Source of the DNA: Thermotogota bacterium
GTDB lineage: Bacteria; Thermotogota; Thermotogae; Petrotogales; Petrotogaceae
Direction of reading: 5' to 3'
DNA: 64,000 nucleotides
Assembly: GCA_051748045.1 (NCBI GenBank)
Contig: JBNJGY010000001.1
Span: 1-64,000 of the forward strand
In this document: positions 1-64,000 of the stretch, one piece after another
Position numbering within the stretch: the stretch's first letter is position 1
Layout of the letters: every line of letters begins with the position of its first letter
Translations under genes and position numbers: made by a program
Notes under the pieces: model-generated
Told to the model about the DNA's origin: nothing
What the model saw: only the letters and a program-made list of their open reading frames with translations
Databases searched by the model: none

Positions 1-1599
1 AGATTTCCAGAAAGAAAAGAAGAGTTCAAAGGTACTTTTGATGAAGAAATTAAAAGATTGTACACACCAAATGATACAAAAGATATTGATTATTTAAAAG
101 ATTTAGGATTCCCAGGAGAATACCCTTTCACTAGAGGTGTTCAACCTACTATGTACAGGGGTAGATTCTGGACAATGAGACAATATGCTGGTTTTGCATC
201 AGCAGAAGAATCAAATAAAAGATATAAATATTTATTAAATCAAGGACAAACTGGTTTGTCTGTTGCTTTTGATTTGCCAACACAAATTGGATATGATTCT
301 GATGATGAAATGTCAGATGGCGAAGTTGGTAAGGTTGGTGTTGCTATTGACTCTTTAGCAGATATGGAGATCTTATTTGATGAAATACCTTTAGATAAAG
401 TCAGCGTTTCTATGACTATAAATTCAACAGCTTCAATTTTATTAGCCATGTTAATTGCTGTTGCTGAAAAACAAGGTGTTTCAAAAGAAAATATTAGAGG
501 AACTATACAAAACGATATTTTAAAAGAATATATAGCAAGAGGTACTTATATTTTCCCACCAGAACCATCTATGAAAGTTATTGTAGATATATTTGAATAT
601 GGATCAAAACATTTACCAAAATTCAATACAATTAGTATTAGTGGTTATCATATAAGAGAAGCTGGAGCAAATGCAGCTCAAGAAGTTGCATTTACACTTT
701 CTGATGGTATAGCTTATGTTGATGCTGCAATAAAAGCTGGACAAGATGTTAATGTTTTTGGTAAAAACCTTTCTTTCTTCTTCAACGCTCATAACAATTT
801 CTTAGAAGAAATTGCTAAATTTAGAGCAGCAAGAAAAATATGGTCAAATATTATGAAAGAAAGATTCAAAGCTACAAATGAAAAATCTATGAAATTGAAA
901 TTCCATACACAAACTGCAGGTTCAACTCTTACAGCACAACAACCTATGAATAATATTGTTAGAGTAACTCTACAAGCTCTTGCTGCTGTTATGGGAGGAA
1001 CTCAATCATTACATACAAATTCATATGACGAAGCACTTGGACTTCCTACAGAAGAATCAGCAACAATTGCTTTAAGAACACAACAAATGATTGCTTATGA
1101 ATCTGGTGTAACTGATACAATTGATCCTTTCGCTGGTTCTTATGCTGTAGAAACTTTAACAAAACAAATCGAAGAAAAAGCTTTAGAATATATAGAAAAA
1201 ATAGATGAACAAGGTGGAATGGTTAAGGCTATTGAAAATGGATATGTTCAAAAAGAAATTTTAAATACTGCTTATGATACTCAATTAAAAATAGAAAACA
1301 AAAAAGATGTTATTGTAGGAGTGAATAAATTTTCAACAGAAAAAGAAGAACCAAGAGAATTACTTAAACTTGATCCAAAGGTTGAAGAAAGGCAAAAAGA
1401 TAAAATCAAAAAATTAAAAGAGAATAGAGATAATGAAAAGGTTGAAAAAACATTGAACTCTCTTAAAAACGCTGCAGAAAATGGCGAAAACCTAATGCCG
1501 TTTATTATTGAAGCAGTTCAAACTTATGCAACGCTTGGTGAAATTGCAAATATTTTAAGAGATGTTTATGGTGAATTCAACGAATCAGTTATTTTGTAA
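1..1599 (+). CDS. Methylmalonyl-CoA mutase, substrate-binding (large) subunit; 5'-truncated by window edge
   Basis: Frame is open from base 1 (RFPERKEEF...). Motifs [36 protein letters not shown] and [12 protein letters not shown]. Confidence 0.95.
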
Positions 1600-1637
1600 A
1601 AAAATTATAATTGTTTTTCATTAAGGAGGAAGACAAA

Positions 1638-2042
1638 ATGGAAGAGAGAATTAGAGTTGTTATAGGAAAACCAGGATTAGATGGACATGATAGAGGTGCA
1701 AAAGTTGTATCAAGAGCTTTAAGAGATGCGGGAATGGAAGTAATTTATACAGGCATAAGACAAACACCTTCTGAAATTATTGAGACTGCTATTGAAGAAG
1801 ATGCTGACATAATTGGGTTATCAATTCTTTCTGGTGCGCATATAAGATTAAGTAGTAAATTAATTGAAAAAATGAAAGAAAAAAATGTAGATAATATTCC
1901 TGTATTCTTAGGAGGAATAATACCAGAAGACGATATTCCTGAATTAAAAGATATTGGAATAACTGAGGTTTTCGGTCCAGGTACACCACTTGAAACTATT
2001 ATACAGAAGGTGAAAGATATTGTCTTGGGCAAAAAAGTATGA
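1638..2042 (+). CDS. Methylmalonyl-CoA mutase cobalamin-binding (small) subunit
   Basis: GLDGHDRG (DxHxxG) B12 motif, SILSG and GGII. AAGGAGG RBS precedes ATG at 1638. Confidence 0.93.
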   Translation: MEERIRVVIGKPGLDGHDRGAKVVSRALRDAGMEVIYTGIRQTPSEIIETAIEEDADIIGLSILSGAHIRLSSKLIEKMKEKNVDNIPVFLGGIIPEDDIPELKDIGITEVFGPGTPLETIIQKVKDIVLGKKV

Positions 2043-2946
2043 ACAAATAATTCAAGGATTTAAGAATCAGGAAAAATACGCCCTTGCAAAAATGATTACA
2101 TTAGTTGAAAACAATCCTGATGAAGCCTGGGAGATTATAGAAAAACTACCAAAACCTAAAAAACAAGCTCACGTAATAGGAATAACAGGAAGCCCTGGCG
2201 CAGGAAAAAGCACTTTGACTTCTAAGCTAGTAAAAGATTTATCTACTGATCATAAAATTGGTATTATAGCTGTTGATCCTAGCAGCCCTTTTTCTGGAGG
2301 GGCTTTTTTAGGTGACAGAATCAGAATGCGTCACCTTTCTGGAGAAAATGTTTATATAAGAAGTGTAGCCTCTAGAGGTAGTGTTGGAGGATTGTGTGAT
2401 TCGATTTTTGATATTGTAGATGTTATGAATAGTTTTGGTTTTGAAAAAATAATTATTGAAACAGTAGGTGCAGGTCAATCAGAGATAGAAGTTGTATATG
2501 TTGCAGATACCATATTATTAGTTATGTCTCCTGATTCAGGAGATGAGGTTCAAATGTTTAAGGCTGGTATTATGGAGATTGCAGATATTTATGTTGTAAA
2601 TAAAAATGATTTACCAGAAGCATCCGGTTTTTTAGCTCAACTAAAAAATACGCTTACTTTAGAATATGAAGAGAAATCAAAAAGAAAAATTTTTAGTATC
2701 AGTGCCTTAAAAAATGATGGTATAGACGAGTTAATGGAACATTTATTAAATCATAAAAATAAGTTAATAGAAGAAGGCCTTTTAAAAGATAGAATCTTAA
2801 GGAGAAGAAAAAGAAGAGCAAGAAGTAACGTGATTAGAAAGATAGATATGTTTGTTAAAGATTATGATCCTGATAAAAAGGATTTATTTTCAATAAAAAA
2901 AGATATTATTAATGAGATAGGCAAGGAGGAGTTTAATGAAGGGTAA
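2020..2946 (+). CDS. meaB: Methylmalonyl-CoA mutase-associated GTPase MeaB/ArgK
   Basis: GITGSPGAGKST, DPSSPFSGGAFLGDRIRM, ETVGAGQSE and NKND motifs; operon context. Confidence 0.93.
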   Translation: MSWAKKYEQIIQGFKNQEKYALAKMITLVENNPDEAWEIIEKLPKPKKQAHVIGITGSPGAGKSTLTSKLVKDLSTDHKIGIIAVDPSSPFSGGAFLGDRIRMRHLSGENVYIRSVASRGSVGGLCDSIFDIVDVMNSFGFEKIIIETVGAGQSEIEVVYVADTILLVMSPDSGDEVQMFKAGIMEIADIYVVNKNDLPEASGFLAQLKNTLTLEYEEKSKRKIFSISALKNDGIDELMEHLLNHKNKLIEEGLLKDRILRRRKRRARSNVIRKIDMFVKDYDPDKKDLFSIKKDIINEIGKEEFNEG

Positions 2947-3340
2947 AATAGATCACATTGGGATTGCAGTACATTCCATTGAAGAATCTGTGAAACTTTA
3001 CAGTGAACTACTTGGTGTTGAACCATCTGGAGAAGAAGTTTTAGAAGAAAGAGGTTTAAAAGTGGCTTTCTTAGAAATGGGAGATACAAGAATTGAACTT
3101 CTTGAACCTATTAATGAAAATTCTCAAATCTCAAAATTTCTAGCTAAAAAAGGTCCTGGTTTTCACCATATGGCCTATGAAGTTGAAAATGTTGAAGAAA
3201 GTATTAAAAAATCAAAAGAATTAGGATTCAAACCTTTAACCGACGAAGGTCAAGCTGGTGCTCATAATACCACTATTGTTTTTTTACACCCTAAATCAGC
3301 TAATGGAATCCTTACAGAATTAGTTCAACATAACAAATAG
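2936..3340 (+). CDS. mce: Methylmalonyl-CoA epimerase
   Basis: VOC fold motifs IDHIGIAV, IELLEP, GFHHMAY and FLHPKSANGILTELV. Confidence 0.93.
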   Translation: MKGKIDHIGIAVHSIEESVKLYSELLGVEPSGEEVLEERGLKVAFLEMGDTRIELLEPINENSQISKFLAKKGPGFHHMAYEVENVEESIKKSKELGFKPLTDEGQAGAHNTTIVFLHPKSANGILTELVQHNK

Positions 3341-3352
3341 GAGGTTTATTAT

Positions 3353-4906
3353 ATGTCTGATGAAAAATTCGACAATCTATTAAACGATTTTCGTGAAAAA
3401 GATGAATCTTTAAACTATGGTGGCGGTAAAGATAAGATAGAAAAACAACATAAAAGAGATAAATTAACAGCAAGAGAAAGAATAGATCTTTTATTAGATG
3501 AAGGTTCTTTTGAAGAAATAGATAAGTTTGTTAAACATAGAAGCACATATTTTGGACTAGATAAAAAATCGTTTCCATATGATGGTGTAGTAACTGGATT
3601 TGGTACTATCAACGGCGAAAAGGTTGCAGTTTTCTCACAAGACTTTACAGTTCAAGGCGGATCACTTGGAGAAATGCATGCTAAAAAAATCATGAAAATA
3701 CAAGATTTAGCAATGAAATATGGAATGCCTGTTATAGGAATAAATGATTCTGGTGGTGCTAGAATTCAAGAAGCTATAGATGCTTTATATGGTTATGGAG
3801 GGATTTTCTACAGAAATACAATTGCATCAGGAGTTATTCCTCAAATAACTGTTATTGCTGGTCCTTGTGCAGGAGGAGCTGTTTATTCTCCTGCGATAAC
3901 TGACTTTATAATAATGGTTGATAAAACATCTCAAATGTTTATAACAGGCCCACAAGTTATCAAAGCAGTTACAGGCGAAAATGTAGACAAAGAAAAGCTT
4001 GGTGGAGCATTAGTACATAATTCAAAAAGTGGTGTTGCTCATTTAATTGCCAAAGATGATGATCATGCTATGCAACTTTCAAGAAGATTAATGTCATATA
4101 TCCCTCAAAACAATCTTGATCCAAAGCCAGATATAGATTTTGAAGATTTTGATTTAGATCAAAAAATATACGATATTGTTTCTCCTAACGCTAAAAAATC
4201 ATATGATGTTAGAGAAGTTATAGACACTGTTTTTGATAAAGAATCATTCTTCGAAATTCAACCTCATTTTGCAAAAAACATGGTTGTTGGTTTTTCAAGA
4301 CTTGGAGGTAAATCTGTTGGAATAGTTGCTAACCAGCCAAATATTTTAGCTGGAGCTTTAGACATAAACGCCTCTGATAAAGCTTCAAGATTCATAAGAT
4401 TCTGTGATGCTTTTAATATTCCTGTAGTAACTCTTGTCGACACTCCAGGATTTTTACCAGGAGTTGGTCAAGAGCATGGTGGAATAATAAGACATGGAGC
4501 AAAATTATTATATGCATATTCAGAAGCTAGCGTACCAAAAATTTCTCTTATTTTAAGAAAATCTTATGGTGGAGCTTATATTGCAATGTCCTCACAACAT
4601 TTAGGAGCTGATTTTGTATTTGCTTGGCCAACAGCAGAAATTGCTGTTATGGGACCAGAAGGAGCTGCAAATATTATTTTTGCTAGAGAAATTAAAAATT
4701 CTGAGACTCCTGAAGAAACAAGGCAGAAAAGAATTGAAGAATATAAAGATAGATTTGCTAATCCATATGAAGCTGCAGCGAGAGGTTATATAGAAGATGT
4801 AATAGATCCAATTGAAACTAGACAAAAATTAATGAGTGCATTAAATATGGCTGAAAATAAAGCTGAAGCTAAACCAGCTAAAAAACACGGAAACATTCCT
4901 TTATAA
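3353..4906 (+). CDS. mmdA: Methylmalonyl-CoA decarboxylase alpha subunit / acyl-CoA carboxyltransferase
   Basis: DSGGARIQE, GPCAGGAVYSPA, DTPGFLPG and C-terminal KKHGNIPL. Confidence 0.9.
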   Translation: MSDEKFDNLLNDFREKDESLNYGGGKDKIEKQHKRDKLTARERIDLLLDEGSFEEIDKFVKHRSTYFGLDKKSFPYDGVVTGFGTINGEKVAVFSQDFTVQGGSLGEMHAKKIMKIQDLAMKYGMPVIGINDSGGARIQEAIDALYGYGGIFYRNTIASGVIPQITVIAGPCAGGAVYSPAITDFIIMVDKTSQMFITGPQVIKAVTGENVDKEKLGGALVHNSKSGVAHLIAKDDDHAMQLSRRLMSYIPQNNLDPKPDIDFEDFDLDQKIYDIVSPNAKKSYDVREVIDTVFDKESFFEIQPHFAKNMVVGFSRLGGKSVGIVANQPNILAGALDINASDKASRFIRFCDAFNIPVVTLVDTPGFLPGVGQEHGGIIRHGAKLLYAYSEASVPKISLILRKSYGGAYIAMSSQHLGADFVFAWPTAEIAVMGPEGAANIIFAREIKNSETPEETRQKRIEEYKDRFANPYEAAARGYIEDVIDPIETRQKLMSALNMAENKAEAKPAKKHGNIPL

Positions 4907-4921
4907 TATGGAGGGTATTAA

Positions 4922-5284
4922 ATGAATAACGTTGGATTAATCACTGTAACTGGTATTTTTACAGTTTTCACTGTACTTTTACTGTTGATGATAATTTATT
5001 ATCTTTTTGGGTTTTTTGCTGATAAAAGTAATTCAAAAGCTTCAAAAAAGAAAAATTATCCATCACCACAAAAGATAAAAAAAGTGCCAGAATTTCCTAA
5101 AGAAAAGAACAATTATGAAAATGATGAAGAAATTGCAGCTATAACTGCAGCTGTATATAATTTCATTGATAGTTCCAAATATAGAATTAAAAATATTAAA
5201 AAAAGTAATAATTCTAAAAAAAAGCAAACAGTTTCAAGATGGGGTTCTGTTTCCCCAGTTAATACTTGGAGAACAAATAGATAA
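4922..5284 (+). CDS. OadG/MmdD-family decarboxylase membrane anchor (delta subunit)
   Basis: Single N-terminal TM helix, linker and EEIAAITAAV motif; lies between the alpha and biotin subunits. Confidence 0.8.
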   Translation: MNNVGLITVTGIFTVFTVLLLLMIIYYLFGFFADKSNSKASKKKNYPSPQKIKKVPEFPKEKNNYENDEEIAAITAAVYNFIDSSKYRIKNIKKSNNSKKKQTVSRWGSVSPVNTWRTNR

Positions 5285-5298
5285 CGGAGGGATATAAA

Positions 5299-5742
5299 TT
5301 GTCAAGAATATTTAAAGTGAAAGTTAATGGCAAATCATATGATGTTGAAGTAGAAGAAGTTGGTTCTAGTAATTCAGAACAAAAAATAGTTCAAGAAGAT
5401 TCAACTGAATCTAAACCAATTACAAAAAATGAACAACCTAAACCAGCACCAAAAAAAGAAGAACCTAAACCAGCACCAAAAAAAGAAGAACCTAAAACTG
5501 TTCCTGCTGAAAGCTCTTCTAGTGATGGGGAAAAAGAAATTTTAGCTCCTTTACCAGGTGTTGTTATAGATATCAAAGTGAAAGTAGGAGACAAAGTAAC
5601 TCCTGGAGACAAATTGATGATTATTGAAGCTATGAAAATGGAAAATGAAATCCCTTCAGAATTTTCAGGTATTGTAGATAAAATTTTAGTAAACAAGGGC
5701 GATAATGTTGATGGTGATGAACCAGTAATTATTTTAAAATAA
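5299..5742 (+). CDS. mmdC: Biotin carboxyl carrier (methylmalonyl-CoA decarboxylase gamma subunit)
   Basis: EAMKMENE biotinylation motif, N-terminal FKVKVNGKSYDVEVEE and Pro/Lys/Glu linker. Confidence 0.88.
   Translation: MSRIFKVKVNGKSYDVEVEEVGSSNSEQKIVQEDSTESKPITKNEQPKPAPKKEEPKPAPKKEEPKTVPAESSSSDGEKEILAPLPGVVIDIKVKVGDKVTPGDKLMIIEAMKMENEIPSEFSGIVDKILVNKGDNVDGDEPVIILK
5437..5496 (+). repeat. 27-bp in-frame tandem repeat (PKPAPKKEE x2 plus partial) in the biotin-carrier linker
   Basis: cctaaaccagcaccaaaaaaagaagaa starts at 5437 and 5464; partial copy at 5491. Confidence 0.9.
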
Positions 5743-5745
5743 ATA

Positions 5746-5788
5746 TAAAAAAATCTGGGAATAGATTTCTATTCCCAGATTTTTTATT
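5746..5788. terminator. Bidirectional rho-independent terminator
   Basis: aaaaaatctgggaataga-tt-tctattcccagatttttt between convergent genes. Confidence 0.9.
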
Positions 5789-5790
5789 TA

Positions 5791-6303
5791 TTATTTCATT
5801 GTTTTAATTGGCTTTTTTACAAAAAAACTTAATAATAAACCTAAAACAAAACTCCAAACCGCTGCAAGTGTTATTTGCCATTCAGCTGGTAAAGAAAAGG
5901 TTACTGTATGAGCCGGTATCCAGAACCATATTAAGGTTAACAAAGCTCCTTTGATTCCTTCTGTAGATATTTTTAATTTGAATAAAAATAAGTTATCCAA
6001 AAATCTATGTCCTACTACAAGCCAAGGACCAAACATTGCATTTGTAAATAAAGATTTAAAAAAGGCACTGTATATTTTTCCTTCAGGTAAATACCCTAAA
6101 GAAGTTACATATTCTACAAAACCAGTAAATCCAGCAAAAATAAACTTAATTATAATTCCCAAAATACCCCAAACAAATATTGAACCAATAATTTTTTTTG
6201 GAGAAATTTCTTTTTTGGATAGTAATTTTGATACTATTTCTCCAAGTGTTCCTAAGATTGCAAATTGAACAAACGCTGATAAAAATGGATTCTCAAAGAA
6301 CAT
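5791..6303 (-). CDS. Membrane protein, Mpv17/PMP22-like
   Basis: About 4 TM helices; WFWIPAHTVTF...W pattern resembles the Mpv17/PMP22 C-terminal signature. Confidence 0.6.
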   Translation of the reverse strand: MFFENPFLSAFVQFAILGTLGEIVSKLLSKKEISPKKIIGSIFVWGILGIIIKFIFAGFTGFVEYVTSLGYLPEGKIYSAFFKSLFTNAMFGPWLVVGHRFLDNLFLFKLKISTEGIKGALLTLIWFWIPAHTVTFSLPAEWQITLAAVWSFVLGLLLSFFVKKPIKTMK

Positions 6304-6306
6304 TTC

Positions 6307-7341
6307 CTATCTCCTTTCTAAAACTATTCTTTTTAGTTTTTCTATTTTTTCTTCTTCACCAAGAACAATTAAAACATCCCCACTGGTTACTTTGGTTTCA
6401 GCTCTTGGATTGAAAATATTTTTGTTTTCTTTTTTTTGAATTGATATTACTATTAAATTCACTAAGGAAGGCAGTGAAATTTCTTTTAGAGTTTTATTTA
6501 CCATCCATGATTTTTCTGGAATCTCTACTTCTTCAAGCTGCAATTCTTTATTTGCTGCTCTGGTAACTGTTTCAAGAAAAGAAACTACGTTTGGTTGAGT
6601 TGCCATATAAGCAAGTCTGTTACCAGATATTTCTGATTCTACTAAAATTCTATCTATTCCAGCGTATTGTAATTTTTTCACAGACTCCGGTTCATTTGCC
6701 TTTGCTATAACTTTTATATTATTATTAATAGTTTTTGCTGTCAAAACTGCAAATAAATTCTCTACGTCTGAAGGTAGGGTTAATATAACAGTTGAAGCTT
6801 TTGCCATACCAGCACTAAGCATAACATTTTCATCTTTTATATTTCCTTGATAGTAAAGGAAGTCTTCACCCAATTCGTTTTTTAATTGATCTAATCTATC
6901 CATATCTTTATCTATTACAACAAATTCTCTATGTGTTTTCAAAAGATTTCTACATACAAAAGCACCTGTTTTACCTGCACCTATAACAATAAAATGTTTA
7001 TTTAAATTAGATATTTTTTTCATTCTTTTTCTTACCCCCATTATGTTTTTTATTTCACCTTCTACAATAAAAGAAGTCAATTGAGATAAAGCGTATAAAC
7101 CTACTGTAATTCCACCTAAAATTAAAAATATAGTGAAAATTTTTGTAGTTAGAGATATTCCTTCTGGAATTGTGTACCCTACAGTACTCAAAGTAATTAT
7201 TGTTAAAAATATAGATTCAATAAAGTCCCATCCTTCTAATACCATATATCCAGAAGTTCCTATTAGTACTACTAAAAATAGAATAACTAAAGAAATTATA
7301 AATCTTCTTAACTTTTGTATGTAGACATCCATTTTAATCAT
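6307..7341 (-). CDS. 2-TM potassium-channel-family protein with RCK (TrkA-N/TrkA-C) domains
   Basis: TM-pore helix-TLSTVGY-TM, then GAGKTG Rossmann motif and TrkA-C domain. Confidence 0.88.
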   Translation of the reverse strand: MIKMDVYIQKLRRFIISLVILFLVVLIGTSGYMVLEGWDFIESIFLTIITLSTVGYTIPEGISLTTKIFTIFLILGGITVGLYALSQLTSFIVEGEIKNIMGVRKRMKKISNLNKHFIVIGAGKTGAFVCRNLLKTHREFVVIDKDMDRLDQLKNELGEDFLYYQGNIKDENVMLSAGMAKASTVILTLPSDVENLFAVLTAKTINNNIKVIAKANEPESVKKLQYAGIDRILVESEISGNRLAYMATQPNVVSFLETVTRAANKELQLEEVEIPEKSWMVNKTLKEISLPSLVNLIVISIQKKENKNIFNPRAETKVTSGDVLIVLGEEEKIEKLKRIVLERR

Positions 7342-7470
7342 TCCTTATTCTGATTTAATCAATAATATTATAATATATATAGTAAAAAAAAGATAGTAAA
7401 AAATAATAATTTATTTTTTTATTAAGCTTTGTTATTTTTCGGTTAATAGTTAAAAACGTTAAAGTTTTTT

Positions 7471-7479
7471 TGTTATAAT
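7471..7479 (+). promoter_or_regulatory. Extended -10 promoter for rpsF-ssb-rpsR
   Basis: TGtTATAAT located about 58 nt upstream of the rpsF ATG. Confidence 0.7.
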
Positions 7480-7487
7480 AGTTAAGG

Positions 7488-7530
7488 TATTTCCCCGCTC
7501 AGAAATGGGCTAAATCCAAGGGAGGAGGTG
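7488..7530 (+). ncRNA. Probable S6:S18 ribosomal-protein autoregulatory leader
   Basis: UUCCC can pair with GGGAG overlapping the SD. Inner hairpin GCUCA-GAAA-UGGGC and an unpaired CCA just before the SD, directly upstream of rpsF. Confidence 0.65.
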
Positions 7531-7536
7531 CGACAT

Positions 7537-7917
7537 ATGGCAAGAGAAAGATTCTACGAAACAATGGTAGTTATAAAACCAACACTTTCTGATGAAGAAA
7601 GAACTAAACTTACAGAAGAAGTAAAAGGTTGGATAACTGATATTGTAGATGGAACTATCGAAGAAGAAAAAAGATGGGGTTTAAGAAAATTTGCTTACGA
7701 AACACAAAAAGACAACTTAACTGAAGGTGATTTCACTTATTTTGTTTATAAAGCAGACCCTGAAAAAGTAAACACTTTAGACGAAAGATTCCACATAACT
7801 CAAGATATCGTTAGACATTTAACTATCAGAAGAGAAGATTTAGATAAAAAAGCTAAATCAAAAGAAACAAATATAACTGTAGAAGAACCAGTATCTGAAG
7901 AAAAATCAGCGGAGTGA
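7537..7917 (+). CDS. rpsF: 30S ribosomal protein S6
   Basis: YETMVVIKP and WGLRKFAY motifs; GGAGGAGG RBS before ATG 7537. Confidence 0.95.
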   Translation: MARERFYETMVVIKPTLSDEERTKLTEEVKGWITDIVDGTIEEEKRWGLRKFAYETQKDNLTEGDFTYFVYKADPEKVNTLDERFHITQDIVRHLTIRREDLDKKAKSKETNITVEEPVSEEKSAE

Positions 7918-7923
7918 TTATAA

Positions 7924-8439
7924 ATGTCTATTGCATATAACAAAATAATTCTTATTGGAAGATTGACAAGAGACCCAGAAGTTAGATCCACTGTTAGTGG
8001 TTCTAATGTTGCAAATTTTTCTCTAGCTGTTGACAGACAATCTAAAAATAATAATGATGTTGATTTTATAAACATTGTTGCTTTTGGAAGACAAGCTGAT
8101 TTTGCAAGTAATTATTTGGGAAAAGGAAAACTTATACTTGTTGAAGGACAATTAAGAATTAACAAGTGGACAGATAGAAATGATGTTAAAAGAGAATCTG
8201 CTGAAGTTTGGGCTAACAGAATGACTTTTATGGAAACAAAAAAAGCTCAAATGGAAAATCAATCTTATAACAATATGGATATTAAAGTTGAAGAAGGGTA
8301 TTCAAACAAAAAAGAAAAAAAGAACTCAATTCAAGATATTGATGATGATTCATTTTCTGAAGAAATGCCTGGTTTCGATGAAGATCCATTTGAAGATATT
8401 GAGAGTGACTTAAGCTCTGATGAAAATCCATTAAGCTAA
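7924..8439 (+). CDS. ssb: Single-stranded DNA-binding protein
   Basis: NKIILIGRLTRDPEVR OB fold and acidic tail; rpsF-ssb-rpsR order. Confidence 0.95.
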   Translation: MSIAYNKIILIGRLTRDPEVRSTVSGSNVANFSLAVDRQSKNNNDVDFINIVAFGRQADFASNYLGKGKLILVEGQLRINKWTDRNDVKRESAEVWANRMTFMETKKAQMENQSYNNMDIKVEEGYSNKKEKKNSIQDIDDDSFSEEMPGFDEDPFEDIESDLSSDENPLS

Positions 8440-8454
8440 TGGAGGTGAACTTTA

Positions 8455-8685
8455 ATGGCATACAGAAGAAAAAGAAGAAGAGTTAAAAAATGTAAATTAT
8501 GTTCAATGAAAGTAAATTACATTGATTATAAAGATTTAAATTTATTATCTGATTATATAAATGAAAAAGGTAAAATATTACCAAAAAGAGTTACAGGAAA
8601 TTGTTCTAAACATCAAAGATTATTAAGACAAGCTATTCATAGATCAAGACATGTAATGTTATTACCTTATACAACAGATCAATAA
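8455..8685 (+). CDS. rpsR: 30S ribosomal protein S18 (Zn-binding form)
   Basis: CKLC, IDYKD and [17 protein letters not shown]. Confidence 0.96.
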
Positions 8686-8691
8686 TAATAT

Positions 8692-8715
8692 GCGGGAGGC
8701 TATTGCCTCCCGTTT
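8692..8715 (+). terminator. Terminator after rpsR
   Basis: gcgggaggc-tatt-gcctcccgt followed by tt. Confidence 0.7.
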
Positions 8716-8742
8716 GTATTAGTTACACTCATATGGTAAAAT
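8714..8742 (+). promoter_or_regulatory. Sigma70-type promoter for rplI
   Basis: TTGTAT-17 bp-TAAAAT with extended TG. Confidence 0.55.
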
Positions 8743-8760
8743 ATTTATGGAGGTGTTTGT

Positions 8761-9210
8761 ATGAAAGTTCTACTACTAAAAGACGTAAAAAAGATTGGAA
8801 ATAAAAATGAAATAGTTGAGGTTTCAGATGGTTATGCTAGAAATTATCTTTTACCAAGAGGCCTTGCTACTGAAGCTGGTTCAGGAAAAATCAAACACAT
8901 TAAAGATATGAAAAAAGTTGAAAAGAAGAAAAAAGATAATCAAAGAAAAACTTCTGAAGATTTATTAAATAAGCTGCAAGAACATACTTATGAAATAAAA
9001 GCCAATTCGGGTGAAAATGGAAAATTGTTTGGTGCGATTACCTCAAAAGACATTATAAAAAGAATTAGAGAAGTTGCAGGAATAGATTTTAACAAAAAAT
9101 GGTTTAACGAAAAAATCAATATTAAGGAATTGGGAAAACATATAATAAAAGTAAAACTACCCCAAAACGTTAAAGGTGTGATAAAAATAGACGTTATTCC
9201 AATTAAATAA
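8761..9210 (+). CDS. rplI: 50S ribosomal protein L9
   Basis: MKVLLLKDV, VSDGYARNYLLPRG and GKLFGAIT. Confidence 0.96.
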   Translation: MKVLLLKDVKKIGNKNEIVEVSDGYARNYLLPRGLATEAGSGKIKHIKDMKKVEKKKKDNQRKTSEDLLNKLQEHTYEIKANSGENGKLFGAITSKDIIKRIREVAGIDFNKKWFNEKINIKELGKHIIKVKLPQNVKGVIKIDVIPIK

Positions 9211-9211
9211 A

Positions 9212-9239
9212 CGGTGGTTTATGACCACCGCATTTTTTT
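9212..9239 (+). terminator. Terminator-like hairpin between rplI and RNase Z gene
   Basis: cggtggt-ttatg-accaccg followed by a T-tract. Confidence 0.6.
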
Positions 9240-9253
9240 AGGAGTGAACAATT

Positions 9254-10084
9254 TTGGAATTTATTATAAAGTCTAAAGCTTTATATTCTACATGGATTTA
9301 TTATAAACCTGATAGATTATTATTCGATTGTGGAGAAGGTATAAGCGCAAAATTAGGCAATAAAATATATGGAATAGATAAAATCTTTATAAGTCATTCT
9401 CACATTGATCATATTGCCGGTTTATGGGGACTTATAAACACAAGAAATAATGCTATGGGTTCTAGAGAAAAAGACCTAACTATTTATTACCCAGAAAACT
9501 CTAAACAAATTGAATCATATTTAAGTTTTATTATGAATTCTAATAAACATCTTAGATATAATTTAGAACTTATTCCTCTAAGTCTTTTTGATAAAATTGA
9601 TCTAAAAAACAATAGATATATAGAACCTTTCAAAACTTTACATACTCCAGCAGAAAGGTCTTATGGATATAGAATCATAGAAAAAAGAAATAAATTAAAA
9701 GAAAAATATCAATCACTTTCACAAAATGAGATTATAAATGTAGTAAAAGAACACGGAAGAGAAGAATTAAACGACCCTTATGAAGCAAATATTTTAACTG
9801 TTAGTGGTGATTCTCTCCCTATTTCTCCTGAAATAGCTATTAATGCAGAAACTCTAGTCCACGAGTGCACATTTATCAAAGAAAATGATAGAAAGATCAG
9901 AAATCATACATCATTAAATGAATTAAAAGAATTGATTAAAAAAAGTTGCCCAAAAAGAGTTATAATTTATCATGTATCAAGCAGATATAATTCTATGATT
10001 AGAAGTACTGAAAAAAATTTAAGGGAAGAATTCCCAAATATTGAAATCAATATAATTCATCCTGAAAGAACACAAAGACTATAA
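9254..10084 (+). CDS. rnz: Ribonuclease Z (Thermotoga-type, MBL fold)
   Basis: FDCGEG, SHSHIDHIAG, SGDS, HECTF and NHTS motifs; follows rplI. Confidence 0.8.
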   Translation: MEFIIKSKALYSTWIYYKPDRLLFDCGEGISAKLGNKIYGIDKIFISHSHIDHIAGLWGLINTRNNAMGSREKDLTIYYPENSKQIESYLSFIMNSNKHLRYNLELIPLSLFDKIDLKNNRYIEPFKTLHTPAERSYGYRIIEKRNKLKEKYQSLSQNEIINVVKEHGREELNDPYEANILTVSGDSLPISPEIAINAETLVHECTFIKENDRKIRNHTSLNELKELIKKSCPKRVIIYHVSSRYNSMIRSTEKNLREEFPNIEINIIHPERTQRL

Positions 10085-10119
10085 CTTATTTATTTGTTTC
10101 TTAATAAAGGAGGGGTATT

Positions 10120-10560
10120 ATGCCGCAATGGGCCTTTTGGATAATACTGGCAGTAATTTTTGGTGTTGTTGAAATTATTTCACCCGCTTTTTTCTTTTTT
10201 TGGTTTGCTATAGGAGCTTTAGTGACAGGTGTTTTGTCATTATTTATTGGTTCTTTTACGATAAATATCGCTATTTTTGTCATTACATCTATGATTTTAT
10301 GGCTATCAACAAGAAAAATAGTTTCAAAATGGTATAAAAATTCTTCTCCAAATAAATTGTATTTAGATACTATTGAGGGAAGAGAAGGAGTAATTAAATC
10401 TATTGATTCTGAAGGTAAAATGATAGTTAATATCAAAGGTGAACAATGGAGAGGTTATAAAAACAATGACAGTGAAACAATTATTGTTGGTGACAAAGTA
10501 AAAGTTGCTAAAAAGTCTGGAAATATAATCTATGTTGAAAAAATAGATAAGGGGGAATAA
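10120..10560 (+). CDS. NfeD-family protein (short form)
   Basis: N-terminal TM helices plus OB fold (GEQWRG); adjacent to an SPFH gene. Confidence 0.88.
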   Translation: MPQWAFWIILAVIFGVVEIISPAFFFFWFAIGALVTGVLSLFIGSFTINIAIFVITSMILWLSTRKIVSKWYKNSSPNKLYLDTIEGREGVIKSIDSEGKMIVNIKGEQWRGYKNNDSETIIVGDKVKVAKKSGNIIYVEKIDKGE

Positions 10561-10563
10561 ATT

Positions 10564-11562
10564 ATGTCAATGTATGTATTAATTATTATTGCTTTATTTT
10601 TAATTTTTATTGTTTCTGGTAGTTTAAAAATCGTTAGGCCATATGAAAAAGGTCTTGTTGAAAGACTTGGAAGATTTCATAGAACTGTTGAATCAGGATT
10701 AAATTTTATTGTACCTTTTGTTGAAAGAATTACAAAAATTGATATAAGAGAAACTGTTATTGATGTACCGCCTCAAGAAGTTATAACAAATGATAATGTT
10801 ATAGTTACTGTAGATGCTGTTATTTATTATGAAATCACTGACGTTTACAGAGTTATTTATAATGTTGGGGATTTCTCTTCAGCTGCTGTAAAATTAGCTC
10901 AAACAAATTTAAGAAATGTTATTGGTGAATTAGAACTTGACCAAACACTTACATCAAGAGAAAGAATAAATACAAAATTAAGAGAAGTTTTAGATGATGC
11001 CACAGATAAATGGGGAGTAAAAGTAACAAGAGTCGAAATCAAAAAAATTGATCCACCAGATGATATTATGGAAGCTATGAGTAGGCAAATGAAAGCTGAA
11101 AGAATGAAAAGAGCTGCTATTCTAGAATCAGAAGGTTATAAACAATCAGAAATCAAAAAAGCTGAGGGTGACAAAACTGCTGCTATTTTAAAAGCTGAAG
11201 GACAAGCAGAATCAGTAAAAAGAGTTGCGGATGCTGAAAAGTATAAACTAACTGAAGAAGCAGCAGGTCAAGCAAATGCTATTGAACAAGTATTTAAAGC
11301 AATACACGAAGGTAATCCTACTCAAGATCTTATAACAATAAGATATCTTGAAGCGCTTAAAGATATTTCAGATGGTCAAGCTAGTAAAATATTCTTACCT
11401 TATGAAATTTCTGGAGTATTAGGATCAGTATCAGCTATGTTTGAAGCAACAAAAACTGATATGCAAGATAAAGTTAAAAACAAAAATAAAGAAGAGAATA
11501 ACAAAACCAATGTTAAAAATAATATGAAATATAAAAATCGAGATAAAAATGAAAATAAATAA
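10564..11562 (+). CDS. SPFH/band-7 (stomatin/QmcA-like) protein
   Basis: [25 protein letters not shown] and [11 protein letters not shown]. Confidence 0.92.
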
Positions 11563-11572
11563 TGGTGATTAA

Positions 11573-12091
11573 ATGTTTATATATTCTATATTTATTAATT
11601 TAATAACAACTATAATTGCATATTTTATTATGAAATATGCAATTATAGAAAATATAAAGATTCCAAACATCGTTGAGTATTTTTCTATTTATGGTTTAAC
11701 AAGCATATCAATGATTTTAATCTATCTCAAAGGATATTATGAGAATATTATATTGTTAGAGTTTTTTATATCTTTTATTTTTATGCTTTATTATTTAAGA
11801 TCTATAGATTCTTCGAGGAAAAAATATCACGAAAGATTTAGATCTATGATATTATCTTTTGGGTATACGAGAAGTACTTATTTTGAAATTTTTCTTTCTA
11901 AAAAGCTCATAAATAAGATTTTAGAAAGTTTTCTTTATGGTGTAGGTATTCATTATGTTCTTAATATTTTATTAATTGATTTTCATCAAAGCTTAAATGT
12001 ATTTACAATAATTATTCCTACAATTCTCTTTTTCATAGCATCATTAGTGAAATCCCTTAAAACTAGTAATTTATACAAAGTTGTAAAGTAG
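11573..12091 (+). CDS. Hypothetical membrane protein
   Basis: Multiple hydrophobic segments; RBS-like GGTGA upstream. Confidence 0.6.
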   Translation: MFIYSIFINLITTIIAYFIMKYAIIENIKIPNIVEYFSIYGLTSISMILIYLKGYYENIILLEFFISFIFMLYYLRSIDSSRKKYHERFRSMILSFGYTRSTYFEIFLSKKLINKILESFLYGVGIHYVLNILLIDFHQSLNVFTIIIPTILFFIASLVKSLKTSNLYKVVK

Positions 12092-12108
12092 ATTAAATAT
12101 ATCGGCGT

Positions 12109-12129
12109 TATAATACCCTTGTAGGGTAT
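12109..12129 (+). promoter_or_regulatory. -10 box overlapped by a CsoR/CstR-type operator palindrome
   Basis: TATAAT at 12109-12114; ATACCCT-TGT-AGGGTAT at 12113-12129. Confidence 0.6.
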
Positions 12130-12171
12130 AAAATTAATAACAATATAAAATTACGTAATGGAGGTTATATA

Positions 12172-12840
12172 ATGGCTTTATTAGATGACAACACAAAAGA
12201 ACAGGTGAAAGATTTATTATCAAAGATGGATAACAATGTAAAATTTGTTTTATTCAAAGGTGAAAATGAATATTCACAAGTAACTGGTGATTTATTAACA
12301 GAATTGACTGATGTTGAATCAAAAATCGAATTAGAAATGTTGAATATTGAAGACCCAAAAGCTGATGTATACAATATAGAAAAAGATTTAACACCTGCAA
12401 TCGTTTTACTAGATAAAGATAACAACGATAATGGTATAAGATTCTATGGTATTCCGTCAGGACATGAATTCTCAACTTTATTACAAGATATTATTTCAGT
12501 ATCTTCTGGTAATACAGTTGATTTCTCTGAAGAAACTCAAAATAAAATTAAAGCAATTGATAAAAAAATGAGAATTAGAGTATTCATAACTCCTACATGC
12601 CCATACTGTCCAAAAGCAGTAATATCAGGACATCAATCAGCTATGCTTAATGATAATATTATTGGTGAAATGATTGAAGCAAATGAATTTGGCCCACTTT
12701 CTTCAGAACATGGCGTTAGTTCTGTTCCTCACACAGTTATAGAAACATTCAATGGTGATGAATGGGAAAAAGCTGGCGAATTTATCGGAGCATATCCAGA
12801 ACAACAATACATTGATGAATTAATGAAAGCAGTTGGATAA
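12172..12840 (+). CDS. Protein disulfide oxidoreductase (two thioredoxin folds)
   Basis: GIRFYGIPSGHEFSTL, CPYC and VSSVP motifs; upstream of trxB. Confidence 0.9.
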   Translation: MALLDDNTKEQVKDLLSKMDNNVKFVLFKGENEYSQVTGDLLTELTDVESKIELEMLNIEDPKADVYNIEKDLTPAIVLLDKDNNDNGIRFYGIPSGHEFSTLLQDIISVSSGNTVDFSEETQNKIKAIDKKMRIRVFITPTCPYCPKAVISGHQSAMLNDNIIGEMIEANEFGPLSSEHGVSSVPHTVIETFNGDEWEKAGEFIGAYPEQQYIDELMKAVG

Positions 12841-12852
12841 TAAGAAAACAAT

Positions 12853-12878
12853 AGTGGCCTTTTTTAGGCCACTTTTTT
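12853..12878 (+). terminator. Internal terminator-like hairpin between PDO and trxB
   Basis: agtggcct-ttttt-aggccact followed by a T-tract. Confidence 0.65.
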
Positions 12879-12893
12879 AAAGGAGGACGTTAA

Positions 12894-13847
12894 ATGTTTT
12901 TCGATATGGGAACTTCTAACAAAAAGCAAGAAATACAGGATAATTATGATGTAATTATTATTGGAGGTGGACCAGCAGGTATTTCAGCAGCAATATATGC
13001 TGTACAAGGTGGTTTGAAACCTTTGATTATAGAAAAGACTATCGAAGGTGGACAGATGAACCTTACAGAATTAGTTGAAAATTATCCTGGTTTTATATCT
13101 ATTGAAGGATCTGAAATAGGAGAAAAAATGGGAGAACATGCTAAACATTATGGTGTTGATTTTCATTTTGCCTCTGTTACAACAATAGAAAACAAAGAAG
13201 AAAGTAAAGTAGTAAAAACAGATGATGGAAAAGTTATAAATACAAAAATCATAATAATATCTACAGGAGCTAATCCTAGACCACTTGGTGCTGTAGGAGA
13301 AAAAGATTTTACAGGGAAAGGTATCTCTTATTGTGCAACATGTGACGGACACTTCTTTAAAGATCAAAAAGTAGCAGTAATTGGTGGAGGAAATACAGCT
13401 CTTGAAGAATCACTTTATTTAGCTAAAATTGCTAAAGAAGTTGTTATAATTCATAGAAGAGATAAACTAAGAGCAGATAAGTTATATCAAGAAAGAGCCA
13501 TGGCTTTGGACAATGTTAATTTTAAGTTTGATTCTGAAGTTGTTGCTTTTAAAGGTGATAAAAAGTTAAAATCTTTAACTATACTAGATAAAAAAGATAA
13601 TAAAACATACGAGGAAGAATTTGATGGAGCTTTTGTTTTCATTGGTCTAGTTCCAGCCACTTCTTTTTTAGGAGATATGCTAGAAACAAATCCTAGAGGA
13701 TACATTGAAACCGATAAGAATATGGAAACCAGTGTAAAAGGCATTTATGCAGTAGGTGATGTAAGAAATACTATTTTAAGACAAATAGTTACTGCAGTTT
13801 CTGATGGAGCTATCGCAGCTTCACACGCTGTAAGAGAATATTTTTAA
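12894..13847 (+). CDS. trxB: Thioredoxin-disulfide reductase
   Basis: GGGPAG, CATCDG, GGGNTALEE, HRRD and GIYAVGD. Confidence 0.95.
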   Translation: MFFDMGTSNKKQEIQDNYDVIIIGGGPAGISAAIYAVQGGLKPLIIEKTIEGGQMNLTELVENYPGFISIEGSEIGEKMGEHAKHYGVDFHFASVTTIENKEESKVVKTDDGKVINTKIIIISTGANPRPLGAVGEKDFTGKGISYCATCDGHFFKDQKVAVIGGGNTALEESLYLAKIAKEVVIIHRRDKLRADKLYQERAMALDNVNFKFDSEVVAFKGDKKLKSLTILDKKDNKTYEEEFDGAFVFIGLVPATSFLGDMLETNPRGYIETDKNMETSVKGIYAVGDVRNTILRQIVTAVSDGAIAASHAVREYF

Positions 13848-13863
13848 TAATAGTTATATTATG

Positions 13864-13892
13864 AAGAGACTTTTTAAAGTCTCTTTTTTTTT
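13864..13892 (+). terminator. Terminator after trxB
   Basis: aagagacttt-tt-aaagtctctt plus T-tract. Confidence 0.8.
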
Positions 13893-13994
13893 ATTTTTAT
13901 ATTCTTAATTAAAATGTATTTAATATGTAAATTGTTAAGAGGTTTTAAGTTATAGAATATAACTAATAAGAATTTTAAAAAGGGGTGATTTGTT

Positions 13995-15455
13995 TTGTTT
14001 AGAGAAGCTTTGACTTTTGACGATGTGTTGCTATTACCTAAATATTCAGATATAGTACCTAATCAAGTTAATACTAGGACTAGACTTGTTAAAGATATAT
14101 ATTTAAATGTTCCTTTTCTATCAGCTGCAATGGATACAGTAACTGAAACTAGAATGGCTAAATCAATAGCCAGAGAAGGTGCTGCTGGAGTTATACATAA
14201 AAACATGAGTATAGAAGAACAAGCTTATAAAGTATCAAAAGTAAAACGAGCAGAAAATGGAGTAATAACTGACCCAATAACTATATCACCAGATACAAAA
14301 ATTAAAGAAGCTGAACAATTAATGAGAGAATACAAAATTGGCGGTTTACCAGTTGTAGATAGAAAAGATAAATTACTTGGTATTTTAACCAATAGAGATA
14401 TACGTTTTGAAAGAAATTCTACAAAAAAAGCAAAAGATTTAATGACTGATTATAAAGATCTTGTTATAGCAGGTCCTCAAATTGGATTAGAAAAAGCAAA
14501 AGAAATCTTACATGAAAATAAAATTGAAAAATTACCTATAGTTGATAAAAACAATAAAATCATTGGTCTCATTACTATTAAAGATGTTATGGCAGTAATC
14601 GAAAAACCTCTCGCAACTAGAGACAAGAAAGGTAGACTAGTTGTAGGAGCTGCTATAGGAGTTTCTGATGGTGAAGAAAGAGGGAAAAAGCTAATAGATA
14701 GTGGAGTAGATTTTTTAGTCCTTGATTCTGCTCATGGTCATTCTAAAAATATTATTGATTTATTAAAAAAATTAAAATCATATGGAAAAGATACTCCTAT
14801 TATAGTTGGTAATATAGCTACAAAAGAAGCAGCAAAAGACTTAATAGAAGCAGGAGCAGATGCCTTAAAAGTTGGAATAGGTCCTGGCTCAATCTGTACA
14901 ACTAGAATAGTTGCAGGAATAGGAGTACCTCAACTGACTGCTATCTTAGAAGTGAATTCTGTTGCAAAAGAATTAAATATTCCAATAATAGCAGATGGGG
15001 GTATAAGATTTTCAGGAGATATAGTAAAAGCTTTAGCCGCTGGAGCTTCTACTGTTATGATGGGGAGTATTTTTGCTGGTACAGAAGAAGCCCCAGGAGA
15101 AACAGTAATTTATCAAGGAAGAAAATTCAAAACTTATCGAGGTATGGGATCCATTGGTGCAATGAAAAAAGGGTCTAAAGATAGATATTTCCAAGATGAT
15201 GTTGAAGATGCAGAGAAACTTGTTCCTGAAGGAGTAGAAGGTATGGTCGCTTTTAAAGGAGAAGTAGGTGACTTAGTGCATCAATTACTTGGAGGGGTTA
15301 AATCAGGTATGGGATATATTGGAGCTAGTAACTTAGTTGAATTAAAAGAAAAAGCTGAGTTCGTAAAAATTTCTGCCTCTGGTATGAAAGAAAGTCATGC
15401 TCATGATATCAACATTACTAAAGAATCTCCAAACTATTTTTTATCTGGTAATTGA
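13995..15455 (+). CDS. guaB: IMP dehydrogenase
   Basis: [20 protein letters not shown] pair and [11 protein letters not shown] catalytic Cys. Confidence 0.97.
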
Positions 15456-15493
15456 TTTTTTTGTTAACTTATACCCTCTTTTATTAATTTTTC

Positions 15494-15522
15494 TTGACTT
15501 TTTTTAATTTTATGAGTATAAT
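15494..15522 (+). promoter_or_regulatory. Near-consensus sigma70 promoter
   Basis: TTGACT-17 bp-TATAAT. Confidence 0.75.
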
Positions 15523-15544
15523 TATGTTAAAAGGGGGTGACTGT

Positions 15545-15919
15545 ATGGGAAATATTATTAACGATTTAAATGAATTAATTGATATCAAACATATTATTGA
15601 TGCTTATGAGAGTTTTAAAGAAACGAAATACAAAATACCATACAGTGAAATTTTCCTAAATAGCGCTATTGAAAATTCTGTAAAAGATATTATAGAAAAA
15701 GAAGAAGGATTCTTTATTAAAAATTCTGATATTAACGAAGAAACAGAAAAAAATAATTGTGAACCTATAGATGTCGGAGATTTATTTATTCTTATGGAGA
15801 CTTTTGAAAAACTTGGTATTAAAATAGATTATCTTTTTTCTAGGGATAACAAAGAATTATTCTTAAAAGCTATTAAAACTGATGATATAGAAAAATACAA
15901 GAACGATTCTTTGGAGTGA
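15545..15919 (+). CDS. Hypothetical protein
   Basis: GGGGGTGA RBS before ATG 15545; no motif recognised. Confidence 0.7.
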   Translation: MGNIINDLNELIDIKHIIDAYESFKETKYKIPYSEIFLNSAIENSVKDIIEKEEGFFIKNSDINEETEKNNCEPIDVGDLFILMETFEKLGIKIDYLFSRDNKELFLKAIKTDDIEKYKNDSLE

Positions 15920-15925
15920 TTCTAA

Positions 15926-16204
15926 ATGATGATTAGCAGAAAATTTATTTTAAAAGGTCGAGTTCAAGGTGTTGGGTTTAGATTTTTTACTACTAAAAAT
16001 GCAGAAAAATTTGGTATTACAGGTTCAGTTAAAAATCTAACTAATGGTAATGTTGAAGTTTACGCAAAAGGTGATAAAAATAAGTTAGAGGATTTCAAAG
16101 CTAAACTCATAAAAGGAAATTCTTTTTCTCGTGTAGAGGAAATAGAAGAATATGAAGTACCAGAAGAGAAAGTGAATGATAATGATTTTCATGTTAGATA
16201 TTAA
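15926..16204 (+). CDS. acyP: Acylphosphatase
   Basis: GRVQGVGFR and GSVKNLTNGNVE. Confidence 0.93.
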   Translation: MMISRKFILKGRVQGVGFRFFTTKNAEKFGITGSVKNLTNGNVEVYAKGDKNKLEDFKAKLIKGNSFSRVEEIEEYEVPEEKVNDNDFHVRY

Positions 16205-16236
16205 AATAGTGCTGAAAATAATCAGCACTATTTTTT
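16203..16236. terminator. Bidirectional terminator between acyP and ferritin
   Basis: aaaatagtgctga-aaataa-tcagcactatttt. Confidence 0.85.
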
Positions 16237-16254
16237 ATTTTTCTATTTTTATTG

Positions 16255-16773
16255 TTATTCTTCAGACTCTGAAGCAGTTGCATTCTGCCTTCCACCAAGT
16301 TTTTCATCAAAATTAAGTAAAGCTTGAACATTATCACCTATTAATTGTAATTTATCTTTTATATCTCCAGTAGTTTTTTCTTCTTCAACTTGTTCAGCTA
16401 CAAACCATTGTAAGAAATTGTTCATTGCATGGTCGTTTTCTTCAATTGCTAAATCTACCAATTTATTTATAGAATCTGTAACAAACTCTTCATGTTCTAA
16501 AGCATCTGTAAACACTTCTAAAGGGCTTTCCCATTCGTGTTTTGGTTCATCAATAGCTGTTAATTTTACTCTTCCACCTCTATCTTGAATAAAATCGTAA
16601 ATCTTTCTTGCATGTTCCATTTCTTCTTGTGCTTGTACATCCATCCAAGCTGAAAAACCTTCTAAGTTTTTAGAATCAAAATATGCTGCCATTGATTGAT
16701 AGATGTAAGCTGAATACAATTCTTTATTTACTTGTTCGTTTAATGCGTTTACTAATTTTTCTTTCATAGCCAT
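16255..16773 (-). CDS. ftnA: Non-heme ferritin
   Basis: LNEQVNKELYS, EEMEHA, HEEFVT and LQWFVAEQVEEE; AAGGAGG RBS before ATG 16773. Confidence 0.93.
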   Translation of the reverse strand: MAMKEKLVNALNEQVNKELYSAYIYQSMAAYFDSKNLEGFSAWMDVQAQEEMEHARKIYDFIQDRGGRVKLTAIDEPKHEWESPLEVFTDALEHEEFVTDSINKLVDLAIEENDHAMNNFLQWFVAEQVEEEKTTGDIKDKLQLIGDNVQALLNFDEKLGGRQNATASESEE

Positions 16774-16826
16774 ATATAAAACCTCCTTAAAGATTTGATT
16801 CAATTCAATTTTAACAAAAATCTATT

Positions 16827-17276
16827 TCATTCATAAAAAACCTTTTTTAACTTTTTTGGGTTTAATCTGAAATTTGTTCCTTTTCCTTGATGAAAATGAT
16901 GTTTTTCTAATAGATGAATCGACATATCAGTAAATATTATTTGTTCATCATTATTCAAGTTTTTCACGATTACATTTATTTTTCTGAAAATCCCATCTTC
17001 AAAAGGACAAGCTAAGAATCCTCTTGATTCTTCTACCCTAACATCCCATTTATCAACTTTTGTTGGTTCTCCTAAGCCTTTTCTTCCTTCATTCATAATA
17101 TAATGCATTTTTTCAACTACATCTGTGTAATCCATTCCAAGAGATTCCATCATTTCTTCATCAGCTTCAATTATATCTACCAATTCTCTTTGATCATCTC
17201 CTAAAAAACCTTCAGAAGTAATTTCACCAGGTTGCATATTATCTTTAGCTTTTTTTAGTTCAGGAGTCATTTTCAT
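16827..17276 (-). CDS. Hypothetical protein with Cys/His motif, co-transcribed with the nqr genes
   Basis: GGAGG RBS; GFLACPF and HLLEKHHFHQG motifs; starts 15 bp after nqrF. Confidence 0.75.
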   Translation of the reverse strand: MKMTPELKKAKDNMQPGEITSEGFLGDDQRELVDIIEADEEMMESLGMDYTDVVEKMHYIMNEGRKGLGEPTKVDKWDVRVEESRGFLACPFEDGIFRKINVIVKNLNNDEQIIFTDMSIHLLEKHHFHQGKGTNFRLNPKKLKKVFYE

Positions 17277-17291
17277 AATAATCCCTCCATT

Positions 17292-18407
17292 TTATGCAAA
17301 CTTATCATAATAAATTTTCTCTTCTTTCATGTCATTATCTTTCATTACTTTTATACATGCATCTAACATACCAGGACTACCACATAGGTAACCTTCTTTT
17401 ACTTTTTCTTGATTTATTTTATCTTTTAAATATTTATCTAACACATCTGTTATAAGACCTGTTTCTCCTTCCCAGTTATCTTCTTTTTCAGGGTCAGATA
17501 ATGCAGGAATGAAATGTAGATTTTTCATTTTACTTTCCATTTCCTTGAAATAATCAACATAGTATAAATCTTTTTTTGATCTGGCTCCAAAGAAATACCA
17601 TATCTCTCTATCAAATATCTCTTTTTCATACATATCTTCTATTATAGACTTAATAGGAGCCATTCCTGATCCACCTGCAACACAAATCATCGTTGCATCT
17701 GTATCTCTTCTATAAAAATCTCCAAATGGACCTATTATATTTAATTCTTGACCTTCTTCAAGATGTTCGTGCACATATGTTGTGGCTATTCCACTAGGAA
17801 CTAATCTTATTAAAAATTCTAAATGATTTTTATCAGAAGGAACTGAAGAAATAGAATAAGCTCTTTGGTTTTTTTCTTTTATTTTTCCATATTTAGGTAT
17901 TATTAACTGAGCATATTGTCCTGCTTTAAAATCAACAGATTCAGGATCTTCAAGTTTTAATCTAACTTCTTTTATATCATGAGTCATATCTTTTATTGTC
18001 TCTATTTTTGTCTTGAACTCTTTAACGTTGAATAATTCTTCTGGTATTTCAATTTTTATATCATCCTTAACCTTTATTTGGCATGAAAGTCTAACACCAT
18101 TTTTCTTTTCTTCTTCCTCTAAAAGAGGTGCTTCTGTAGGTAAGATTGGGCCAACATCTGATAATACTTTTACTTTACATGCTCCACAACTTCCTCTTCC
18201 TCCACAAGCAGAAGGTATAAATATTCCTTGTTCACCTAAAGTAGTAAGTAATGGACTACCACCATCTACTTTAATCTTTTTAGACCCATCATTTATGTCT
18301 AATTCTACTTCGCCGTAATTGTTTACTATTGAATCAACTATAGTTATTATAGCAGCCAAAAATGCTGTAAGAATAGCTACTACTAATGGTGCTGTAATAA
18401 ATCCCAT
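17292..18407 (-). CDS. nqrF: NqrF-like NADH-oxidising subunit (2Fe-2S, FAD, NAD)
   Basis: N-terminal TM, CGGRGSCGAC...RLSCQ, RAYS, GGSGMAP, YLCGSP and YDKF end. Confidence 0.85.
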   Translation of the reverse strand: MGFITAPLVVAILTAFLAAIITIVDSIVNNYGEVELDINDGSKKIKVDGGSPLLTTLGEQGIFIPSACGGRGSCGACKVKVLSDVGPILPTEAPLLEEEEKKNGVRLSCQIKVKDDIKIEIPEELFNVKEFKTKIETIKDMTHDIKEVRLKLEDPESVDFKAGQYAQLIIPKYGKIKEKNQRAYSISSVPSDKNHLEFLIRLVPSGIATTYVHEHLEEGQELNIIGPFGDFYRRDTDATMICVAGGSGMAPIKSIIEDMYEKEIFDREIWYFFGARSKKDLYYVDYFKEMESKMKNLHFIPALSDPEKEDNWEGETGLITDVLDKYLKDKINQEKVKEGYLCGSPGMLDACIKVMKDNDMKEEKIYYDKFA

Positions 18408-18418
18408 TTATTATCACC

Positions 18419-19012
18419 TCACTGAACTGCTAACATGCCTGAAAATCCCATAAATGCTATAGCCATAAAACCAATTGTTATTAATGTTATTCCTGGCCCT
18501 TTTAGCCCTGCAGGTACTGGCGCTCTATCAGTTTTCTTTCTAATTGCAGCTAATGCCATTATAGCAAGCCACCATCCTAGACCTGAACCAAAACCAAATA
18601 TAATAGACTGAATAAAATTATAATCTCTCAATTGCATAAAAAGGGCAACACCTAAAATAGCACAATTAACTGTTATTAAAGGTAAAAATATACCAAGTGC
18701 CATATATAAATTCATAGAAACTCTTTCAATTATCATTTCTAAAACTTGAACTACTGCTGCTATTACTATTATAAAAACAATATATCTTAAATATTCAAGT
18801 TCAAAAGGAACCAATAAATAATTATAAACTAACCAATTTACAGCTGTTGTTATTGTTAGTACAAATGTAACAGCCATACCCAATCCATTTGAAGAATTGT
18901 AATCCTTTGATACAGATATAAAAGAACACATTCCCAAAAAATTGGCTAAAAGAATATTACTTGTAAAAATTGATGCAAAAAATAATATAAAAGGACTAAT
19001 ATCAGGTATCAT
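18419..19012 (-). CDS. nqrE: NqrE/RnfA membrane subunit
   Basis: FLGMCSF and FLPLITVNCAILG. Confidence 0.85.
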   Translation of the reverse strand: MIPDISPFILFFASIFTSNILLANFLGMCSFISVSKDYNSSNGLGMAVTFVLTITTAVNWLVYNYLLVPFELEYLRYIVFIIVIAAVVQVLEMIIERVSMNLYMALGIFLPLITVNCAILGVALFMQLRDYNFIQSIIFGFGSGLGWWLAIMALAAIRKKTDRAPVPAGLKGPGITLITIGFMAIAFMGFSGMLAVQ

Positions 19013-19623
19013 TATTTAGCCTCCTTTTTTTCCATAATGCCTTTGAAAACCCAAATTAAAATCGCCAACATAAAGAATGCACTTGGAGGCATAACCATTA
19101 TAGTCCATTTTATAAAGTTTTCCGGTAATACAGTTACCCCAAATATAGTTCCAAATCCTAATAATTCTCTTACAAAAGCGATTATTAATAAAACATACAT
19201 ATAGCCTGCGCCTGATGTTATACCATCCCAAAATGATATAAAAGGTTTATTTGATTGCGCAAAAGCTTCTGCTCTACCCATAATTATACAATTTGTTATA
19301 ATTAATCCAACATAAGGACCTAAAGCCCTACTTATTTCAGGAAGATAGGCTTTTAATACTATATCAACAATAATTACATAAAAAGAAATTATCAATGTCT
19401 GTACTATCATTCTTACTTTTCTAGGTATTAGAGATTTGATTGTTGAAACTGTGAAATTTGTAAATCCCATAACCAAAATAACTCCAATAGACATTATCAA
19501 TGTGTTTTCAAGTTTATTTGTAACAGCCAAAGTTGAACATATACCTAAAACTTGTACAAATATAGCATTGTTGGACCATAAATTATCCTTTAATATTCCT
19601 CTGGCAGTATTATTGGCCATCAT
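19012..19623 (-). CDS. nqrD: NqrD/RnfE membrane subunit
   Basis: QVLGICSTLAVT, GLIITNCIIMGRAEAFA and PPSAFF. Confidence 0.85.
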   Translation of the reverse strand: MMANNTARGILKDNLWSNNAIFVQVLGICSTLAVTNKLENTLIMSIGVILVMGFTNFTVSTIKSLIPRKVRMIVQTLIISFYVIIVDIVLKAYLPEISRALGPYVGLIITNCIIMGRAEAFAQSNKPFISFWDGITSGAGYMYVLLIIAFVRELLGFGTIFGVTVLPENFIKWTIMVMPPSAFFMLAILIWVFKGIMEKKEAK

Positions 19624-20225
19624 TCATCACTCCCAAGAAGATCTTTTAATTTGTTGATGGTATTATTGATTATTTCATTCATAGACTGAGACGTGTTTGT
19701 CGCTCCCGTTATTGAATCGAATTCTGAATTTTCAGAATTATAATCACCATCACCACCAATATTTATTGTTATTCCGTCTTCAGAAATTTTAAGGTTTCTA
19801 AATTGGTCTCTAAACCATTTTTCTTCTATTCTCCCACCTAATCCAGGAGTTTCATTATGAGAAATTATGTCTAACCCAATTATTCTAGTAACATCTTGAT
19901 TTACAGAAATTACTCCTTCAACCATGCCCCATAAAGCATTACCTGAAAACCTATATGCATATATTGTTTGACTATTTTCTGTTTTAGAAAATAGTTTTTC
20001 TTCATCTATAGTTATTTCTTCTAGATTTTCAAATATTTCAATAGCTTGTTCTCCTGACTCATATTCAATGTCCATAGCGTTTAAAAAAGCTCTAACTTCA
20101 AACAATCTATCATTGATCTCTACTCTTTCTTTTGTGATGTCATTTGCAAATGCCAAAACAAACACAAAAATAAAACTAACTATAAAAGTAAATATAATTG
20201 TATATATTTTCCCTTGCTTATTCAT
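19620..20225 (-). CDS. nqrC: NqrC/RnfG FMN-binding subunit
   Basis: N-terminal TM, LWG, HNETPGLG and ITGATNTS flavinylation motif. Confidence 0.85.
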   Translation of the reverse strand: MNKQGKIYTIIFTFIVSFIFVFVLAFANDITKERVEINDRLFEVRAFLNAMDIEYESGEQAIEIFENLEEITIDEEKLFSKTENSQTIYAYRFSGNALWGMVEGVISVNQDVTRIIGLDIISHNETPGLGGRIEEKWFRDQFRNLKISEDGITINIGGDGDYNSENSEFDSITGATNTSQSMNEIINNTINKLKDLLGSDE

Positions 20226-21109
20226 GACTTCACCTTCTTTTTTAACTTAATTTGGTCTAGAAGAGAAGCAAATGTATTTCCCATTAAAACTCCAAAACTT
20301 GTTCCTTCTGGAAATAATGAGAATGTTCTCACTAATACAGTGGTGACTCCTATTATCATTCCATAAAACCATTGAGAAGAAGATTTTTTCGGAGCTGATA
20401 CTGGGTCGGTTGCCATAAAAACAGTAACGAATATTAAAGAACCAGACATCAAAGCTTTAACAGGAGGTAAAGCTGAATCTACTCCACCCCAATATAACGC
20501 TCCAGTCAAAACTGCTGTAGTTAAAAATGTTGAGAGAATAATTCTCCAACTAGCAGTTTTTGTCCAAATTAAGTAAACAGCTGCCAATGCTATTAATAAT
20601 ATTGAACTTTCACCAAACGAACCTGCTCTAAATCCTAAAAATAAATCTAAGTTCGATACTTCTTCTCCAGCTCTCAACAAAGCCAAAGGAGTTGCTGATG
20701 AAACAGCATCTATTCCAAAATTTCCTGGTTCTATCCATCCTGTAGTCATAAGATTAGCAAAAGTAATGTAAATAAAAATTCTTCCTGTTATGGCAGGATT
20801 AAAAATATTTCTACCAAATCCACCATAAACTTCTTTACCAATCAAAACCCCAAAGACAGTACCTATTACTGCTACCCACCAAGGAGTTTGTGGTGGAAGT
20901 GATAATACTAATAACATATTAGTTACTAAAACTGCTTCTGAGACTTTTTTATTTCTTCTTTTTTCCATTATCCATTCTGTAATTATACCTGCACCAAAGA
21001 CAAATATAGATAACCATAATAGTCTTACTCCATACAGATAAATCGCAAAAAGATAAATTGGTATTAATGAGTAAATTACTCTTCTCATCATTATCTGTTT
21101 TTGAAACAC
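20222..21109 (-). CDS. nqrB: NqrB/RnfD membrane subunit (short form)
   Basis: KEVYGGFGRNIFNPA, SSATPL FMN-Thr motif, GSFGESS and FMATDPVSAP. Confidence 0.82.
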   Translation of the reverse strand: MFQKQIMMRRVIYSLIPIYLFAIYLYGVRLLWLSIFVFGAGIITEWIMEKRRNKKVSEAVLVTNMLLVLSLPPQTPWWVAVIGTVFGVLIGKEVYGGFGRNIFNPAITGRIFIYITFANLMTTGWIEPGNFGIDAVSSATPLALLRAGEEVSNLDLFLGFRAGSFGESSILLIALAAVYLIWTKTASWRIILSTFLTTAVLTGALYWGGVDSALPPVKALMSGSLIFVTVFMATDPVSAPKKSSSQWFYGMIIGVTTVLVRTFSLFPEGTSFGVLMGNTFASLLDQIKLKKKVKS

Positions 21110-21321
21110 TTTTTCACCCCCAACAATTTTTATAAATTAATATATTTTTAATAATCCTCATTATATTTTAACATATAAAGAGCAGTTTGACAATGTTTTG
21201 GGCTTTTATTTTGTTTTGTTTACAAAATAAATTAAGGTATAATTAAACTAAAACAACATAATTATTGTCTGTATATAAGCTATAGTTTTTTTATAATACA
21301 CTTATTTTGGAGGCGAAAAAT

Positions 21322-22530
21322 ATGGAAAAAATGATTGATAATTTTTTAAAATTTGTAAAAATAGAAACAACTTCTGATGATTTATCGAGCACTTTCCCAA
21401 GTACTCAAACTCAAATAGCCTTTGCTAATATTTTAAAAGAATATTTGAAAGATATAGGGATGGAAGAAATTGAATTAGATAGTAACGGATATTTGATGGC
21501 TTCTTTACCTTCAAATAATCCAAATATTAAAGAAGTTATTGGTTTTGTAGCACATATGGATACATCGCCTGATATGTCAGCTGAAAATGTAAATCCCAGA
21601 ATTGTAGATTATAATGGAGGCGATATTGTACTTAATGAAGATGAAAATATTGTTCTAAAAGAAAAAGAATACCCAGAAATTAAAAATTATATTGGCCAAA
21701 AACTAATAGTTACAGATGGATTATCTTTATTAGGTGCTGATGATAAAGCTGGAGTGGTTGAAATATTATCTGCGATTGAATTTTTTCTAGAAAATCCCGA
21801 AGTAAAACATGGTAAAATTAGAATTTGCTTCACTCCTGATGAAGAAATAGGTAAAGGTGCTGACAAATTTGATGTCGAAAAGTTTGGCGCAGATTTTGCT
21901 TACACAATTGATGGTGGTCCGATTGGAGAATTCAGTATTGAAAATTTCAATGCAGCTACTGCAAAAATAGAAGTTTTTGGAAATAGTGTTCACCCAGGAA
22001 CTGCAAAGGACAAGATGATCAATGCAATTTTAGTAGCTAATGAATTCATTAATATGTTCCCTGAATTTGAAAAACCTGAACACACTGAGAACCATGAAGG
22101 ATTTTATCACTTCGTAAATCTTGAAGGTAAGGCTGAACGTAGTTCTTTAACAATGATTATAAGAGATCATGACCAAGACTTTTTTGAACACAGAAAAAAA
22201 GAAACTTTGAAACATGTAGACTTCATAAATAAAAAATATGGAAATGTTTTGAAAATAGACATAACAGATTCTTACTACAACATGAAAAATATTGTTTTAA
22301 AAAATACAAAAATAATAGATTTAGCCAAATCAGCATATGAAAAAAATAATGTTGAATTTAAACAGATCCCAATAAGAGGTGGAACAGATGGAGCAAGACT
22401 TTCTTATATGGGTCTACCTTGTCCAAATATTTTTACAGGTGGACATAATTACCACGGTAAATTTGAATATATTCCTATTGAATCAATGAAAAAAGCTAGA
22501 GACATAATTATTGATATTATAAAAGGTTAA
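21322..22530 (+). CDS. pepT: Peptidase T
   Basis: AHMDTSPD, LGADDKAG, TPDEEIG, IRGGTDG and GGHNYHG. Confidence 0.95.
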   Translation: MEKMIDNFLKFVKIETTSDDLSSTFPSTQTQIAFANILKEYLKDIGMEEIELDSNGYLMASLPSNNPNIKEVIGFVAHMDTSPDMSAENVNPRIVDYNGGDIVLNEDENIVLKEKEYPEIKNYIGQKLIVTDGLSLLGADDKAGVVEILSAIEFFLENPEVKHGKIRICFTPDEEIGKGADKFDVEKFGADFAYTIDGGPIGEFSIENFNAATAKIEVFGNSVHPGTAKDKMINAILVANEFINMFPEFEKPEHTENHEGFYHFVNLEGKAERSSLTMIIRDHDQDFFEHRKKETLKHVDFINKKYGNVLKIDITDSYYNMKNIVLKNTKIIDLAKSAYEKNNVEFKQIPIRGGTDGARLSYMGLPCPNIFTGGHNYHGKFEYIPIESMKKARDIIIDIIKG

Positions 22531-22565
22531 ACAAAAGCCTCGATTAAAAATCGAGGCTTTTGTTT
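22529..22565. terminator. Bidirectional terminator
   Basis: aaacaaaagcctcgatt-aaa-aatcgaggcttttgttt. Confidence 0.9.
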
Positions 22566-22571
22566 TATTTC

Positions 22572-23144
22572 TTATTTTTGAAATATTTCCTTATTTAGAT
22601 CTAATTTAGATCCTCCCATAAGATCTTCCATTGCTTTTAAATAATGTTCTTTATCTATTCCTGGTATTAAATTATTTTCAGAAATATTTTTTAAAATAAC
22701 TATATTCTGCATTCTTGCTTCTTTTAATTCATCATCAAAAACTTTATATAACTTTATTTTTCTTCTTTTTGCTTCTTTCTCAATTTCTTTATGGGTAGTT
22801 TCTTTATCATCACCCAATCTCACAAATAGAGTTTGCCAAGAAGTATCATAATATATTAAATTACTATCATTTTTCGAAAATGTATTCATACCTCTCATTG
22901 CTTCAGTCTTTTCAAGAGAAATAACTAGATCAGCTGTTCCTTTTCTGATCAAAGAAGCATGTACATTCTTGCCAACTCTTAAGTGAGATTCAACAGTCCC
23001 TCCTCTTTGAGCCAATCCATGAGTATCAACACCTTTTGCTTTTAATCCTGCATAATCAGCAGCTCTAATTAAAATTTCACTTAAAAGGCCTATTCCTTGG
23101 CCTCCAACACCAATCATATATATATTAAAAATATCTTTCATCAC
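22572..23144 (-). CDS. iorB: Indolepyruvate:ferredoxin oxidoreductase beta subunit
   Basis: GVGGQG and HGLAQRGGTVESH. Confidence 0.88.
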   Translation of the reverse strand: MMKDIFNIYMIGVGGQGIGLLSEILIRAADYAGLKAKGVDTHGLAQRGGTVESHLRVGKNVHASLIRKGTADLVISLEKTEAMRGMNTFSKNDSNLIYYDTSWQTLFVRLGDDKETTHKEIEKEAKRRKIKLYKVFDDELKEARMQNIVILKNISENNLIPGIDKEHYLKAMEDLMGGSKLDLNKEIFQK

Positions 23145-23156
23145 TCTTCCCCCTTT

Positions 23157-25022
23157 TTATCTTTTTTCATGTTTAATAGCTGTTACCGGACATGTTTGAA
23201 TACATGATCCATCTCCGATACATAAATCAGGATGAACATGAATATCCCCATTTTCATCTTTTTGGAATGTTGGACAAGCAAAGTCTTCAACACATACATA
23301 ACTATGATCACAAACATTTTGGTCTATATAAACTTTATGAGCTTTATAATTCCCTTTTCTTCTTTGTTCACGAGTAAATTTAAGCATACAAGGATGTTTA
23401 GCTATAATTACACTAAATCCTTTTTCTTTTGTAGATTCTTGAACCATTTGATATAGTTTGGTTTGAGAATAAGCGTCAACTTCTCTTACATTTTCAACAC
23501 CAAATCCTTCTAACATTTTTTTGATTGGTATTTTATCTGTTAACTCGTTGAAGTTATGACCAGTTCCTGGATGATTTTGATGACCAGTCATAGCTGTAGT
23601 ACCATTTTCCATTATAATAAGAGTTAAATTATGATTGTTAAATAATGCATTTACAATTCCAGGTAACCCTGCATGGAATAAAGTTGAATCACCAAGAAAA
23701 GCAACTACTTTTCTATTATCGTTAAATAATGATAACCCCGATGCTGTACCAACTGAATGACCCATAGATAATAGTACCTGACCCATTTCATATGGAGGTA
23801 AAAACCCTAAAGTATGACAACCAATATCAGCGACAGTTATGTCATTTTTATCTAATGCTTTTTTGATTGCATAAAAAGCTGATCTATGGCCACATCCTGG
23901 ACATAGTTGAGCTGGTCTAATTGAAACTTCAGGTGTATTTATTTCTAATTCAATAGGTTCTAAGATATCTTCCCATTCATTTCTTAAAACATCATACACT
24001 TTTTCTGGAGTATATTCTCCAATCCATTCTTCTGAATCTTTCTTACCTGTAATTTTAACTTTAATATCATTTTCAAAAGCAATAACCTTAACTTCTTTTT
24101 CAATAATATCATCTAATTCTTCAATTATTTTTACATGTTCATGAGATTTCAAAAATTCTATTATTTGTTTTTCATTTAATGGATGTACAGCAGCTAATTT
24201 TAAAATATCTGGTTTATATTTAGCCTCTTCTAGTACATCAATTACTGATAAATAAGGAACTCCCATTGTTATTATTCCTTTTTTCTTGTTATTATTATTA
24301 TAAAATTTATTTAATTTACTAATTTTTGGTTTGATATCTTTAAGCTTTTGTAAGGCTTTTCTTTTCATTGGGTATACCTTTTCTGTAATTGGAATGTATG
24401 GGCCATTTTTTGGATCGAATTTTGATGTTTTGTCAAACTCTTTTTCTTCAAACTTATGAAAATTAACTTTTTCTTTTGCATGACATGTATGTGTAGTTAA
24501 CCTAAGAATTACTGGCATCTTCATCTCTTGGGACATTTCTGCTGCTTGTAAATACATTTCGTATACTTCTTGAGCATTGGAAGGTTCTAATACAGGCATA
24601 TAAGTCATTTTTGCATAATGTCTATTATCTTGTTCGTTTTGTGATGAATTTGCCCCTGGATCATCACCAATAACAACAACCATACCTCCTGTTAGTTCTA
24701 ATAAAGAAAGTTGTACAAATGAATCAGCTGCAACATTTAGTCCTACACTCTTGAAAAATACTGTTGATAAATGCCCATTTACAGAAGCACCAAAGGCTAA
24801 TTCCAAAGCAACTTTTTCATTTGTTGAAAACTCAAAATAAAATGGTCTTTTTTCTTGTTTTATTGAGCTAATAGCTGAAGCTATTTCTGGAGTAGGTGAA
24901 CCTGGATAAGCAGATACTACTCTAGTTCCAGCTTCTACCATTCCTCTAACTATTGCTGTATTTCCTATTACGATCTCTGAAAAATTTTCATTTTTTAAAA
25001 GCATATCTCCCATGGATTTCAT
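23157..25022 (-). CDS. iorA: Indolepyruvate:ferredoxin oxidoreductase alpha subunit
   Basis: AYPGSPTPE, NEKVALE, SSQNEQD, LCPGCGHR, GDSTLFH and C-terminal ferredoxin domain. Confidence 0.9.
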   Translation of the reverse strand: MKSMGDMLLKNENFSEIVIGNTAIVRGMVEAGTRVVSAYPGSPTPEIASAISSIKQEKRPFYFEFSTNEKVALELAFGASVNGHLSTVFFKSVGLNVAADSFVQLSLLELTGGMVVVIGDDPGANSSQNEQDNRHYAKMTYMPVLEPSNAQEVYEMYLQAAEMSQEMKMPVILRLTTHTCHAKEKVNFHKFEEKEFDKTSKFDPKNGPYIPITEKVYPMKRKALQKLKDIKPKISKLNKFYNNNNKKKGIITMGVPYLSVIDVLEEAKYKPDILKLAAVHPLNEKQIIEFLKSHEHVKIIEELDDIIEKEVKVIAFENDIKVKITGKKDSEEWIGEYTPEKVYDVLRNEWEDILEPIELEINTPEVSIRPAQLCPGCGHRSAFYAIKKALDKNDITVADIGCHTLGFLPPYEMGQVLLSMGHSVGTASGLSLFNDNRKVVAFLGDSTLFHAGLPGIVNALFNNHNLTLIIMENGTTAMTGHQNHPGTGHNFNELTDKIPIKKMLEGFGVENVREVDAYSQTKLYQMVQESTKEKGFSVIIAKHPCMLKFTREQRRKGNYKAHKVYIDQNVCDHSYVCVEDFACPTFQKDENGDIHVHPDLCIGDGSCIQTCPVTAIKHEKR

Positions 25023-25107
25023 AAGATCTCCCCTTTCTTAAAATTTGATATTTTATTTTAATTTTTGTTTACATATATATAAATTATATCATCATTCACA
25101 TAAATAT

Positions 25108-25136
25108 AAAAGAGGATACCTGTTAAGGTATCCTCT
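25108..25136 (-). terminator. Terminator after KamA-family gene
   Basis: agaggatacct-gtta-aggtatcctct with a U-tract on the minus strand. Confidence 0.75.
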
Positions 25137-25141
25137 ATAAT

Positions 25142-26239
25142 TTAATATTTACATTTCTCAATTAGCTCTGAATAATCGTCAAACCAAAAAGCCTCTGGAT
25201 TTCTTTTATAAATAAAAAATTTGCCATAATCTTTATCTCTTGCAGCTCTATGGTATCTAAAAATAATATGGTCTTTTGTTAAAGCAGAAATTTCTATTTT
25301 TCCTGTTCTATGAGACATTACAAACTTTGGTCTTTTTGCTAGGCCTGATATTTTTTCTAATGATTTTAAAAATATTGAATATCCTTTTTCAACAGGAATT
25401 ATAAAAGGTTTATTGCCAATTACTGGTCTACCTTGAAATACGTAATATGGTGGAACTCCATAAAAACTTAGTTTTTTAAATAATTCAGATAATATTTTTG
25501 GATCGTTATTGACACCTTTTATTAAAGGAGTTTGGTTTACTGCGATAGCTCCTTTTTTTAATACAAAATCAATTGCTTTTAAAGAAGGTTTTTGAATTTC
25601 TTTTGGATGATTAAAATGCATCATGAAATAAATTCTTTTCTCTTTTAAAGAGAATTCTTCCAATAAATTTAGAAATTCTTTGTCTTCTAATATTCTGTAT
25701 GGATTAAAAGAAAACATTTTAGTACCTATTCTAATTATTTTAATATGATTTATTTTTCTTAATCTTGTGAGTATATTTCTTATTTTATCTGTTGATAATA
25801 AAAGCGGGTCTCCACCTGTCAATAAAACATTAGTTATTTCTTTATGGTTTTCTATATATTCTATTTCTGATTCTATATTTCTTGAAATTTCTTCACCCTG
25901 ATTTATAAAAAGTCTTTTTCTAAAACAAAAACGACAAAAACCACCACACACATCATTTACTAATAATAATACGGTGTCTTTGTATTTGTGTTGAAATCCT
26001 TTTTGTACTGTATAGTACTTTTCAGATGATGCATCCAAACTTCCCCAATCTTCAAGCTCTTCAATTTGGGGAATTATAATTTTTCTTATAGGGTCATTTG
26101 GATTTTCCCAATTAATCAAAGATAAATAATATTCATTTGCTCTAAACTTATATTTTTTTATAACTTTTTTTAAAGAGGCTTTTTCTTCTGAGGTCATATG
26201 ACCCAATTTGTCTATATTTATTAAATATTTAGGATTCAT
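25142..26239 (-). CDS. KamA-family radical SAM aminomutase-like protein
   Basis: HKY, CGGFCRFCFRKR, LLTGGDPL, HFNHP and PYY motifs; GGAGG RBS before ATG 26239. Confidence 0.88.
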   Translation of the reverse strand: MNPKYLINIDKLGHMTSEEKASLKKVIKKYKFRANEYYLSLINWENPNDPIRKIIIPQIEELEDWGSLDASSEKYYTVQKGFQHKYKDTVLLLVNDVCGGFCRFCFRKRLFINQGEEISRNIESEIEYIENHKEITNVLLTGGDPLLLSTDKIRNILTRLRKINHIKIIRIGTKMFSFNPYRILEDKEFLNLLEEFSLKEKRIYFMMHFNHPKEIQKPSLKAIDFVLKKGAIAVNQTPLIKGVNNDPKILSELFKKLSFYGVPPYYVFQGRPVIGNKPFIIPVEKGYSIFLKSLEKISGLAKRPKFVMSHRTGKIEISALTKDHIIFRYHRAARDKDYGKFFIYKRNPEAFWFDDYSELIEKCKY

Positions 26240-26288
26240 ATATGACACCTCCACAATAGTATAAATATATTATTTATGTTCTACCTAT

Positions 26289-26297
26289 ATTATAGCA
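26289..26297 (-). promoter_or_regulatory. Extended -10 for KamA-family gene
   Basis: TGCTATAAT on the minus strand, about 50 nt upstream of the start. Confidence 0.55.
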
Positions 26298-26343
26298 TAT
26301 TAACTTTTTATTTACTTTAACAAAAAAAGATGATGAAAAGTTT

Positions 26344-26844
26344 TTACTTTTCATCATCTTTTATATATTTGTTTATTAAATTATCGATTTCTATTTTTAA
26401 CTTATTTAATGCAAATGGATATGCCATTAAAAAAATGAAGTAAGATAAATATCCAATAATTATAAATAATTTACTATTTAAAATAAACTGAGGAATCAGC
26501 TCAGTAAAATATTCAAATATTATATAATAATTTATTAATGATAATCCAAATACTATAAAAGCATATAAAAAAAACTTTTTTAATATTATAAAAAGAATTA
26601 CCGGCAATAGAAAGAGAAAGAAAATAGAAAAAGATTGTAATTGGAATCCTGAAATAAATAATAAAAATACATAAGATATAGAGAATATTATGCAAAATCT
26701 TTTTTGTAAATATAAAAGAGCAATAGGAGTTATAATAGGAACTACTGTTGGGGCTAACCTTATGTATTGACTAGATAAATACAGTAAATAAAATAAAACT
26801 ACTAATATTGACGTTTTTACTACACTATTTTGATATATTTTCAT
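26344..26844 (-). CDS. Hypothetical multi-pass membrane protein
   Basis: About 5 hydrophobic helices; starts 2 bp after the Cys-rich ORF. Confidence 0.7.
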   Translation of the reverse strand: MKIYQNSVVKTSILVVLFYLLYLSSQYIRLAPTVVPIITPIALLYLQKRFCIIFSISYVFLLFISGFQLQSFSIFFLFLLPVILFIILKKFFLYAFIVFGLSLINYYIIFEYFTELIPQFILNSKLFIIIGYLSYFIFLMAYPFALNKLKIEIDNLINKYIKDDEK

Positions 26845-26846
26845 GT

Positions 26847-27071
26847 TTAGAAAAAGCTACAAATATCTCCACCGAGACATTCACACATAGTATCCGCACA
26901 CACTAATCCACCTAAACATTGTAAACATTGCCCGCAGTCATTACTTCTATATGTATAATGCCCAGCTCTAAAATCTTCTACATCTTTTTTAAATTCTTCA
27001 TCTTTTTTATAACTTGAATATAAACTGCTTATTTTTCCCTTTTTTAAGTTTTCCATTATTTCTTTTTTCAC
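26847..27071 (-). CDS. Small protein with Cys-rich C-terminal tail
   Basis: GGGGGTGG RBS then GTG at 27071; tail [29 protein letters not shown] contains 7 Cys. Confidence 0.75.
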
Positions 27072-27891
27072 TATTTCCACCCCCTACTATTAACTTTGTT
27101 ACTTCCATTCTATGATGTCTCAATGAGAAAGCAAGTAGTTTTTTTACCAAATGATGATTATATTCTGTAAAAACTTGGTAATTTTCCATTATAATTTTAG
27201 CACAGATATCATAAGTTGTTAAAATTTCTTCTATGTCTTTTTCATTTAGTTCTTTAATACTATTAACTTTATAAACTCTTTTTATTGCATTAAATTTATT
27301 TCTTTTTATGTCTTTTTCGAAATCATATATGCTGTCTATCAAATATATTAAATAACCTATGGTATTTGAAAGTATATAATTTTCTTTATCTGGAAAATAG
27401 ATTTCTAAAATTTTCTCAAGAATTTTTTCTGAAGGTCTTGCAAGTTCATCCATATCTTCTGAATATTTTTCTATTTCTGATTGATCTTTAATTAAATCTG
27501 CATATTCTACTAAAAATTTTAAATCAAATTTATCATAAATTTTATCTTCTATTTTTTTTAAAAAATAATCAGCTATTTTATGACCTTCAAATTTATAATC
27601 TAATATTTTACCATAGATTATGAGCAGATTCAAATCACTATATTTATCTAAATATCCATCATGATATGGTTTGTATCTTTTTTGGAAACGCATTAAAGGA
27701 CATTTAAATTCTTTAATTTCATTTGCTTCATTTTGCATCATTGCAAAAAGCACAACTTCTTTTATTATTGTAGGTCTAAAGATATTGCCATAATTCTTTT
27801 TTAAATTATGACAAAGGCCACAATAGTAATTCAAATATGTTTTTCTTTCTTCTTCATTAGGATGAAAATATAAAGATATGTATCCATACAT
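27007..27891 (-). CDS. DUF5685-family protein
   Basis: MYGY..., YYCGLC..LKKNYG, a further Cys (KCPL) and [20 protein letters not shown] match the DUF5685 pattern as I recall it. Confidence 0.75.
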
Positions 27892-27892
27892 A

Positions 27893-29095
27893 TTATTTAA
27901 CCTCTATACTATTTTGTGTTGTAATTATTTTTCCTTCTATTTCAACAAAGAAATTTATAAAATATCTTCCAGCTTTATCCAAATCTATTTCTTTTATGTT
28001 TTCTAAATCAAATATTTCCGTAGAACCAAATTCTGATATAAATATTCTTCTTGGTTCTTCAGATTGATAATTAAAAATTTCATCTTCATTATATCTTATA
28101 GTTATTCCATGAGAATTCATCGTTAAACTTTGAGGACTATTAGCATCATTTTCTAAATAAGCTTTGTAATAAAAACTTTGACCTATCTCGAAGGTTTGTA
28201 AAGTGAAATCGTTAATGACTATGTTTTTAGTGCTGTTGTTTATTTCTTCAGCTACATGAAGATTTGATATTATTTTTTTATCCATTGTAGATATATCAAA
28301 CATAACTGTGTAAGTACCTTTTTCAAATGTTCTATCAGATTTTATATCAAATTGAACTGATTCTAAGGGCTGTAATTCTATAGAACCAAAGTTCACTGCT
28401 TGTTCATAAACATTTTTTTCATCTTTTGAATAGATTAATTTGCCAGATACTTCTTTATTGTACATGTCTTTCGAATTATTTTTAAAAGAAACTAAAAAAA
28501 CAGGATTTTCATTTATTAAATAAAAATCTTTTTCAGCGAAAAAATTCAATTTAAAATCTTGTTTATAATTAAATTCTCTGCTTAGATTGACTTTTTGTTC
28601 ATTAAAATCAAAACTGGTATTTATTATATATTCTCCAGCTTCCAGCTCTGCTATATCCTCTTCTTTTTCAAGATCAAAAATTAATCTAGTTTGATAAGGA
28701 TTTAGTTGAGCATTTACTGCATCTTGATAATTAAAATTAAATATTGTTTCTTTATTTTCAGATTTTAATATTTCATATTTAAAATTTTCTATATTAACTT
28801 CTTTATTTCTATTTGTAGTATTTTGCATATTGACTTCTGAAGTTATTTTATCTGGATAAAAAAATTCATCTTCAGAAACCAGATTAAAACTAATTCCATC
28901 TATAACTATATTATATGAAAGATTAAAACGAGATAATTTTGGGCCAAAAAAAGTAAATATCAAAGCTAATATGGCTATAAAAATCATCAAATATATTGTA
29001 TATTTTTTTATAGTTTTATATTTATCTTTTTTCTTTCTTTTTTTTTCTTCATCAATTTTTTCCCATTCTTTTGGACTCTTTGAATAATATTTCAT
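27893..29095 (-). CDS. Hypothetical membrane-anchored protein with about three beta-sandwich (Ig-like) repeats
   Basis: Basic N-terminus, one TM helix, then about 100-aa beta-rich units each ending ...GxY. Confidence 0.65.
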
Positions 29096-29099
29096 ATTA

Positions 29100-30176
29100 T
29101 CATCCTTTAAAAGAATCTTTTGTTTTTATATAAGATTCATAAGTTATGTTCTTATTATTATATAATTCACTTAATTGATCTTCATATGAGAAATACATGT
29201 TTGAAGATACCAAGAGATCTCCACTTGATTTTATTAAATCAAATATTTTTTCATTTATTTGCAAATATTCAAAAACTGTTAAATATCCGTCTTGTCCTGT
29301 ATAAAAACATTTTTTGCACCCTTTCCCGCTGCATTCATTACAAATTTTTGGGATTAATCTTTGATTTATTATCAAATCACAATTAGTTTTTATTTGTTCT
29401 TCACTTATCCCTAAACTATTTAATCTTTTTAAAGCTTTTATGACATTTTGAGAATGTAAAGAAGCAACTAATGAATGTCCAGTTGTCGCAGAATCGAATA
29501 ATAATTTAGCAAAATATTCTTCTCTAACTTCTCCAATTTGTATAATTTCAGGGTCTTGTCTTAAAATATATTTCAAGATATCTGATTGATCTTCTTGATC
29601 TATGTTTATTTGTATTATATTCTCATTTATATATTCAACTGGGTTTTCAATTGAATGGACTTTATAATCATTTTTTATTTTGTTAATTATATAAGCCATA
29701 GTTGTCGATTTTCCCGCTCCTGTAGGACCAGAAAAAATAGTCACTTTTGCTTTACTTTGTATTGACCTTAGTATTTTAGACTCTAAATCTTCAGGTATAT
29801 TAACAAAAACTTCGTTTATATTTTGTAGTCTTCTTATAACAAGAGATACACCATTTACAGATTTCATAAAAGATACTCTGAAATTTAATCCATTATATTC
29901 AAAACTACCATCTGTATTTTTGGTGTCATTTATTATGTCTTTACCAGTTTGAAGTAAAATTAAATTGACTAATTCTTCATATGTTTCTTTTTTTATATCT
30001 TTGAATTTTAGAAGTTCTCCAGAATATCTTATTTTTACCTTAACATTATCTTTTGTGGGTTCAAAATGGTAATCTGTTATTCTTTTATCAGAAAAATTAA
30101 AACCAAGTTGGTTTAGCCCACCAAATATATCGTATGTATCTAATTCTTCATATAATTTATAAAAATCATTACTCAT
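29100..30176 (-). CDS. GspE/PilB/ComGA-family secretion ATPase
   Basis: GPTGAGKST, IENPVE, LRQDPEIIQIGEVR, TGH...LH and CxxC...CxxC. Confidence 0.88.
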   Translation of the reverse strand: MSNDFYKLYEELDTYDIFGGLNQLGFNFSDKRITDYHFEPTKDNVKVKIRYSGELLKFKDIKKETYEELVNLILLQTGKDIINDTKNTDGSFEYNGLNFRVSFMKSVNGVSLVIRRLQNINEVFVNIPEDLESKILRSIQSKAKVTIFSGPTGAGKSTTMAYIINKIKNDYKVHSIENPVEYINENIIQINIDQEDQSDILKYILRQDPEIIQIGEVREEYFAKLLFDSATTGHSLVASLHSQNVIKALKRLNSLGISEEQIKTNCDLIINQRLIPKICNECSGKGCKKCFYTGQDGYLTVFEYLQINEKIFDLIKSSGDLLVSSNMYFSYEDQLSELYNNKNITYESYIKTKDSFKG

Positions 30177-31275
30177 AATCACTATTTTCATTTAAATATT
30201 TATTTAATTTTGTTATTTCATCTGCGACTACAGTTTTACCAAATTGTCTATATAAAGCTGGTTGTTCATATAAATCTAAGTAATTGTCTTCTCCAGGGAG
30301 TTTGTCATAACCAGAAGCGACAACAGTTACTTTAATTACTTCTGGGGGAAGTTCAACAGTAGAAATACCCATTTTCAATTTCGCATCATCTATCGCATAT
30401 GATCTTAAGATTTCATTTATTATTCTAACGTCTTCTGTTGTTGGGTTTTTACCTGCTATGTTTACTAATGCTGCAGTTGCATTTCTCACTTGATCTTCTA
30501 AGAGTTTTGAATTCAAAGCATTTTTAATAGCTTCTTCAGATCTTCTTTCGCCTTTTGCAACACCTATACCTAACATAGCTGAACCTTTTATTTTCAAAAC
30601 TGATGCTACATCTGCAAAATCAAGATTAATAATACCAGGTTTTGTTATCAAATCAGAAATACCTGTTATGGCTTGATATAAAATATCATCAGCTTTTTCA
30701 AAAGCTTTATCTATTGGTATATTTTCTCCATTATCTATTAATTTATCGTTTGATATTTTTATTAAACTATCAACTGATCTTTTTAAATTTTGTAAACCAT
30801 CTAAAGCCAACCTTTCTTTTGTTGAACCTTCAAAATGAAATGGCATTGTAACTATCGCTACTGTTAAAATATCCATTTGGGTAGCTAATTCAGCAATAAT
30901 TGGAGAAGCTCCAGTCCCGGTTCCTCCTCCTAGGCCTGCAGTTATAAAAAGTAAATCAGTTTCTTTTAACCATTCTTTTATTTCTTCTTTGCTTTCTATC
31001 GCAGATTCTCTTCCTTTAGCAGGGTCTCCTCCTGCTCCAAGTCCTCTTGTCAACTCTTTTCCTAGTTGGAGTTTGTTGTCAGCATCTAAATTTTCTAAAA
31101 CTTGCACATCTGTATTAGCAGCGATCAATTCAACATCGTCTACACCTTTTCTTATCATTCTTTGAACTGCATTGTTTCCAGCGCCGCCTACACCAACTAC
31201 TTTTATTTTATAATTTGATTTTTTATTAAATAAAGGTCCTTTTTTTTGAATTTCATCCATTTCAAAAGGCATCAT
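30169..31275 (-). CDS. ftsZ: Cell division protein FtsZ
   Basis: GVGGAGNNA, GGGTGTG and INLDFADV. Confidence 0.97.
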   Translation of the reverse strand: MMPFEMDEIQKKGPLFNKKSNYKIKVVGVGGAGNNAVQRMIRKGVDDVELIAANTDVQVLENLDADNKLQLGKELTRGLGAGGDPAKGRESAIESKEEIKEWLKETDLLFITAGLGGGTGTGASPIIAELATQMDILTVAIVTMPFHFEGSTKERLALDGLQNLKRSVDSLIKISNDKLIDNGENIPIDKAFEKADDILYQAITGISDLITKPGIINLDFADVASVLKIKGSAMLGIGVAKGERRSEEAIKNALNSKLLEDQVRNATAALVNIAGKNPTTEDVRIINEILRSYAIDDAKLKMGISTVELPPEVIKVTVVASGYDKLPGEDNYLDLYEQPALYRQFGKTVVADEITKLNKYLNENSDYE

Positions 31276-32572
31276 CTTCACCACCAGTAAGTTTTTCTAT
31301 TAAATTTTTGAAAAACCCTTTCTTTTTTGCTTTTTCTTTTCTATTTTCAGAACTTTTTGATTTTGAATTTGATTTGTTTGGATTTTCTGTTTCTCTTCTT
31401 TCATTTTTGTCAATTCTATATCTTTCTAGTATTCCAAAAACAGGAATTAATTCGGAATCACCTTTTAACTCAGGATTTATTTCAAAATGACTATTTGGGG
31501 TTAAAACTCCTTTTCTAAAGTTTTCGCCCATAAGTTCTTTTATAGTTTGGTCAATATTCTTAATCTCAGCTCCTCCACCAGTAAATACTATACCACCTTG
31601 TAGAGCTCCTACTTCGAATGTTTTTTCATATCCGATTTTTGAAAGTTCTCCATTAAGTCTTGATATAATTTCTCTCATTCTAGCAAAAATTATTTTGTTT
31701 AATAAATTTTGAGATATGTATGAATCTCCTCTTCCAGCTATAGATTCAAAATCTACCTTTTTAATTGTTTTTGTATCTCTAAGGCATACTCCCTCTTCTA
31801 CTAACAATCTGTGTGCTTCTTCTTCTGATGTCTTTAAAACATTTGCTATATCTTTTAAAACATATTTTATTCCATAAGGAAACGCGTAATATAACTTTGG
31901 AATTCCATTTTTGAAAATAATTATTCTACACATATGATATCCAAAATCAATTACAGTTACCCCTATATCTCTATCATTTGCTGTTGTTACTGCATATGCA
32001 GATGATAAAGTAGTGTCATAAAAGGGTATTTCAGATTCATCTACTATACTTTTAAAAACATTAACAAGTAATGCAAACGAATTTTCTGTTACCCACACAA
32101 TATTCAAAGCTGTCGATAAAGACCTTTGCGCAAAAAAAGAGATTGGATTTCTTACACTTTTATCATCTATTATAAATTTCATGAAATTAGAATCCAATAT
32201 TAATTTGCTATCGTCTTGATATTTGCTAATTATATTTGTTTTAATTTTATTTAGATCACTTTCTTTTATTTCAGTTTTTTGCCCGTATTCAACAGTAAAA
32301 TTTTCTTGTGTTATGTATAATGAATTTGTTGAATAACCTACAACTATATCAATTCCTTTAACTTTCTTGGGAAGGCTTTGTTGTAATCTGTTTATTACTT
32401 TTTCTATAGTTTTTCTAATAGTTTCTACATCTTGTATTTCACCATTTATAATTCCATCTGTTTTTATTTTTTCATATGCCAAGGGTTTAAATTTATCAAA
32501 TTCTTCTTCGAATAATACTCCCTTGGTAAAATAGCTTCCTATATCAAGTCCAATAACGTAATTCTTAGGCAT
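31262..32572 (-). CDS. ftsA: Cell division protein FtsA
   Basis: GLDIGS, VIDFG and GIVFTGGGA; directly upstream of ftsZ. Confidence 0.9.
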   Translation of the reverse strand: MPKNYVIGLDIGSYFTKGVLFEEEFDKFKPLAYEKIKTDGIINGEIQDVETIRKTIEKVINRLQQSLPKKVKGIDIVVGYSTNSLYITQENFTVEYGQKTEIKESDLNKIKTNIISKYQDDSKLILDSNFMKFIIDDKSVRNPISFFAQRSLSTALNIVWVTENSFALLVNVFKSIVDESEIPFYDTTLSSAYAVTTANDRDIGVTVIDFGYHMCRIIIFKNGIPKLYYAFPYGIKYVLKDIANVLKTSEEEAHRLLVEEGVCLRDTKTIKKVDFESIAGRGDSYISQNLLNKIIFARMREIISRLNGELSKIGYEKTFEVGALQGGIVFTGGGAEIKNIDQTIKELMGENFRKGVLTPNSHFEINPELKGDSELIPVFGILERYRIDKNERRETENPNKSNSKSKSSENRKEKAKKKGFFKNLIEKLTGGEDDAF

Positions 32573-32582
32573 TATACCCCCC

Positions 32583-33053
32583 CTAATAATCTTCTTCTAT
32601 CAGTACTTTATTTATTAACAAATAATCCCCTGATTTAAATTTGCTTATATCAGGGTTCGACTTAAAGAATTCTTTCAATTCTTCTTTATCATAGTATTTT
32701 ATTCTAACTTTATTATAACAAATAATTTCATTTTTCTGAAAATCAATTTTAATTATATTGTGTATGCCTTCCATTTCTCTGATTATTTTTAATTCTTTAA
32801 TAAAGTCATTTGAGTAATTAACTATTGGTATTGAAGGATATTTTATATCATCTACATAAAGCATTTCTCCAAAAAAATCATGATAGAAGTATCTATTTTT
32901 ATATTCTACTGTATATAGAGGATTTGACTTTTTGATTGGATTACCATATAAATTATTCCCCCTATTTTTAAGGGGGAATAATATCAATATAATACTTGTA
33001 ACAAACATTATTAATAAAATAAGCTTAGCCATAAAAAATGACAGCTTCATCAA
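32583..33053 (-). CDS. Hypothetical bitopic membrane protein (FtsQ/DivIB position)
   Basis: Single N-terminal TM; lies between gyrB and ftsA. Confidence 0.6.
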   Translation of the reverse strand: MMKLSFFMAKLILLIMFVTSIILILFPLKNRGNNLYGNPIKKSNPLYTVEYKNRYFYHDFFGEMLYVDDIKYPSIPIVNYSNDFIKELKIIREMEGIHNIIKIDFQKNEIICYNKVRIKYYDKEELKEFFKSNPDISKFKSGDYLLINKVLIEEDY

Positions 33054-34975
33054 ACATCTAATTCCTTTACTTTATATGCATTGTCTTCAATAAATGTTCT
33101 TCTAAGAGATGGGTCATCTCCCATCAAAATATTTATAGTTTCATCAGCTAACTCAAGGTCTTCTATCTTAACTTTTAATAGTTTTCTGTGATCAACATCC
33201 ATTGTTGTGTCCCATAATTGGTCAGGATTCATTTCCCCTAAACCTTTATAACGTTGTAATTTCCATTTTTTACCTTTGTATTTTTCTTTCATTGCTTCTA
33301 ATTCTTCTTCTGTAAAAAGATAAATTTGTTGTTTGTCTACTTCTATTCTATATAGTGGTGGAACTGCTATATAAATATTTCCATTTTCAATTAATTGTCT
33401 CATGTATCTATAGAATAAAGTTAATAATAATGTTCTGATATGTGCACCATCAACGTCAGCATCTGTCATTATTATAATTTTACCATATCTCAGCTTTGAA
33501 ATGTCGAATTCTTCTCCTATACTTGTACCCAACGCGGTTGTTATATTTACAATTGTTTCACTTTTTAATAATCTTAATAAGTCTTTCTTTTCAGCATTAA
33601 TAATTTTCCCTCTCAATGGTAATATTGCTTGGAAATATCTATCTCTAGCTTGTTTTGCGTTACCTCCAGCTGAATCCCCTTCGACTATAAAAATTTCTGA
33701 TTCACTCAAATCTTTAGATAAACAATCAGCAAGTTTTCCTGGAAGTGTTGAATTTTCAAATATTGATTTTCTTTTAACGCTATCTCTAGCTCTTTTAGCA
33801 GCTAGTCTTCTTTTTGTTGCTATTTTAATTCTTTCAAAAATTTGTTTTGATTCTTTTTGATGAGAATCAAAATATATAGTAAGATATTCATTAACAATTT
33901 GATTTACAGCTTCTCTAGCAGCTTTTGAACCTAGTTTTCCTTTGGTTTGCCCTTCAAATATAGGTTCGGCCATTTTTATGTGTAAAATAGCTACAAGACC
34001 CTCTCTGACATCATCACCAGTAAAATTATCATCTTTTTCTTTTAAAACATTATACTTTCGTGCATAGTCATTACATAATCTTGTTAGAGCGGCTTTAAAA
34101 CCCGATTCATGTTCTCCACCATCTATAGTTCTTATATTATTTACAAAAGATATGATACTTGTTTCATCTGAATTTGTATAAACCATTTCAAGATCAAGTT
34201 GCATATCCGGTTCATCTTTTTTCACTTGATAAGAACCATTAATGCTTATTGATTCTGATATTGGGTTTTTCTTTTTCTTTTTTAGATTAAATTCTAAAAA
34301 CTCTTTTAATCCACCAGAAAAATGAAATTTTAATTTCTTATCTTTTTTTCTATCTTCAAATTCTATTGTCAATTCAGGATTTAAAAAAGCTATTTCTCTC
34401 AATCTAGTTTCAATTGAATGTGTATCAACAGCAATATCTCCATCTTCAAATATTTCCTGATCTGGTCTGAATTTTATATAGGTTCCATTTTGATCTGTTT
34501 CTCCAATTACCTGTACTGGCTCTTCTGGTACACCTCTAACATATTTTTGATAATGAATTTTTCCTTTTTGAAAAACTTTAACTATCATATATTCAGATAG
34601 AGCATTAACTACAGAAGCTCCTACACCATGAAGACCTCCTGAAACTTTATATGCTTTTTTATCAAATTTACCTCCAGCATGAAGTACTGTCATAACTACT
34701 TCAAGGGTAGATCTTTTCTCTGAAGGATGCATGTCTACAGGAATACCTCTACCATCATCTGTAACTTCTACACTATCATCAGCATTTAGAATTACTTTCA
34801 AATTTTTAGCATATCCATTTATATGCTCATCTATACCGTTATCTACTATTTCATAAACCATATGATTTAAACCAGCTTGAGAAGTAGAACCAATATACAT
34901 ACCAGGTCTCATCCTAACTGGTTCTAATCCCTTTAATACCTTAATCTGCTCACCAGAATACTCATTGTTCAACAT
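33050..34975 (-). CDS. gyrB: DNA gyrase subunit B
   Basis: VRMRPGMYIG, GGLHGVG, EGDSAGG, PLRGK, MTDADVDG and YKGLGEM. Confidence 0.96.
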   Translation of the reverse strand: MLNNEYSGEQIKVLKGLEPVRMRPGMYIGSTSQAGLNHMVYEIVDNGIDEHINGYAKNLKVILNADDSVEVTDDGRGIPVDMHPSEKRSTLEVVMTVLHAGGKFDKKAYKVSGGLHGVGASVVNALSEYMIVKVFQKGKIHYQKYVRGVPEEPVQVIGETDQNGTYIKFRPDQEIFEDGDIAVDTHSIETRLREIAFLNPELTIEFEDRKKDKKLKFHFSGGLKEFLEFNLKKKKKNPISESISINGSYQVKKDEPDMQLDLEMVYTNSDETSIISFVNNIRTIDGGEHESGFKAALTRLCNDYARKYNVLKEKDDNFTGDDVREGLVAILHIKMAEPIFEGQTKGKLGSKAAREAVNQIVNEYLTIYFDSHQKESKQIFERIKIATKRRLAAKRARDSVKRKSIFENSTLPGKLADCLSKDLSESEIFIVEGDSAGGNAKQARDRYFQAILPLRGKIINAEKKDLLRLLKSETIVNITTALGTSIGEEFDISKLRYGKIIIMTDADVDGAHIRTLLLTLFYRYMRQLIENGNIYIAVPPLYRIEVDKQQIYLFTEEELEAMKEKYKGKKWKLQRYKGLGEMNPDQLWDTTMDVDHRKLLKVKIEDLELADETINILMGDDPSLRRTFIEDNAYKVKELDV

Positions 34976-35282
34976 CAGTGCACCTCCGTATTACTTTAAT
35001 TTCTTTTACAATTTCTTCATCTAATTTTTTATTGATCTTTTCTATCAAATCGTTTGAGCTGAAAAGAATTTCTTGCATCACGACATTATCTTTGCAAGAA
35101 ACAATGAGTAATTTATCTCTACTGAAGTAGTTGTTTATTTCAGTATCTTCTTTCAAATTTTCATCAATTATTTCTTTCCAGATTTTTTTGATTTCATTTA
35201 TAGAATAAGATTTTTTTATTATCGGGTTTTTTTTAGATAATCTCTTTAAAAAATCACCTATTTTTTCTTCCAAATCATACAC
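34962..35282 (-). CDS. DUF721/DciA-family protein
   Basis: W..II pattern, L.V and QEI...LIEKIN motifs; directly upstream of gyrB. Confidence 0.7.
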   Translation of the reverse strand: MYDLEEKIGDFLKRLSKKNPIIKKSYSINEIKKIWKEIIDENLKEDTEINNYFSRDKLLIVSCKDNVVMQEILFSSNDLIEKINKKLDEEIVKEIKVIRRCTDVEQ

Positions 35283-36102
35283 CTTCCCAATTTGTTTGAT
35301 CTTCTAAAATGAATTCTTTCCAATTGTCCATTAGTGTTTCTGTCACTAGTCCTGGAACGGCAAAAGTAAAATCAGGAAAAATCCTTCTAACAGGTACTAC
35401 TCCCATTGAAGTGTGGGTTAAGAAAATTTCATCAGCTGATAACAATTCCCATGCTTCAACATTTTGTTTTTCTTCAACTTCCATACTCAAGCTTTTTGCC
35501 AAAGATATTATATTACTTCTTGTTATTCCTGGTAGAACTCCAGAAGAAATATGTGGAGTGATTAAAACGTTTGAATTCACATAAAAAATGTTAGAATAAG
35601 TACACTCAGTTACATAACCGTATTCATTTAACAAAATAGATTCATAAAAATAATCGTATTTATTATGAATGTATTTTATAAATCCGTTTAATGGAGTTTT
35701 TACATAATAAGGTATCACTGGAGAAAATGGTTTTCTTTCTCTAGCAATATTTATAACAACACCATCTTCAAATACTTCATTTTTAAACTCTAATCTTTCC
35801 ACAAAACAATAAAATGTATTTTTTAAAGAAGTTTGAGGAGTTATATATATTCTAAACCTATATTCAGGGTAGTCATGAATTCTAATAGCCTGGTTTATAA
35901 TTTCTAAGAAATTTTTAAATTCAGGTATTTCAAAATTCATAAAATCAGCTGATCTTTTGAGTCTTTTATAATGTTTTTTCATAGCAAATGGTACTTTTGA
36001 GTAGGTTCTAAATACTTCATATACTGAATTTCCGTTCATAAAACCTTGATCATCTGCGTTAATAAGTGGATATTCTATCCATTCTTTTCCATTAAAAAAC
36101 AT
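35275..36102 (-). CDS. Class IV aminotransferase (IlvE/PabC-like)
   Basis: G.SVYE.FR, HYKRL, E...SNIF and LPGITR. Confidence 0.85.
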   Translation of the reverse strand: MFFNGKEWIEYPLINADDQGFMNGNSVYEVFRTYSKVPFAMKKHYKRLKRSADFMNFEIPEFKNFLEIINQAIRIHDYPEYRFRIYITPQTSLKNTFYCFVERLEFKNEVFEDGVVINIARERKPFSPVIPYYVKTPLNGFIKYIHNKYDYFYESILLNEYGYVTECTYSNIFYVNSNVLITPHISSGVLPGITRSNIISLAKSLSMEVEEKQNVEAWELLSADEIFLTHTSMGVVPVRRIFPDFTFAVPGLVTETLMDNWKEFILEDQTNWEGV

Positions 36103-37372
36103 CTGAGACCACCCCTTCATTTATAACTTTTTTAATTTTGACTTCTTTAAAAATATTTTCTTCAAATTGTTTATTTTCTACGATATGATTTATATAGTAC
36201 TCATCATACCCTCTATTTTTTTCTTCAAGTAAAATCTTAACTTTTTTATCTATCATTTTAAAAAGATATTTTTCTGTAGATTTTTTTGATATTTCACTTA
36301 ATTTTTTATTTCTATCTTTTTTGATATTTCCAGGAACTTGTGGTTTTAGTCTTTCTGCTTTTGTATTTGGTCTAGCGGAAAATCGAAACCCATGAACTTT
36401 TAATAATCTATTATCTTTAATAAATTTTAATAATTCAGAAAAATCTTCTTCTGTTTCTCCAGGGAAACCCACAATGATATCTGCTGTTATTGAAAAATCT
36501 TCGTCATATTTCCTTAAATGGTTAAAAGCTTCTATAATATCCTTCTTTGTGTATTTTCTACCCATTTTTTCTAAAACATTGTTAGAAACATGTTGTAAAG
36601 AGAGATGTACATGATTTTCAAAAATTTCTGATTGATTTATTATTTTTGAAAACTCCTCATCAATCATGTCTGGATATAATGAACTAATTCTAATCCTGAT
36701 TTCTTTTTCTTTAAATTTAATTGCTATATCATTTATCAATTGTTTAAAATCGTAATCAGTTCCATATCCATAATAACCAAGATTTATACCTGTCAATACA
36801 ATTTCTTTAATACCTTTGTTTATAAAGTTGGATATTTTACTTAATATTATATTTTTTTCTACGCTTCTTATTTTTGTCCCTCTGGCAAAAATAATTCTAC
36901 AATAACTACAAGCGTTATAACAACCTTCTTCAATAGGCAAAAAAACTCTTGTCCTTTCTCCAAGAGGGTTATCTGGTATTTCTATTTTATCTTCTTTTCT
37001 TAACCAATAAGCCTTATCTACTATTATTCCTTCTTCATCTATTTTTTCATCAATATATTTTTTTTCCAAATTACCTAAAACTAAATCTGCGCCAATTTCT
37101 TTTATTTTTTTTGCATCTGTATGAGAATAACAACCAGTTGCAATTATTTTTATTTTAGGATTTTTTCTTTTTAATCGTCTTATTGTCTGTCTAATCTTTC
37201 TTTCAGCTTCAGAAGTAACTGTACAAGTATTTAATATATATAAATCACTGTCTCCATTTTTTTCATCAAAAATAATATCATAATTATTATTCCTTAATTT
37301 TTCAGCCATTTTTTCTGTTTCTGCTTGGTTTAACTTACAACCATATGTTATAAAAGATATTTTTTTATTCAT
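36092..37372 (-). CDS. mtaB: tRNA t6A37 methylthiotransferase MtaB
   Basis: TYGCKLNQAE, NTCTVT, GCYNACSYC and IIVGFPGETEEDF. Confidence 0.88.
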   Translation of the reverse strand: MNKKISFITYGCKLNQAETEKMAEKLRNNNYDIIFDEKNGDSDLYILNTCTVTSEAERKIRQTIRRLKRKNPKIKIIATGCYSHTDAKKIKEIGADLVLGNLEKKYIDEKIDEEGIIVDKAYWLRKEDKIEIPDNPLGERTRVFLPIEEGCYNACSYCRIIFARGTKIRSVEKNIILSKISNFINKGIKEIVLTGINLGYYGYGTDYDFKQLINDIAIKFKEKEIRIRISSLYPDMIDEEFSKIINQSEIFENHVHLSLQHVSNNVLEKMGRKYTKKDIIEAFNHLRKYDEDFSITADIIVGFPGETEEDFSELLKFIKDNRLLKVHGFRFSARPNTKAERLKPQVPGNIKKDRNKKLSEISKKSTEKYLFKMIDKKVKILLEEKNRGYDEYYINHIVENKQFEENIFKEVKIKKVINEGVVSDVF

Positions 37373-37826
37373 TTTCTTGTATTAATTCACCTCTTGCAGC
37401 TTGACTTAATAAGCCTATTCTTCTAATAATTCCTACAAGTCTATTTTCATCATCAACTACAGGAATAATTTTAAGTTTGTTTTTTATAATAACATCAGCG
37501 ACATGTAATACTGTATCATTAACATTAACTTTGAAAGGCTTACTCACCATGAATTCTGATACAGGTTTGTATAAAATCTTATTCAAACCTCTAAAAAATT
37601 GGTGAGAATCTGGAATAAAAGCACTACTTTCCATTAAACTTAAATATCCAGGAAGGGACGAACTTATAACTCCACTTTCACTAAGATATCCTAACAATTT
37701 AAAATTATCGTCTACAACAGGTAGAGCAGATAATCCATGTCTTTTACATATCATAATAAATCTTTCAATTGTTTCGTCTTCCATAATAGCAGTTAAATCT
37801 CTTTGCATGATATCTGAAGCTCTCAC
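37365..37826 (-). CDS. CBS domain protein
   Basis: Tandem CBS repeats (LPVVD, IPVVD). Confidence 0.88.
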   Translation of the reverse strand: MRASDIMQRDLTAIMEDETIERFIMICKRHGLSALPVVDDNFKLLGYLSESGVISSSLPGYLSLMESSAFIPDSHQFFRGLNKILYKPVSEFMVSKPFKVNVNDTVLHVADVIIKNKLKIIPVVDDENRLVGIIRRIGLLSQAARGELIQENE

Positions 37827-37839
37827 TAGAGTCCCTCCT

Positions 37840-38802
37840 TTATTTAAGTCTTTCTATTTTAAATTTACTTTTACAAATTTCTATTTCTTCTTCAGCTCCT
37901 AATATTTTCCCTATATAATTAGTAGAAGATATTGCAGCAGCCATTCCAAATTTTGCAGCTTCTAAATAATCATAACCTTTTTTTATTAAATATGTTACTA
38001 TTCCTGACATAAAAGCATCACCAGCGCCAAATAAATGAGATCTTTCTATTTCGTCAGTAGCAGTGAATAACCATGCACCGTCTTTAGTGAATACCATATC
38101 TCCTACAACATGATAACTCATTATAACAAGTCTTGCTCCATAATCTATAATACTTTGACCTACTTCTAAATAATCTTCTAATGATTCTAAATTATGACCT
38201 AATACTCTGGTACTTTTTCTCAAGTCTGGTTTAACTACCATAGGGCAATTATTTCTAATAGCTTCTTCAAAATGTGGCCCATTAGCTTCCATATAAGTTG
38301 TTTTGCCTTGTTTTTTAGCATAAGAAAATAAATCTGAATATATTGTTATCGGTAACCCTGGTGGAATTGACCCTGAAACTAATACATGATCAACCAAACT
38401 AGTTACAGATTTATATCTTTTCATAAAATGAGATAAATCGTCTTCATTAATAAAAGGCCCCATAGAATTGATTTCAGAAATTGTATTTTTTACAGGATCA
38501 ATTATTTCAATATTTTCTCTAGTTTCTTCTGTACAATATACAAAATTTGTTGTTATATTTTTTACTATAGATAATTTTGTTTGTAAAACATTTCCAATGA
38601 ATCCTCCAAGGAATCCCATATTTATAGAAGAAACCCCTAAATCTGCTGTCATTAACGATACATTAATTCCTTTACCCCCTGGTTCCATATCTGAATTTGA
38701 AGGGTTATTTATTCTAAATAGATTTCCACTTTCAAAATTTTCTATAACAAATTCTCTATCTAACGAAGGATTTAATGTTACAGCCAACAAATCGTATTCC
38801 AA
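37840..38802 (-). CDS. 1-phosphofructokinase-family (PfkB) sugar kinase
   Basis: TLNPSLD, GGKGINVS, SGSIPPG and GAGDAF. Confidence 0.88.
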   Translation of the reverse strand: MEYDLLAVTLNPSLDREFVIENFESGNLFRINNPSNSDMEPGGKGINVSLMTADLGVSSINMGFLGGFIGNVLQTKLSIVKNITTNFVYCTEETRENIEIIDPVKNTISEINSMGPFINEDDLSHFMKRYKSVTSLVDHVLVSGSIPPGLPITIYSDLFSYAKKQGKTTYMEANGPHFEEAIRNNCPMVVKPDLRKSTRVLGHNLESLEDYLEVGQSIIDYGARLVIMSYHVVGDMVFTKDGAWLFTATDEIERSHLFGAGDAFMSGIVTYLIKKGYDYLEAAKFGMAAAISSTNYIGKILGAEEEIEICKSKFKIERLK

Positions 38803-38868
38803 TTTAAAAACCCCCTAAAGTTTTCTTTTATAAATTATATCATATGTAGATTAACATATATATAATAT

Positions 38869-38904
38869 AACCAAAAGAAGCCGCTAACGCGGCTTCTTTT
38901 GGTT
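38869..38904 (-). terminator. Terminator after radical SAM gene
   Basis: aaccaaaagaagccgc-taac-gcggcttcttttggtt. Confidence 0.85.
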
Positions 38905-38909
38905 GTTTA

Positions 38910-40352
38910 TTATTTTTTATCTAAAGCTAATTTATCTTCATTTTTTTCATATCTTCTCATTCTTGTTTCGTAATTGTATACCCCTCTTTTTGATGGCCAT
39001 TTTTCAGAATATCCTTCATCTTCCCATAATTGATCTGCATATACTTTCCATTCTGCAGCTAATTCATCTAATTCTGGACCTAACTCATTTACTACTCTTT
39101 CTGAACCTGGATGCTGAGGTATAGCGTTGAATTTTTTAACCATTGATCTGAAAACTTTTGGATTATCTATTATAGGACATGGTCTAAATAAATTGTCTGA
39201 GTATGGAATTGTTCTTTTATATGCTTCAAAAAACGGTGATTTAAGAATTTCCAATATAGATTTTTCTCTAATATTATCAACAGCAAATTGTTGGAAAACA
39301 CACGGTTCTGCATAACCTTTTGCATTAATATGTAAATATTTTGCACCTGCTGCTAAACAACCATGAGTTAAGAATCCATGATTCCAGAAGTCAGCAACAA
39401 AAGAGAATTTACCTCCAAGTCTTAGTTCTTCAGTTTTTCTAAATCTTTCCAATCTCTGTTCAGGTGTGGGAACTAATTCTAGTGAAGCGTCCGCTCCAAC
39501 TGGCATAAATTGGAATACCCAAGCAAAAGCAACACCTTGTTCTTTTAAGTAATCCCAGAATTCATCATCCATAATCATATCATGATTTTTTCTTGTTGCA
39601 GTAATTGAAGAACCAAAAATAACTCCATGTTTGTTTAAAACCTTCCAAGCACTTTGTATTTTTTCGTAAACACCTTTACCTCTTCTCCAATCTGTCATTT
39701 CACCGTCACCTTCAACAGATATTGCAAGAGTAGCGTTACCCAATTCTGCTAGTCTTTGAGCATTTTTATCATCTATTAATGTTGCATTTGTATAGATCAT
39801 GAAGTATGAATCATTGAATTCTTCTAATACTTCAAATAAATGAGGATAAACAAACGGTTCTCCTCCAGTTAATATGAAGAAATAAATACCTAAATCGTTA
39901 AATTGTTTTATTGTGCTTCTCATTTCTTCTTTTGATAGTTGATATTTATGGCCATAAAGAGCTGCATAACAACCAACACATCTTAGATTACAAGCATATG
40001 TAGGTGAAATTACTGCTAATTTTGGTAAAACTACTTTATGTTCATGCATTTTTTCTTGTCTGACTTTTTCCCCAATTGCAAATTCATTTACTATTAAATT
40101 ATTAATTACCTTTTCAACCACATTTGGATGTGCTCTTTTAAAGAGTTCTGACCAATTTTGAATCATTGGATCTCCTCTATCAGCACCTTCTGCTAAATGT
40201 CTTAATCCACTTTTAGCTGGTTCTTTTGCGAATTTTGATAACGTCCAAAATAATTTACCTAATTGTTCAACATCAGCATTTCTTACAACATTAGATACTA
40301 ACTTTGATGCTTGTTTCATCATCATGGTTTTCATAGAATCTAAAATACCCAT
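38910..40352 (-). CDS. Radical SAM protein with SPASM/twitch-like C-terminal Cys cluster
   Basis: CNLRCVGCY, TGGEP, GCLAAG...PCVF and RPCP. Confidence 0.9.
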   Translation of the reverse strand: MGILDSMKTMMMKQASKLVSNVVRNADVEQLGKLFWTLSKFAKEPAKSGLRHLAEGADRGDPMIQNWSELFKRAHPNVVEKVINNLIVNEFAIGEKVRQEKMHEHKVVLPKLAVISPTYACNLRCVGCYAALYGHKYQLSKEEMRSTIKQFNDLGIYFFILTGGEPFVYPHLFEVLEEFNDSYFMIYTNATLIDDKNAQRLAELGNATLAISVEGDGEMTDWRRGKGVYEKIQSAWKVLNKHGVIFGSSITATRKNHDMIMDDEFWDYLKEQGVAFAWVFQFMPVGADASLELVPTPEQRLERFRKTEELRLGGKFSFVADFWNHGFLTHGCLAAGAKYLHINAKGYAEPCVFQQFAVDNIREKSILEILKSPFFEAYKRTIPYSDNLFRPCPIIDNPKVFRSMVKKFNAIPQHPGSERVVNELGPELDELAAEWKVYADQLWEDEGYSEKWPSKRGVYNYETRMRRYEKNEDKLALDKK

Positions 40353-40372
40353 TTTTACACCTCCACAATAAT

Positions 40373-40939
40373 TTATTTACTTAATTTTAGAATGATTTCT
40401 TTTAATTCTTTTGTTAGTGTTTCTTCTTCAAAATCAACTCCAAAAACTTTATATAATTGTAATCCAACTAACATAGCTTGAACCATTAAAGCTTTGTTCT
40501 TTGACTCAAAAACATCTTCAAATTTATCTAATACAACAGTAAAATAATTTTCAAATGTATTTTTTAAGGGAGAAAAATTCTTCTTGTTATTAACAGAATC
40601 AAGAATTATTTCGAAAGTTCTCAATATTTCATGAGTAGTCAATGATGTAAATAATTTAGAATATATTTTTGAATAAAACTCTGCCTTATCCTCTAAACTT
40701 TCATTATCTTTGACTTCTATATCTTCTATTCTATAAGTAAACTTATTTATTAATTTTATAAAAGCAGAAACTATAAGATTGTCTTTGTTAGAATAATAAT
40801 TATATAAAGTTCCTTTAGAGTAATCACAGGCTTTCGCAACTTCATCCATTGTTAATTTAGATAAACCTCTATTTATTATAATATCTATTGCCTTTTCAGC
40901 TATAATATCTTTTTTATTTGTTGACTTGGAAATATCCAT
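40373..40939 (-). CDS. TetR/AcrR-family transcriptional regulator
   Basis: LTMDEVAKACDYSKGTLYNYYSNK HTH; GAGGTG RBS before ATG 40939. Confidence 0.92.
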   Translation of the reverse strand: MDISKSTNKKDIIAEKAIDIIINRGLSKLTMDEVAKACDYSKGTLYNYYSNKDNLIVSAFIKLINKFTYRIEDIEVKDNESLEDKAEFYSKIYSKLFTSLTTHEILRTFEIILDSVNNKKNFSPLKNTFENYFTVVLDKFEDVFESKNKALMVQAMLVGLQLYKVFGVDFEEETLTKELKEIILKLSK

Positions 40940-40959
40940 TATTAACACCTCGCGTCAAT

Positions 40960-40973
40960 TGACTGAACAGTCA
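40960..40973. promoter_or_regulatory. Putative TetR operator
   Basis: Palindrome TGACTG-AA-CAGTCA between the promoter and the RBS. Confidence 0.7.
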
Positions 40974-40982
40974 CTTACCAAA

Positions 40983-41011
40983 ATTATACTTTTTTTATAA
41001 TTTTTAGTCAA
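40983..41011 (-). promoter_or_regulatory. Sigma70 promoter of the tetR-radical SAM operon
   Basis: Minus strand TTGACT-17 bp-TATAAT. Confidence 0.75.
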
Positions 41012-41245
41012 TATTGATATTTTTTATCGTATTTAACATAGTTCATTTCAATAGATATTCTATAACTCTTTATTAATTGATGTTTTAGGACTTATTAAAT
41101 TTTTTAATAAAAAAAGTACATCTGTAATAATATATTTACTTAAATGTTTGTATGCATTTACAATAATATTGTGGGGCATTTTTTATATATTAATTTTATC
41201 TTCTATGTTATAATTTTAATGAATAATATATTGGAGGTAACTAAA

Positions 41246-42475
41246 TTGGATTTTATATTAGTAAGAACGAATGAAATAGCCCTTAAAAATAAAAATAAAG
41301 GGATCTTTATGAACCAATTAAAGGAAAATATTGAAAAAATGCTACTAGGAAAAGTTAAAATTAAAAGAATTAACAATAGATTTTATATAAATATTAGTAA
41401 TGAAATAAATAGCTATGAAAAGGATATATTAGATAATAGTCTAAAGAAAATATATGGAATTCATTCAATATCTTATGTACACATGGTTAATAAAAGTATT
41501 AAAGATATAGAAAAAAAATCATTTCAATTGGTAGAAGAATATCTTATTAAAAATAAACCTAAAAGTTTTAAAGTAGAAGTTAATAGGGCCGACAAAACCT
41601 TTGAACATAAAAGTATTGAATTTGCTTCCATGATGGGAGAAAAAATATTAAATAATTTTAATGAGTTAAAGGTAGATGTTAAAAAACCTGATTTTATTCT
41701 TTATATAGATATAAGACAAGAGGGAGCTTATCTATATTCAGAAAAGATAATTTGTGCTGGAGGGCTTCCTGTAGGTGTTTCTTCAAAAGGTTCTTTATTA
41801 TTATCTGGGGGAATTGATAGTCCTGTAGCTGGAACACTGATGCAAAAAAGAGGCATGATTATAAATGCAATTAGTTTTCATAGCCCGCCATTTACCGGGA
41901 GAAAATCTGTTGAAAAAATAATAGAACTAACAAAAAAATTATCTTATTATAACTCAAACCCTATTCATTTATACATGATTCCTCTAACTAAAGTTCAGAA
42001 GGCTTACAAAGAAACTGGAGGCAAGAATATTGTTGTTTTACAAAGAAGATCTATGATGAGAATAGCATCAAAAATTTCTGATATAACAGGCACCAAACTT
42101 TTAATTACAGGTGAAAGTTTAGGTCAAGTAGCGTCTCAGACAGTAGAAAACCTTACTTCAATTTCAGAAGTTACAGACAAACTTATAATAAGACCTTTAA
42201 TTGGATATGATAAACAAGATACCATAAAGCTCTCAAAACATTATGGGTTTTATGATACATCTATCAAACCACAAACTGATTCTTGTACAATTTTTTTACC
42301 TTCAAAACCTGTTACTAAATCCAAATTAGACATATTGAAAAAAATAGAAAATAAAACTGAAAATTTATTTTCACTAGAAGATGAAGTTTTATCTGAATGC
42401 AAAAAATACTATATTTTTAAAGATGAAGTAAAAGATATAAATAACTTCCAAAATATAACAGGAGGCTCGTTATGA
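41246..42475 (+). CDS. thiI: tRNA 4-thiouridine synthase ThiI
   Basis: EIALK, THUMP domain, GGLPVG, LLSGGIDSPVA and GESLGQVASQT; GGAGG RBS before TTG 41246. Confidence 0.93.
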   Translation: MDFILVRTNEIALKNKNKGIFMNQLKENIEKMLLGKVKIKRINNRFYINISNEINSYEKDILDNSLKKIYGIHSISYVHMVNKSIKDIEKKSFQLVEEYLIKNKPKSFKVEVNRADKTFEHKSIEFASMMGEKILNNFNELKVDVKKPDFILYIDIRQEGAYLYSEKIICAGGLPVGVSSKGSLLLSGGIDSPVAGTLMQKRGMIINAISFHSPPFTGRKSVEKIIELTKKLSYYNSNPIHLYMIPLTKVQKAYKETGGKNIVVLQRRSMMRIASKISDITGTKLLITGESLGQVASQTVENLTSISEVTDKLIIRPLIGYDKQDTIKLSKHYGFYDTSIKPQTDSCTIFLPSKPVTKSKLDILKKIENKTENLFSLEDEVLSECKKYYIFKDEVKDINNFQNITGGSL

Positions 42476-43212
42476 ATTTATTAAAAAACATAGGATTATT
42501 CTTTCTGAATATATATTTCTATTTAGTTATTTTTGTTTTAGTTTTTATATACGGTTCATACGGTTTAATTAAAGCAAAAATTTTAAAAAGAAAATCTGAA
42601 GAAAAGTCCAAAGCATATGTTAGAAAAACTGTAGAAAAATTCGGAAGAATAATATTAAGATCTTTGTTTTGTAAAGTTATAGTTGATGGAAAAGAAAACA
42701 TACCAGAAAAAGGTCCTTATGTTATTGTCAGTAATCATCAGAGTTATTTTGATATTCCTCTGATTTTTGGTTATATTTATCCTAGTGGTTTTGTAGCTAA
42801 AATTGAATTAGCAAAAATGCCCATTGTTGGTAAATATATAACTGCTTTAGATAGTGTTCTAATAAACAGAAAAGACCCAAAATCTGGAGCTGCTTCTTTA
42901 AGAAGATTTGCAAAAAATTTAAAAAAAGGTTCTATTATTACAGTATTTCCAGAAGGCACAAGAACAAAAACTGGAAAAATAGATGAGTTCAAAAAAGGTA
43001 CTTTAATGGTCCCTTTTAGATATGGAATTAGCCTTTTACCTTTAGCAATTGATGGTTCATTCAATGTGAGTAAAAAAGGATCTTTTTTGTTTAAACCTAC
43101 CACTATTAAAGTGAAAATATTTAAGCCAATTGATCCAAAAACTTTTGCAAGTGAAGGAGAGTTGAGAGAACATATAAAAAATGAGATCACAAAAAGCCTT
43201 CAGGAGGGATAG
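42472..43212 (+). CDS. plsC: 1-acyl-sn-glycerol-3-phosphate acyltransferase
   Basis: NHQSYFD and FPEGTR. Confidence 0.9.
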   Translation: MNLLKNIGLFFLNIYFYLVIFVLVFIYGSYGLIKAKILKRKSEEKSKAYVRKTVEKFGRIILRSLFCKVIVDGKENIPEKGPYVIVSNHQSYFDIPLIFGYIYPSGFVAKIELAKMPIVGKYITALDSVLINRKDPKSGAASLRRFAKNLKKGSIITVFPEGTRTKTGKIDEFKKGTLMVPFRYGISLLPLAIDGSFNVSKKGSFLFKPTTIKVKIFKPIDPKTFASEGELREHIKNEITKSLQEG

Positions 43213-43215
43213 ACT

Positions 43216-43719
43216 ATGAAAAGAATAAGTAAGATCACAATGGGCTTAGATAAAGTTTCTAATACTCCAGTAATTTTTTTATTGTTGGAAAAAACTCATC
43301 TAGCTTTACCAATTTGGATAGGCCCATGCGAAGCTGGGGTTATGGCAATGGCATTAAAAAAAGAAATATTTGAAAGGCCATTAACACATGATTTATATTT
43401 AAATTCTATAGAAAAACTAAACTATAAAATTAATAAAATAATTATTACAAAAATAGAAAATAATATTTATCATTCTACAATATCTTTAACTGATAAAAAT
43501 GAAAATACTATAGAAATAGACTCTAGACCTTCAGATGCTATTATATTAGGAGTTAAAAGTGAAATACCAATTTACTTAGATGATGATATAGCTATAAATA
43601 ATACTGTAGAGGTTGATTTCTTAGGGGATGACGACAAGGAAAGAAATGATCTAAAGAAAATATTAGATGAGTTTAATATTGACAACATGAAAGATTATTT
43701 TAATAAAGACGATGAATAA
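43216..43719 (+). CDS. Bifunctional nuclease family (DUF151) protein
   Basis: LPIWIG..EA, RPLTHDL and DSRPSDAI. Confidence 0.9.
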   Translation: MKRISKITMGLDKVSNTPVIFLLLEKTHLALPIWIGPCEAGVMAMALKKEIFERPLTHDLYLNSIEKLNYKINKIIITKIENNIYHSTISLTDKNENTIEIDSRPSDAIILGVKSEIPIYLDDDIAINNTVEVDFLGDDDKERNDLKKILDEFNIDNMKDYFNKDDE

Positions 43720-43746
43720 TTATATGGTATGATTTAGGGGGTTTTT

Positions 43747-44610
43747 ATGGATTTTTTATTTGATTTTAAGAAAGTATTCGAGAAAAAACTCGATTCATTC
43801 ATAACCAACTCTGAAATAAATGAAGATATTAAAAAATCATTAAAGTATAGCTTGATGAATGGAGGAAAGAGACTAAGACCTTGGATAATCAATAGAATTT
43901 CTGAACTTTTAGATATAAATGATTCTCTTGCAATTGAAACCCTATCTTTTTTAGTTGAAATAACACACACAACATCTCTTATACACGATGATATGCCTGA
44001 AATAGATAATTCTTCTTTAAGAAGAGGCAAAAAAACAAATCACATTGTTTTTGGAGACTATCTTTCTCTTCTTGCTGGTGATTATGGATTTGTTTTACCT
44101 TTAAAAATTATTTCTGAATTGAAAATTGACTCTCTTAAAATAAAAAATAGATTATTTTCACATTTTTCAACTTCAACTTTGAAATTAATTGAAGGTGAAA
44201 CAGAAGATGTTCTTTTTGAGAAATTAGGAAAATCACCATCAAAAGAGGAAATAATAAATATGTATAGAAAAAAGACAGGTGAATTGTTTGGTTTGTGCTT
44301 TTCACTTCCTTTTATTTTAAAAGATAAAACAAACAATATTGATGAAATTTATAGCTCTGGATTAAAATTCGGAATTTCATTCCAAATTTATGATGATTTG
44401 AAAGATGTTTTTTCAACAGAAGAAGAGTTAGGGAAAAACGTTAATACTGATGAAAATAAATTAACCCTTCTAAAACTCGTTGGTCATGAGCAGGCAAAAA
44501 AATATGCTGATAATCTATTTGAAGAAATTGGTACTATACTCAAAAAAAACGATTTAGAAGATTTTTATTATGATTTAATTAAAATTAAAAGTTATATTGA
44601 AAAAAAATAG
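43747..44610 (+). CDS. Polyprenyl diphosphate synthase (IspA/GGPP synthase-like)
   Basis: GGKRLRP, SLIHDDMP, RRG, KTG and FQIYDD. Confidence 0.9.
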   Translation: MDFLFDFKKVFEKKLDSFITNSEINEDIKKSLKYSLMNGGKRLRPWIINRISELLDINDSLAIETLSFLVEITHTTSLIHDDMPEIDNSSLRRGKKTNHIVFGDYLSLLAGDYGFVLPLKIISELKIDSLKIKNRLFSHFSTSTLKLIEGETEDVLFEKLGKSPSKEEIINMYRKKTGELFGLCFSLPFILKDKTNNIDEIYSSGLKFGISFQIYDDLKDVFSTEEELGKNVNTDENKLTLLKLVGHEQAKKYADNLFEEIGTILKKNDLEDFYYDLIKIKSYIEKK

Positions 44611-44621
44611 GGTGGTTACTA

Positions 44622-47084
44622 ATGGCTGAAGAAAATAACAACGAAAATAAACAAAACAAATTAAAGAATTTAATTTCTAAATTATTATTATCTTTAAAAA
44701 GGATTCGATATAAAATTAACAAAAAAATACTCTTGATTATTTCTGGAGTTGTTGTTTTAATTATTGCTTCATTTATTTTTATTCCAATGATTTTTGACTC
44801 TCAAGAAGCCCCTGATCAAAAAAGAACAAAAGAACTAGAAGTTATTATTCCAGAAAACGCTTATAATGGAGATAAAAGATTTGATATCGAGGAGGTACCG
44901 AATGATTCAATAGAATATCAAAATCTTAGTTCAATGGCTAATTTCCATGGAAAAATATTTTCCATTGAACCTGTTGATGGTGTGGAAGAATCTTCTCTTT
45001 TACCTATGAAAATAAGATATAAAATTCCTGATGATCTTTATTTTGGAGATAATTTCACTAATTTTTCTTTAGCATATGCATCTAACTCAGAACCTCCTGT
45101 AATAAGTGAATTTTCAGGAGCTAAAATTATAGAAGTTGATAATTCTTATTATATTGAAGCTGATACATTTCATTTTTCTAAAATAGGTTTGATTGTTAAA
45201 TCGCCTAAAGAATCAGATTATGGGCTAAAAACATTAACAGAAAAACCTTCAACTTTTAAACCTGATGTTTTGCTAGTTCCTGGTACAGATATTAATTTTA
45301 TAGGTTATTTATCTAACACAAATACTTCTGATAATCCATACGGTAGCAATTTTTGGTCTGTACTCTTTGAAGAAAGAACACTTTGGCAATATAATTATCC
45401 AATCGTTAATACAAGAAGTAAGACTTATTACGATTCTTATCAAGGATTTTTAATGAGAACAGGATCAAAATCATATATAGAATTTGAAGCTAAAAGATTA
45501 GCACAAGAATTAAAAAGACTTCCAAACAGAGAATTTGATATAATTGCACATGGTGTAGGAGGGTTGATAGCAAGATACGCAATTGAGTCTGATGAGAATA
45601 TAAATAATGTAAAAAACATTGTTTTAATTTCAACACCAAATAAAGGAACTAATTTAGCAAATCCTTTATTTTTTAATCTTATCTACGGAAAGCCAACTGA
45701 TATATTAATTGAAAATTTAAATGTTAATGAGGAAGCCTCTTTTAATATCAAATATAACACCAATTTTTTCCTTGAACAAATAAATAATTACTATTCTGAT
45801 TTAATTCCTAATTCTGAGTTTTTAAACAAATTGAATAGTTTTGGACTTAGAGAAGATATAAATTATATAACTATAGCCGGTGAAAATTCTGGTATTAATA
45901 TGGATCTAAGTGAATCCTCCATTTCAAGATTGTATCCTGAATTCATTAACGGCAAAGCAGATGGAATAGTTACAGTTAATAGCTCATTAATGAATGAGGC
46001 AAATACAAAACTTTTGTACGATTATAAATTTTATGACATTTATTCAAAACCTGAAGTTTTAGACAATATTAAGAAAATACTTGAGGATACTCTTGAATTC
46101 CCAGAAATAAGAGAGTTTGAAGATGATGATTTCATTGAAACATATGAACAATTAAGATCTTCTCAAGAAAAAAATGATTCTACGCAAAGTCAAACTGATT
46201 CAGATGTTGATACGGAAAGCAATGATTTTAATTTACCTATTAACTACTCAGAATTTTCTTTAATTGAGGATATTTCTACAGTGAAAGACTTAGAATATAA
46301 TAATCCTAAATTAGATTCCTTTGATGGTAAATTACTAATAAAAAATGACTCAGGTATTTATGATATTAATGGAAATATTTTATTGAATACTGATATAATC
46401 AATTCTTATAAATATAAAGATAGATACATTGTCACAGCGAAAGATGGAATATATGTCTTAGATGAAGATTCAAATAATTTTATTAAAGTTGAAGATGGTC
46501 TAATTGAAAGTGATGAGGCTTATTATTTATCAGAATATGGTATTTTAAGAGTTTTTCACAATAATGATTATTCTTCTGTTTATTTGGATAAAGAAATATT
46601 ATCTAATAATTCAAGAATGGTAGAAATAGAAGAAAATAATGGGATAAATTATGTTGTCTTAGAGAACAGAATATCTGTGTTAAGCGAGAACACGCTTAAT
46701 GATTATATTTTAAAAGATGATATTATTAATGCAACAGGTATTAGTTTTGATTCCATTAGGGACGTGGAGATTATAAACAATGATTTTTATATTTCTACTA
46801 CTGATTATAAACTAATCTATGTTAAAGGAAATAGATCATTTTATCAAGTTATAGGTAATGGTGACGTTGGTAAGAAAACACTTATAAATAAAAATGGTAT
46901 TTTATATGTGTTTGGCGAAGACACTATAACATATATTGATATAGAAAATAAAAATTTCCCTGGGAACTATCAAAGATTTGATGAAGAAAACATTGATTAT
47001 ATTATTAATAATGAAACTATTTATGGTATTCAACAAACATTAAGGGGCTTTAAATTATGGGAAGGAAATCTAACAAACTTTTAA
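44622..47084 (+). CDS. Membrane-anchored multidomain protein with a degenerate alpha/beta-hydrolase (lipase-like) domain
   Basis: TM helix; LLVPG, IIAHGVGGL, ISTPNKGT and DGIV motifs; beta-rich C-terminus. Confidence 0.7.
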   Translation: MAEENNNENKQNKLKNLISKLLLSLKRIRYKINKKILLIISGVVVLIIASFIFIPMIFDSQEAPDQKRTKELEVIIPENAYNGDKRFDIEEVPNDSIEYQNLSSMANFHGKIFSIEPVDGVEESSLLPMKIRYKIPDDLYFGDNFTNFSLAYASNSEPPVISEFSGAKIIEVDNSYYIEADTFHFSKIGLIVKSPKESDYGLKTLTEKPSTFKPDVLLVPGTDINFIGYLSNTNTSDNPYGSNFWSVLFEERTLWQYNYPIVNTRSKTYYDSYQGFLMRTGSKSYIEFEAKRLAQELKRLPNREFDIIAHGVGGLIARYAIESDENINNVKNIVLISTPNKGTNLANPLFFNLIYGKPTDILIENLNVNEEASFNIKYNTNFFLEQINNYYSDLIPNSEFLNKLNSFGLREDINYITIAGENSGINMDLSESSISRLYPEFINGKADGIVTVNSSLMNEANTKLLYDYKFYDIYSKPEVLDNIKKILEDTLEFPEIREFEDDDFIETYEQLRSSQEKNDSTQSQTDSDVDTESNDFNLPINYSEFSLIEDISTVKDLEYNNPKLDSFDGKLLIKNDSGIYDINGNILLNTDIINSYKYKDRYIVTAKDGIYVLDEDSNNFIKVEDGLIESDEAYYLSEYGILRVFHNNDYSSVYLDKEILSNNSRMVEIEENNGINYVVLENRISVLSENTLNDYILKDDIINATGISFDSIRDVEIINNDFYISTTDYKLIYVKGNRSFYQVIGNGDVGKKTLINKNGILYVFGEDTITYIDIENKNFPGNYQRFDEENIDYIINNETIYGIQQTLRGFKLWEGNLTNF

Positions 47085-48292
47085 TTATTATTTCTATATT
47101 TTTATTGTTTTTTAACATGATTTACGCTTCAAATTACGATGAAGCGTATAATTTGTATTTATCTGGATTAAAGGCTTACAGATCTGGAGAATATGAGAAT
47201 GCCCAAAACTTTTTAGAATCCGCTTTGGAAAAGTCTCCAAGAATTGAAGATGAAATACCAGAAATAAAATTATATTTGGGTCTTTCTGCTTTTCAAAATC
47301 GTGATTATGAATTATCTCTCCAATTTTTAAACCTTTTTCCAAATAACGCATTAGCAAATGAATCTGTAAGAAATATTCAAGAAAAACTTCTAACACAAGA
47401 TGTTGATGTAGGGGACTTAGTTATTAAGAATCCAACTAATGGTTCAACAACTACAGAGAAAAATAATATCAATACAGGTAGTTTCCTAACTATTACATTT
47501 ATTATTTTTATTATATCTATTCTAAGCGCTTTTGCAGTTTGGTTTTTATTGAAAAAATATTCAACAGTTGATTTTGGGAAACAAACTAAAAAAATAACAA
47601 CAGGTGAAACTGAAGATTTCGAAGAGCCAGAAGAGGTTATACAACCAATTATCCTTGAAGAAGTAATTAATTTGAAACTAGACAATTTAGAAACTATTTG
47701 GCAAAAATCTAAAGCTTTAAAAAGACTACTTGGTGAAATCGATGAAGACTTCTCTCATGAAGAATCTGATGATATGGAAGAAGAAGATGTAAAAACCAAT
47801 AAATTGAAAAAAATGATAGATGATTCAATGAAAGATGTTGATTTAGATGAATTAGAAAATATTTTAGATGATTATGATTCAGAAGAAGATGAAACTGAAG
47901 AAACCAAAGATTCTACCGAAGAAGTAGAAAAAATAAAAAATGATGATGACTCTAACACTTCAGAAGAAGATTTAGAAATTAATGAAGATGAAATAGAAAA
48001 AGATACTCAAAATCTTGATCAAGTTTCTTTAGAAGATGTTAAAAATGATTGGGAAGAATCCGCTGATACTATCAAGCCTGATCAAAATGCAAAAAATACT
48101 TACAACAAAATTATGAACGAAAAAGAAGCCGAAATAATAAGAGAAGCGGAGAGTTTTAATGATTTAAATTCTTTAATAGAAGATATAGAAGCAAGTAATA
48201 AAGATAAAGGAAGAAAAGAATATACACAAGCTCAATTAGATTCCATCTTTAAAACCAATTTTTTTGAAATAAACGATGAAAAAATAAATTAA
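47057..48292 (+). CDS. TPR-containing membrane protein with long acidic C-terminal region
   Basis: Signal peptide, TPR (Y..GL.AY..G.Y..A), second TM helix and D/E-rich tail. Confidence 0.72.
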   Translation: MGRKSNKLLIIISIFLLFFNMIYASNYDEAYNLYLSGLKAYRSGEYENAQNFLESALEKSPRIEDEIPEIKLYLGLSAFQNRDYELSLQFLNLFPNNALANESVRNIQEKLLTQDVDVGDLVIKNPTNGSTTTEKNNINTGSFLTITFIIFIISILSAFAVWFLLKKYSTVDFGKQTKKITTGETEDFEEPEEVIQPIILEEVINLKLDNLETIWQKSKALKRLLGEIDEDFSHEESDDMEEEDVKTNKLKKMIDDSMKDVDLDELENILDDYDSEEDETEETKDSTEEVEKIKNDDDSNTSEEDLEINEDEIEKDTQNLDQVSLEDVKNDWEESADTIKPDQNAKNTYNKIMNEKEAEIIREAESFNDLNSLIEDIEASNKDKGRKEYTQAQLDSIFKTNFFEINDEKIN

Positions 48293-48322
48293 AATGCCCT
48301 TTAAAAGGGCATTTTAATTTAT
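48284..48322. terminator. Bidirectional terminator (TPR gene / tRNA-Gly)
   Basis: ataaattaaaatgccctt...aagggcattttaatttat. Confidence 0.85.
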
Positions 48323-48397
48323 GGAGCGGATAACGAGACTCGAACCCGCGACCCTCAGCTTGGGAAGCTGATGCTCTACCAACTGAGCTATATCCGC
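48322..48397 (-). tRNA. tRNA-Gly(CCC)
   Basis: GCGGATA acceptor stem, AGCTCAGTTGGTAGAGC D-arm, TCAGC-TTCCCAA-GCTGA anticodon arm, GTTCGA T-loop and encoded CCA; 76 nt. TGATATAAT extended -10 lies just upstream. Confidence 0.96.
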
Positions 48398-48458
48398 TTA
48401 TTATGATATAATTATATCAGAAAAAACAATAATAGTAAATTATTTAGAGGAGGTATAT

Positions 48459-49334
48459 ATGTCTAAAAAATCTTATTTAATGTATGTTTTTACTGTTTTA
48501 ATTTCTTTTTCTATATTAGGAATATTTTTACTACCAAAAGCTTTTTCTGGTGATTTATATGTATCTCCTATAATGATAACTATAGGTTCCTTGGAAATAA
48601 GATGGTATGGGTTTTTAATAGCATTATCAATACTGATAGTAACTTTAATCGCAGAGAAAAGAGCTAAAAAAGAAGATGTTTCTCAAGATGATTTTTATTC
48701 AGCAGTAATTTTTGGAATAATTTTAGGGGTTATAGGAGCAAGGTTATATTATGTTGCTTTTAATCTTGATTATTTTTCTAATAATCCTTTAGAAATAATA
48801 ATGATAAATCATGGAGGAATGGCTATACATGGAGGTATTTTAGGAGCTATTTTATCTATTTACATATACACTAAATTTAGAAAAAAATCATCTCTTAATT
48901 TTCTGCAAGCATTAGATATTTTAACTTTTGTTTTACCTTTAGCTCAATCTATTGGTAGATGGGGTAATTTTTTCAACCATGAAGCATATGGTTCTCCAAC
49001 TGATTTACCTTGGAAAATGTTTGTCGCTTTTCAGCATAGAATGCCAGGATATGAAAATTATGAGTTTTTTCATCCTACTTTTTTATATGAATCATTAGGT
49101 AATTCATTGATTTTCTTATTTTTGCTTTATTATATAAATTTCAAAAGAAAAATAAAAGGGGAAATAACAGCTTTGTATTTAATGTTATATTCAATTTTAA
49201 GGGGTTTTGTAGAAATCCTGAGAACAGATAGCCTTTATTTTCTCGGACTTAAAACTAATGTTTTGATAAGTGTGATTTTATTTTTTGTCGGATTATTTAT
49301 GATGATTTATTTGAAAAGGAGAAATAATGAATAA
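48459..49334 (+). CDS. lgt: Prolipoprotein diacylglyceryl transferase
   Basis: IRWYG, GARLYY, GGMAIHGG, GRWGNFFNHE and HPTFLYES. Confidence 0.95.
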   Translation: MSKKSYLMYVFTVLISFSILGIFLLPKAFSGDLYVSPIMITIGSLEIRWYGFLIALSILIVTLIAEKRAKKEDVSQDDFYSAVIFGIILGVIGARLYYVAFNLDYFSNNPLEIIMINHGGMAIHGGILGAILSIYIYTKFRKKSSLNFLQALDILTFVLPLAQSIGRWGNFFNHEAYGSPTDLPWKMFVAFQHRMPGYENYEFFHPTFLYESLGNSLIFLFLLYYINFKRKIKGEITALYLMLYSILRGFVEILRTDSLYFLGLKTNVLISVILFFVGLFMMIYLKRRNNE

Positions 49335-50148
49335 AAAGATAGTTATCTTAATAAATGTTATAGTACTATTATTTATCTTTTTACCGATTAATGTGGTAAT
49401 TGAAGATGAAAATAATAATATAAACATATTTTCTACAGGTTTCAATATTTTATTTTATAAATCTAATTCTGATAGTGATTTTGTTGAGAAAAGATTTTTA
49501 TTTTATAATAAAATTAGTTATTCTGAATATCTAATTTTAAATTATTCTAATTTCTCTTTCAGATTTACTTTTTCAGATAATAAAATTCAAGATCAATTTA
49601 ACAAAGAACAAGCTTATTTCTTTATAGATGATCAATATAAATTATACAATACTAATAAACTTTATTATTCTGATGAATGGTTAAAACATCCATTAACCAA
49701 TTCTGTGAAATTTATAGAAAAATATCTTGAGAATTTTATTTTTGAACAAAAATATTTTTTATTTTCTGAATATTTTCGTTCTTTTCATGTAAAACCAAAT
49801 ATTTTCTTTATTAACAACAAAAAAGATTTTGTACATGAAATCACTCACTCTTTAATTGACGATTCTACAGATCATGAAAGGGTTGATATATGGCCAGAAA
49901 TTTTATGTGAAGCTAATTCTTTACTTTATTTAAAAGAAACTAATAAATTAAAATATGAGAATGAAATTGAACTAAAACAATTAAATTATTATATGTATCC
50001 TTATGGAATAGAAGTATTATCTTTTGTAAAAAAATTTAACTTTAATTCCAAAGAAATTTTTGAATTTGAGAATTATATTTTGAAAAATTATAAAAAATTA
50101 AATGATGAACAATTTTTTAATTTAATAGAATCTTATAAGGGGGAATAA
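49327..50148 (+). CDS. Hypothetical exported protein with HExxH motif
   Basis: N-terminal hydrophobic segment; VHEITH with downstream Glu residues. Confidence 0.6.
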   Translation: MNKKIVILINVIVLLFIFLPINVVIEDENNNINIFSTGFNILFYKSNSDSDFVEKRFLFYNKISYSEYLILNYSNFSFRFTFSDNKIQDQFNKEQAYFFIDDQYKLYNTNKLYYSDEWLKHPLTNSVKFIEKYLENFIFEQKYFLFSEYFRSFHVKPNIFFINNKKDFVHEITHSLIDDSTDHERVDIWPEILCEANSLLYLKETNKLKYENEIELKQLNYYMYPYGIEVLSFVKKFNFNSKEIFEFENYILKNYKKLNDEQFFNLIESYKGE

Positions 50149-50835
50149 ATGATGATTATCAAATTTTTAGGTCATTCTTGTTTTAAAATTGAAGCAGAAT
50201 ATAACTTTATTATTGATCCTTTCTTAGAGTCCAACCCTATTGCAAAATATAAAGAAGATGAATTAAAAAACTTAGATTATATTTTAGTAACCCATGGGCA
50301 CGGAGATCATTTAGGAGATACTTTAAATATTTCAAAAAAATACGGAGCTACGGTTGTTAGTAATTTTGAAATAATAAATTACTTAATAATGAAAGGTTTA
50401 GAAAAAGGCCATCCTATGCATGTTGGCGGTAGAACTTCTTTTGATTTTGGTAAACTAAAAATGACAAATGCAATTCATGGATCTGGAATAATAGAAGATA
50501 ACACCATCATAGATGGAGGTAACCCAGGTGGCTTTATAATATACACTGAAGGAAAAAGGATTTATCACGCTGGAGATACTGGTTTGACTAAAGATATGGA
50601 GCTTCTAAAAAGAGAAAATATAGATGTTGCTATGATCCCTATTGGTGGAAATTTTGTAATGGACGTTGAAGATGCAATTTTAGCAGTTAAAATGATTCAA
50701 CCTAAGATAGTGATTCCTATGCATTACAATACTTGGGACATAATAAAAGCAGATGTAAATTCATTTAAAACAAAAGTTAAATCATTAAAAATAGAATGTG
50801 AAGTAATGAATCCAGGGGATTCTTTGGATATTTAA
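50149..50835 (+). CDS. UPF0173 metal-dependent hydrolase (MBL fold)
   Basis: GHSCF, THGHGDH, YHAGDT and PMHYNT. Confidence 0.9.
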
Positions 50836-50852
50836 AACTGGAGTTGATAAAA

Positions 50853-52052
50853 ATGAAAAAATTTTTAATTTTTATTTTATTATTGTTTTCAATCAGTATT
50901 TTTTCTTCTAAATATATTTTCTTTTTTCTTGGAGACGGAATGGGATTAAATCACTTGAAGCTAGCAAATGAATATTCAATAAATCAATATGGAAAAGATT
51001 TGAATTATTTAAAATTAGACAATTTTTCATTATTGGATACTCAATCACTAAGTGGTGTTACTGATTCATCAGCAGCTATTACAGCTATTATGAGCTTAGA
51101 AAAAACTCATAATGATAAAATTAATATAGATAAAAATGGGAATAAACTTAATCCAATTTCATATTATTTTAAAGACATTGGCTATAATATTGCTGTTATA
51201 ACCTCAAATTCAATTGTTGATGCATCTCCTGCAGGAATATACGCCAAAAGTAATAGTAGACAACAATATTCTTCTTTAGCTAATCAACTTTTAGATAGCC
51301 AATTTGACTTATTTATTGGTGGAGGTAGAGCATTTTTATCTGAAGAAGATATTGAAAAAAAAGGATATGATTATAAAACGAAAATTGACATCGCTTCTAT
51401 TTCGGAAAAACCAGAAGTAATTTTAACAGCATATTCTAATAATAAATTGATTAAAGATTCTGGAAATAACTCTTTCTATAAAGATACAGTTGATTATGGA
51501 ATTCAAAAATTTAACGGTGGAAATTTTTTTATTTTTATCGAAGGAGGCAGAATAGATCATGCATCTCATGCGCATGATAGCCTTTCTGTAATTAAAGAGA
51601 CTATTGCTTTTGATGAAAGTTTAGAGCCTGCTTTGAATTTCTATGAACAAAATCCAGAAGAAACTATCATTTTATTTTTAGCAGATCATGAAACTGGAGG
51701 CTTATCTCTTGGAGATGGTTTTATAAACATTAATAACCTTAACTCACAAAAATATTCATATGAATATTTAATAAATATAATAAATAAAAGCGATAATTAT
51801 GAAGATTTTATTAAAAAAACTAACTTATCTTTTTTAACTGAAACTGACTATAACTCTTCCAAGAAAGAAAATAACGTTTCTTATTTTGATGATATAATTC
51901 AAAATTATTTCCGAAAATATAATAATGCCTCAGGTATTAAATGGTCTTCATTTGGTCATACTATTAATAATGTACCTTTGTTTAGCAACGGTATAGATTA
52001 TGATAACTATTTAAAACTAAAAGATATTTTTTGGAAAATAATAAAAAAATGA
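50853..52052 (+). CDS. Alkaline phosphatase family protein
   Basis: Signal peptide; GDGMG, TDSSAA, EGGRIDHASH and ADHETGG. Confidence 0.88.
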   Translation: MKKFLIFILLLFSISIFSSKYIFFFLGDGMGLNHLKLANEYSINQYGKDLNYLKLDNFSLLDTQSLSGVTDSSAAITAIMSLEKTHNDKINIDKNGNKLNPISYYFKDIGYNIAVITSNSIVDASPAGIYAKSNSRQQYSSLANQLLDSQFDLFIGGGRAFLSEEDIEKKGYDYKTKIDIASISEKPEVILTAYSNNKLIKDSGNNSFYKDTVDYGIQKFNGGNFFIFIEGGRIDHASHAHDSLSVIKETIAFDESLEPALNFYEQNPEETIILFLADHETGGLSLGDGFININNLNSQKYSYEYLINIINKSDNYEDFIKKTNLSFLTETDYNSSKKENNVSYFDDIIQNYFRKYNNASGIKWSSFGHTINNVPLFSNGIDYDNYLKLKDIFWKIIKK

Positions 52053-52153
52053 TATCTTTTTCATATTTTTAATAAACATGAAATTTTTTTCATTAAACGG
52101 GCATAAGTATTGTTTGTTACTTTAAATCAATCACAAACAAAGCTAACGGTATT

Positions 52154-52181
52154 TTGCATCTAAATATCTATAGTATATAAT
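52154..52181 (+). promoter_or_regulatory. Sigma70 promoter for candidate sRNA
   Basis: TTGCAT-16 bp-TATAAT. Confidence 0.65.
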
Positions 52182-52187
52182 TTTATT

Positions 52188-52296
52188 GCAGAACACATGG
52201 AAGGTTACCCTCCCTCCTTAAGTGTTTCTGTCCCCGGAAAATTTTTAGTGAATTATTTTTATTCACTTAATTAAAGGCCTTTTTAGGCCTTTTTTT
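52188..52296 (+). ncRNA. Candidate ~110-nt small RNA with anti-SD tract
   Basis: Own promoter, three hairpins, CCCUCCCUCCUU tract and intrinsic terminator aaaggcct-tttt-aggcct plus T-tract. Confidence 0.55.
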
Positions 52297-52360
52297 ATTG
52301 TTTTTTTAGGCAAAATATGATAATATATAAAGGTGTTAAATGACTTTAGGAGGGATTATT

Positions 52361-54970
52361 TTGAAAGCAAAAAAGTTTCCTGGTGATATACTATATTTAT
52401 TTTTAATTTTCTTACTATTACCGTTTGTAATGATACCAAATTGGGTTTATGAATATTCTACACAAAAACATTTAGTTTTCTCTTTTTTAATTACTGGATT
52501 GATGTTTTTTTATTTGTTTAAAAAAGATTATTTAAAAAATTTATCTCTAAAAATACCTCATATTATTTTTGCTCTTTTTGGAGGTACTGTATTTTTATCA
52601 TTAATTTCAGTACAAATAGAAAACCCATATTATCTGAGGTTTTCATTAGAAGTAGCTTTATATACTGTGATTTTGATATTCTTTTCAATTTTAATTAGTA
52701 ATAGATTTGGAAAAGATTTTAGTTTCATAGAAAATGGATTTTTAATCTTTCTAATTACTGGTACTATCATCGCTTTTGATGGTTTGTTGAATAAGTTTTT
52801 AGGTTTCGATCTTTTTTTTGGAAACATTGGTGATCCCTCAGCAAGGATAACTTTAAGAACAACTATAGGAAACCCAAATTTTGTTTCAGATTATTTAGCA
52901 CAAATAATACCAGTCTCAATATATTTTATAATTAAGCCAAAAAATTCTCTTTTTATAAAAATTTACTCTTATATAACTTTATTCATGAGCATATGGGTTG
53001 TTCTTTTTGCTCAGACTCGTTCTGTTTATTTAGGTACTGTTGTAGGAATGGTTTTTGCTTTAGTAGCCTTTTTAATAGCTAAAAAAGATAAAAAAGAACT
53101 AATTTATTTTAAATCAAAGCAATTTATAACATGGTTGCTTTTAATTATTTTCGCTTTTTTATTTTTATTTATGATGTTTAATTTTGATACTCCATTCAAT
53201 AAAGGGGGAGAAGTCGTAGCTACTGATAGATTTGCAGCAATGAACTCTATTTCTTCATGGGATGAAAGATCTTTATCTTGGAATTCTGCAATAAAACAAT
53301 TCGCAGATCCAGATCATCCAAATCATAAATTTATCGGTTCAGGTATAGGGACTTATCCTTTATATGCAATAGAATATATGGCTGAATTACAACATTCAGA
53401 ACCACAAAGGTATTTATACGCATGGAATAATTTTAAAAGAGCACATAATGATTATTTACAGGTTTTAGGAGAAATGGGTATATTAGGTTTTATAACTATT
53501 TCTTTATTAATAATATATTTACTTTATTATTTCTTTAAAACTTTAAGGTCTAAATTACCTCTTGAAAAACTAATTCTCTTTGTTCTTTTAGGTTGGAGTG
53601 TCACTGTAACTGCTGCTCATGCAGGAACAGAATTTGCATTACATATGCACCCTAATCTTTTAATAGCATTATTTATTTTATCAGTTGCCGTATCAGATCA
53701 ATTCAATTCAAAAACAAAAAAATTAAAAATAAAATTTAATCTAAATTATCTTTTAATACCACTTATTATAATTGGAGTAATCACTACTTTCTTAAAAGTG
53801 CAAAGTACTATGTCAGAAGCTTACTTTAAAAAAGCTCAATATCAGTATTCGAAATTTAATGAAATTGATAATGCTTTAAAGAATCAATTCCCTAATATCA
53901 TTGGTAATCTAGAAAATCAATATAACCAATATAAAAACCAGTTAAATAATTATGCACCTGGTTCTAGAGAATTCAATCAAATAACTAACACTTTAAAAGA
54001 AATAGAACAAAAAGTAAAAGAAATAGAACAAGCTCATACTGAATACACTAATGAAGTTAATGATGCTTTTAATAAATCTTTTGACTTATTTTTAAAATCT
54101 TTAGATTCAAATCATACATTCGGTAAATCCATGTTTTATTTAGCTCAATTATTTGTAGAAACACCTTATAGATATAATCAAATAAGTTATGAAGATTTAC
54201 CAGAAATATTCAATTTAAGTAGAGAAGAGTATAGACATGTTGTAGATAATTATGAAGGAAGTTTAGATTTAATGCCTTTTGAAAATAAGGAATTGAGAGA
54301 AAATCTAAGCTCTATTTATGACATAAATATTGAAAGCAATTCTACAAGATCTAAAATTATGCTTATACAAGGAATTTTAGATGAAATATCTTATTTGAAG
54401 ACTTCTTTTATTTACTTTACAGAGAAAAATTCTTATAAATTAATAGCCAAATTGTATTATAATGTTGTGATTCAACTTGAAAAAATGAAAGAGGAATTAC
54501 CAAATAAAACAACTGAGATCAATAATTTGATTAATAAATATTATAATTCTTTTGACCACTGGAATAGAGAAACCGTTAAAGTGCTTCCAGGGGGTTGGAA
54601 TAGATTTCCTGAATGGGAAAACACCTATTCAGAAATCATAGGTATGAATATCAATTTGTTAAAATATTTTGATAATCAAAAAATAATGAACAATATATTT
54701 TATTTTATTGAGCAAGATGGTTGGGCAAATTTTCATATGGCAAATTTAAACAGAGGTATCCCAGATGAATCTTTATCTACTTTACAAGAATTATACTTTA
54801 ACTTAGAAAACACCCAAGTCAAAAAAGATTTAGTAAAACATATAGTCACTTCTTATGAAGATGTTTATGAATACTACAAAAATCTAGATAAAAATTCCAA
54901 TATATATATTAGATATGAAAAAAGAATAAAAGAATTCTTAGACAGTTATAGATATTTCCAAAGAAGATAA
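52361..54970 (+). CDS. O-antigen ligase / O-oligosaccharyltransferase-like (Wzy_C) membrane protein with large soluble C-terminus
   Basis: About 12 TM helices; TIGNPN, QTRS, GSGIG and RAHNDYLQVLGEMG motifs; AGGAGG RBS before TTG 52361. Confidence 0.8.
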   Translation: MKAKKFPGDILYLFLIFLLLPFVMIPNWVYEYSTQKHLVFSFLITGLMFFYLFKKDYLKNLSLKIPHIIFALFGGTVFLSLISVQIENPYYLRFSLEVALYTVILIFFSILISNRFGKDFSFIENGFLIFLITGTIIAFDGLLNKFLGFDLFFGNIGDPSARITLRTTIGNPNFVSDYLAQIIPVSIYFIIKPKNSLFIKIYSYITLFMSIWVVLFAQTRSVYLGTVVGMVFALVAFLIAKKDKKELIYFKSKQFITWLLLIIFAFLFLFMMFNFDTPFNKGGEVVATDRFAAMNSISSWDERSLSWNSAIKQFADPDHPNHKFIGSGIGTYPLYAIEYMAELQHSEPQRYLYAWNNFKRAHNDYLQVLGEMGILGFITISLLIIYLLYYFFKTLRSKLPLEKLILFVLLGWSVTVTAAHAGTEFALHMHPNLLIALFILSVAVSDQFNSKTKKLKIKFNLNYLLIPLIIIGVITTFLKVQSTMSEAYFKKAQYQYSKFNEIDNALKNQFPNIIGNLENQYNQYKNQLNNYAPGSREFNQITNTLKEIEQKVKEIEQAHTEYTNEVNDAFNKSFDLFLKSLDSNHTFGKSMFYLAQLFVETPYRYNQISYEDLPEIFNLSREEYRHVVDNYEGSLDLMPFENKELRENLSSIYDINIESNSTRSKIMLIQGILDEISYLKTSFIYFTEKNSYKLIAKLYYNVVIQLEKMKEELPNKTTEINNLINKYYNSFDHWNRETVKVLPGGWNRFPEWENTYSEIIGMNINLLKYFDNQKIMNNIFYFIEQDGWANFHMANLNRGIPDESLSTLQELYFNLENTQVKKDLVKHIVTSYEDVYEYYKNLDKNSNIYIRYEKRIKEFLDSYRYFQRR

Positions 54971-54972
54971 CT

Positions 54973-55212
54973 ATGTACAAAATTATAGTATTTTTAATGG
55001 CTATTGTAATATCTTTGTTTTTAATTACTTTTACAATTTATAAAAATATTAAGATATGGCAAGACGATTCTGATCTTCTTGATTTTTATGTTGAATACAA
55101 TAGTATTTCCAAAATATTACCTTATATTGAGTCTGAGGAACTTAATGGTATAATAGACTTGAATGGTTTTAAAATATACAAAATAAACAATATCATAAAA
55201 ATAGAAAAATAA
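54973..55212 (+). CDS. Small hypothetical membrane protein
   Basis: One N-terminal TM helix; tightly packed in the operon. Confidence 0.55.
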   Translation: MYKIIVFLMAIVISLFLITFTIYKNIKIWQDDSDLLDFYVEYNSISKILPYIESEELNGIIDLNGFKIYKINNIIKIEK

Positions 55213-55222
55213 TAAAGGGGGT

Positions 55223-56116
55223 ATGAATCGAGTGAATAAAACGAAAATAATTGCTGATACTGGTTGTTCTCTTACTGAAGACTTGATTAATGAATTTGAT
55301 CTTGATGTTATGGGTATGAAAATTGTTTTAGATGGGAAAAATTATACTGATCATGAAGATATAACTCGAGAAGAATTTTATAATAAAATAGAAAATATTA
55401 ATGATTTTTATACATCACAACCTTCAATTGGAGAGATACAAAAACATTATGAGAAGATTTTTGAAGAAGGTTATGAAGAAATAATTGATATTCACTTTTC
55501 ATCAAAGATGTCTGGACTAATAAACTCTTGTAGAATGGTTAAAAATTCTATGAATAAAGAAAATATAAAGATCATAGACACAGAAAATATTTCTATTGGT
55601 TCTTATATGATTTTAAAAAGAATATTAGAGTTGTTGAATTCTGGAAAAACTATTGAAGAAATAGAAAATGTACTTCAAAAAATCAAAGATTCAGCTTTTA
55701 TACAATTCAGTGTTCCTACACTAAAATATTTAGTTAAAAATGGTAGAGTTGGTAAAGCCGAAGGTTTAGCAGGTACTTTGCTCAATATAAAACCTATTCT
55801 TGGGGTTGATGAAGGTCAAATTTATCCAATTTCAAAAATAAGAGGTATGAAAAAGGTTTATTCAACAATGGCAAAAAACGCAGTTGATTTTCTTAATGAT
55901 AAACCTAATAATGTGAAAATATATAAAACCTATGGGTTGAATCATAATAAAGAACAAATGAATATGATGTTCGATATTTTTATGAGAGAGTTTAAAAATT
56001 TAGGTATAGATAATTATGAAGTGATTGAAGATCAATTACCTCCTACAATCATATGTCATAGTGGCCCAGAAGTAATAGGTCTATCAGTTTATGGGGAAAA
56101 AGAAGAGATAAAATGA
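55223..56116 (+). CDS. DegV-family fatty acid-binding protein
   Basis: IIADTG, TSQPS, SSKMSG, LVKNGRV, LNIKPIL and HSGP. Confidence 0.92.
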   Translation: MNRVNKTKIIADTGCSLTEDLINEFDLDVMGMKIVLDGKNYTDHEDITREEFYNKIENINDFYTSQPSIGEIQKHYEKIFEEGYEEIIDIHFSSKMSGLINSCRMVKNSMNKENIKIIDTENISIGSYMILKRILELLNSGKTIEEIENVLQKIKDSAFIQFSVPTLKYLVKNGRVGKAEGLAGTLLNIKPILGVDEGQIYPISKIRGMKKVYSTMAKNAVDFLNDKPNNVKIYKTYGLNHNKEQMNMMFDIFMREFKNLGIDNYEVIEDQLPPTIICHSGPEVIGLSVYGEKEEIK

Positions 56117-58455
56117 ATCTTGACTTAGAATCTTATATTAAACAAATTGAAACTATAATTAAACAAAAAGAGAAAAATATTAAAAACTGGGATGACTTTT
56201 ATCCCAGTTTTCTTTCATTAAGTAAAAATAACTTAGACTTAATCAAAAAAAATAGCATGGAAGAAGATATAAAAAAATTACTATCTTTTATAAAACCTTT
56301 AGGTGTTTTAGACAATGAAAGAAGAATAAAAAGATTAAGTTCTTTTAAAAAAGCCTTAATAAAATTAAAGGAAAAGTATTTAATAGATGAATTTGACCTT
56401 TCTGAATCCAATTATTCTTTGTTTACAGACATTAAGTATGTTAAAACAGTTGGTAGTAAAAGGGCAAATTATTTGAATAAAATTAATATCTTTAATATTT
56501 ATGATGCTTTATATTACACTCCTAGAGATTATGAAGATAGAAGAAAATTAACAAAAATAATTTCATTAGAAGATTCTTATAAATATTTTGTTTTAGGAAA
56601 TATCGTGAATTTTCAAGAAAACAAAATTAATAAAGGGCTTACAATTTATAGTTATTCTGTTGAAGATGATACTGGAGTTATGGAAGTTGCTTTTTTTAAT
56701 CAAAATTATATCAAATCTTATTTAAAACCTGGATTAAAGGTAGCTTTTTATGGAAAAGTTGAAAATAATTTTGGAAAAAAACAAATGAAAGCCCCTGAGT
56801 TTCAAATTATAAATAACCTAGATGAAATTGAAGCTGAAATTTTACCTGTTTATCCCTTAACTTATGGCTTATCTCAACAAAATCTAAGAAAAATAAATAA
56901 AAATATATTGCAACATGATATAGGTTACAAAGAATACTTACCTAATTCTTTTAAAAATAATTATAATATTTTGAATCTTAATAAGAGATTAAAAGGTATT
57001 CATTTCCCTAAATCTTTTTTTCATCAAAAAAGAGCTGAATCATCATTGAAATATGATGAAGCTTTTCTTTTTGAAACAGCTGTTCTTTCTTCTAAAAAAA
57101 ACTTTGAGGAAAATGTTAAAGGATATTCTAAAAAGTTCACTGGAGACATTTCAGACCAATTTAAAAATAATTTAGAGTTTACTCTAACAGATTCTCAGAA
57201 AAATTGTTATGAAGAAATTAAAAATGATATGAAGAAAAATAAGCCAATGAATAGGCTTCTTCAAGGTGATGTTGGTTCAGGTAAAACCATAGTTTCTGAA
57301 TTATCAATTATAGATAATTATGAATCTGGTTATCAATCATCAATTATGGTACCTACAAGTGTTTTAGCAAAACAACAATTCAAAAAAATTAAAACACATT
57401 TAGAACCACTTGGAATAACTGTTGAAATTTTACTAGGTGAAACAAAAGCAAAAGAAAAAGCAGTTATTAAAGAAAAACTCTCAAATGGAGATATTGATAT
57501 CATTATTGGTACTCATGCGATAATTCAAGAAGACGTTGAGTTTAGAAAACTCGGATTTGTAGTTATTGATGAACAACACAGATTCGGTGTAAATCAAAGA
57601 TTAAATTTAATTTCTAAAGGATTTTCTCCAGACATTTTAGTTATGACTGCTACCCCAATACCACGTACTCTTGCTCTCACTCTTTATGGAGACCTAGATG
57701 TAAGTACAATTAGAGAAATGCCAAAAGGAAGAAAATCTATTAAAACTGTATTAACAACTGATGGAAAAAGTAAAAAAATATATAAGTTCATTGAAAAAGA
57801 ATTATCAAAAAATAACCAAGCTTTTTTTATTTATCCACTAGTAGAAGAATCTGAAAAGGTTGATTTAAAAAATGCCACAGATATGTACGAAGGTTTAAAA
57901 TCCATTTTTTCTGATTATAATATAGGTCTATTACATGGTAAGATGAAACCTGAAGAAAAAACTGAAATAATGGACAAATTTGCTAACAAAGAATTCCATG
58001 TGCTCGTTTCAACTACAGTTGTAGAAGTTGGAGTGGATATTCCAGATGCCACTGTGATGGTTATAGAACACCCAGATAGATTTGGACTTTCTCAACTTCA
58101 CCAACTAAGAGGTAGAGTTGGCCGTTCTAAAAAACAAGCTTATTGTTTTTTAATTGTTAATGGTAATTTGAACCAAGAAACAAAAGACAGACTTCTTGAT
58201 TTTTCTAATACGCTAGATGGGTTCGAAGTTTCAAATATAGATTTAAAATGGAGGGGACCTGGAAAGTTTTTCGGGACTTTGCAACATGGTTTACCAGATT
58301 TTAAATTTTTAGATCTTATAAATGACCTTGAAATTATAGATAAGGTCAAATCTGATGTGGATGATTTATTGGAATCAAATTTGGATTTAGAACTAATAAA
58401 AAAAGAAATAAAAAGAAGATATAAAGATAATTTAGATCTTATTAAAGCATTTTGA
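56113..58455 (+). CDS. recG: ATP-dependent DNA helicase RecG
   Basis: RLLQGDVGSGKT, DEQHRFG, MTATPIPRTL and QLHQLRGRVGR. Confidence 0.96.
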   Translation: MNLDLESYIKQIETIIKQKEKNIKNWDDFYPSFLSLSKNNLDLIKKNSMEEDIKKLLSFIKPLGVLDNERRIKRLSSFKKALIKLKEKYLIDEFDLSESNYSLFTDIKYVKTVGSKRANYLNKINIFNIYDALYYTPRDYEDRRKLTKIISLEDSYKYFVLGNIVNFQENKINKGLTIYSYSVEDDTGVMEVAFFNQNYIKSYLKPGLKVAFYGKVENNFGKKQMKAPEFQIINNLDEIEAEILPVYPLTYGLSQQNLRKINKNILQHDIGYKEYLPNSFKNNYNILNLNKRLKGIHFPKSFFHQKRAESSLKYDEAFLFETAVLSSKKNFEENVKGYSKKFTGDISDQFKNNLEFTLTDSQKNCYEEIKNDMKKNKPMNRLLQGDVGSGKTIVSELSIIDNYESGYQSSIMVPTSVLAKQQFKKIKTHLEPLGITVEILLGETKAKEKAVIKEKLSNGDIDIIIGTHAIIQEDVEFRKLGFVVIDEQHRFGVNQRLNLISKGFSPDILVMTATPIPRTLALTLYGDLDVSTIREMPKGRKSIKTVLTTDGKSKKIYKFIEKELSKNNQAFFIYPLVEESEKVDLKNATDMYEGLKSIFSDYNIGLLHGKMKPEEKTEIMDKFANKEFHVLVSTTVVEVGVDIPDATVMVIEHPDRFGLSQLHQLRGRVGRSKKQAYCFLIVNGNLNQETKDRLLDFSNTLDGFEVSNIDLKWRGPGKFFGTLQHGLPDFKFLDLINDLEIIDKVKSDVDDLLESNLDLELIKKEIKRRYKDNLDLIKAF

Positions 58456-58464
58456 GGTGGTATT

Positions 58465-59019
58465 ATGTCTTTGAAGATAGAAACAGGGACAATGAAAGGA
58501 TTGAATTTTGATACTGTAAAAAGTAGTAAAACTAGGTATACTCCTGGTCAATTGAGAAGAACTCTAACTAATATTTTTGACTTTAATGGAGCAAATATGC
58601 TAGAAATTTTTTCTGGTAGTGGCGCGGTAAGTTTTGAATTTATAAGCAATGGGCTTAAAAATTCTTATCTCATAGATGTGAATGGTAAATCAATTTCTGT
58701 AATTAAAAAAAATGCTAAAAAATTAAAAATTGAAGATAAAATTAATCCTATAAAAGGGGATTTTAGAACTGTTATTCCATCATTAATTGAAAATGACTTA
58801 AGTTTTAATTATATTTTCGCCGATCCTCCTTTTAACTTAGGTTTTTGTGATGAATTGATAAGATTTATGGACACTAACAATGGAATACTCAAAGATGGTG
58901 GATATTTTATATTGGAAAGATCTAAACATGAAAAGTATAATATTGACAATTTAAAAGTTTTGAAGTTAGATGAATCAAGAAATTATGGAGATATTGATAT
59001 TGATATATATTATAAATAA
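58465..59019 (+). CDS. rsmD: 16S rRNA m2G966 methyltransferase RsmD-like
   Basis: FSGSG and FADPPF motifs; follows recG. Confidence 0.85.
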   Translation: MSLKIETGTMKGLNFDTVKSSKTRYTPGQLRRTLTNIFDFNGANMLEIFSGSGAVSFEFISNGLKNSYLIDVNGKSISVIKKNAKKLKIEDKINPIKGDFRTVIPSLIENDLSFNYIFADPPFNLGFCDELIRFMDTNNGILKDGGYFILERSKHEKYNIDNLKVLKLDESRNYGDIDIDIYYK

Positions 59020-59043
59020 GCCAAGATAAAATCTTGGCTTATT
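59015..59043. terminator. Bidirectional terminator
   Basis: aataagccaagat-aaa-atcttggcttatt. Confidence 0.8.
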
Positions 59044-59044
59044 A

Positions 59045-60400
59045 TTATTTTATATCAAAATACTCAATTATAGCATCTTTCATAATTTCAGCGAATTTTT
59101 CTACATAATCACCATTATTAAAACTATTTTCTACTTCTTTATTACTCAAAAAGTCCAATTCAAATAATACAGCAGGACTTCTTGTGTATCTCAATACAGC
59201 AAATTCTGCTGGTTCGATTCTTCTGTTTCTAAAACCATCTTCTTCAACTTGTTTTTCTAGTACTTCTGCAAAAGAATAACTTTCTTTTATTGAGGATTCC
59301 TTTATGTTAGTCCAACTATCTAATAATTCTTTATCTTTATTAAAATCCAAATTTTCTTTCCAAGCAATCATCCTCGCGTATGTAGAGCGAGAAAAATCAA
59401 AATAATATACTTCCGAACCTCTTGTAGATGGATAACTAGGGAAAGAATTTAAATGAATACTTATAAACAAATCAGCATTCTTATCATTAGAAAATTTGGC
59501 TCTTCCATAAAGATCTATATATTCATCTGTACTTCTAGTCAAATATGTTTCTAAAGAATAATTTGATAATAATTCTTTTGTTCTTTGAGCAACTTTTAGA
59601 GTCAAATCTTTTTCTAATGTTCTACCTAAGCCAACAGCTCCAGGTTCCCAACCACCATGTCCAGGATCTAATACAACTACAGGGAATTCAGATTCTTCAA
59701 AAACAAAATCTAAGATTAATCTCGATGATTCAAATGTTTTTTTTACAGAATGGTTCACATCTATTTTTATCTTTACCCAAACTATAGTTGATGTTTGATG
59801 ATATGCAGTAATATAATCAATTTTGTTATCATAATTTTTTTCAATAAAATTTCCTGGTATTTGTGCATTTTCTATGATAACTAAATATCCTGTATTATTT
59901 GTCAAAGGATATATTTTTGGTGTTACTTCATTTGAAAATTCTATAATTGTTCTTGCAGATTCTTTTTTTATATAGGTATTTATACTTTCAACCTTTGCGA
60001 GAGGTACATTGAAAAAAGTTCCTGCTGAGGATTTGATCAATTCTAAATTCAATGCTTTAGAAATAATTTCATCTTTTAAATATAATTTATCACCCTGAAA
60101 CAATTTATCTTCTTCCGAAAAAGCATATGATTCTGCTGAATTAATTATCATCATATTATTTTTTGGAAAAATAAATACTTTCCATTTTCCATTTGATATA
60201 TAAAATAAGGTGTTATTATGTACAGTTAGTGTTTTGTTGGCTTTATGAGTCATTAACTCTAAATCATAATAATATTCCCCATCTTTTTCTATATAATAAT
60301 TTTCATCCAGTTTCCTCCACTGAAAGAAAACTCCTTCAGAAAAGCTTGTTATAAAAATGAAAACTATAAAAAATATCAATACATATGATTTTTTTGACAT
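59045..60400 (-). CDS. N-acetylmuramoyl-L-alanine amidase (Amidase_3)
   Basis: Signal peptide; LDPGHGG, EKDL, FISIHLN and PAVLFELDF. Confidence 0.9.
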   Translation of the reverse strand: MSKKSYVLIFFIVFIFITSFSEGVFFQWRKLDENYYIEKDGEYYYDLELMTHKANKTLTVHNNTLFYISNGKWKVFIFPKNNMMIINSAESYAFSEEDKLFQGDKLYLKDEIISKALNLELIKSSAGTFFNVPLAKVESINTYIKKESARTIIEFSNEVTPKIYPLTNNTGYLVIIENAQIPGNFIEKNYDNKIDYITAYHQTSTIVWVKIKIDVNHSVKKTFESSRLILDFVFEESEFPVVVLDPGHGGWEPGAVGLGRTLEKDLTLKVAQRTKELLSNYSLETYLTRSTDEYIDLYGRAKFSNDKNADLFISIHLNSFPSYPSTRGSEVYYFDFSRSTYARMIAWKENLDFNKDKELLDSWTNIKESSIKESYSFAEVLEKQVEEDGFRNRRIEPAEFAVLRYTRSPAVLFELDFLSNKEVENSFNNGDYVEKFAEIMKDAIIEYFDIK

Positions 60401-60401
60401 A

Positions 60402-61235
60402 TTATTCTCCACCCATCGCAGAAAAATCATTTGGATAAATATAAGCGTACCTCATATCTCCCAAATAATATCTAGGATTTAGTGATGACTTCAAGTTGTC
60501 ATTGATTTGAAAATGCAAATGAGGCCCTGTTGATAATCCAGTATTTCCTACTTTTCCTATAAGATGGCCTTTTTTTACTAATACTCCCGGAACAACATTG
60601 AACTCACTTAAATGAGCATATATGTATTCTTCGTTTGTTCCTTTAACAACAATATGTTTACCATAACCACTATCTTCTTCTACTTCAACAACAATTCCAT
60701 CGCTAGCTGAGAAAATAGGTGTTCCTGTTGGTGCAGCAATATCTATTCCATGATGAAATTTTCTTACGTTATAGATAGGATGAATTCTATATCCATATTC
60801 AGAAGTCACATATCCTGTTATTGGCCAACTAATACTAGTATCCTTATTAAAACAAGATCCCATTTTATCAAAAGGAATTTTTAACTTTTGTCCAATATAA
60901 ATATTATTCGCATTTTTTATGTTGTTTTCTTTTATAATATTTTCAGGTCTAATAAAAAATATTTTAGAAATATCATAAATATTATCCCCAGATTTAATTT
61001 CGTATATGAAAACATTTTCATCTGGAATTTTAATCTTTTGGTTTAATTTAAGATATTTCTGTTCAGTTAAAAATTGATTAGCTTCAATTATTAGTTGAAC
61101 AGAAACTCCTGTTTTTTTAGATATTTTAGTCAAATTATCCCCTGGTTTTACCGTGTATTCAATTCCAAATGAATATAAAGAAAATAATATCATTGTTAGT
61201 ATAATGAATACTTTTTTACTTTTAAAATAATGCAT
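60402..61235 (-). CDS. LysM + M23 peptidoglycan endopeptidase
   Basis: Two LysM repeats; HHGIDIA, YAHL and STGPHLHF. Confidence 0.92.
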   Translation of the reverse strand: MHYFKSKKVFIILTMILFSLYSFGIEYTVKPGDNLTKISKKTGVSVQLIIEANQFLTEQKYLKLNQKIKIPDENVFIYEIKSGDNIYDISKIFFIRPENIIKENNIKNANNIYIGQKLKIPFDKMGSCFNKDTSISWPITGYVTSEYGYRIHPIYNVRKFHHGIDIAAPTGTPIFSASDGIVVEVEEDSGYGKHIVVKGTNEEYIYAHLSEFNVVPGVLVKKGHLIGKVGNTGLSTGPHLHFQINDNLKSSLNPRYYLGDMRYAYIYPNDFSAMGGE

Positions 61236-62281
61236 TATTTTTCCTCCAACACCTCAATTATTTTTTCAGCTATTTTATGATTAGGTAGTATATGATCTGC
61301 ATAACCATCTTCTACCACTGCTTTAGGCATTCCATAAACTACACATGTATCTTTAGCTTCTGCTATAATTTTTCCCCCATAATGCTTTATTTTAAAAGCA
61401 CCTTTAGCTCCATCTCTTCCCATTCCAGTCAATACAACCCCAACACAACCAGAATTGAATATTTCAGCGGCTTGATCAAAAGTAAAATCAGCAGCGGGTC
61501 TGACATTATTTATCTTATCAGAAGAATCTAGAAATAATTTTATTTTTCCTGAACTATTTTTTTTAAGACCCATATGATAATTACCAGGAGCAACATATAC
61601 ATGATTTTTTTCTAGTATGTCTCCTTCTTCTGCTTCTTTTACAGTAAGTTCTGATATTCTATTCATTCTCTCAGCTAAAGATTTTGTAAATCCAGCTGGC
61701 ATATGTTGAACTACTAAAACTGGAACATTTAATTCTCCAGGTAACTTTGGTATTACTTTATCTAAAGAACGAGGTCCTCCTGTAGAGCTTGCAATTAATA
61801 AAACTTTATCTCCTGCTAGTCTTAATGGTTTTCTAACTTTTTTACTATCAGTTTTTTTAGATATTAAAGTTTTTACATCTATTGTAGAAATTTCATTAAT
61901 CTTTTTGATTAAATCATCTTGAACTTGTCTAAAAGTCCAAGAAGTGCTTCCTGCTGGTTTTTGTATAAAATCAACAGCACCATGTTCTAACGATTCGATA
62001 GTAATAGAAGCGCCTTCAGAGGTTAAACTACTTACCATAAGTACCTTTGATGGTGTTTTTTTCATTATTATTTTTAGAGCTTCTAAACCATTTAATTTAG
62101 GCATTTCAACATCAAGAGTTATTACATCAGGCTTTAAATTAGAAGCTTTTTCTACTGCTTCTAAACCATCCCTGGCCAGCCCTATAACTTTCATATTAGG
62201 CTGCTTGTCTATAATGTCTTTTAATACCATTCTCATAAAAGCTGAATCATCAACTATTAATACTTTAATTTTCTTTTCCAC
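61235..62281 (-). CDS. cheB: Chemotaxis response regulator protein-glutamate methylesterase
   Basis: Receiver domain (VDDS, LDVEMP), SSTGGP, QHMP and LTGMGRDG. Confidence 0.95.
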   Translation of the reverse strand: MEKKIKVLIVDDSAFMRMVLKDIIDKQPNMKVIGLARDGLEAVEKASNLKPDVITLDVEMPKLNGLEALKIIMKKTPSKVLMVSSLTSEGASITIESLEHGAVDFIQKPAGSTSWTFRQVQDDLIKKINEISTIDVKTLISKKTDSKKVRKPLRLAGDKVLLIASSTGGPRSLDKVIPKLPGELNVPVLVVQHMPAGFTKSLAERMNRISELTVKEAEEGDILEKNHVYVAPGNYHMGLKKNSSGKIKLFLDSSDKINNVRPAADFTFDQAAEIFNSGCVGVVLTGMGRDGAKGAFKIKHYGGKIIAEAKDTCVVYGMPKAVVEDGYADHILPNHKIAEKIIEVLEEK

Positions 62282-62714
62282 TACCTTTCCCTCCCTTTTT
62301 CTTAGAAAGTAGCTTTATTGAGGCCAGGAAAATAATCGCTATAATTATACCATATCTAGAACTTAAACCGAAAATTGCATTTCCAAATATTACTACTCCT
62401 ATCACTACGGAAAAAACGGCTGCTATTAAAACCATCGCAGCCGATATATCTTTGATAATCCCTACTATAGGGTTATAATCAGGGTTTATAAAATCCATTA
62501 TTTTTTCTATTGTTGTATTTAATCCTTCCATAACTAAGACAATCATAGTTGCAAAACTTAACCATAATATGTCAGTACCCGGTAAATCTAATAAAAAAGC
62601 TATAATCATTACAAAAAGCCCTATATTGGATTGTATTCTAAAATTCCTTTGAGATGAATAAATTTCTTTAAGTCCTTTCAGAGCATACTTGAATGAACTA
62701 TAAAACCTTTTCAA
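62265..62714 (-). CDS. dgkA: Diacylglycerol/undecaprenol kinase
   Basis: SFKYALKG, QRNFR, E.LNT.IE and KDISAA. Confidence 0.88.
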   Translation of the reverse strand: MKRFYSSFKYALKGLKEIYSSQRNFRIQSNIGLFVMIIAFLLDLPGTDILWLSFATMIVLVMEGLNTTIEKIMDFINPDYNPIVGIIKDISAAMVLIAAVFSVVIGVVIFGNAIFGLSSRYGIIIAIIFLASIKLLSKKKGGKGSGKEN

Positions 62715-63326
62715 TTATTCATAGCCTTTTCCTAGTTTAGTAATTATATTGTCTGTTTTAATTTTATATTTTTTATCAATTGATTCATAACCTAATTTTA
62801 AAGCTTTTTCGTCAATTTCATGAAAGCTAGCTTTTACATTTTCTTTCATAGTTTCTATTAGAGTATCTAAAGTAACTATGTTTGTGACTTTAGATAAGAT
62901 TCCTAAGCCAACCATGTTAGCTACATTTAAACTGCCTACATCTTTATAAGCAATTTTAGATGCTGAAACCTTTAATATTTTTTTTGTAATTCTATTAACA
63001 GTTTGAGGCATTTTATTTACGAACTCATCATCATAAAAAACTATTCCATTTTTCTTTAAAAATTCTATGTGATCTAGCCCTAAATTATGCATGATATACA
63101 TTATATTAAATGTATCAGCTTTTGGATAGTCAATTGGTTCTTCATCATATAGTACATCACAATATGATAAACCGCCTCTAACTTGGGCACCATAATGTTG
63201 AGTTTGAACAACCCAAAAACCTTCTTTTACTAAAGCTTGAGCTAAGACCATACCCATTAAAATATTTCCTTGTCCTGCTTCACCTGAGATTCTAATTGCC
63301 CTTGGCTTAGATATAGATAAATTCAT
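62715..63326 (-). CDS. 2-oxoacid:ferredoxin oxidoreductase gamma subunit
   Basis: SGEAGQG, YGAQVRGG and NMVGLG. Confidence 0.88.
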   Translation of the reverse strand: MNLSISKPRAIRISGEAGQGNILMGMVLAQALVKEGFWVVQTQHYGAQVRGGLSYCDVLYDEEPIDYPKADTFNIMYIMHNLGLDHIEFLKKNGIVFYDDEFVNKMPQTVNRITKKILKVSASKIAYKDVGSLNVANMVGLGILSKVTNIVTLDTLIETMKENVKASFHEIDEKALKLGYESIDKKYKIKTDNIITKLGKGYE

Positions 63327-64000
63327 TCTGCATCTCCTCCTTCAGAAAATCTTTTCTGAAGTTTTTGATATTCAGATAAGTAGTCTTTTGTTTCTTTATT
63401 TACGAATTCACCAATAACTATTTTGTCTTCTAATTCTTCTTCTGTCATTTCTTTTGCTTTATTTAATGTAACACTGTTATTTTTATAAAATTCTTGCATT
63501 TGGAAAGGTTTTGGCATTTGATTATATCTACCAAAATAAGTATGACAATTTGTAGCTATTTCAACAACAGACATACCTTTATGTTTTAATGCTTTTTCAA
63601 TGTATTTTGCTGATTGCATAAAATGATAAACTGTTGATCTCGCTACATAAGTTGCTCCTGATGTAATCGCAAGTTCTACAGGATCAAACTGATTTTCTAA
63701 GTTTCCATATGGAGCTGTTGAAGCTAATGAATCAGTTGGAGTCATTGGAGAATATTGACCGCCTGTCATTCCGTAAATTGAATTATTAAATAGTATTACT
63801 GTAATATCCATGTTTCTCCTACAAGCATGAATAAAGTGGTTTCCTCCAATAGCTAGCATATCTCCATCTCCACCCATTACTACGACATCGAAATCTGGTC
63901 TTGCTAATTTAACTCCAGTCGCAAAAGCAATAGCTCTTCCATGTAATGTGTGCATAGTGTTAAAATCTAAATAACCAGTTACCCTTGATGAACAACCTAT
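63323..64000 (-). CDS. 2-oxoacid:ferredoxin oxidoreductase beta subunit (5'-truncated by window edge)
   Basis: IGCSSR at the window edge, HTLHGRA, GDGD TPP motif and YGMTGGQ. Confidence 0.92.
   Translation of the reverse strand: MGCSSRVTGYLDFNTMHTLHGRAIAFATGVKLARPDFDVVVMGGDGDMLAIGGNHFIHACRRNMDITVILFNNSIYGMTGGQYSPMTPTDSLASTAPYGNLENQFDPVELAITSGATYVARSTVYHFMQSAKYIEKALKHKGMSVVEIATNCHTYFGRYNQMPKPFQMQEFYKNNSVTLNKAKEMTEEELEDKIVIGEFVNKETKDYLSEYQKLQKRFSEGGDAE

Follow-up and report, generated by a model that had tools for sequence, protein, structure and literature searches.

The locus at positions 52188-52296 of the window (the whole 64-kb stretch of DNA analysed here) very probably is a genuine, independently conserved and previously undescribed non-coding RNA gene. 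We identified its anatomy, its conservation, its strand and its single-copy state; it matches no Rfam family, and its sequence is present in RNA libraries. Our preferred reading, which we hold with about even confidence, is that the gene encodes a trans-acting anti-Shine-Dalgarno small RNA (sRNA), possibly assisted by Hfq, whose build resembles that of RsaE/RoxS although it is not homologous to it.

Regulatory small RNAs known from Thermotogota are, to our knowledge, very few. Our literature search found no paper on an sRNA of this Thermotogota family, and the accessible passages of PMC8632094 do not mention such an RNA. When the whole 64-kb window was searched with Rfam at gathering scores, the single match was a tRNA (48325-48397, minus strand, 70 bits). 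A permissive search (E <= 10) over 52050-52400 listed 11 matches, all of them noise, the best being L20_leader with 24.0 bits (gathering score 58.7); RsaE/RoxS (RF01820) and 6C (RF01066) are absent from these 11 matches. The original prediction had not recognised the RNA as a member of an Rfam family, and neither search changes this.

Anatomy of the locus

The RNA gene and its surroundings comprise the following features:

50844-52052, plus strand: alkaline phosphatase gene, the upstream neighbour (Pfam Alk_phosphatase, 133.6 bits)
52078-52093, no strand assigned: palindrome ATGAAATTTTTTTCAT, a member of the ATGAAA-N4-TTTCAT motif
52154-52159 and 52176-52181, plus strand: promoter, with -35 box TTGCAT, 16-nt spacer and -10 box TATAAT (sequence inspection and scan)
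52188, plus strand: predicted start, a G, 7 nt 3' of the -10 box
52188-52296, plus strand: whole predicted RNA, about 109 nt (fold z -5.07; covariance model 73.5 bits here and 69-91 bits in 13 relatives)
52188-52196 with 52222-52231, plus strand: stem P1, 9 bp with one bulged U, enclosing the loop 52197-52221
52189-52196 and 52222-52230, plus strand: arms of P1, CAGAACAC paired to GUGUUUCUG
52203-52218, plus strand: loop motif GGUUACCCUCCCUCCU, a 16-mer and the putative first C-rich anti-SD-like seed (conservation, predicted accessibility)
52208-52219, plus strand: C-rich tract CCCUCCCUCCUU
52231-52239, plus strand: linker UCCCCGGAA, predicted single-stranded, the second C-rich motif, between P1 and hairpin 2
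52247-52267, plus strand: hairpin 2, AGUGAAU/AUUCACU
52273-52296, plus strand: intrinsic terminator, with a GC stem at 52273-52292 followed by a U tract to 52296 (8 pairs found by the scan)
52340-54970, plus strand: gene for a Wzy_C membrane protein, downstream and outside the unit (Pfam Wzy_C, 57.3 bits)

The original prediction had drawn the promoter, the start, the stem, the C-rich tract, the second hairpin and the terminator, and all of them lie where it put them. It had also described a stand-alone unit that is GC-richer than its surroundings, carries no sizeable plus-strand open reading frame (ORF) and ends ahead of the next gene, and these points hold as well. Indeed, the RNA has its own promoter and its own terminator, both conserved; its first 52 nt (52188-52239) have a GC content of 51.9% against 21.8% and 23.0% in the two 500-nt flanks (28.1% in the window, 28.2% in the genome); the single plus-strand ORF has 25 aa (52197-52274); and 44-65 nt separate its end from the next gene, for starts at ATG 52340 or TTG 52361, respectively.

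The promoter scan recovered the same -10 box, as TTTGCA-17-TATAAT with a score of 10/12. Taken alone, the promoter match is weak, because promoter-like matches (8 found) are no commoner than in shuffled sequences (10.2 +/- 2.7). Terminator-like sites are above chance, with 3 found and 0.3 +/- 0.6 in the shuffles. Similarly, the folding energy of the 111-nt RNA, -31.9 kcal/mol, lies well below that of 200 shuffles (-17.5 +/- 2.8; z -5.07), none of which folds as well. In the structure predicted at 37 C, the mean probability of being unpaired is 0.60-0.70 for the loop motif and 0.48-0.89 for the linker.

Conservation in one clade of the family

The window belongs to a genome that we call G000 (genus g1); its relatives are numbered G001 and upwards, and the genera run from g1 to g10. 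A 171-nt BLAST query against 41 related genomes gave matches with E <= 2.8e-8 in 13 genomes besides G000, always as one copy, and no second copy of the RNA gene was found in G000; homologues of the predicted RNA therefore occur in 13 further genomes. A covariance model built on the 60-nt core detected the RNA in 14 of the 26 family genomes, with 69-91 bits and in single copy, which corresponds to six of the ten genera (g1, g5, g6, g7, g8 and g10; no match in g2, g3, g4 and g9). An exact pattern joining both C-rich motifs occurs once per genome in the same 14 and never in reversed controls. Across 151 genomes of the phylum, the best match outside the 14 reached 23.9 bits, and matches of up to 24 bits, inspected as possible distant homologues, were rejected as coding-looking sequence without the C-rich loop. 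A metagenome scan returned 14 loci, 13 of which are this RNA in variants identical to those already known, while the remaining one (L065) is a GC-rich and unrelated match; a scan of public genome contigs added 2 loci carrying the RNA. Judged by the sequences searched, the RNA is confined to one clade of a Thermotogota family.

Of the 63 columns in the core alignment of the 14 genomes, 36 do not vary at all; 11 nt of the loop and 13 nt of stem plus linker are among them. The 11-nt loop sequence UACCCUCCCUC and the 13-nt sequence UCUGUCCCCGGAA, which spans the 3' arm and the linker, are strictly invariant in 14/14 genomes. The full 16-mer of the loop is found in 12 of the 14, the exceptions being G006, which lacks one U, and G001, with one C-to-U change. 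In each of the 14 genomes a promoter precedes the stem by the same distance; its -35/-10 pair is mostly TTGAGA/TTGAAA and TGTATAAT, with spacer sequences that vary. Every homologue ends in a GC-rich hairpin followed by a U run, and the hairpin stems show at least five distinct sequences. Hairpin 2 is present in g1, g8 and g5 (with another sequence in G006), and a short GGAA/UUCC hairpin stands in its place in g6, g7 and g10. Despite these differences, the ten homologue folds examined all have the same layout, the G011 sequence having been folded without its terminator.

Stem P1 is paired in 72 of 72 cells across 8 distinct sequences, with one compensatory change (A-U to U-A) and four one-sided changes (A-U to G-U, C-G to U-G). 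The covariation itself has little statistical weight, since 50 of 500 shuffles score as high as the real alignment; the stem is not proven by covariation alone, and the covariation check that the original prediction proposed gives no significant signal with these 8 sequences. The strand is nevertheless clear. Nine cells of P1 are G-U pairs, which would become A-C or C-A mismatches if read on the minus strand, and it is on the plus strand that the terminator hairpin runs into a U tract; the RNA is therefore encoded on the plus strand.

Mode of action and competing explanations

Under the anti-Shine-Dalgarno (anti-SD) reading, a sigma-70-type promoter would drive a stand-alone RNA of about 109 nt that ends at its own intrinsic terminator. 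Its 9-bp stem would display the loop GGUUACCCUCCCUCCU, while UCCCCGGAA would stay unpaired between this stem and the next hairpin. Both C-rich motifs could then pair with the G-rich SD regions of selected mRNAs, the likely targets being extended sites such as AGGAGGGAGGG or GGAGGGUAAC. Such pairing would block ribosome binding and possibly trigger decay, with Hfq perhaps bound to the U tail. Thus, the RNA probably switches chosen messages off. The genome carries an hfq gene (92.8 bits), and the RNA has the general traits of Hfq-associated sRNAs, namely an independent unit, a terminator with a U tail and hfq in the same genome, Hfq binding itself being predicted.

This build has a close parallel in RsaE/RoxS (RF01820). 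In RsaE, according to the passages of PMC6158497 available, a hairpin loop carries one C-rich motif, the other lies between two stems, and both pair with G-rich SD regions. The same order of a C-rich loop motif, an unpaired C-rich motif between stems and a terminator recurs in the ten homologue folds, as far as RsaE is described in those passages. Moreover, both RNAs are about 100 nt long and have their own promoter and intrinsic terminator. However, RsaE/RoxS belongs to Bacillota, a different phylum, the motif here is CCCUCCCUCC and not the RsaE repeat, and the covariance model of RF01820 gave no match, for which reason we do not count the RNA as an RsaE/RoxS member.

Other C-rich regulators offer looser parallels. 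The 6C RNA of Actinobacteria (RF01066) and the UCCC-motif sRNAs and RNAIII of Staphylococcus carry C-rich hairpin loops that are thought to pair with G-rich mRNA sites. The RNA described here gives no Rfam match to 6C, from which it differs in fold and taxon, and it has one loop motif and one linker motif instead of the several C-rich loops of those RNAs.

To look for targets, we ranked the start regions of G000 (n = 2376, crudely called) by their duplex energy with the loop. The top three of the 2376 are two genes of the alpha-amylase family and one for an alpha-glucan phosphorylase. The alpha-amylase sites, together with a MalF-like site, were rejected as targets, as they are not kept in the five other genera. 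The phosphorylase has a G-rich site in all six genera; yet GGAGGGAGG also occurs in 3 of 5 RNA-less genomes, and the conservation of this site can therefore not be credited to the RNA. In a family-wide search for the complement of the 16-nt loop with up to 3 mismatches, matches were about as frequent as in the reversed control, and the same holds for the frequency of the 9-mer GGGAGGGTA.

The best candidate is AGGAGGGAGGGUA, a 13-nt perfect complement in the leader of the homocitrate synthase gene (TIGR02660, 519.9 bits), found in three genera. The site was examined in G017, G007 and G013 of g6 and in G011 of g10; the search lists the same 16-mer for the three remaining g6 genomes, and the site in g7 has 1 mismatch. 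The predicted duplex, at -27 kcal/mol, is stronger than the 0.01-percentile of 39,996 background windows (-23.1 kcal/mol). A covarying hairpin follows the site, and the start codon lies 40-55 nt away without an SD of its own. Homocitrate synthase was not found in G000, G001, G009 and G006. Five other genomes searched for a glutamate-synthase-like candidate of g6 gave no match, and no target common to all six genera was found. The targets, if any, seem to be lineage-specific, or a common one seems to have been missed. Of the pairing with GGAGG sites that the original prediction proposed, what stands are predicted candidate sites; a target shared by all genera did not emerge, and complementary sites are not above reversed-pattern controls.

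Several observations on G-rich and C-rich sites accompany this search. We noticed a class of 'split' ribosome-binding sites, in which AGGAGGGAGGGURC is followed by a covarying hairpin and by an SD-less start codon 40-60 nt downstream. They occur in the homocitrate synthase leaders of g6, g7 and g10 (L087 501-560, L088, L091 and L092) and at an alanine-racemase-like gene of G008 (L089 and L090, minus strand). Separately, RNA-less genera share the site AAGUGGGAGG(A/U/G)UAA(C/U)C, seen in G020 (L100, G020:C1:1535750-1538750, minus strand, about 499-515), with matches in g9 and g3. In G020, UCCCA comes next, so that GGGAGG and CCUCCC might pair in a hairpin that would sequester the SD ahead of an S1-domain-like ORF.

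The linker 11-mer TGTCCCCGGAA has three copies on contig C125 of G000 (114-124 and 148-158 on the plus strand, 3564-3574 on the minus strand), which form inverted repeats. These copies sit at both ends of the contig, beside gene fragments that by eye look like IS200/RAYT-type transposases. The repeats were set aside as genus-specific: the RNA gene is the sole site of the 11-mer in 11 of the other 13 RNA-bearing genomes, G002 has one extra copy, and single copies are also present in 4 RNA-less genomes. As for the ribosome's own sequence, the 3' region of 16S rRNA was not found in G000 with conserved motifs, and the ribosomal operon seems to be unassembled in this genome of 158 contigs.

It is also possible, if unlikely, that the locus is above all the 3' untranslated end of the phosphatase mRNA, acting in cis as a stabiliser or regulator (for example, by pairing of the C-rich tract with the phosphatase's own SD) or released from that mRNA as a 3'UTR-type sRNA whose function is tied to the phosphatase. 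In 14/14 RNA-bearing genomes, the gene immediately preceding the RNA on its strand is a phosphatase orthologue (E <= 1e-80), with 85-141 nt between its stop codon and the RNA, whereas both outer neighbours vary. The Wzy_C gene is the downstream neighbour only in g1, g8 and g5, and in g6, g7 and g10 this place is taken by a convergent gene for an RsmD-like methyltransferase. Since the downstream neighbour differs, phosphatase and RNA travel as a pair, an association that the original prediction had not noticed. Outside the 14 genomes, an orthologous phosphatase is found in G003 alone, g3, g4 and g9 having paralogues only (the apparent stops in the G021 phosphatase were dismissed as an assembly gap of 4 N). 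The G003 orthologue lies at G003:C71:6-1118 on the minus strand, and its contig stops 5 nt beyond it; genus g2 could thus have the RNA in sequence outside the contig. This co-occurrence is weak evidence, however, because adjacent genes can be lost in one deletion.

Transcription points in the same direction. No convincing terminator was seen between phosphatase and RNA in g6, g7 and g10, and for this reason the RNA may also be the tail of the phosphatase mRNA, the two sharing one terminator region. Four metatranscriptome runs contain small parts of a 2.6-kb stretch around the locus, amounting to 5-8% of the sampled words, so that uncovered parts are uninformative. Two contigs from two runs of two studies match with 0 mismatches, at 52054-52236 (depth 11.6) and 52072-52238 (depth 6.6), and run from just past the phosphatase stop codon into the RNA. 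Pieces of the phosphatase coding sequence have lower word depths (0.5-3.9 per bin), though contig depths cannot rank genes, and two of these pieces amount to short matches within unrelated, larger contigs. The two contigs begin about 115-135 nt 5' of the predicted start and stop at 52236 and 52238, before hairpin 2; they are unstranded, and DNA carry-over is possible. Short RNAs tend to be lost from standard libraries. Read-through from the phosphatase accounts for this coverage no less well than a short RNA does, and of the discrete transcript that the original prediction called for, part is covered by contigs that respect neither its predicted start nor its end.

Against a purely 3'-terminal role, the promoter at a fixed distance from the stem in 14/14 genomes argues for independent transcription. 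In addition, the phosphatase was rejected as a target in cis or in trans: its start regions have ordinary SDs of 4-7 nt without extended complementarity, and the duplex energies scatter from -12 to -28 kcal/mol. The 3'-end explanation and the trans-acting sRNA explanation are partly compatible. DapZ and MicL are 3'UTR-linked sRNAs with their own promoters, and the 3'UTR of icaR contains an anti-SD motif. As in DapZ and MicL, the RNA lies directly behind a same-strand protein gene with which it has a terminator in common, and it may be both an mRNA tail and a separate RNA; its promoter, unlike theirs, lies in the intergenic spacer and not inside the coding sequence. As in the icaR 3'UTR, a C-rich anti-SD tract lies in the 3' region; unlike there, no extended complementarity to the phosphatase's own SD is seen.

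We regard it as quite improbable that the RNA works without mRNA pairing, as a protein-binding RNA, sponge or decoy that titrates a C-rich- or GGA-binding protein. The invariant 11 and 13 nt, within motifs of 16 and 9 nt, exceed a typical seed, no common mRNA target was found, both csrA and hfq are present, and one GGA (in CCGGAA) is invariant, all of which such a role would accommodate. However, that GGA is the only one universally kept, while known CsrA sponges carry many GGA motifs. Moreover, no gene for a candidate C-rich-binding protein is linked to the locus, and the RNA is built like sRNAs that act by pairing, RsaE among them, as described in the passages cited above.

A cis-acting leader, attenuator or riboswitch of the Wzy_C gene, in which the C-rich tract would sequester the ribosome-binding site AGGAGGG after read-through, is very unlikely. 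In G000 the SD of the next gene, AGGAGGG (about 52347-52353), is indeed complementary to the loop, and that gene starts shortly past the terminator. Nevertheless, the next gene is convergent and unrelated in g6, g7 and g10 (9 of 14 genomes), and in g1, g8 and g5 it has its own conserved -10-like box, TGnTAATAT, past the terminator. The RNA has no conserved same-strand downstream gene, and no riboswitch or leader family was matched at threshold in the window. Because the downstream gene differs between genera, a leader or attenuator is excluded as the conserved role, and with it the attenuator that the original prediction had offered as an alternative. The antitoxin that it had also mentioned fares no better: neither a conserved small ORF nor a toxin gene lies nearby, and the 25-aa and 27-aa ORFs, considered as parts of a type I toxin-antitoxin pair, are conserved neither in start nor in frame.

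Finally, it is scarcely credible that the conserved element is an SD plus short ORF on the minus strand, where AAGGAGGGAGGG precedes an ATG and a 12-codon frame in G000 and where a 27-aa ORF exists, or a small protein encoded by the 25-aa ORF of the plus strand, even though the RNA contigs are unstranded: other genera preserve neither start codons nor frames (those of the 25-aa ORF included), a minus-strand reading would turn the nine G-U cells of P1 into A-C or C-A mismatches, every homologue has its U tract 3' of the terminator hairpin on the plus strand, and the scan detected no minus-strand promoter upstream.

A putative operator and the significance of the RNA

The palindrome between the phosphatase gene and the RNA offers a clue to the regulation of the locus. 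The motif ATGAAA-N4-TTTCAT has 12 copies in the genome, 11 of them intergenic, although G000 is 91% coding by crude gene calls; 29 permuted controls gave 0-6 hits, with 0-1 intergenic. Other copies precede the genes for urocanate hydratase, arginine deiminase, GcvT, two PLP aminotransferases and an Opp-like binding protein (examples in G000 are C28:22196, C5:15666, C65:4289, C55:2626/2640 and C12:33744). The palindrome is kept 3' of the phosphatase stop codon in g1, g8 and g5, and in g6, g7 and g10 a version matching it at 14 of 16 positions is found between the -35 and -10 boxes of the RNA promoter; in that version the central 4 nt vary while the half-sites are constant. From its distribution in the sequence, the palindrome is probably the operator of a transcription factor for amino-acid catabolism genes. 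Identity with the ARG box was rejected, the ArgR C-terminal domain being absent from the 99.65%-complete genome.

The shared palindrome in or near the RNA promoter suggests that the transcription factor of this amino-acid catabolism regulon may control the RNA. RsaE offers a further likeness, as it is tied to amino-acid and central metabolism, and the palindrome associated with the promoter here is common to amino-acid catabolism genes. The regulators of RsaE/RoxS, namely Rex, ResD and SrrAB, are not implicated here.

It is tempting to join these strands into one scheme, which we put forward only very tentatively and consider rather doubtful as a whole. The phosphatase and the RNA would be an inherited two-part unit, with the RNA serving both as an mRNA tail and as a separately promoted regulator. 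This unit would be wired to the factor of the ATGAAA-N4-TTTCAT operator that also stands before the arginine deiminase, urocanase, glycine-cleavage and aminotransferase genes, and the 16-nt loop would silence split ribosome-binding sites such as those of the homocitrate synthase and alanine racemase leaders. If this scheme were true, the amino-acid catabolic state would be coupled to biosynthetic genes that consume 2-oxoglutarate.

The locus is a clean and testable candidate, with a single copy, a defined promoter and terminator, two invariant C-rich motifs, an hfq gene in the same genome and a 13-nt candidate site. If its role is confirmed, the RsaE/RoxS design of a C-rich anti-SD regulator would have arisen independently in a deep-branching thermophilic phylum, and the RNA would provide an entry to an uncharacterised regulon of amino-acid catabolism.
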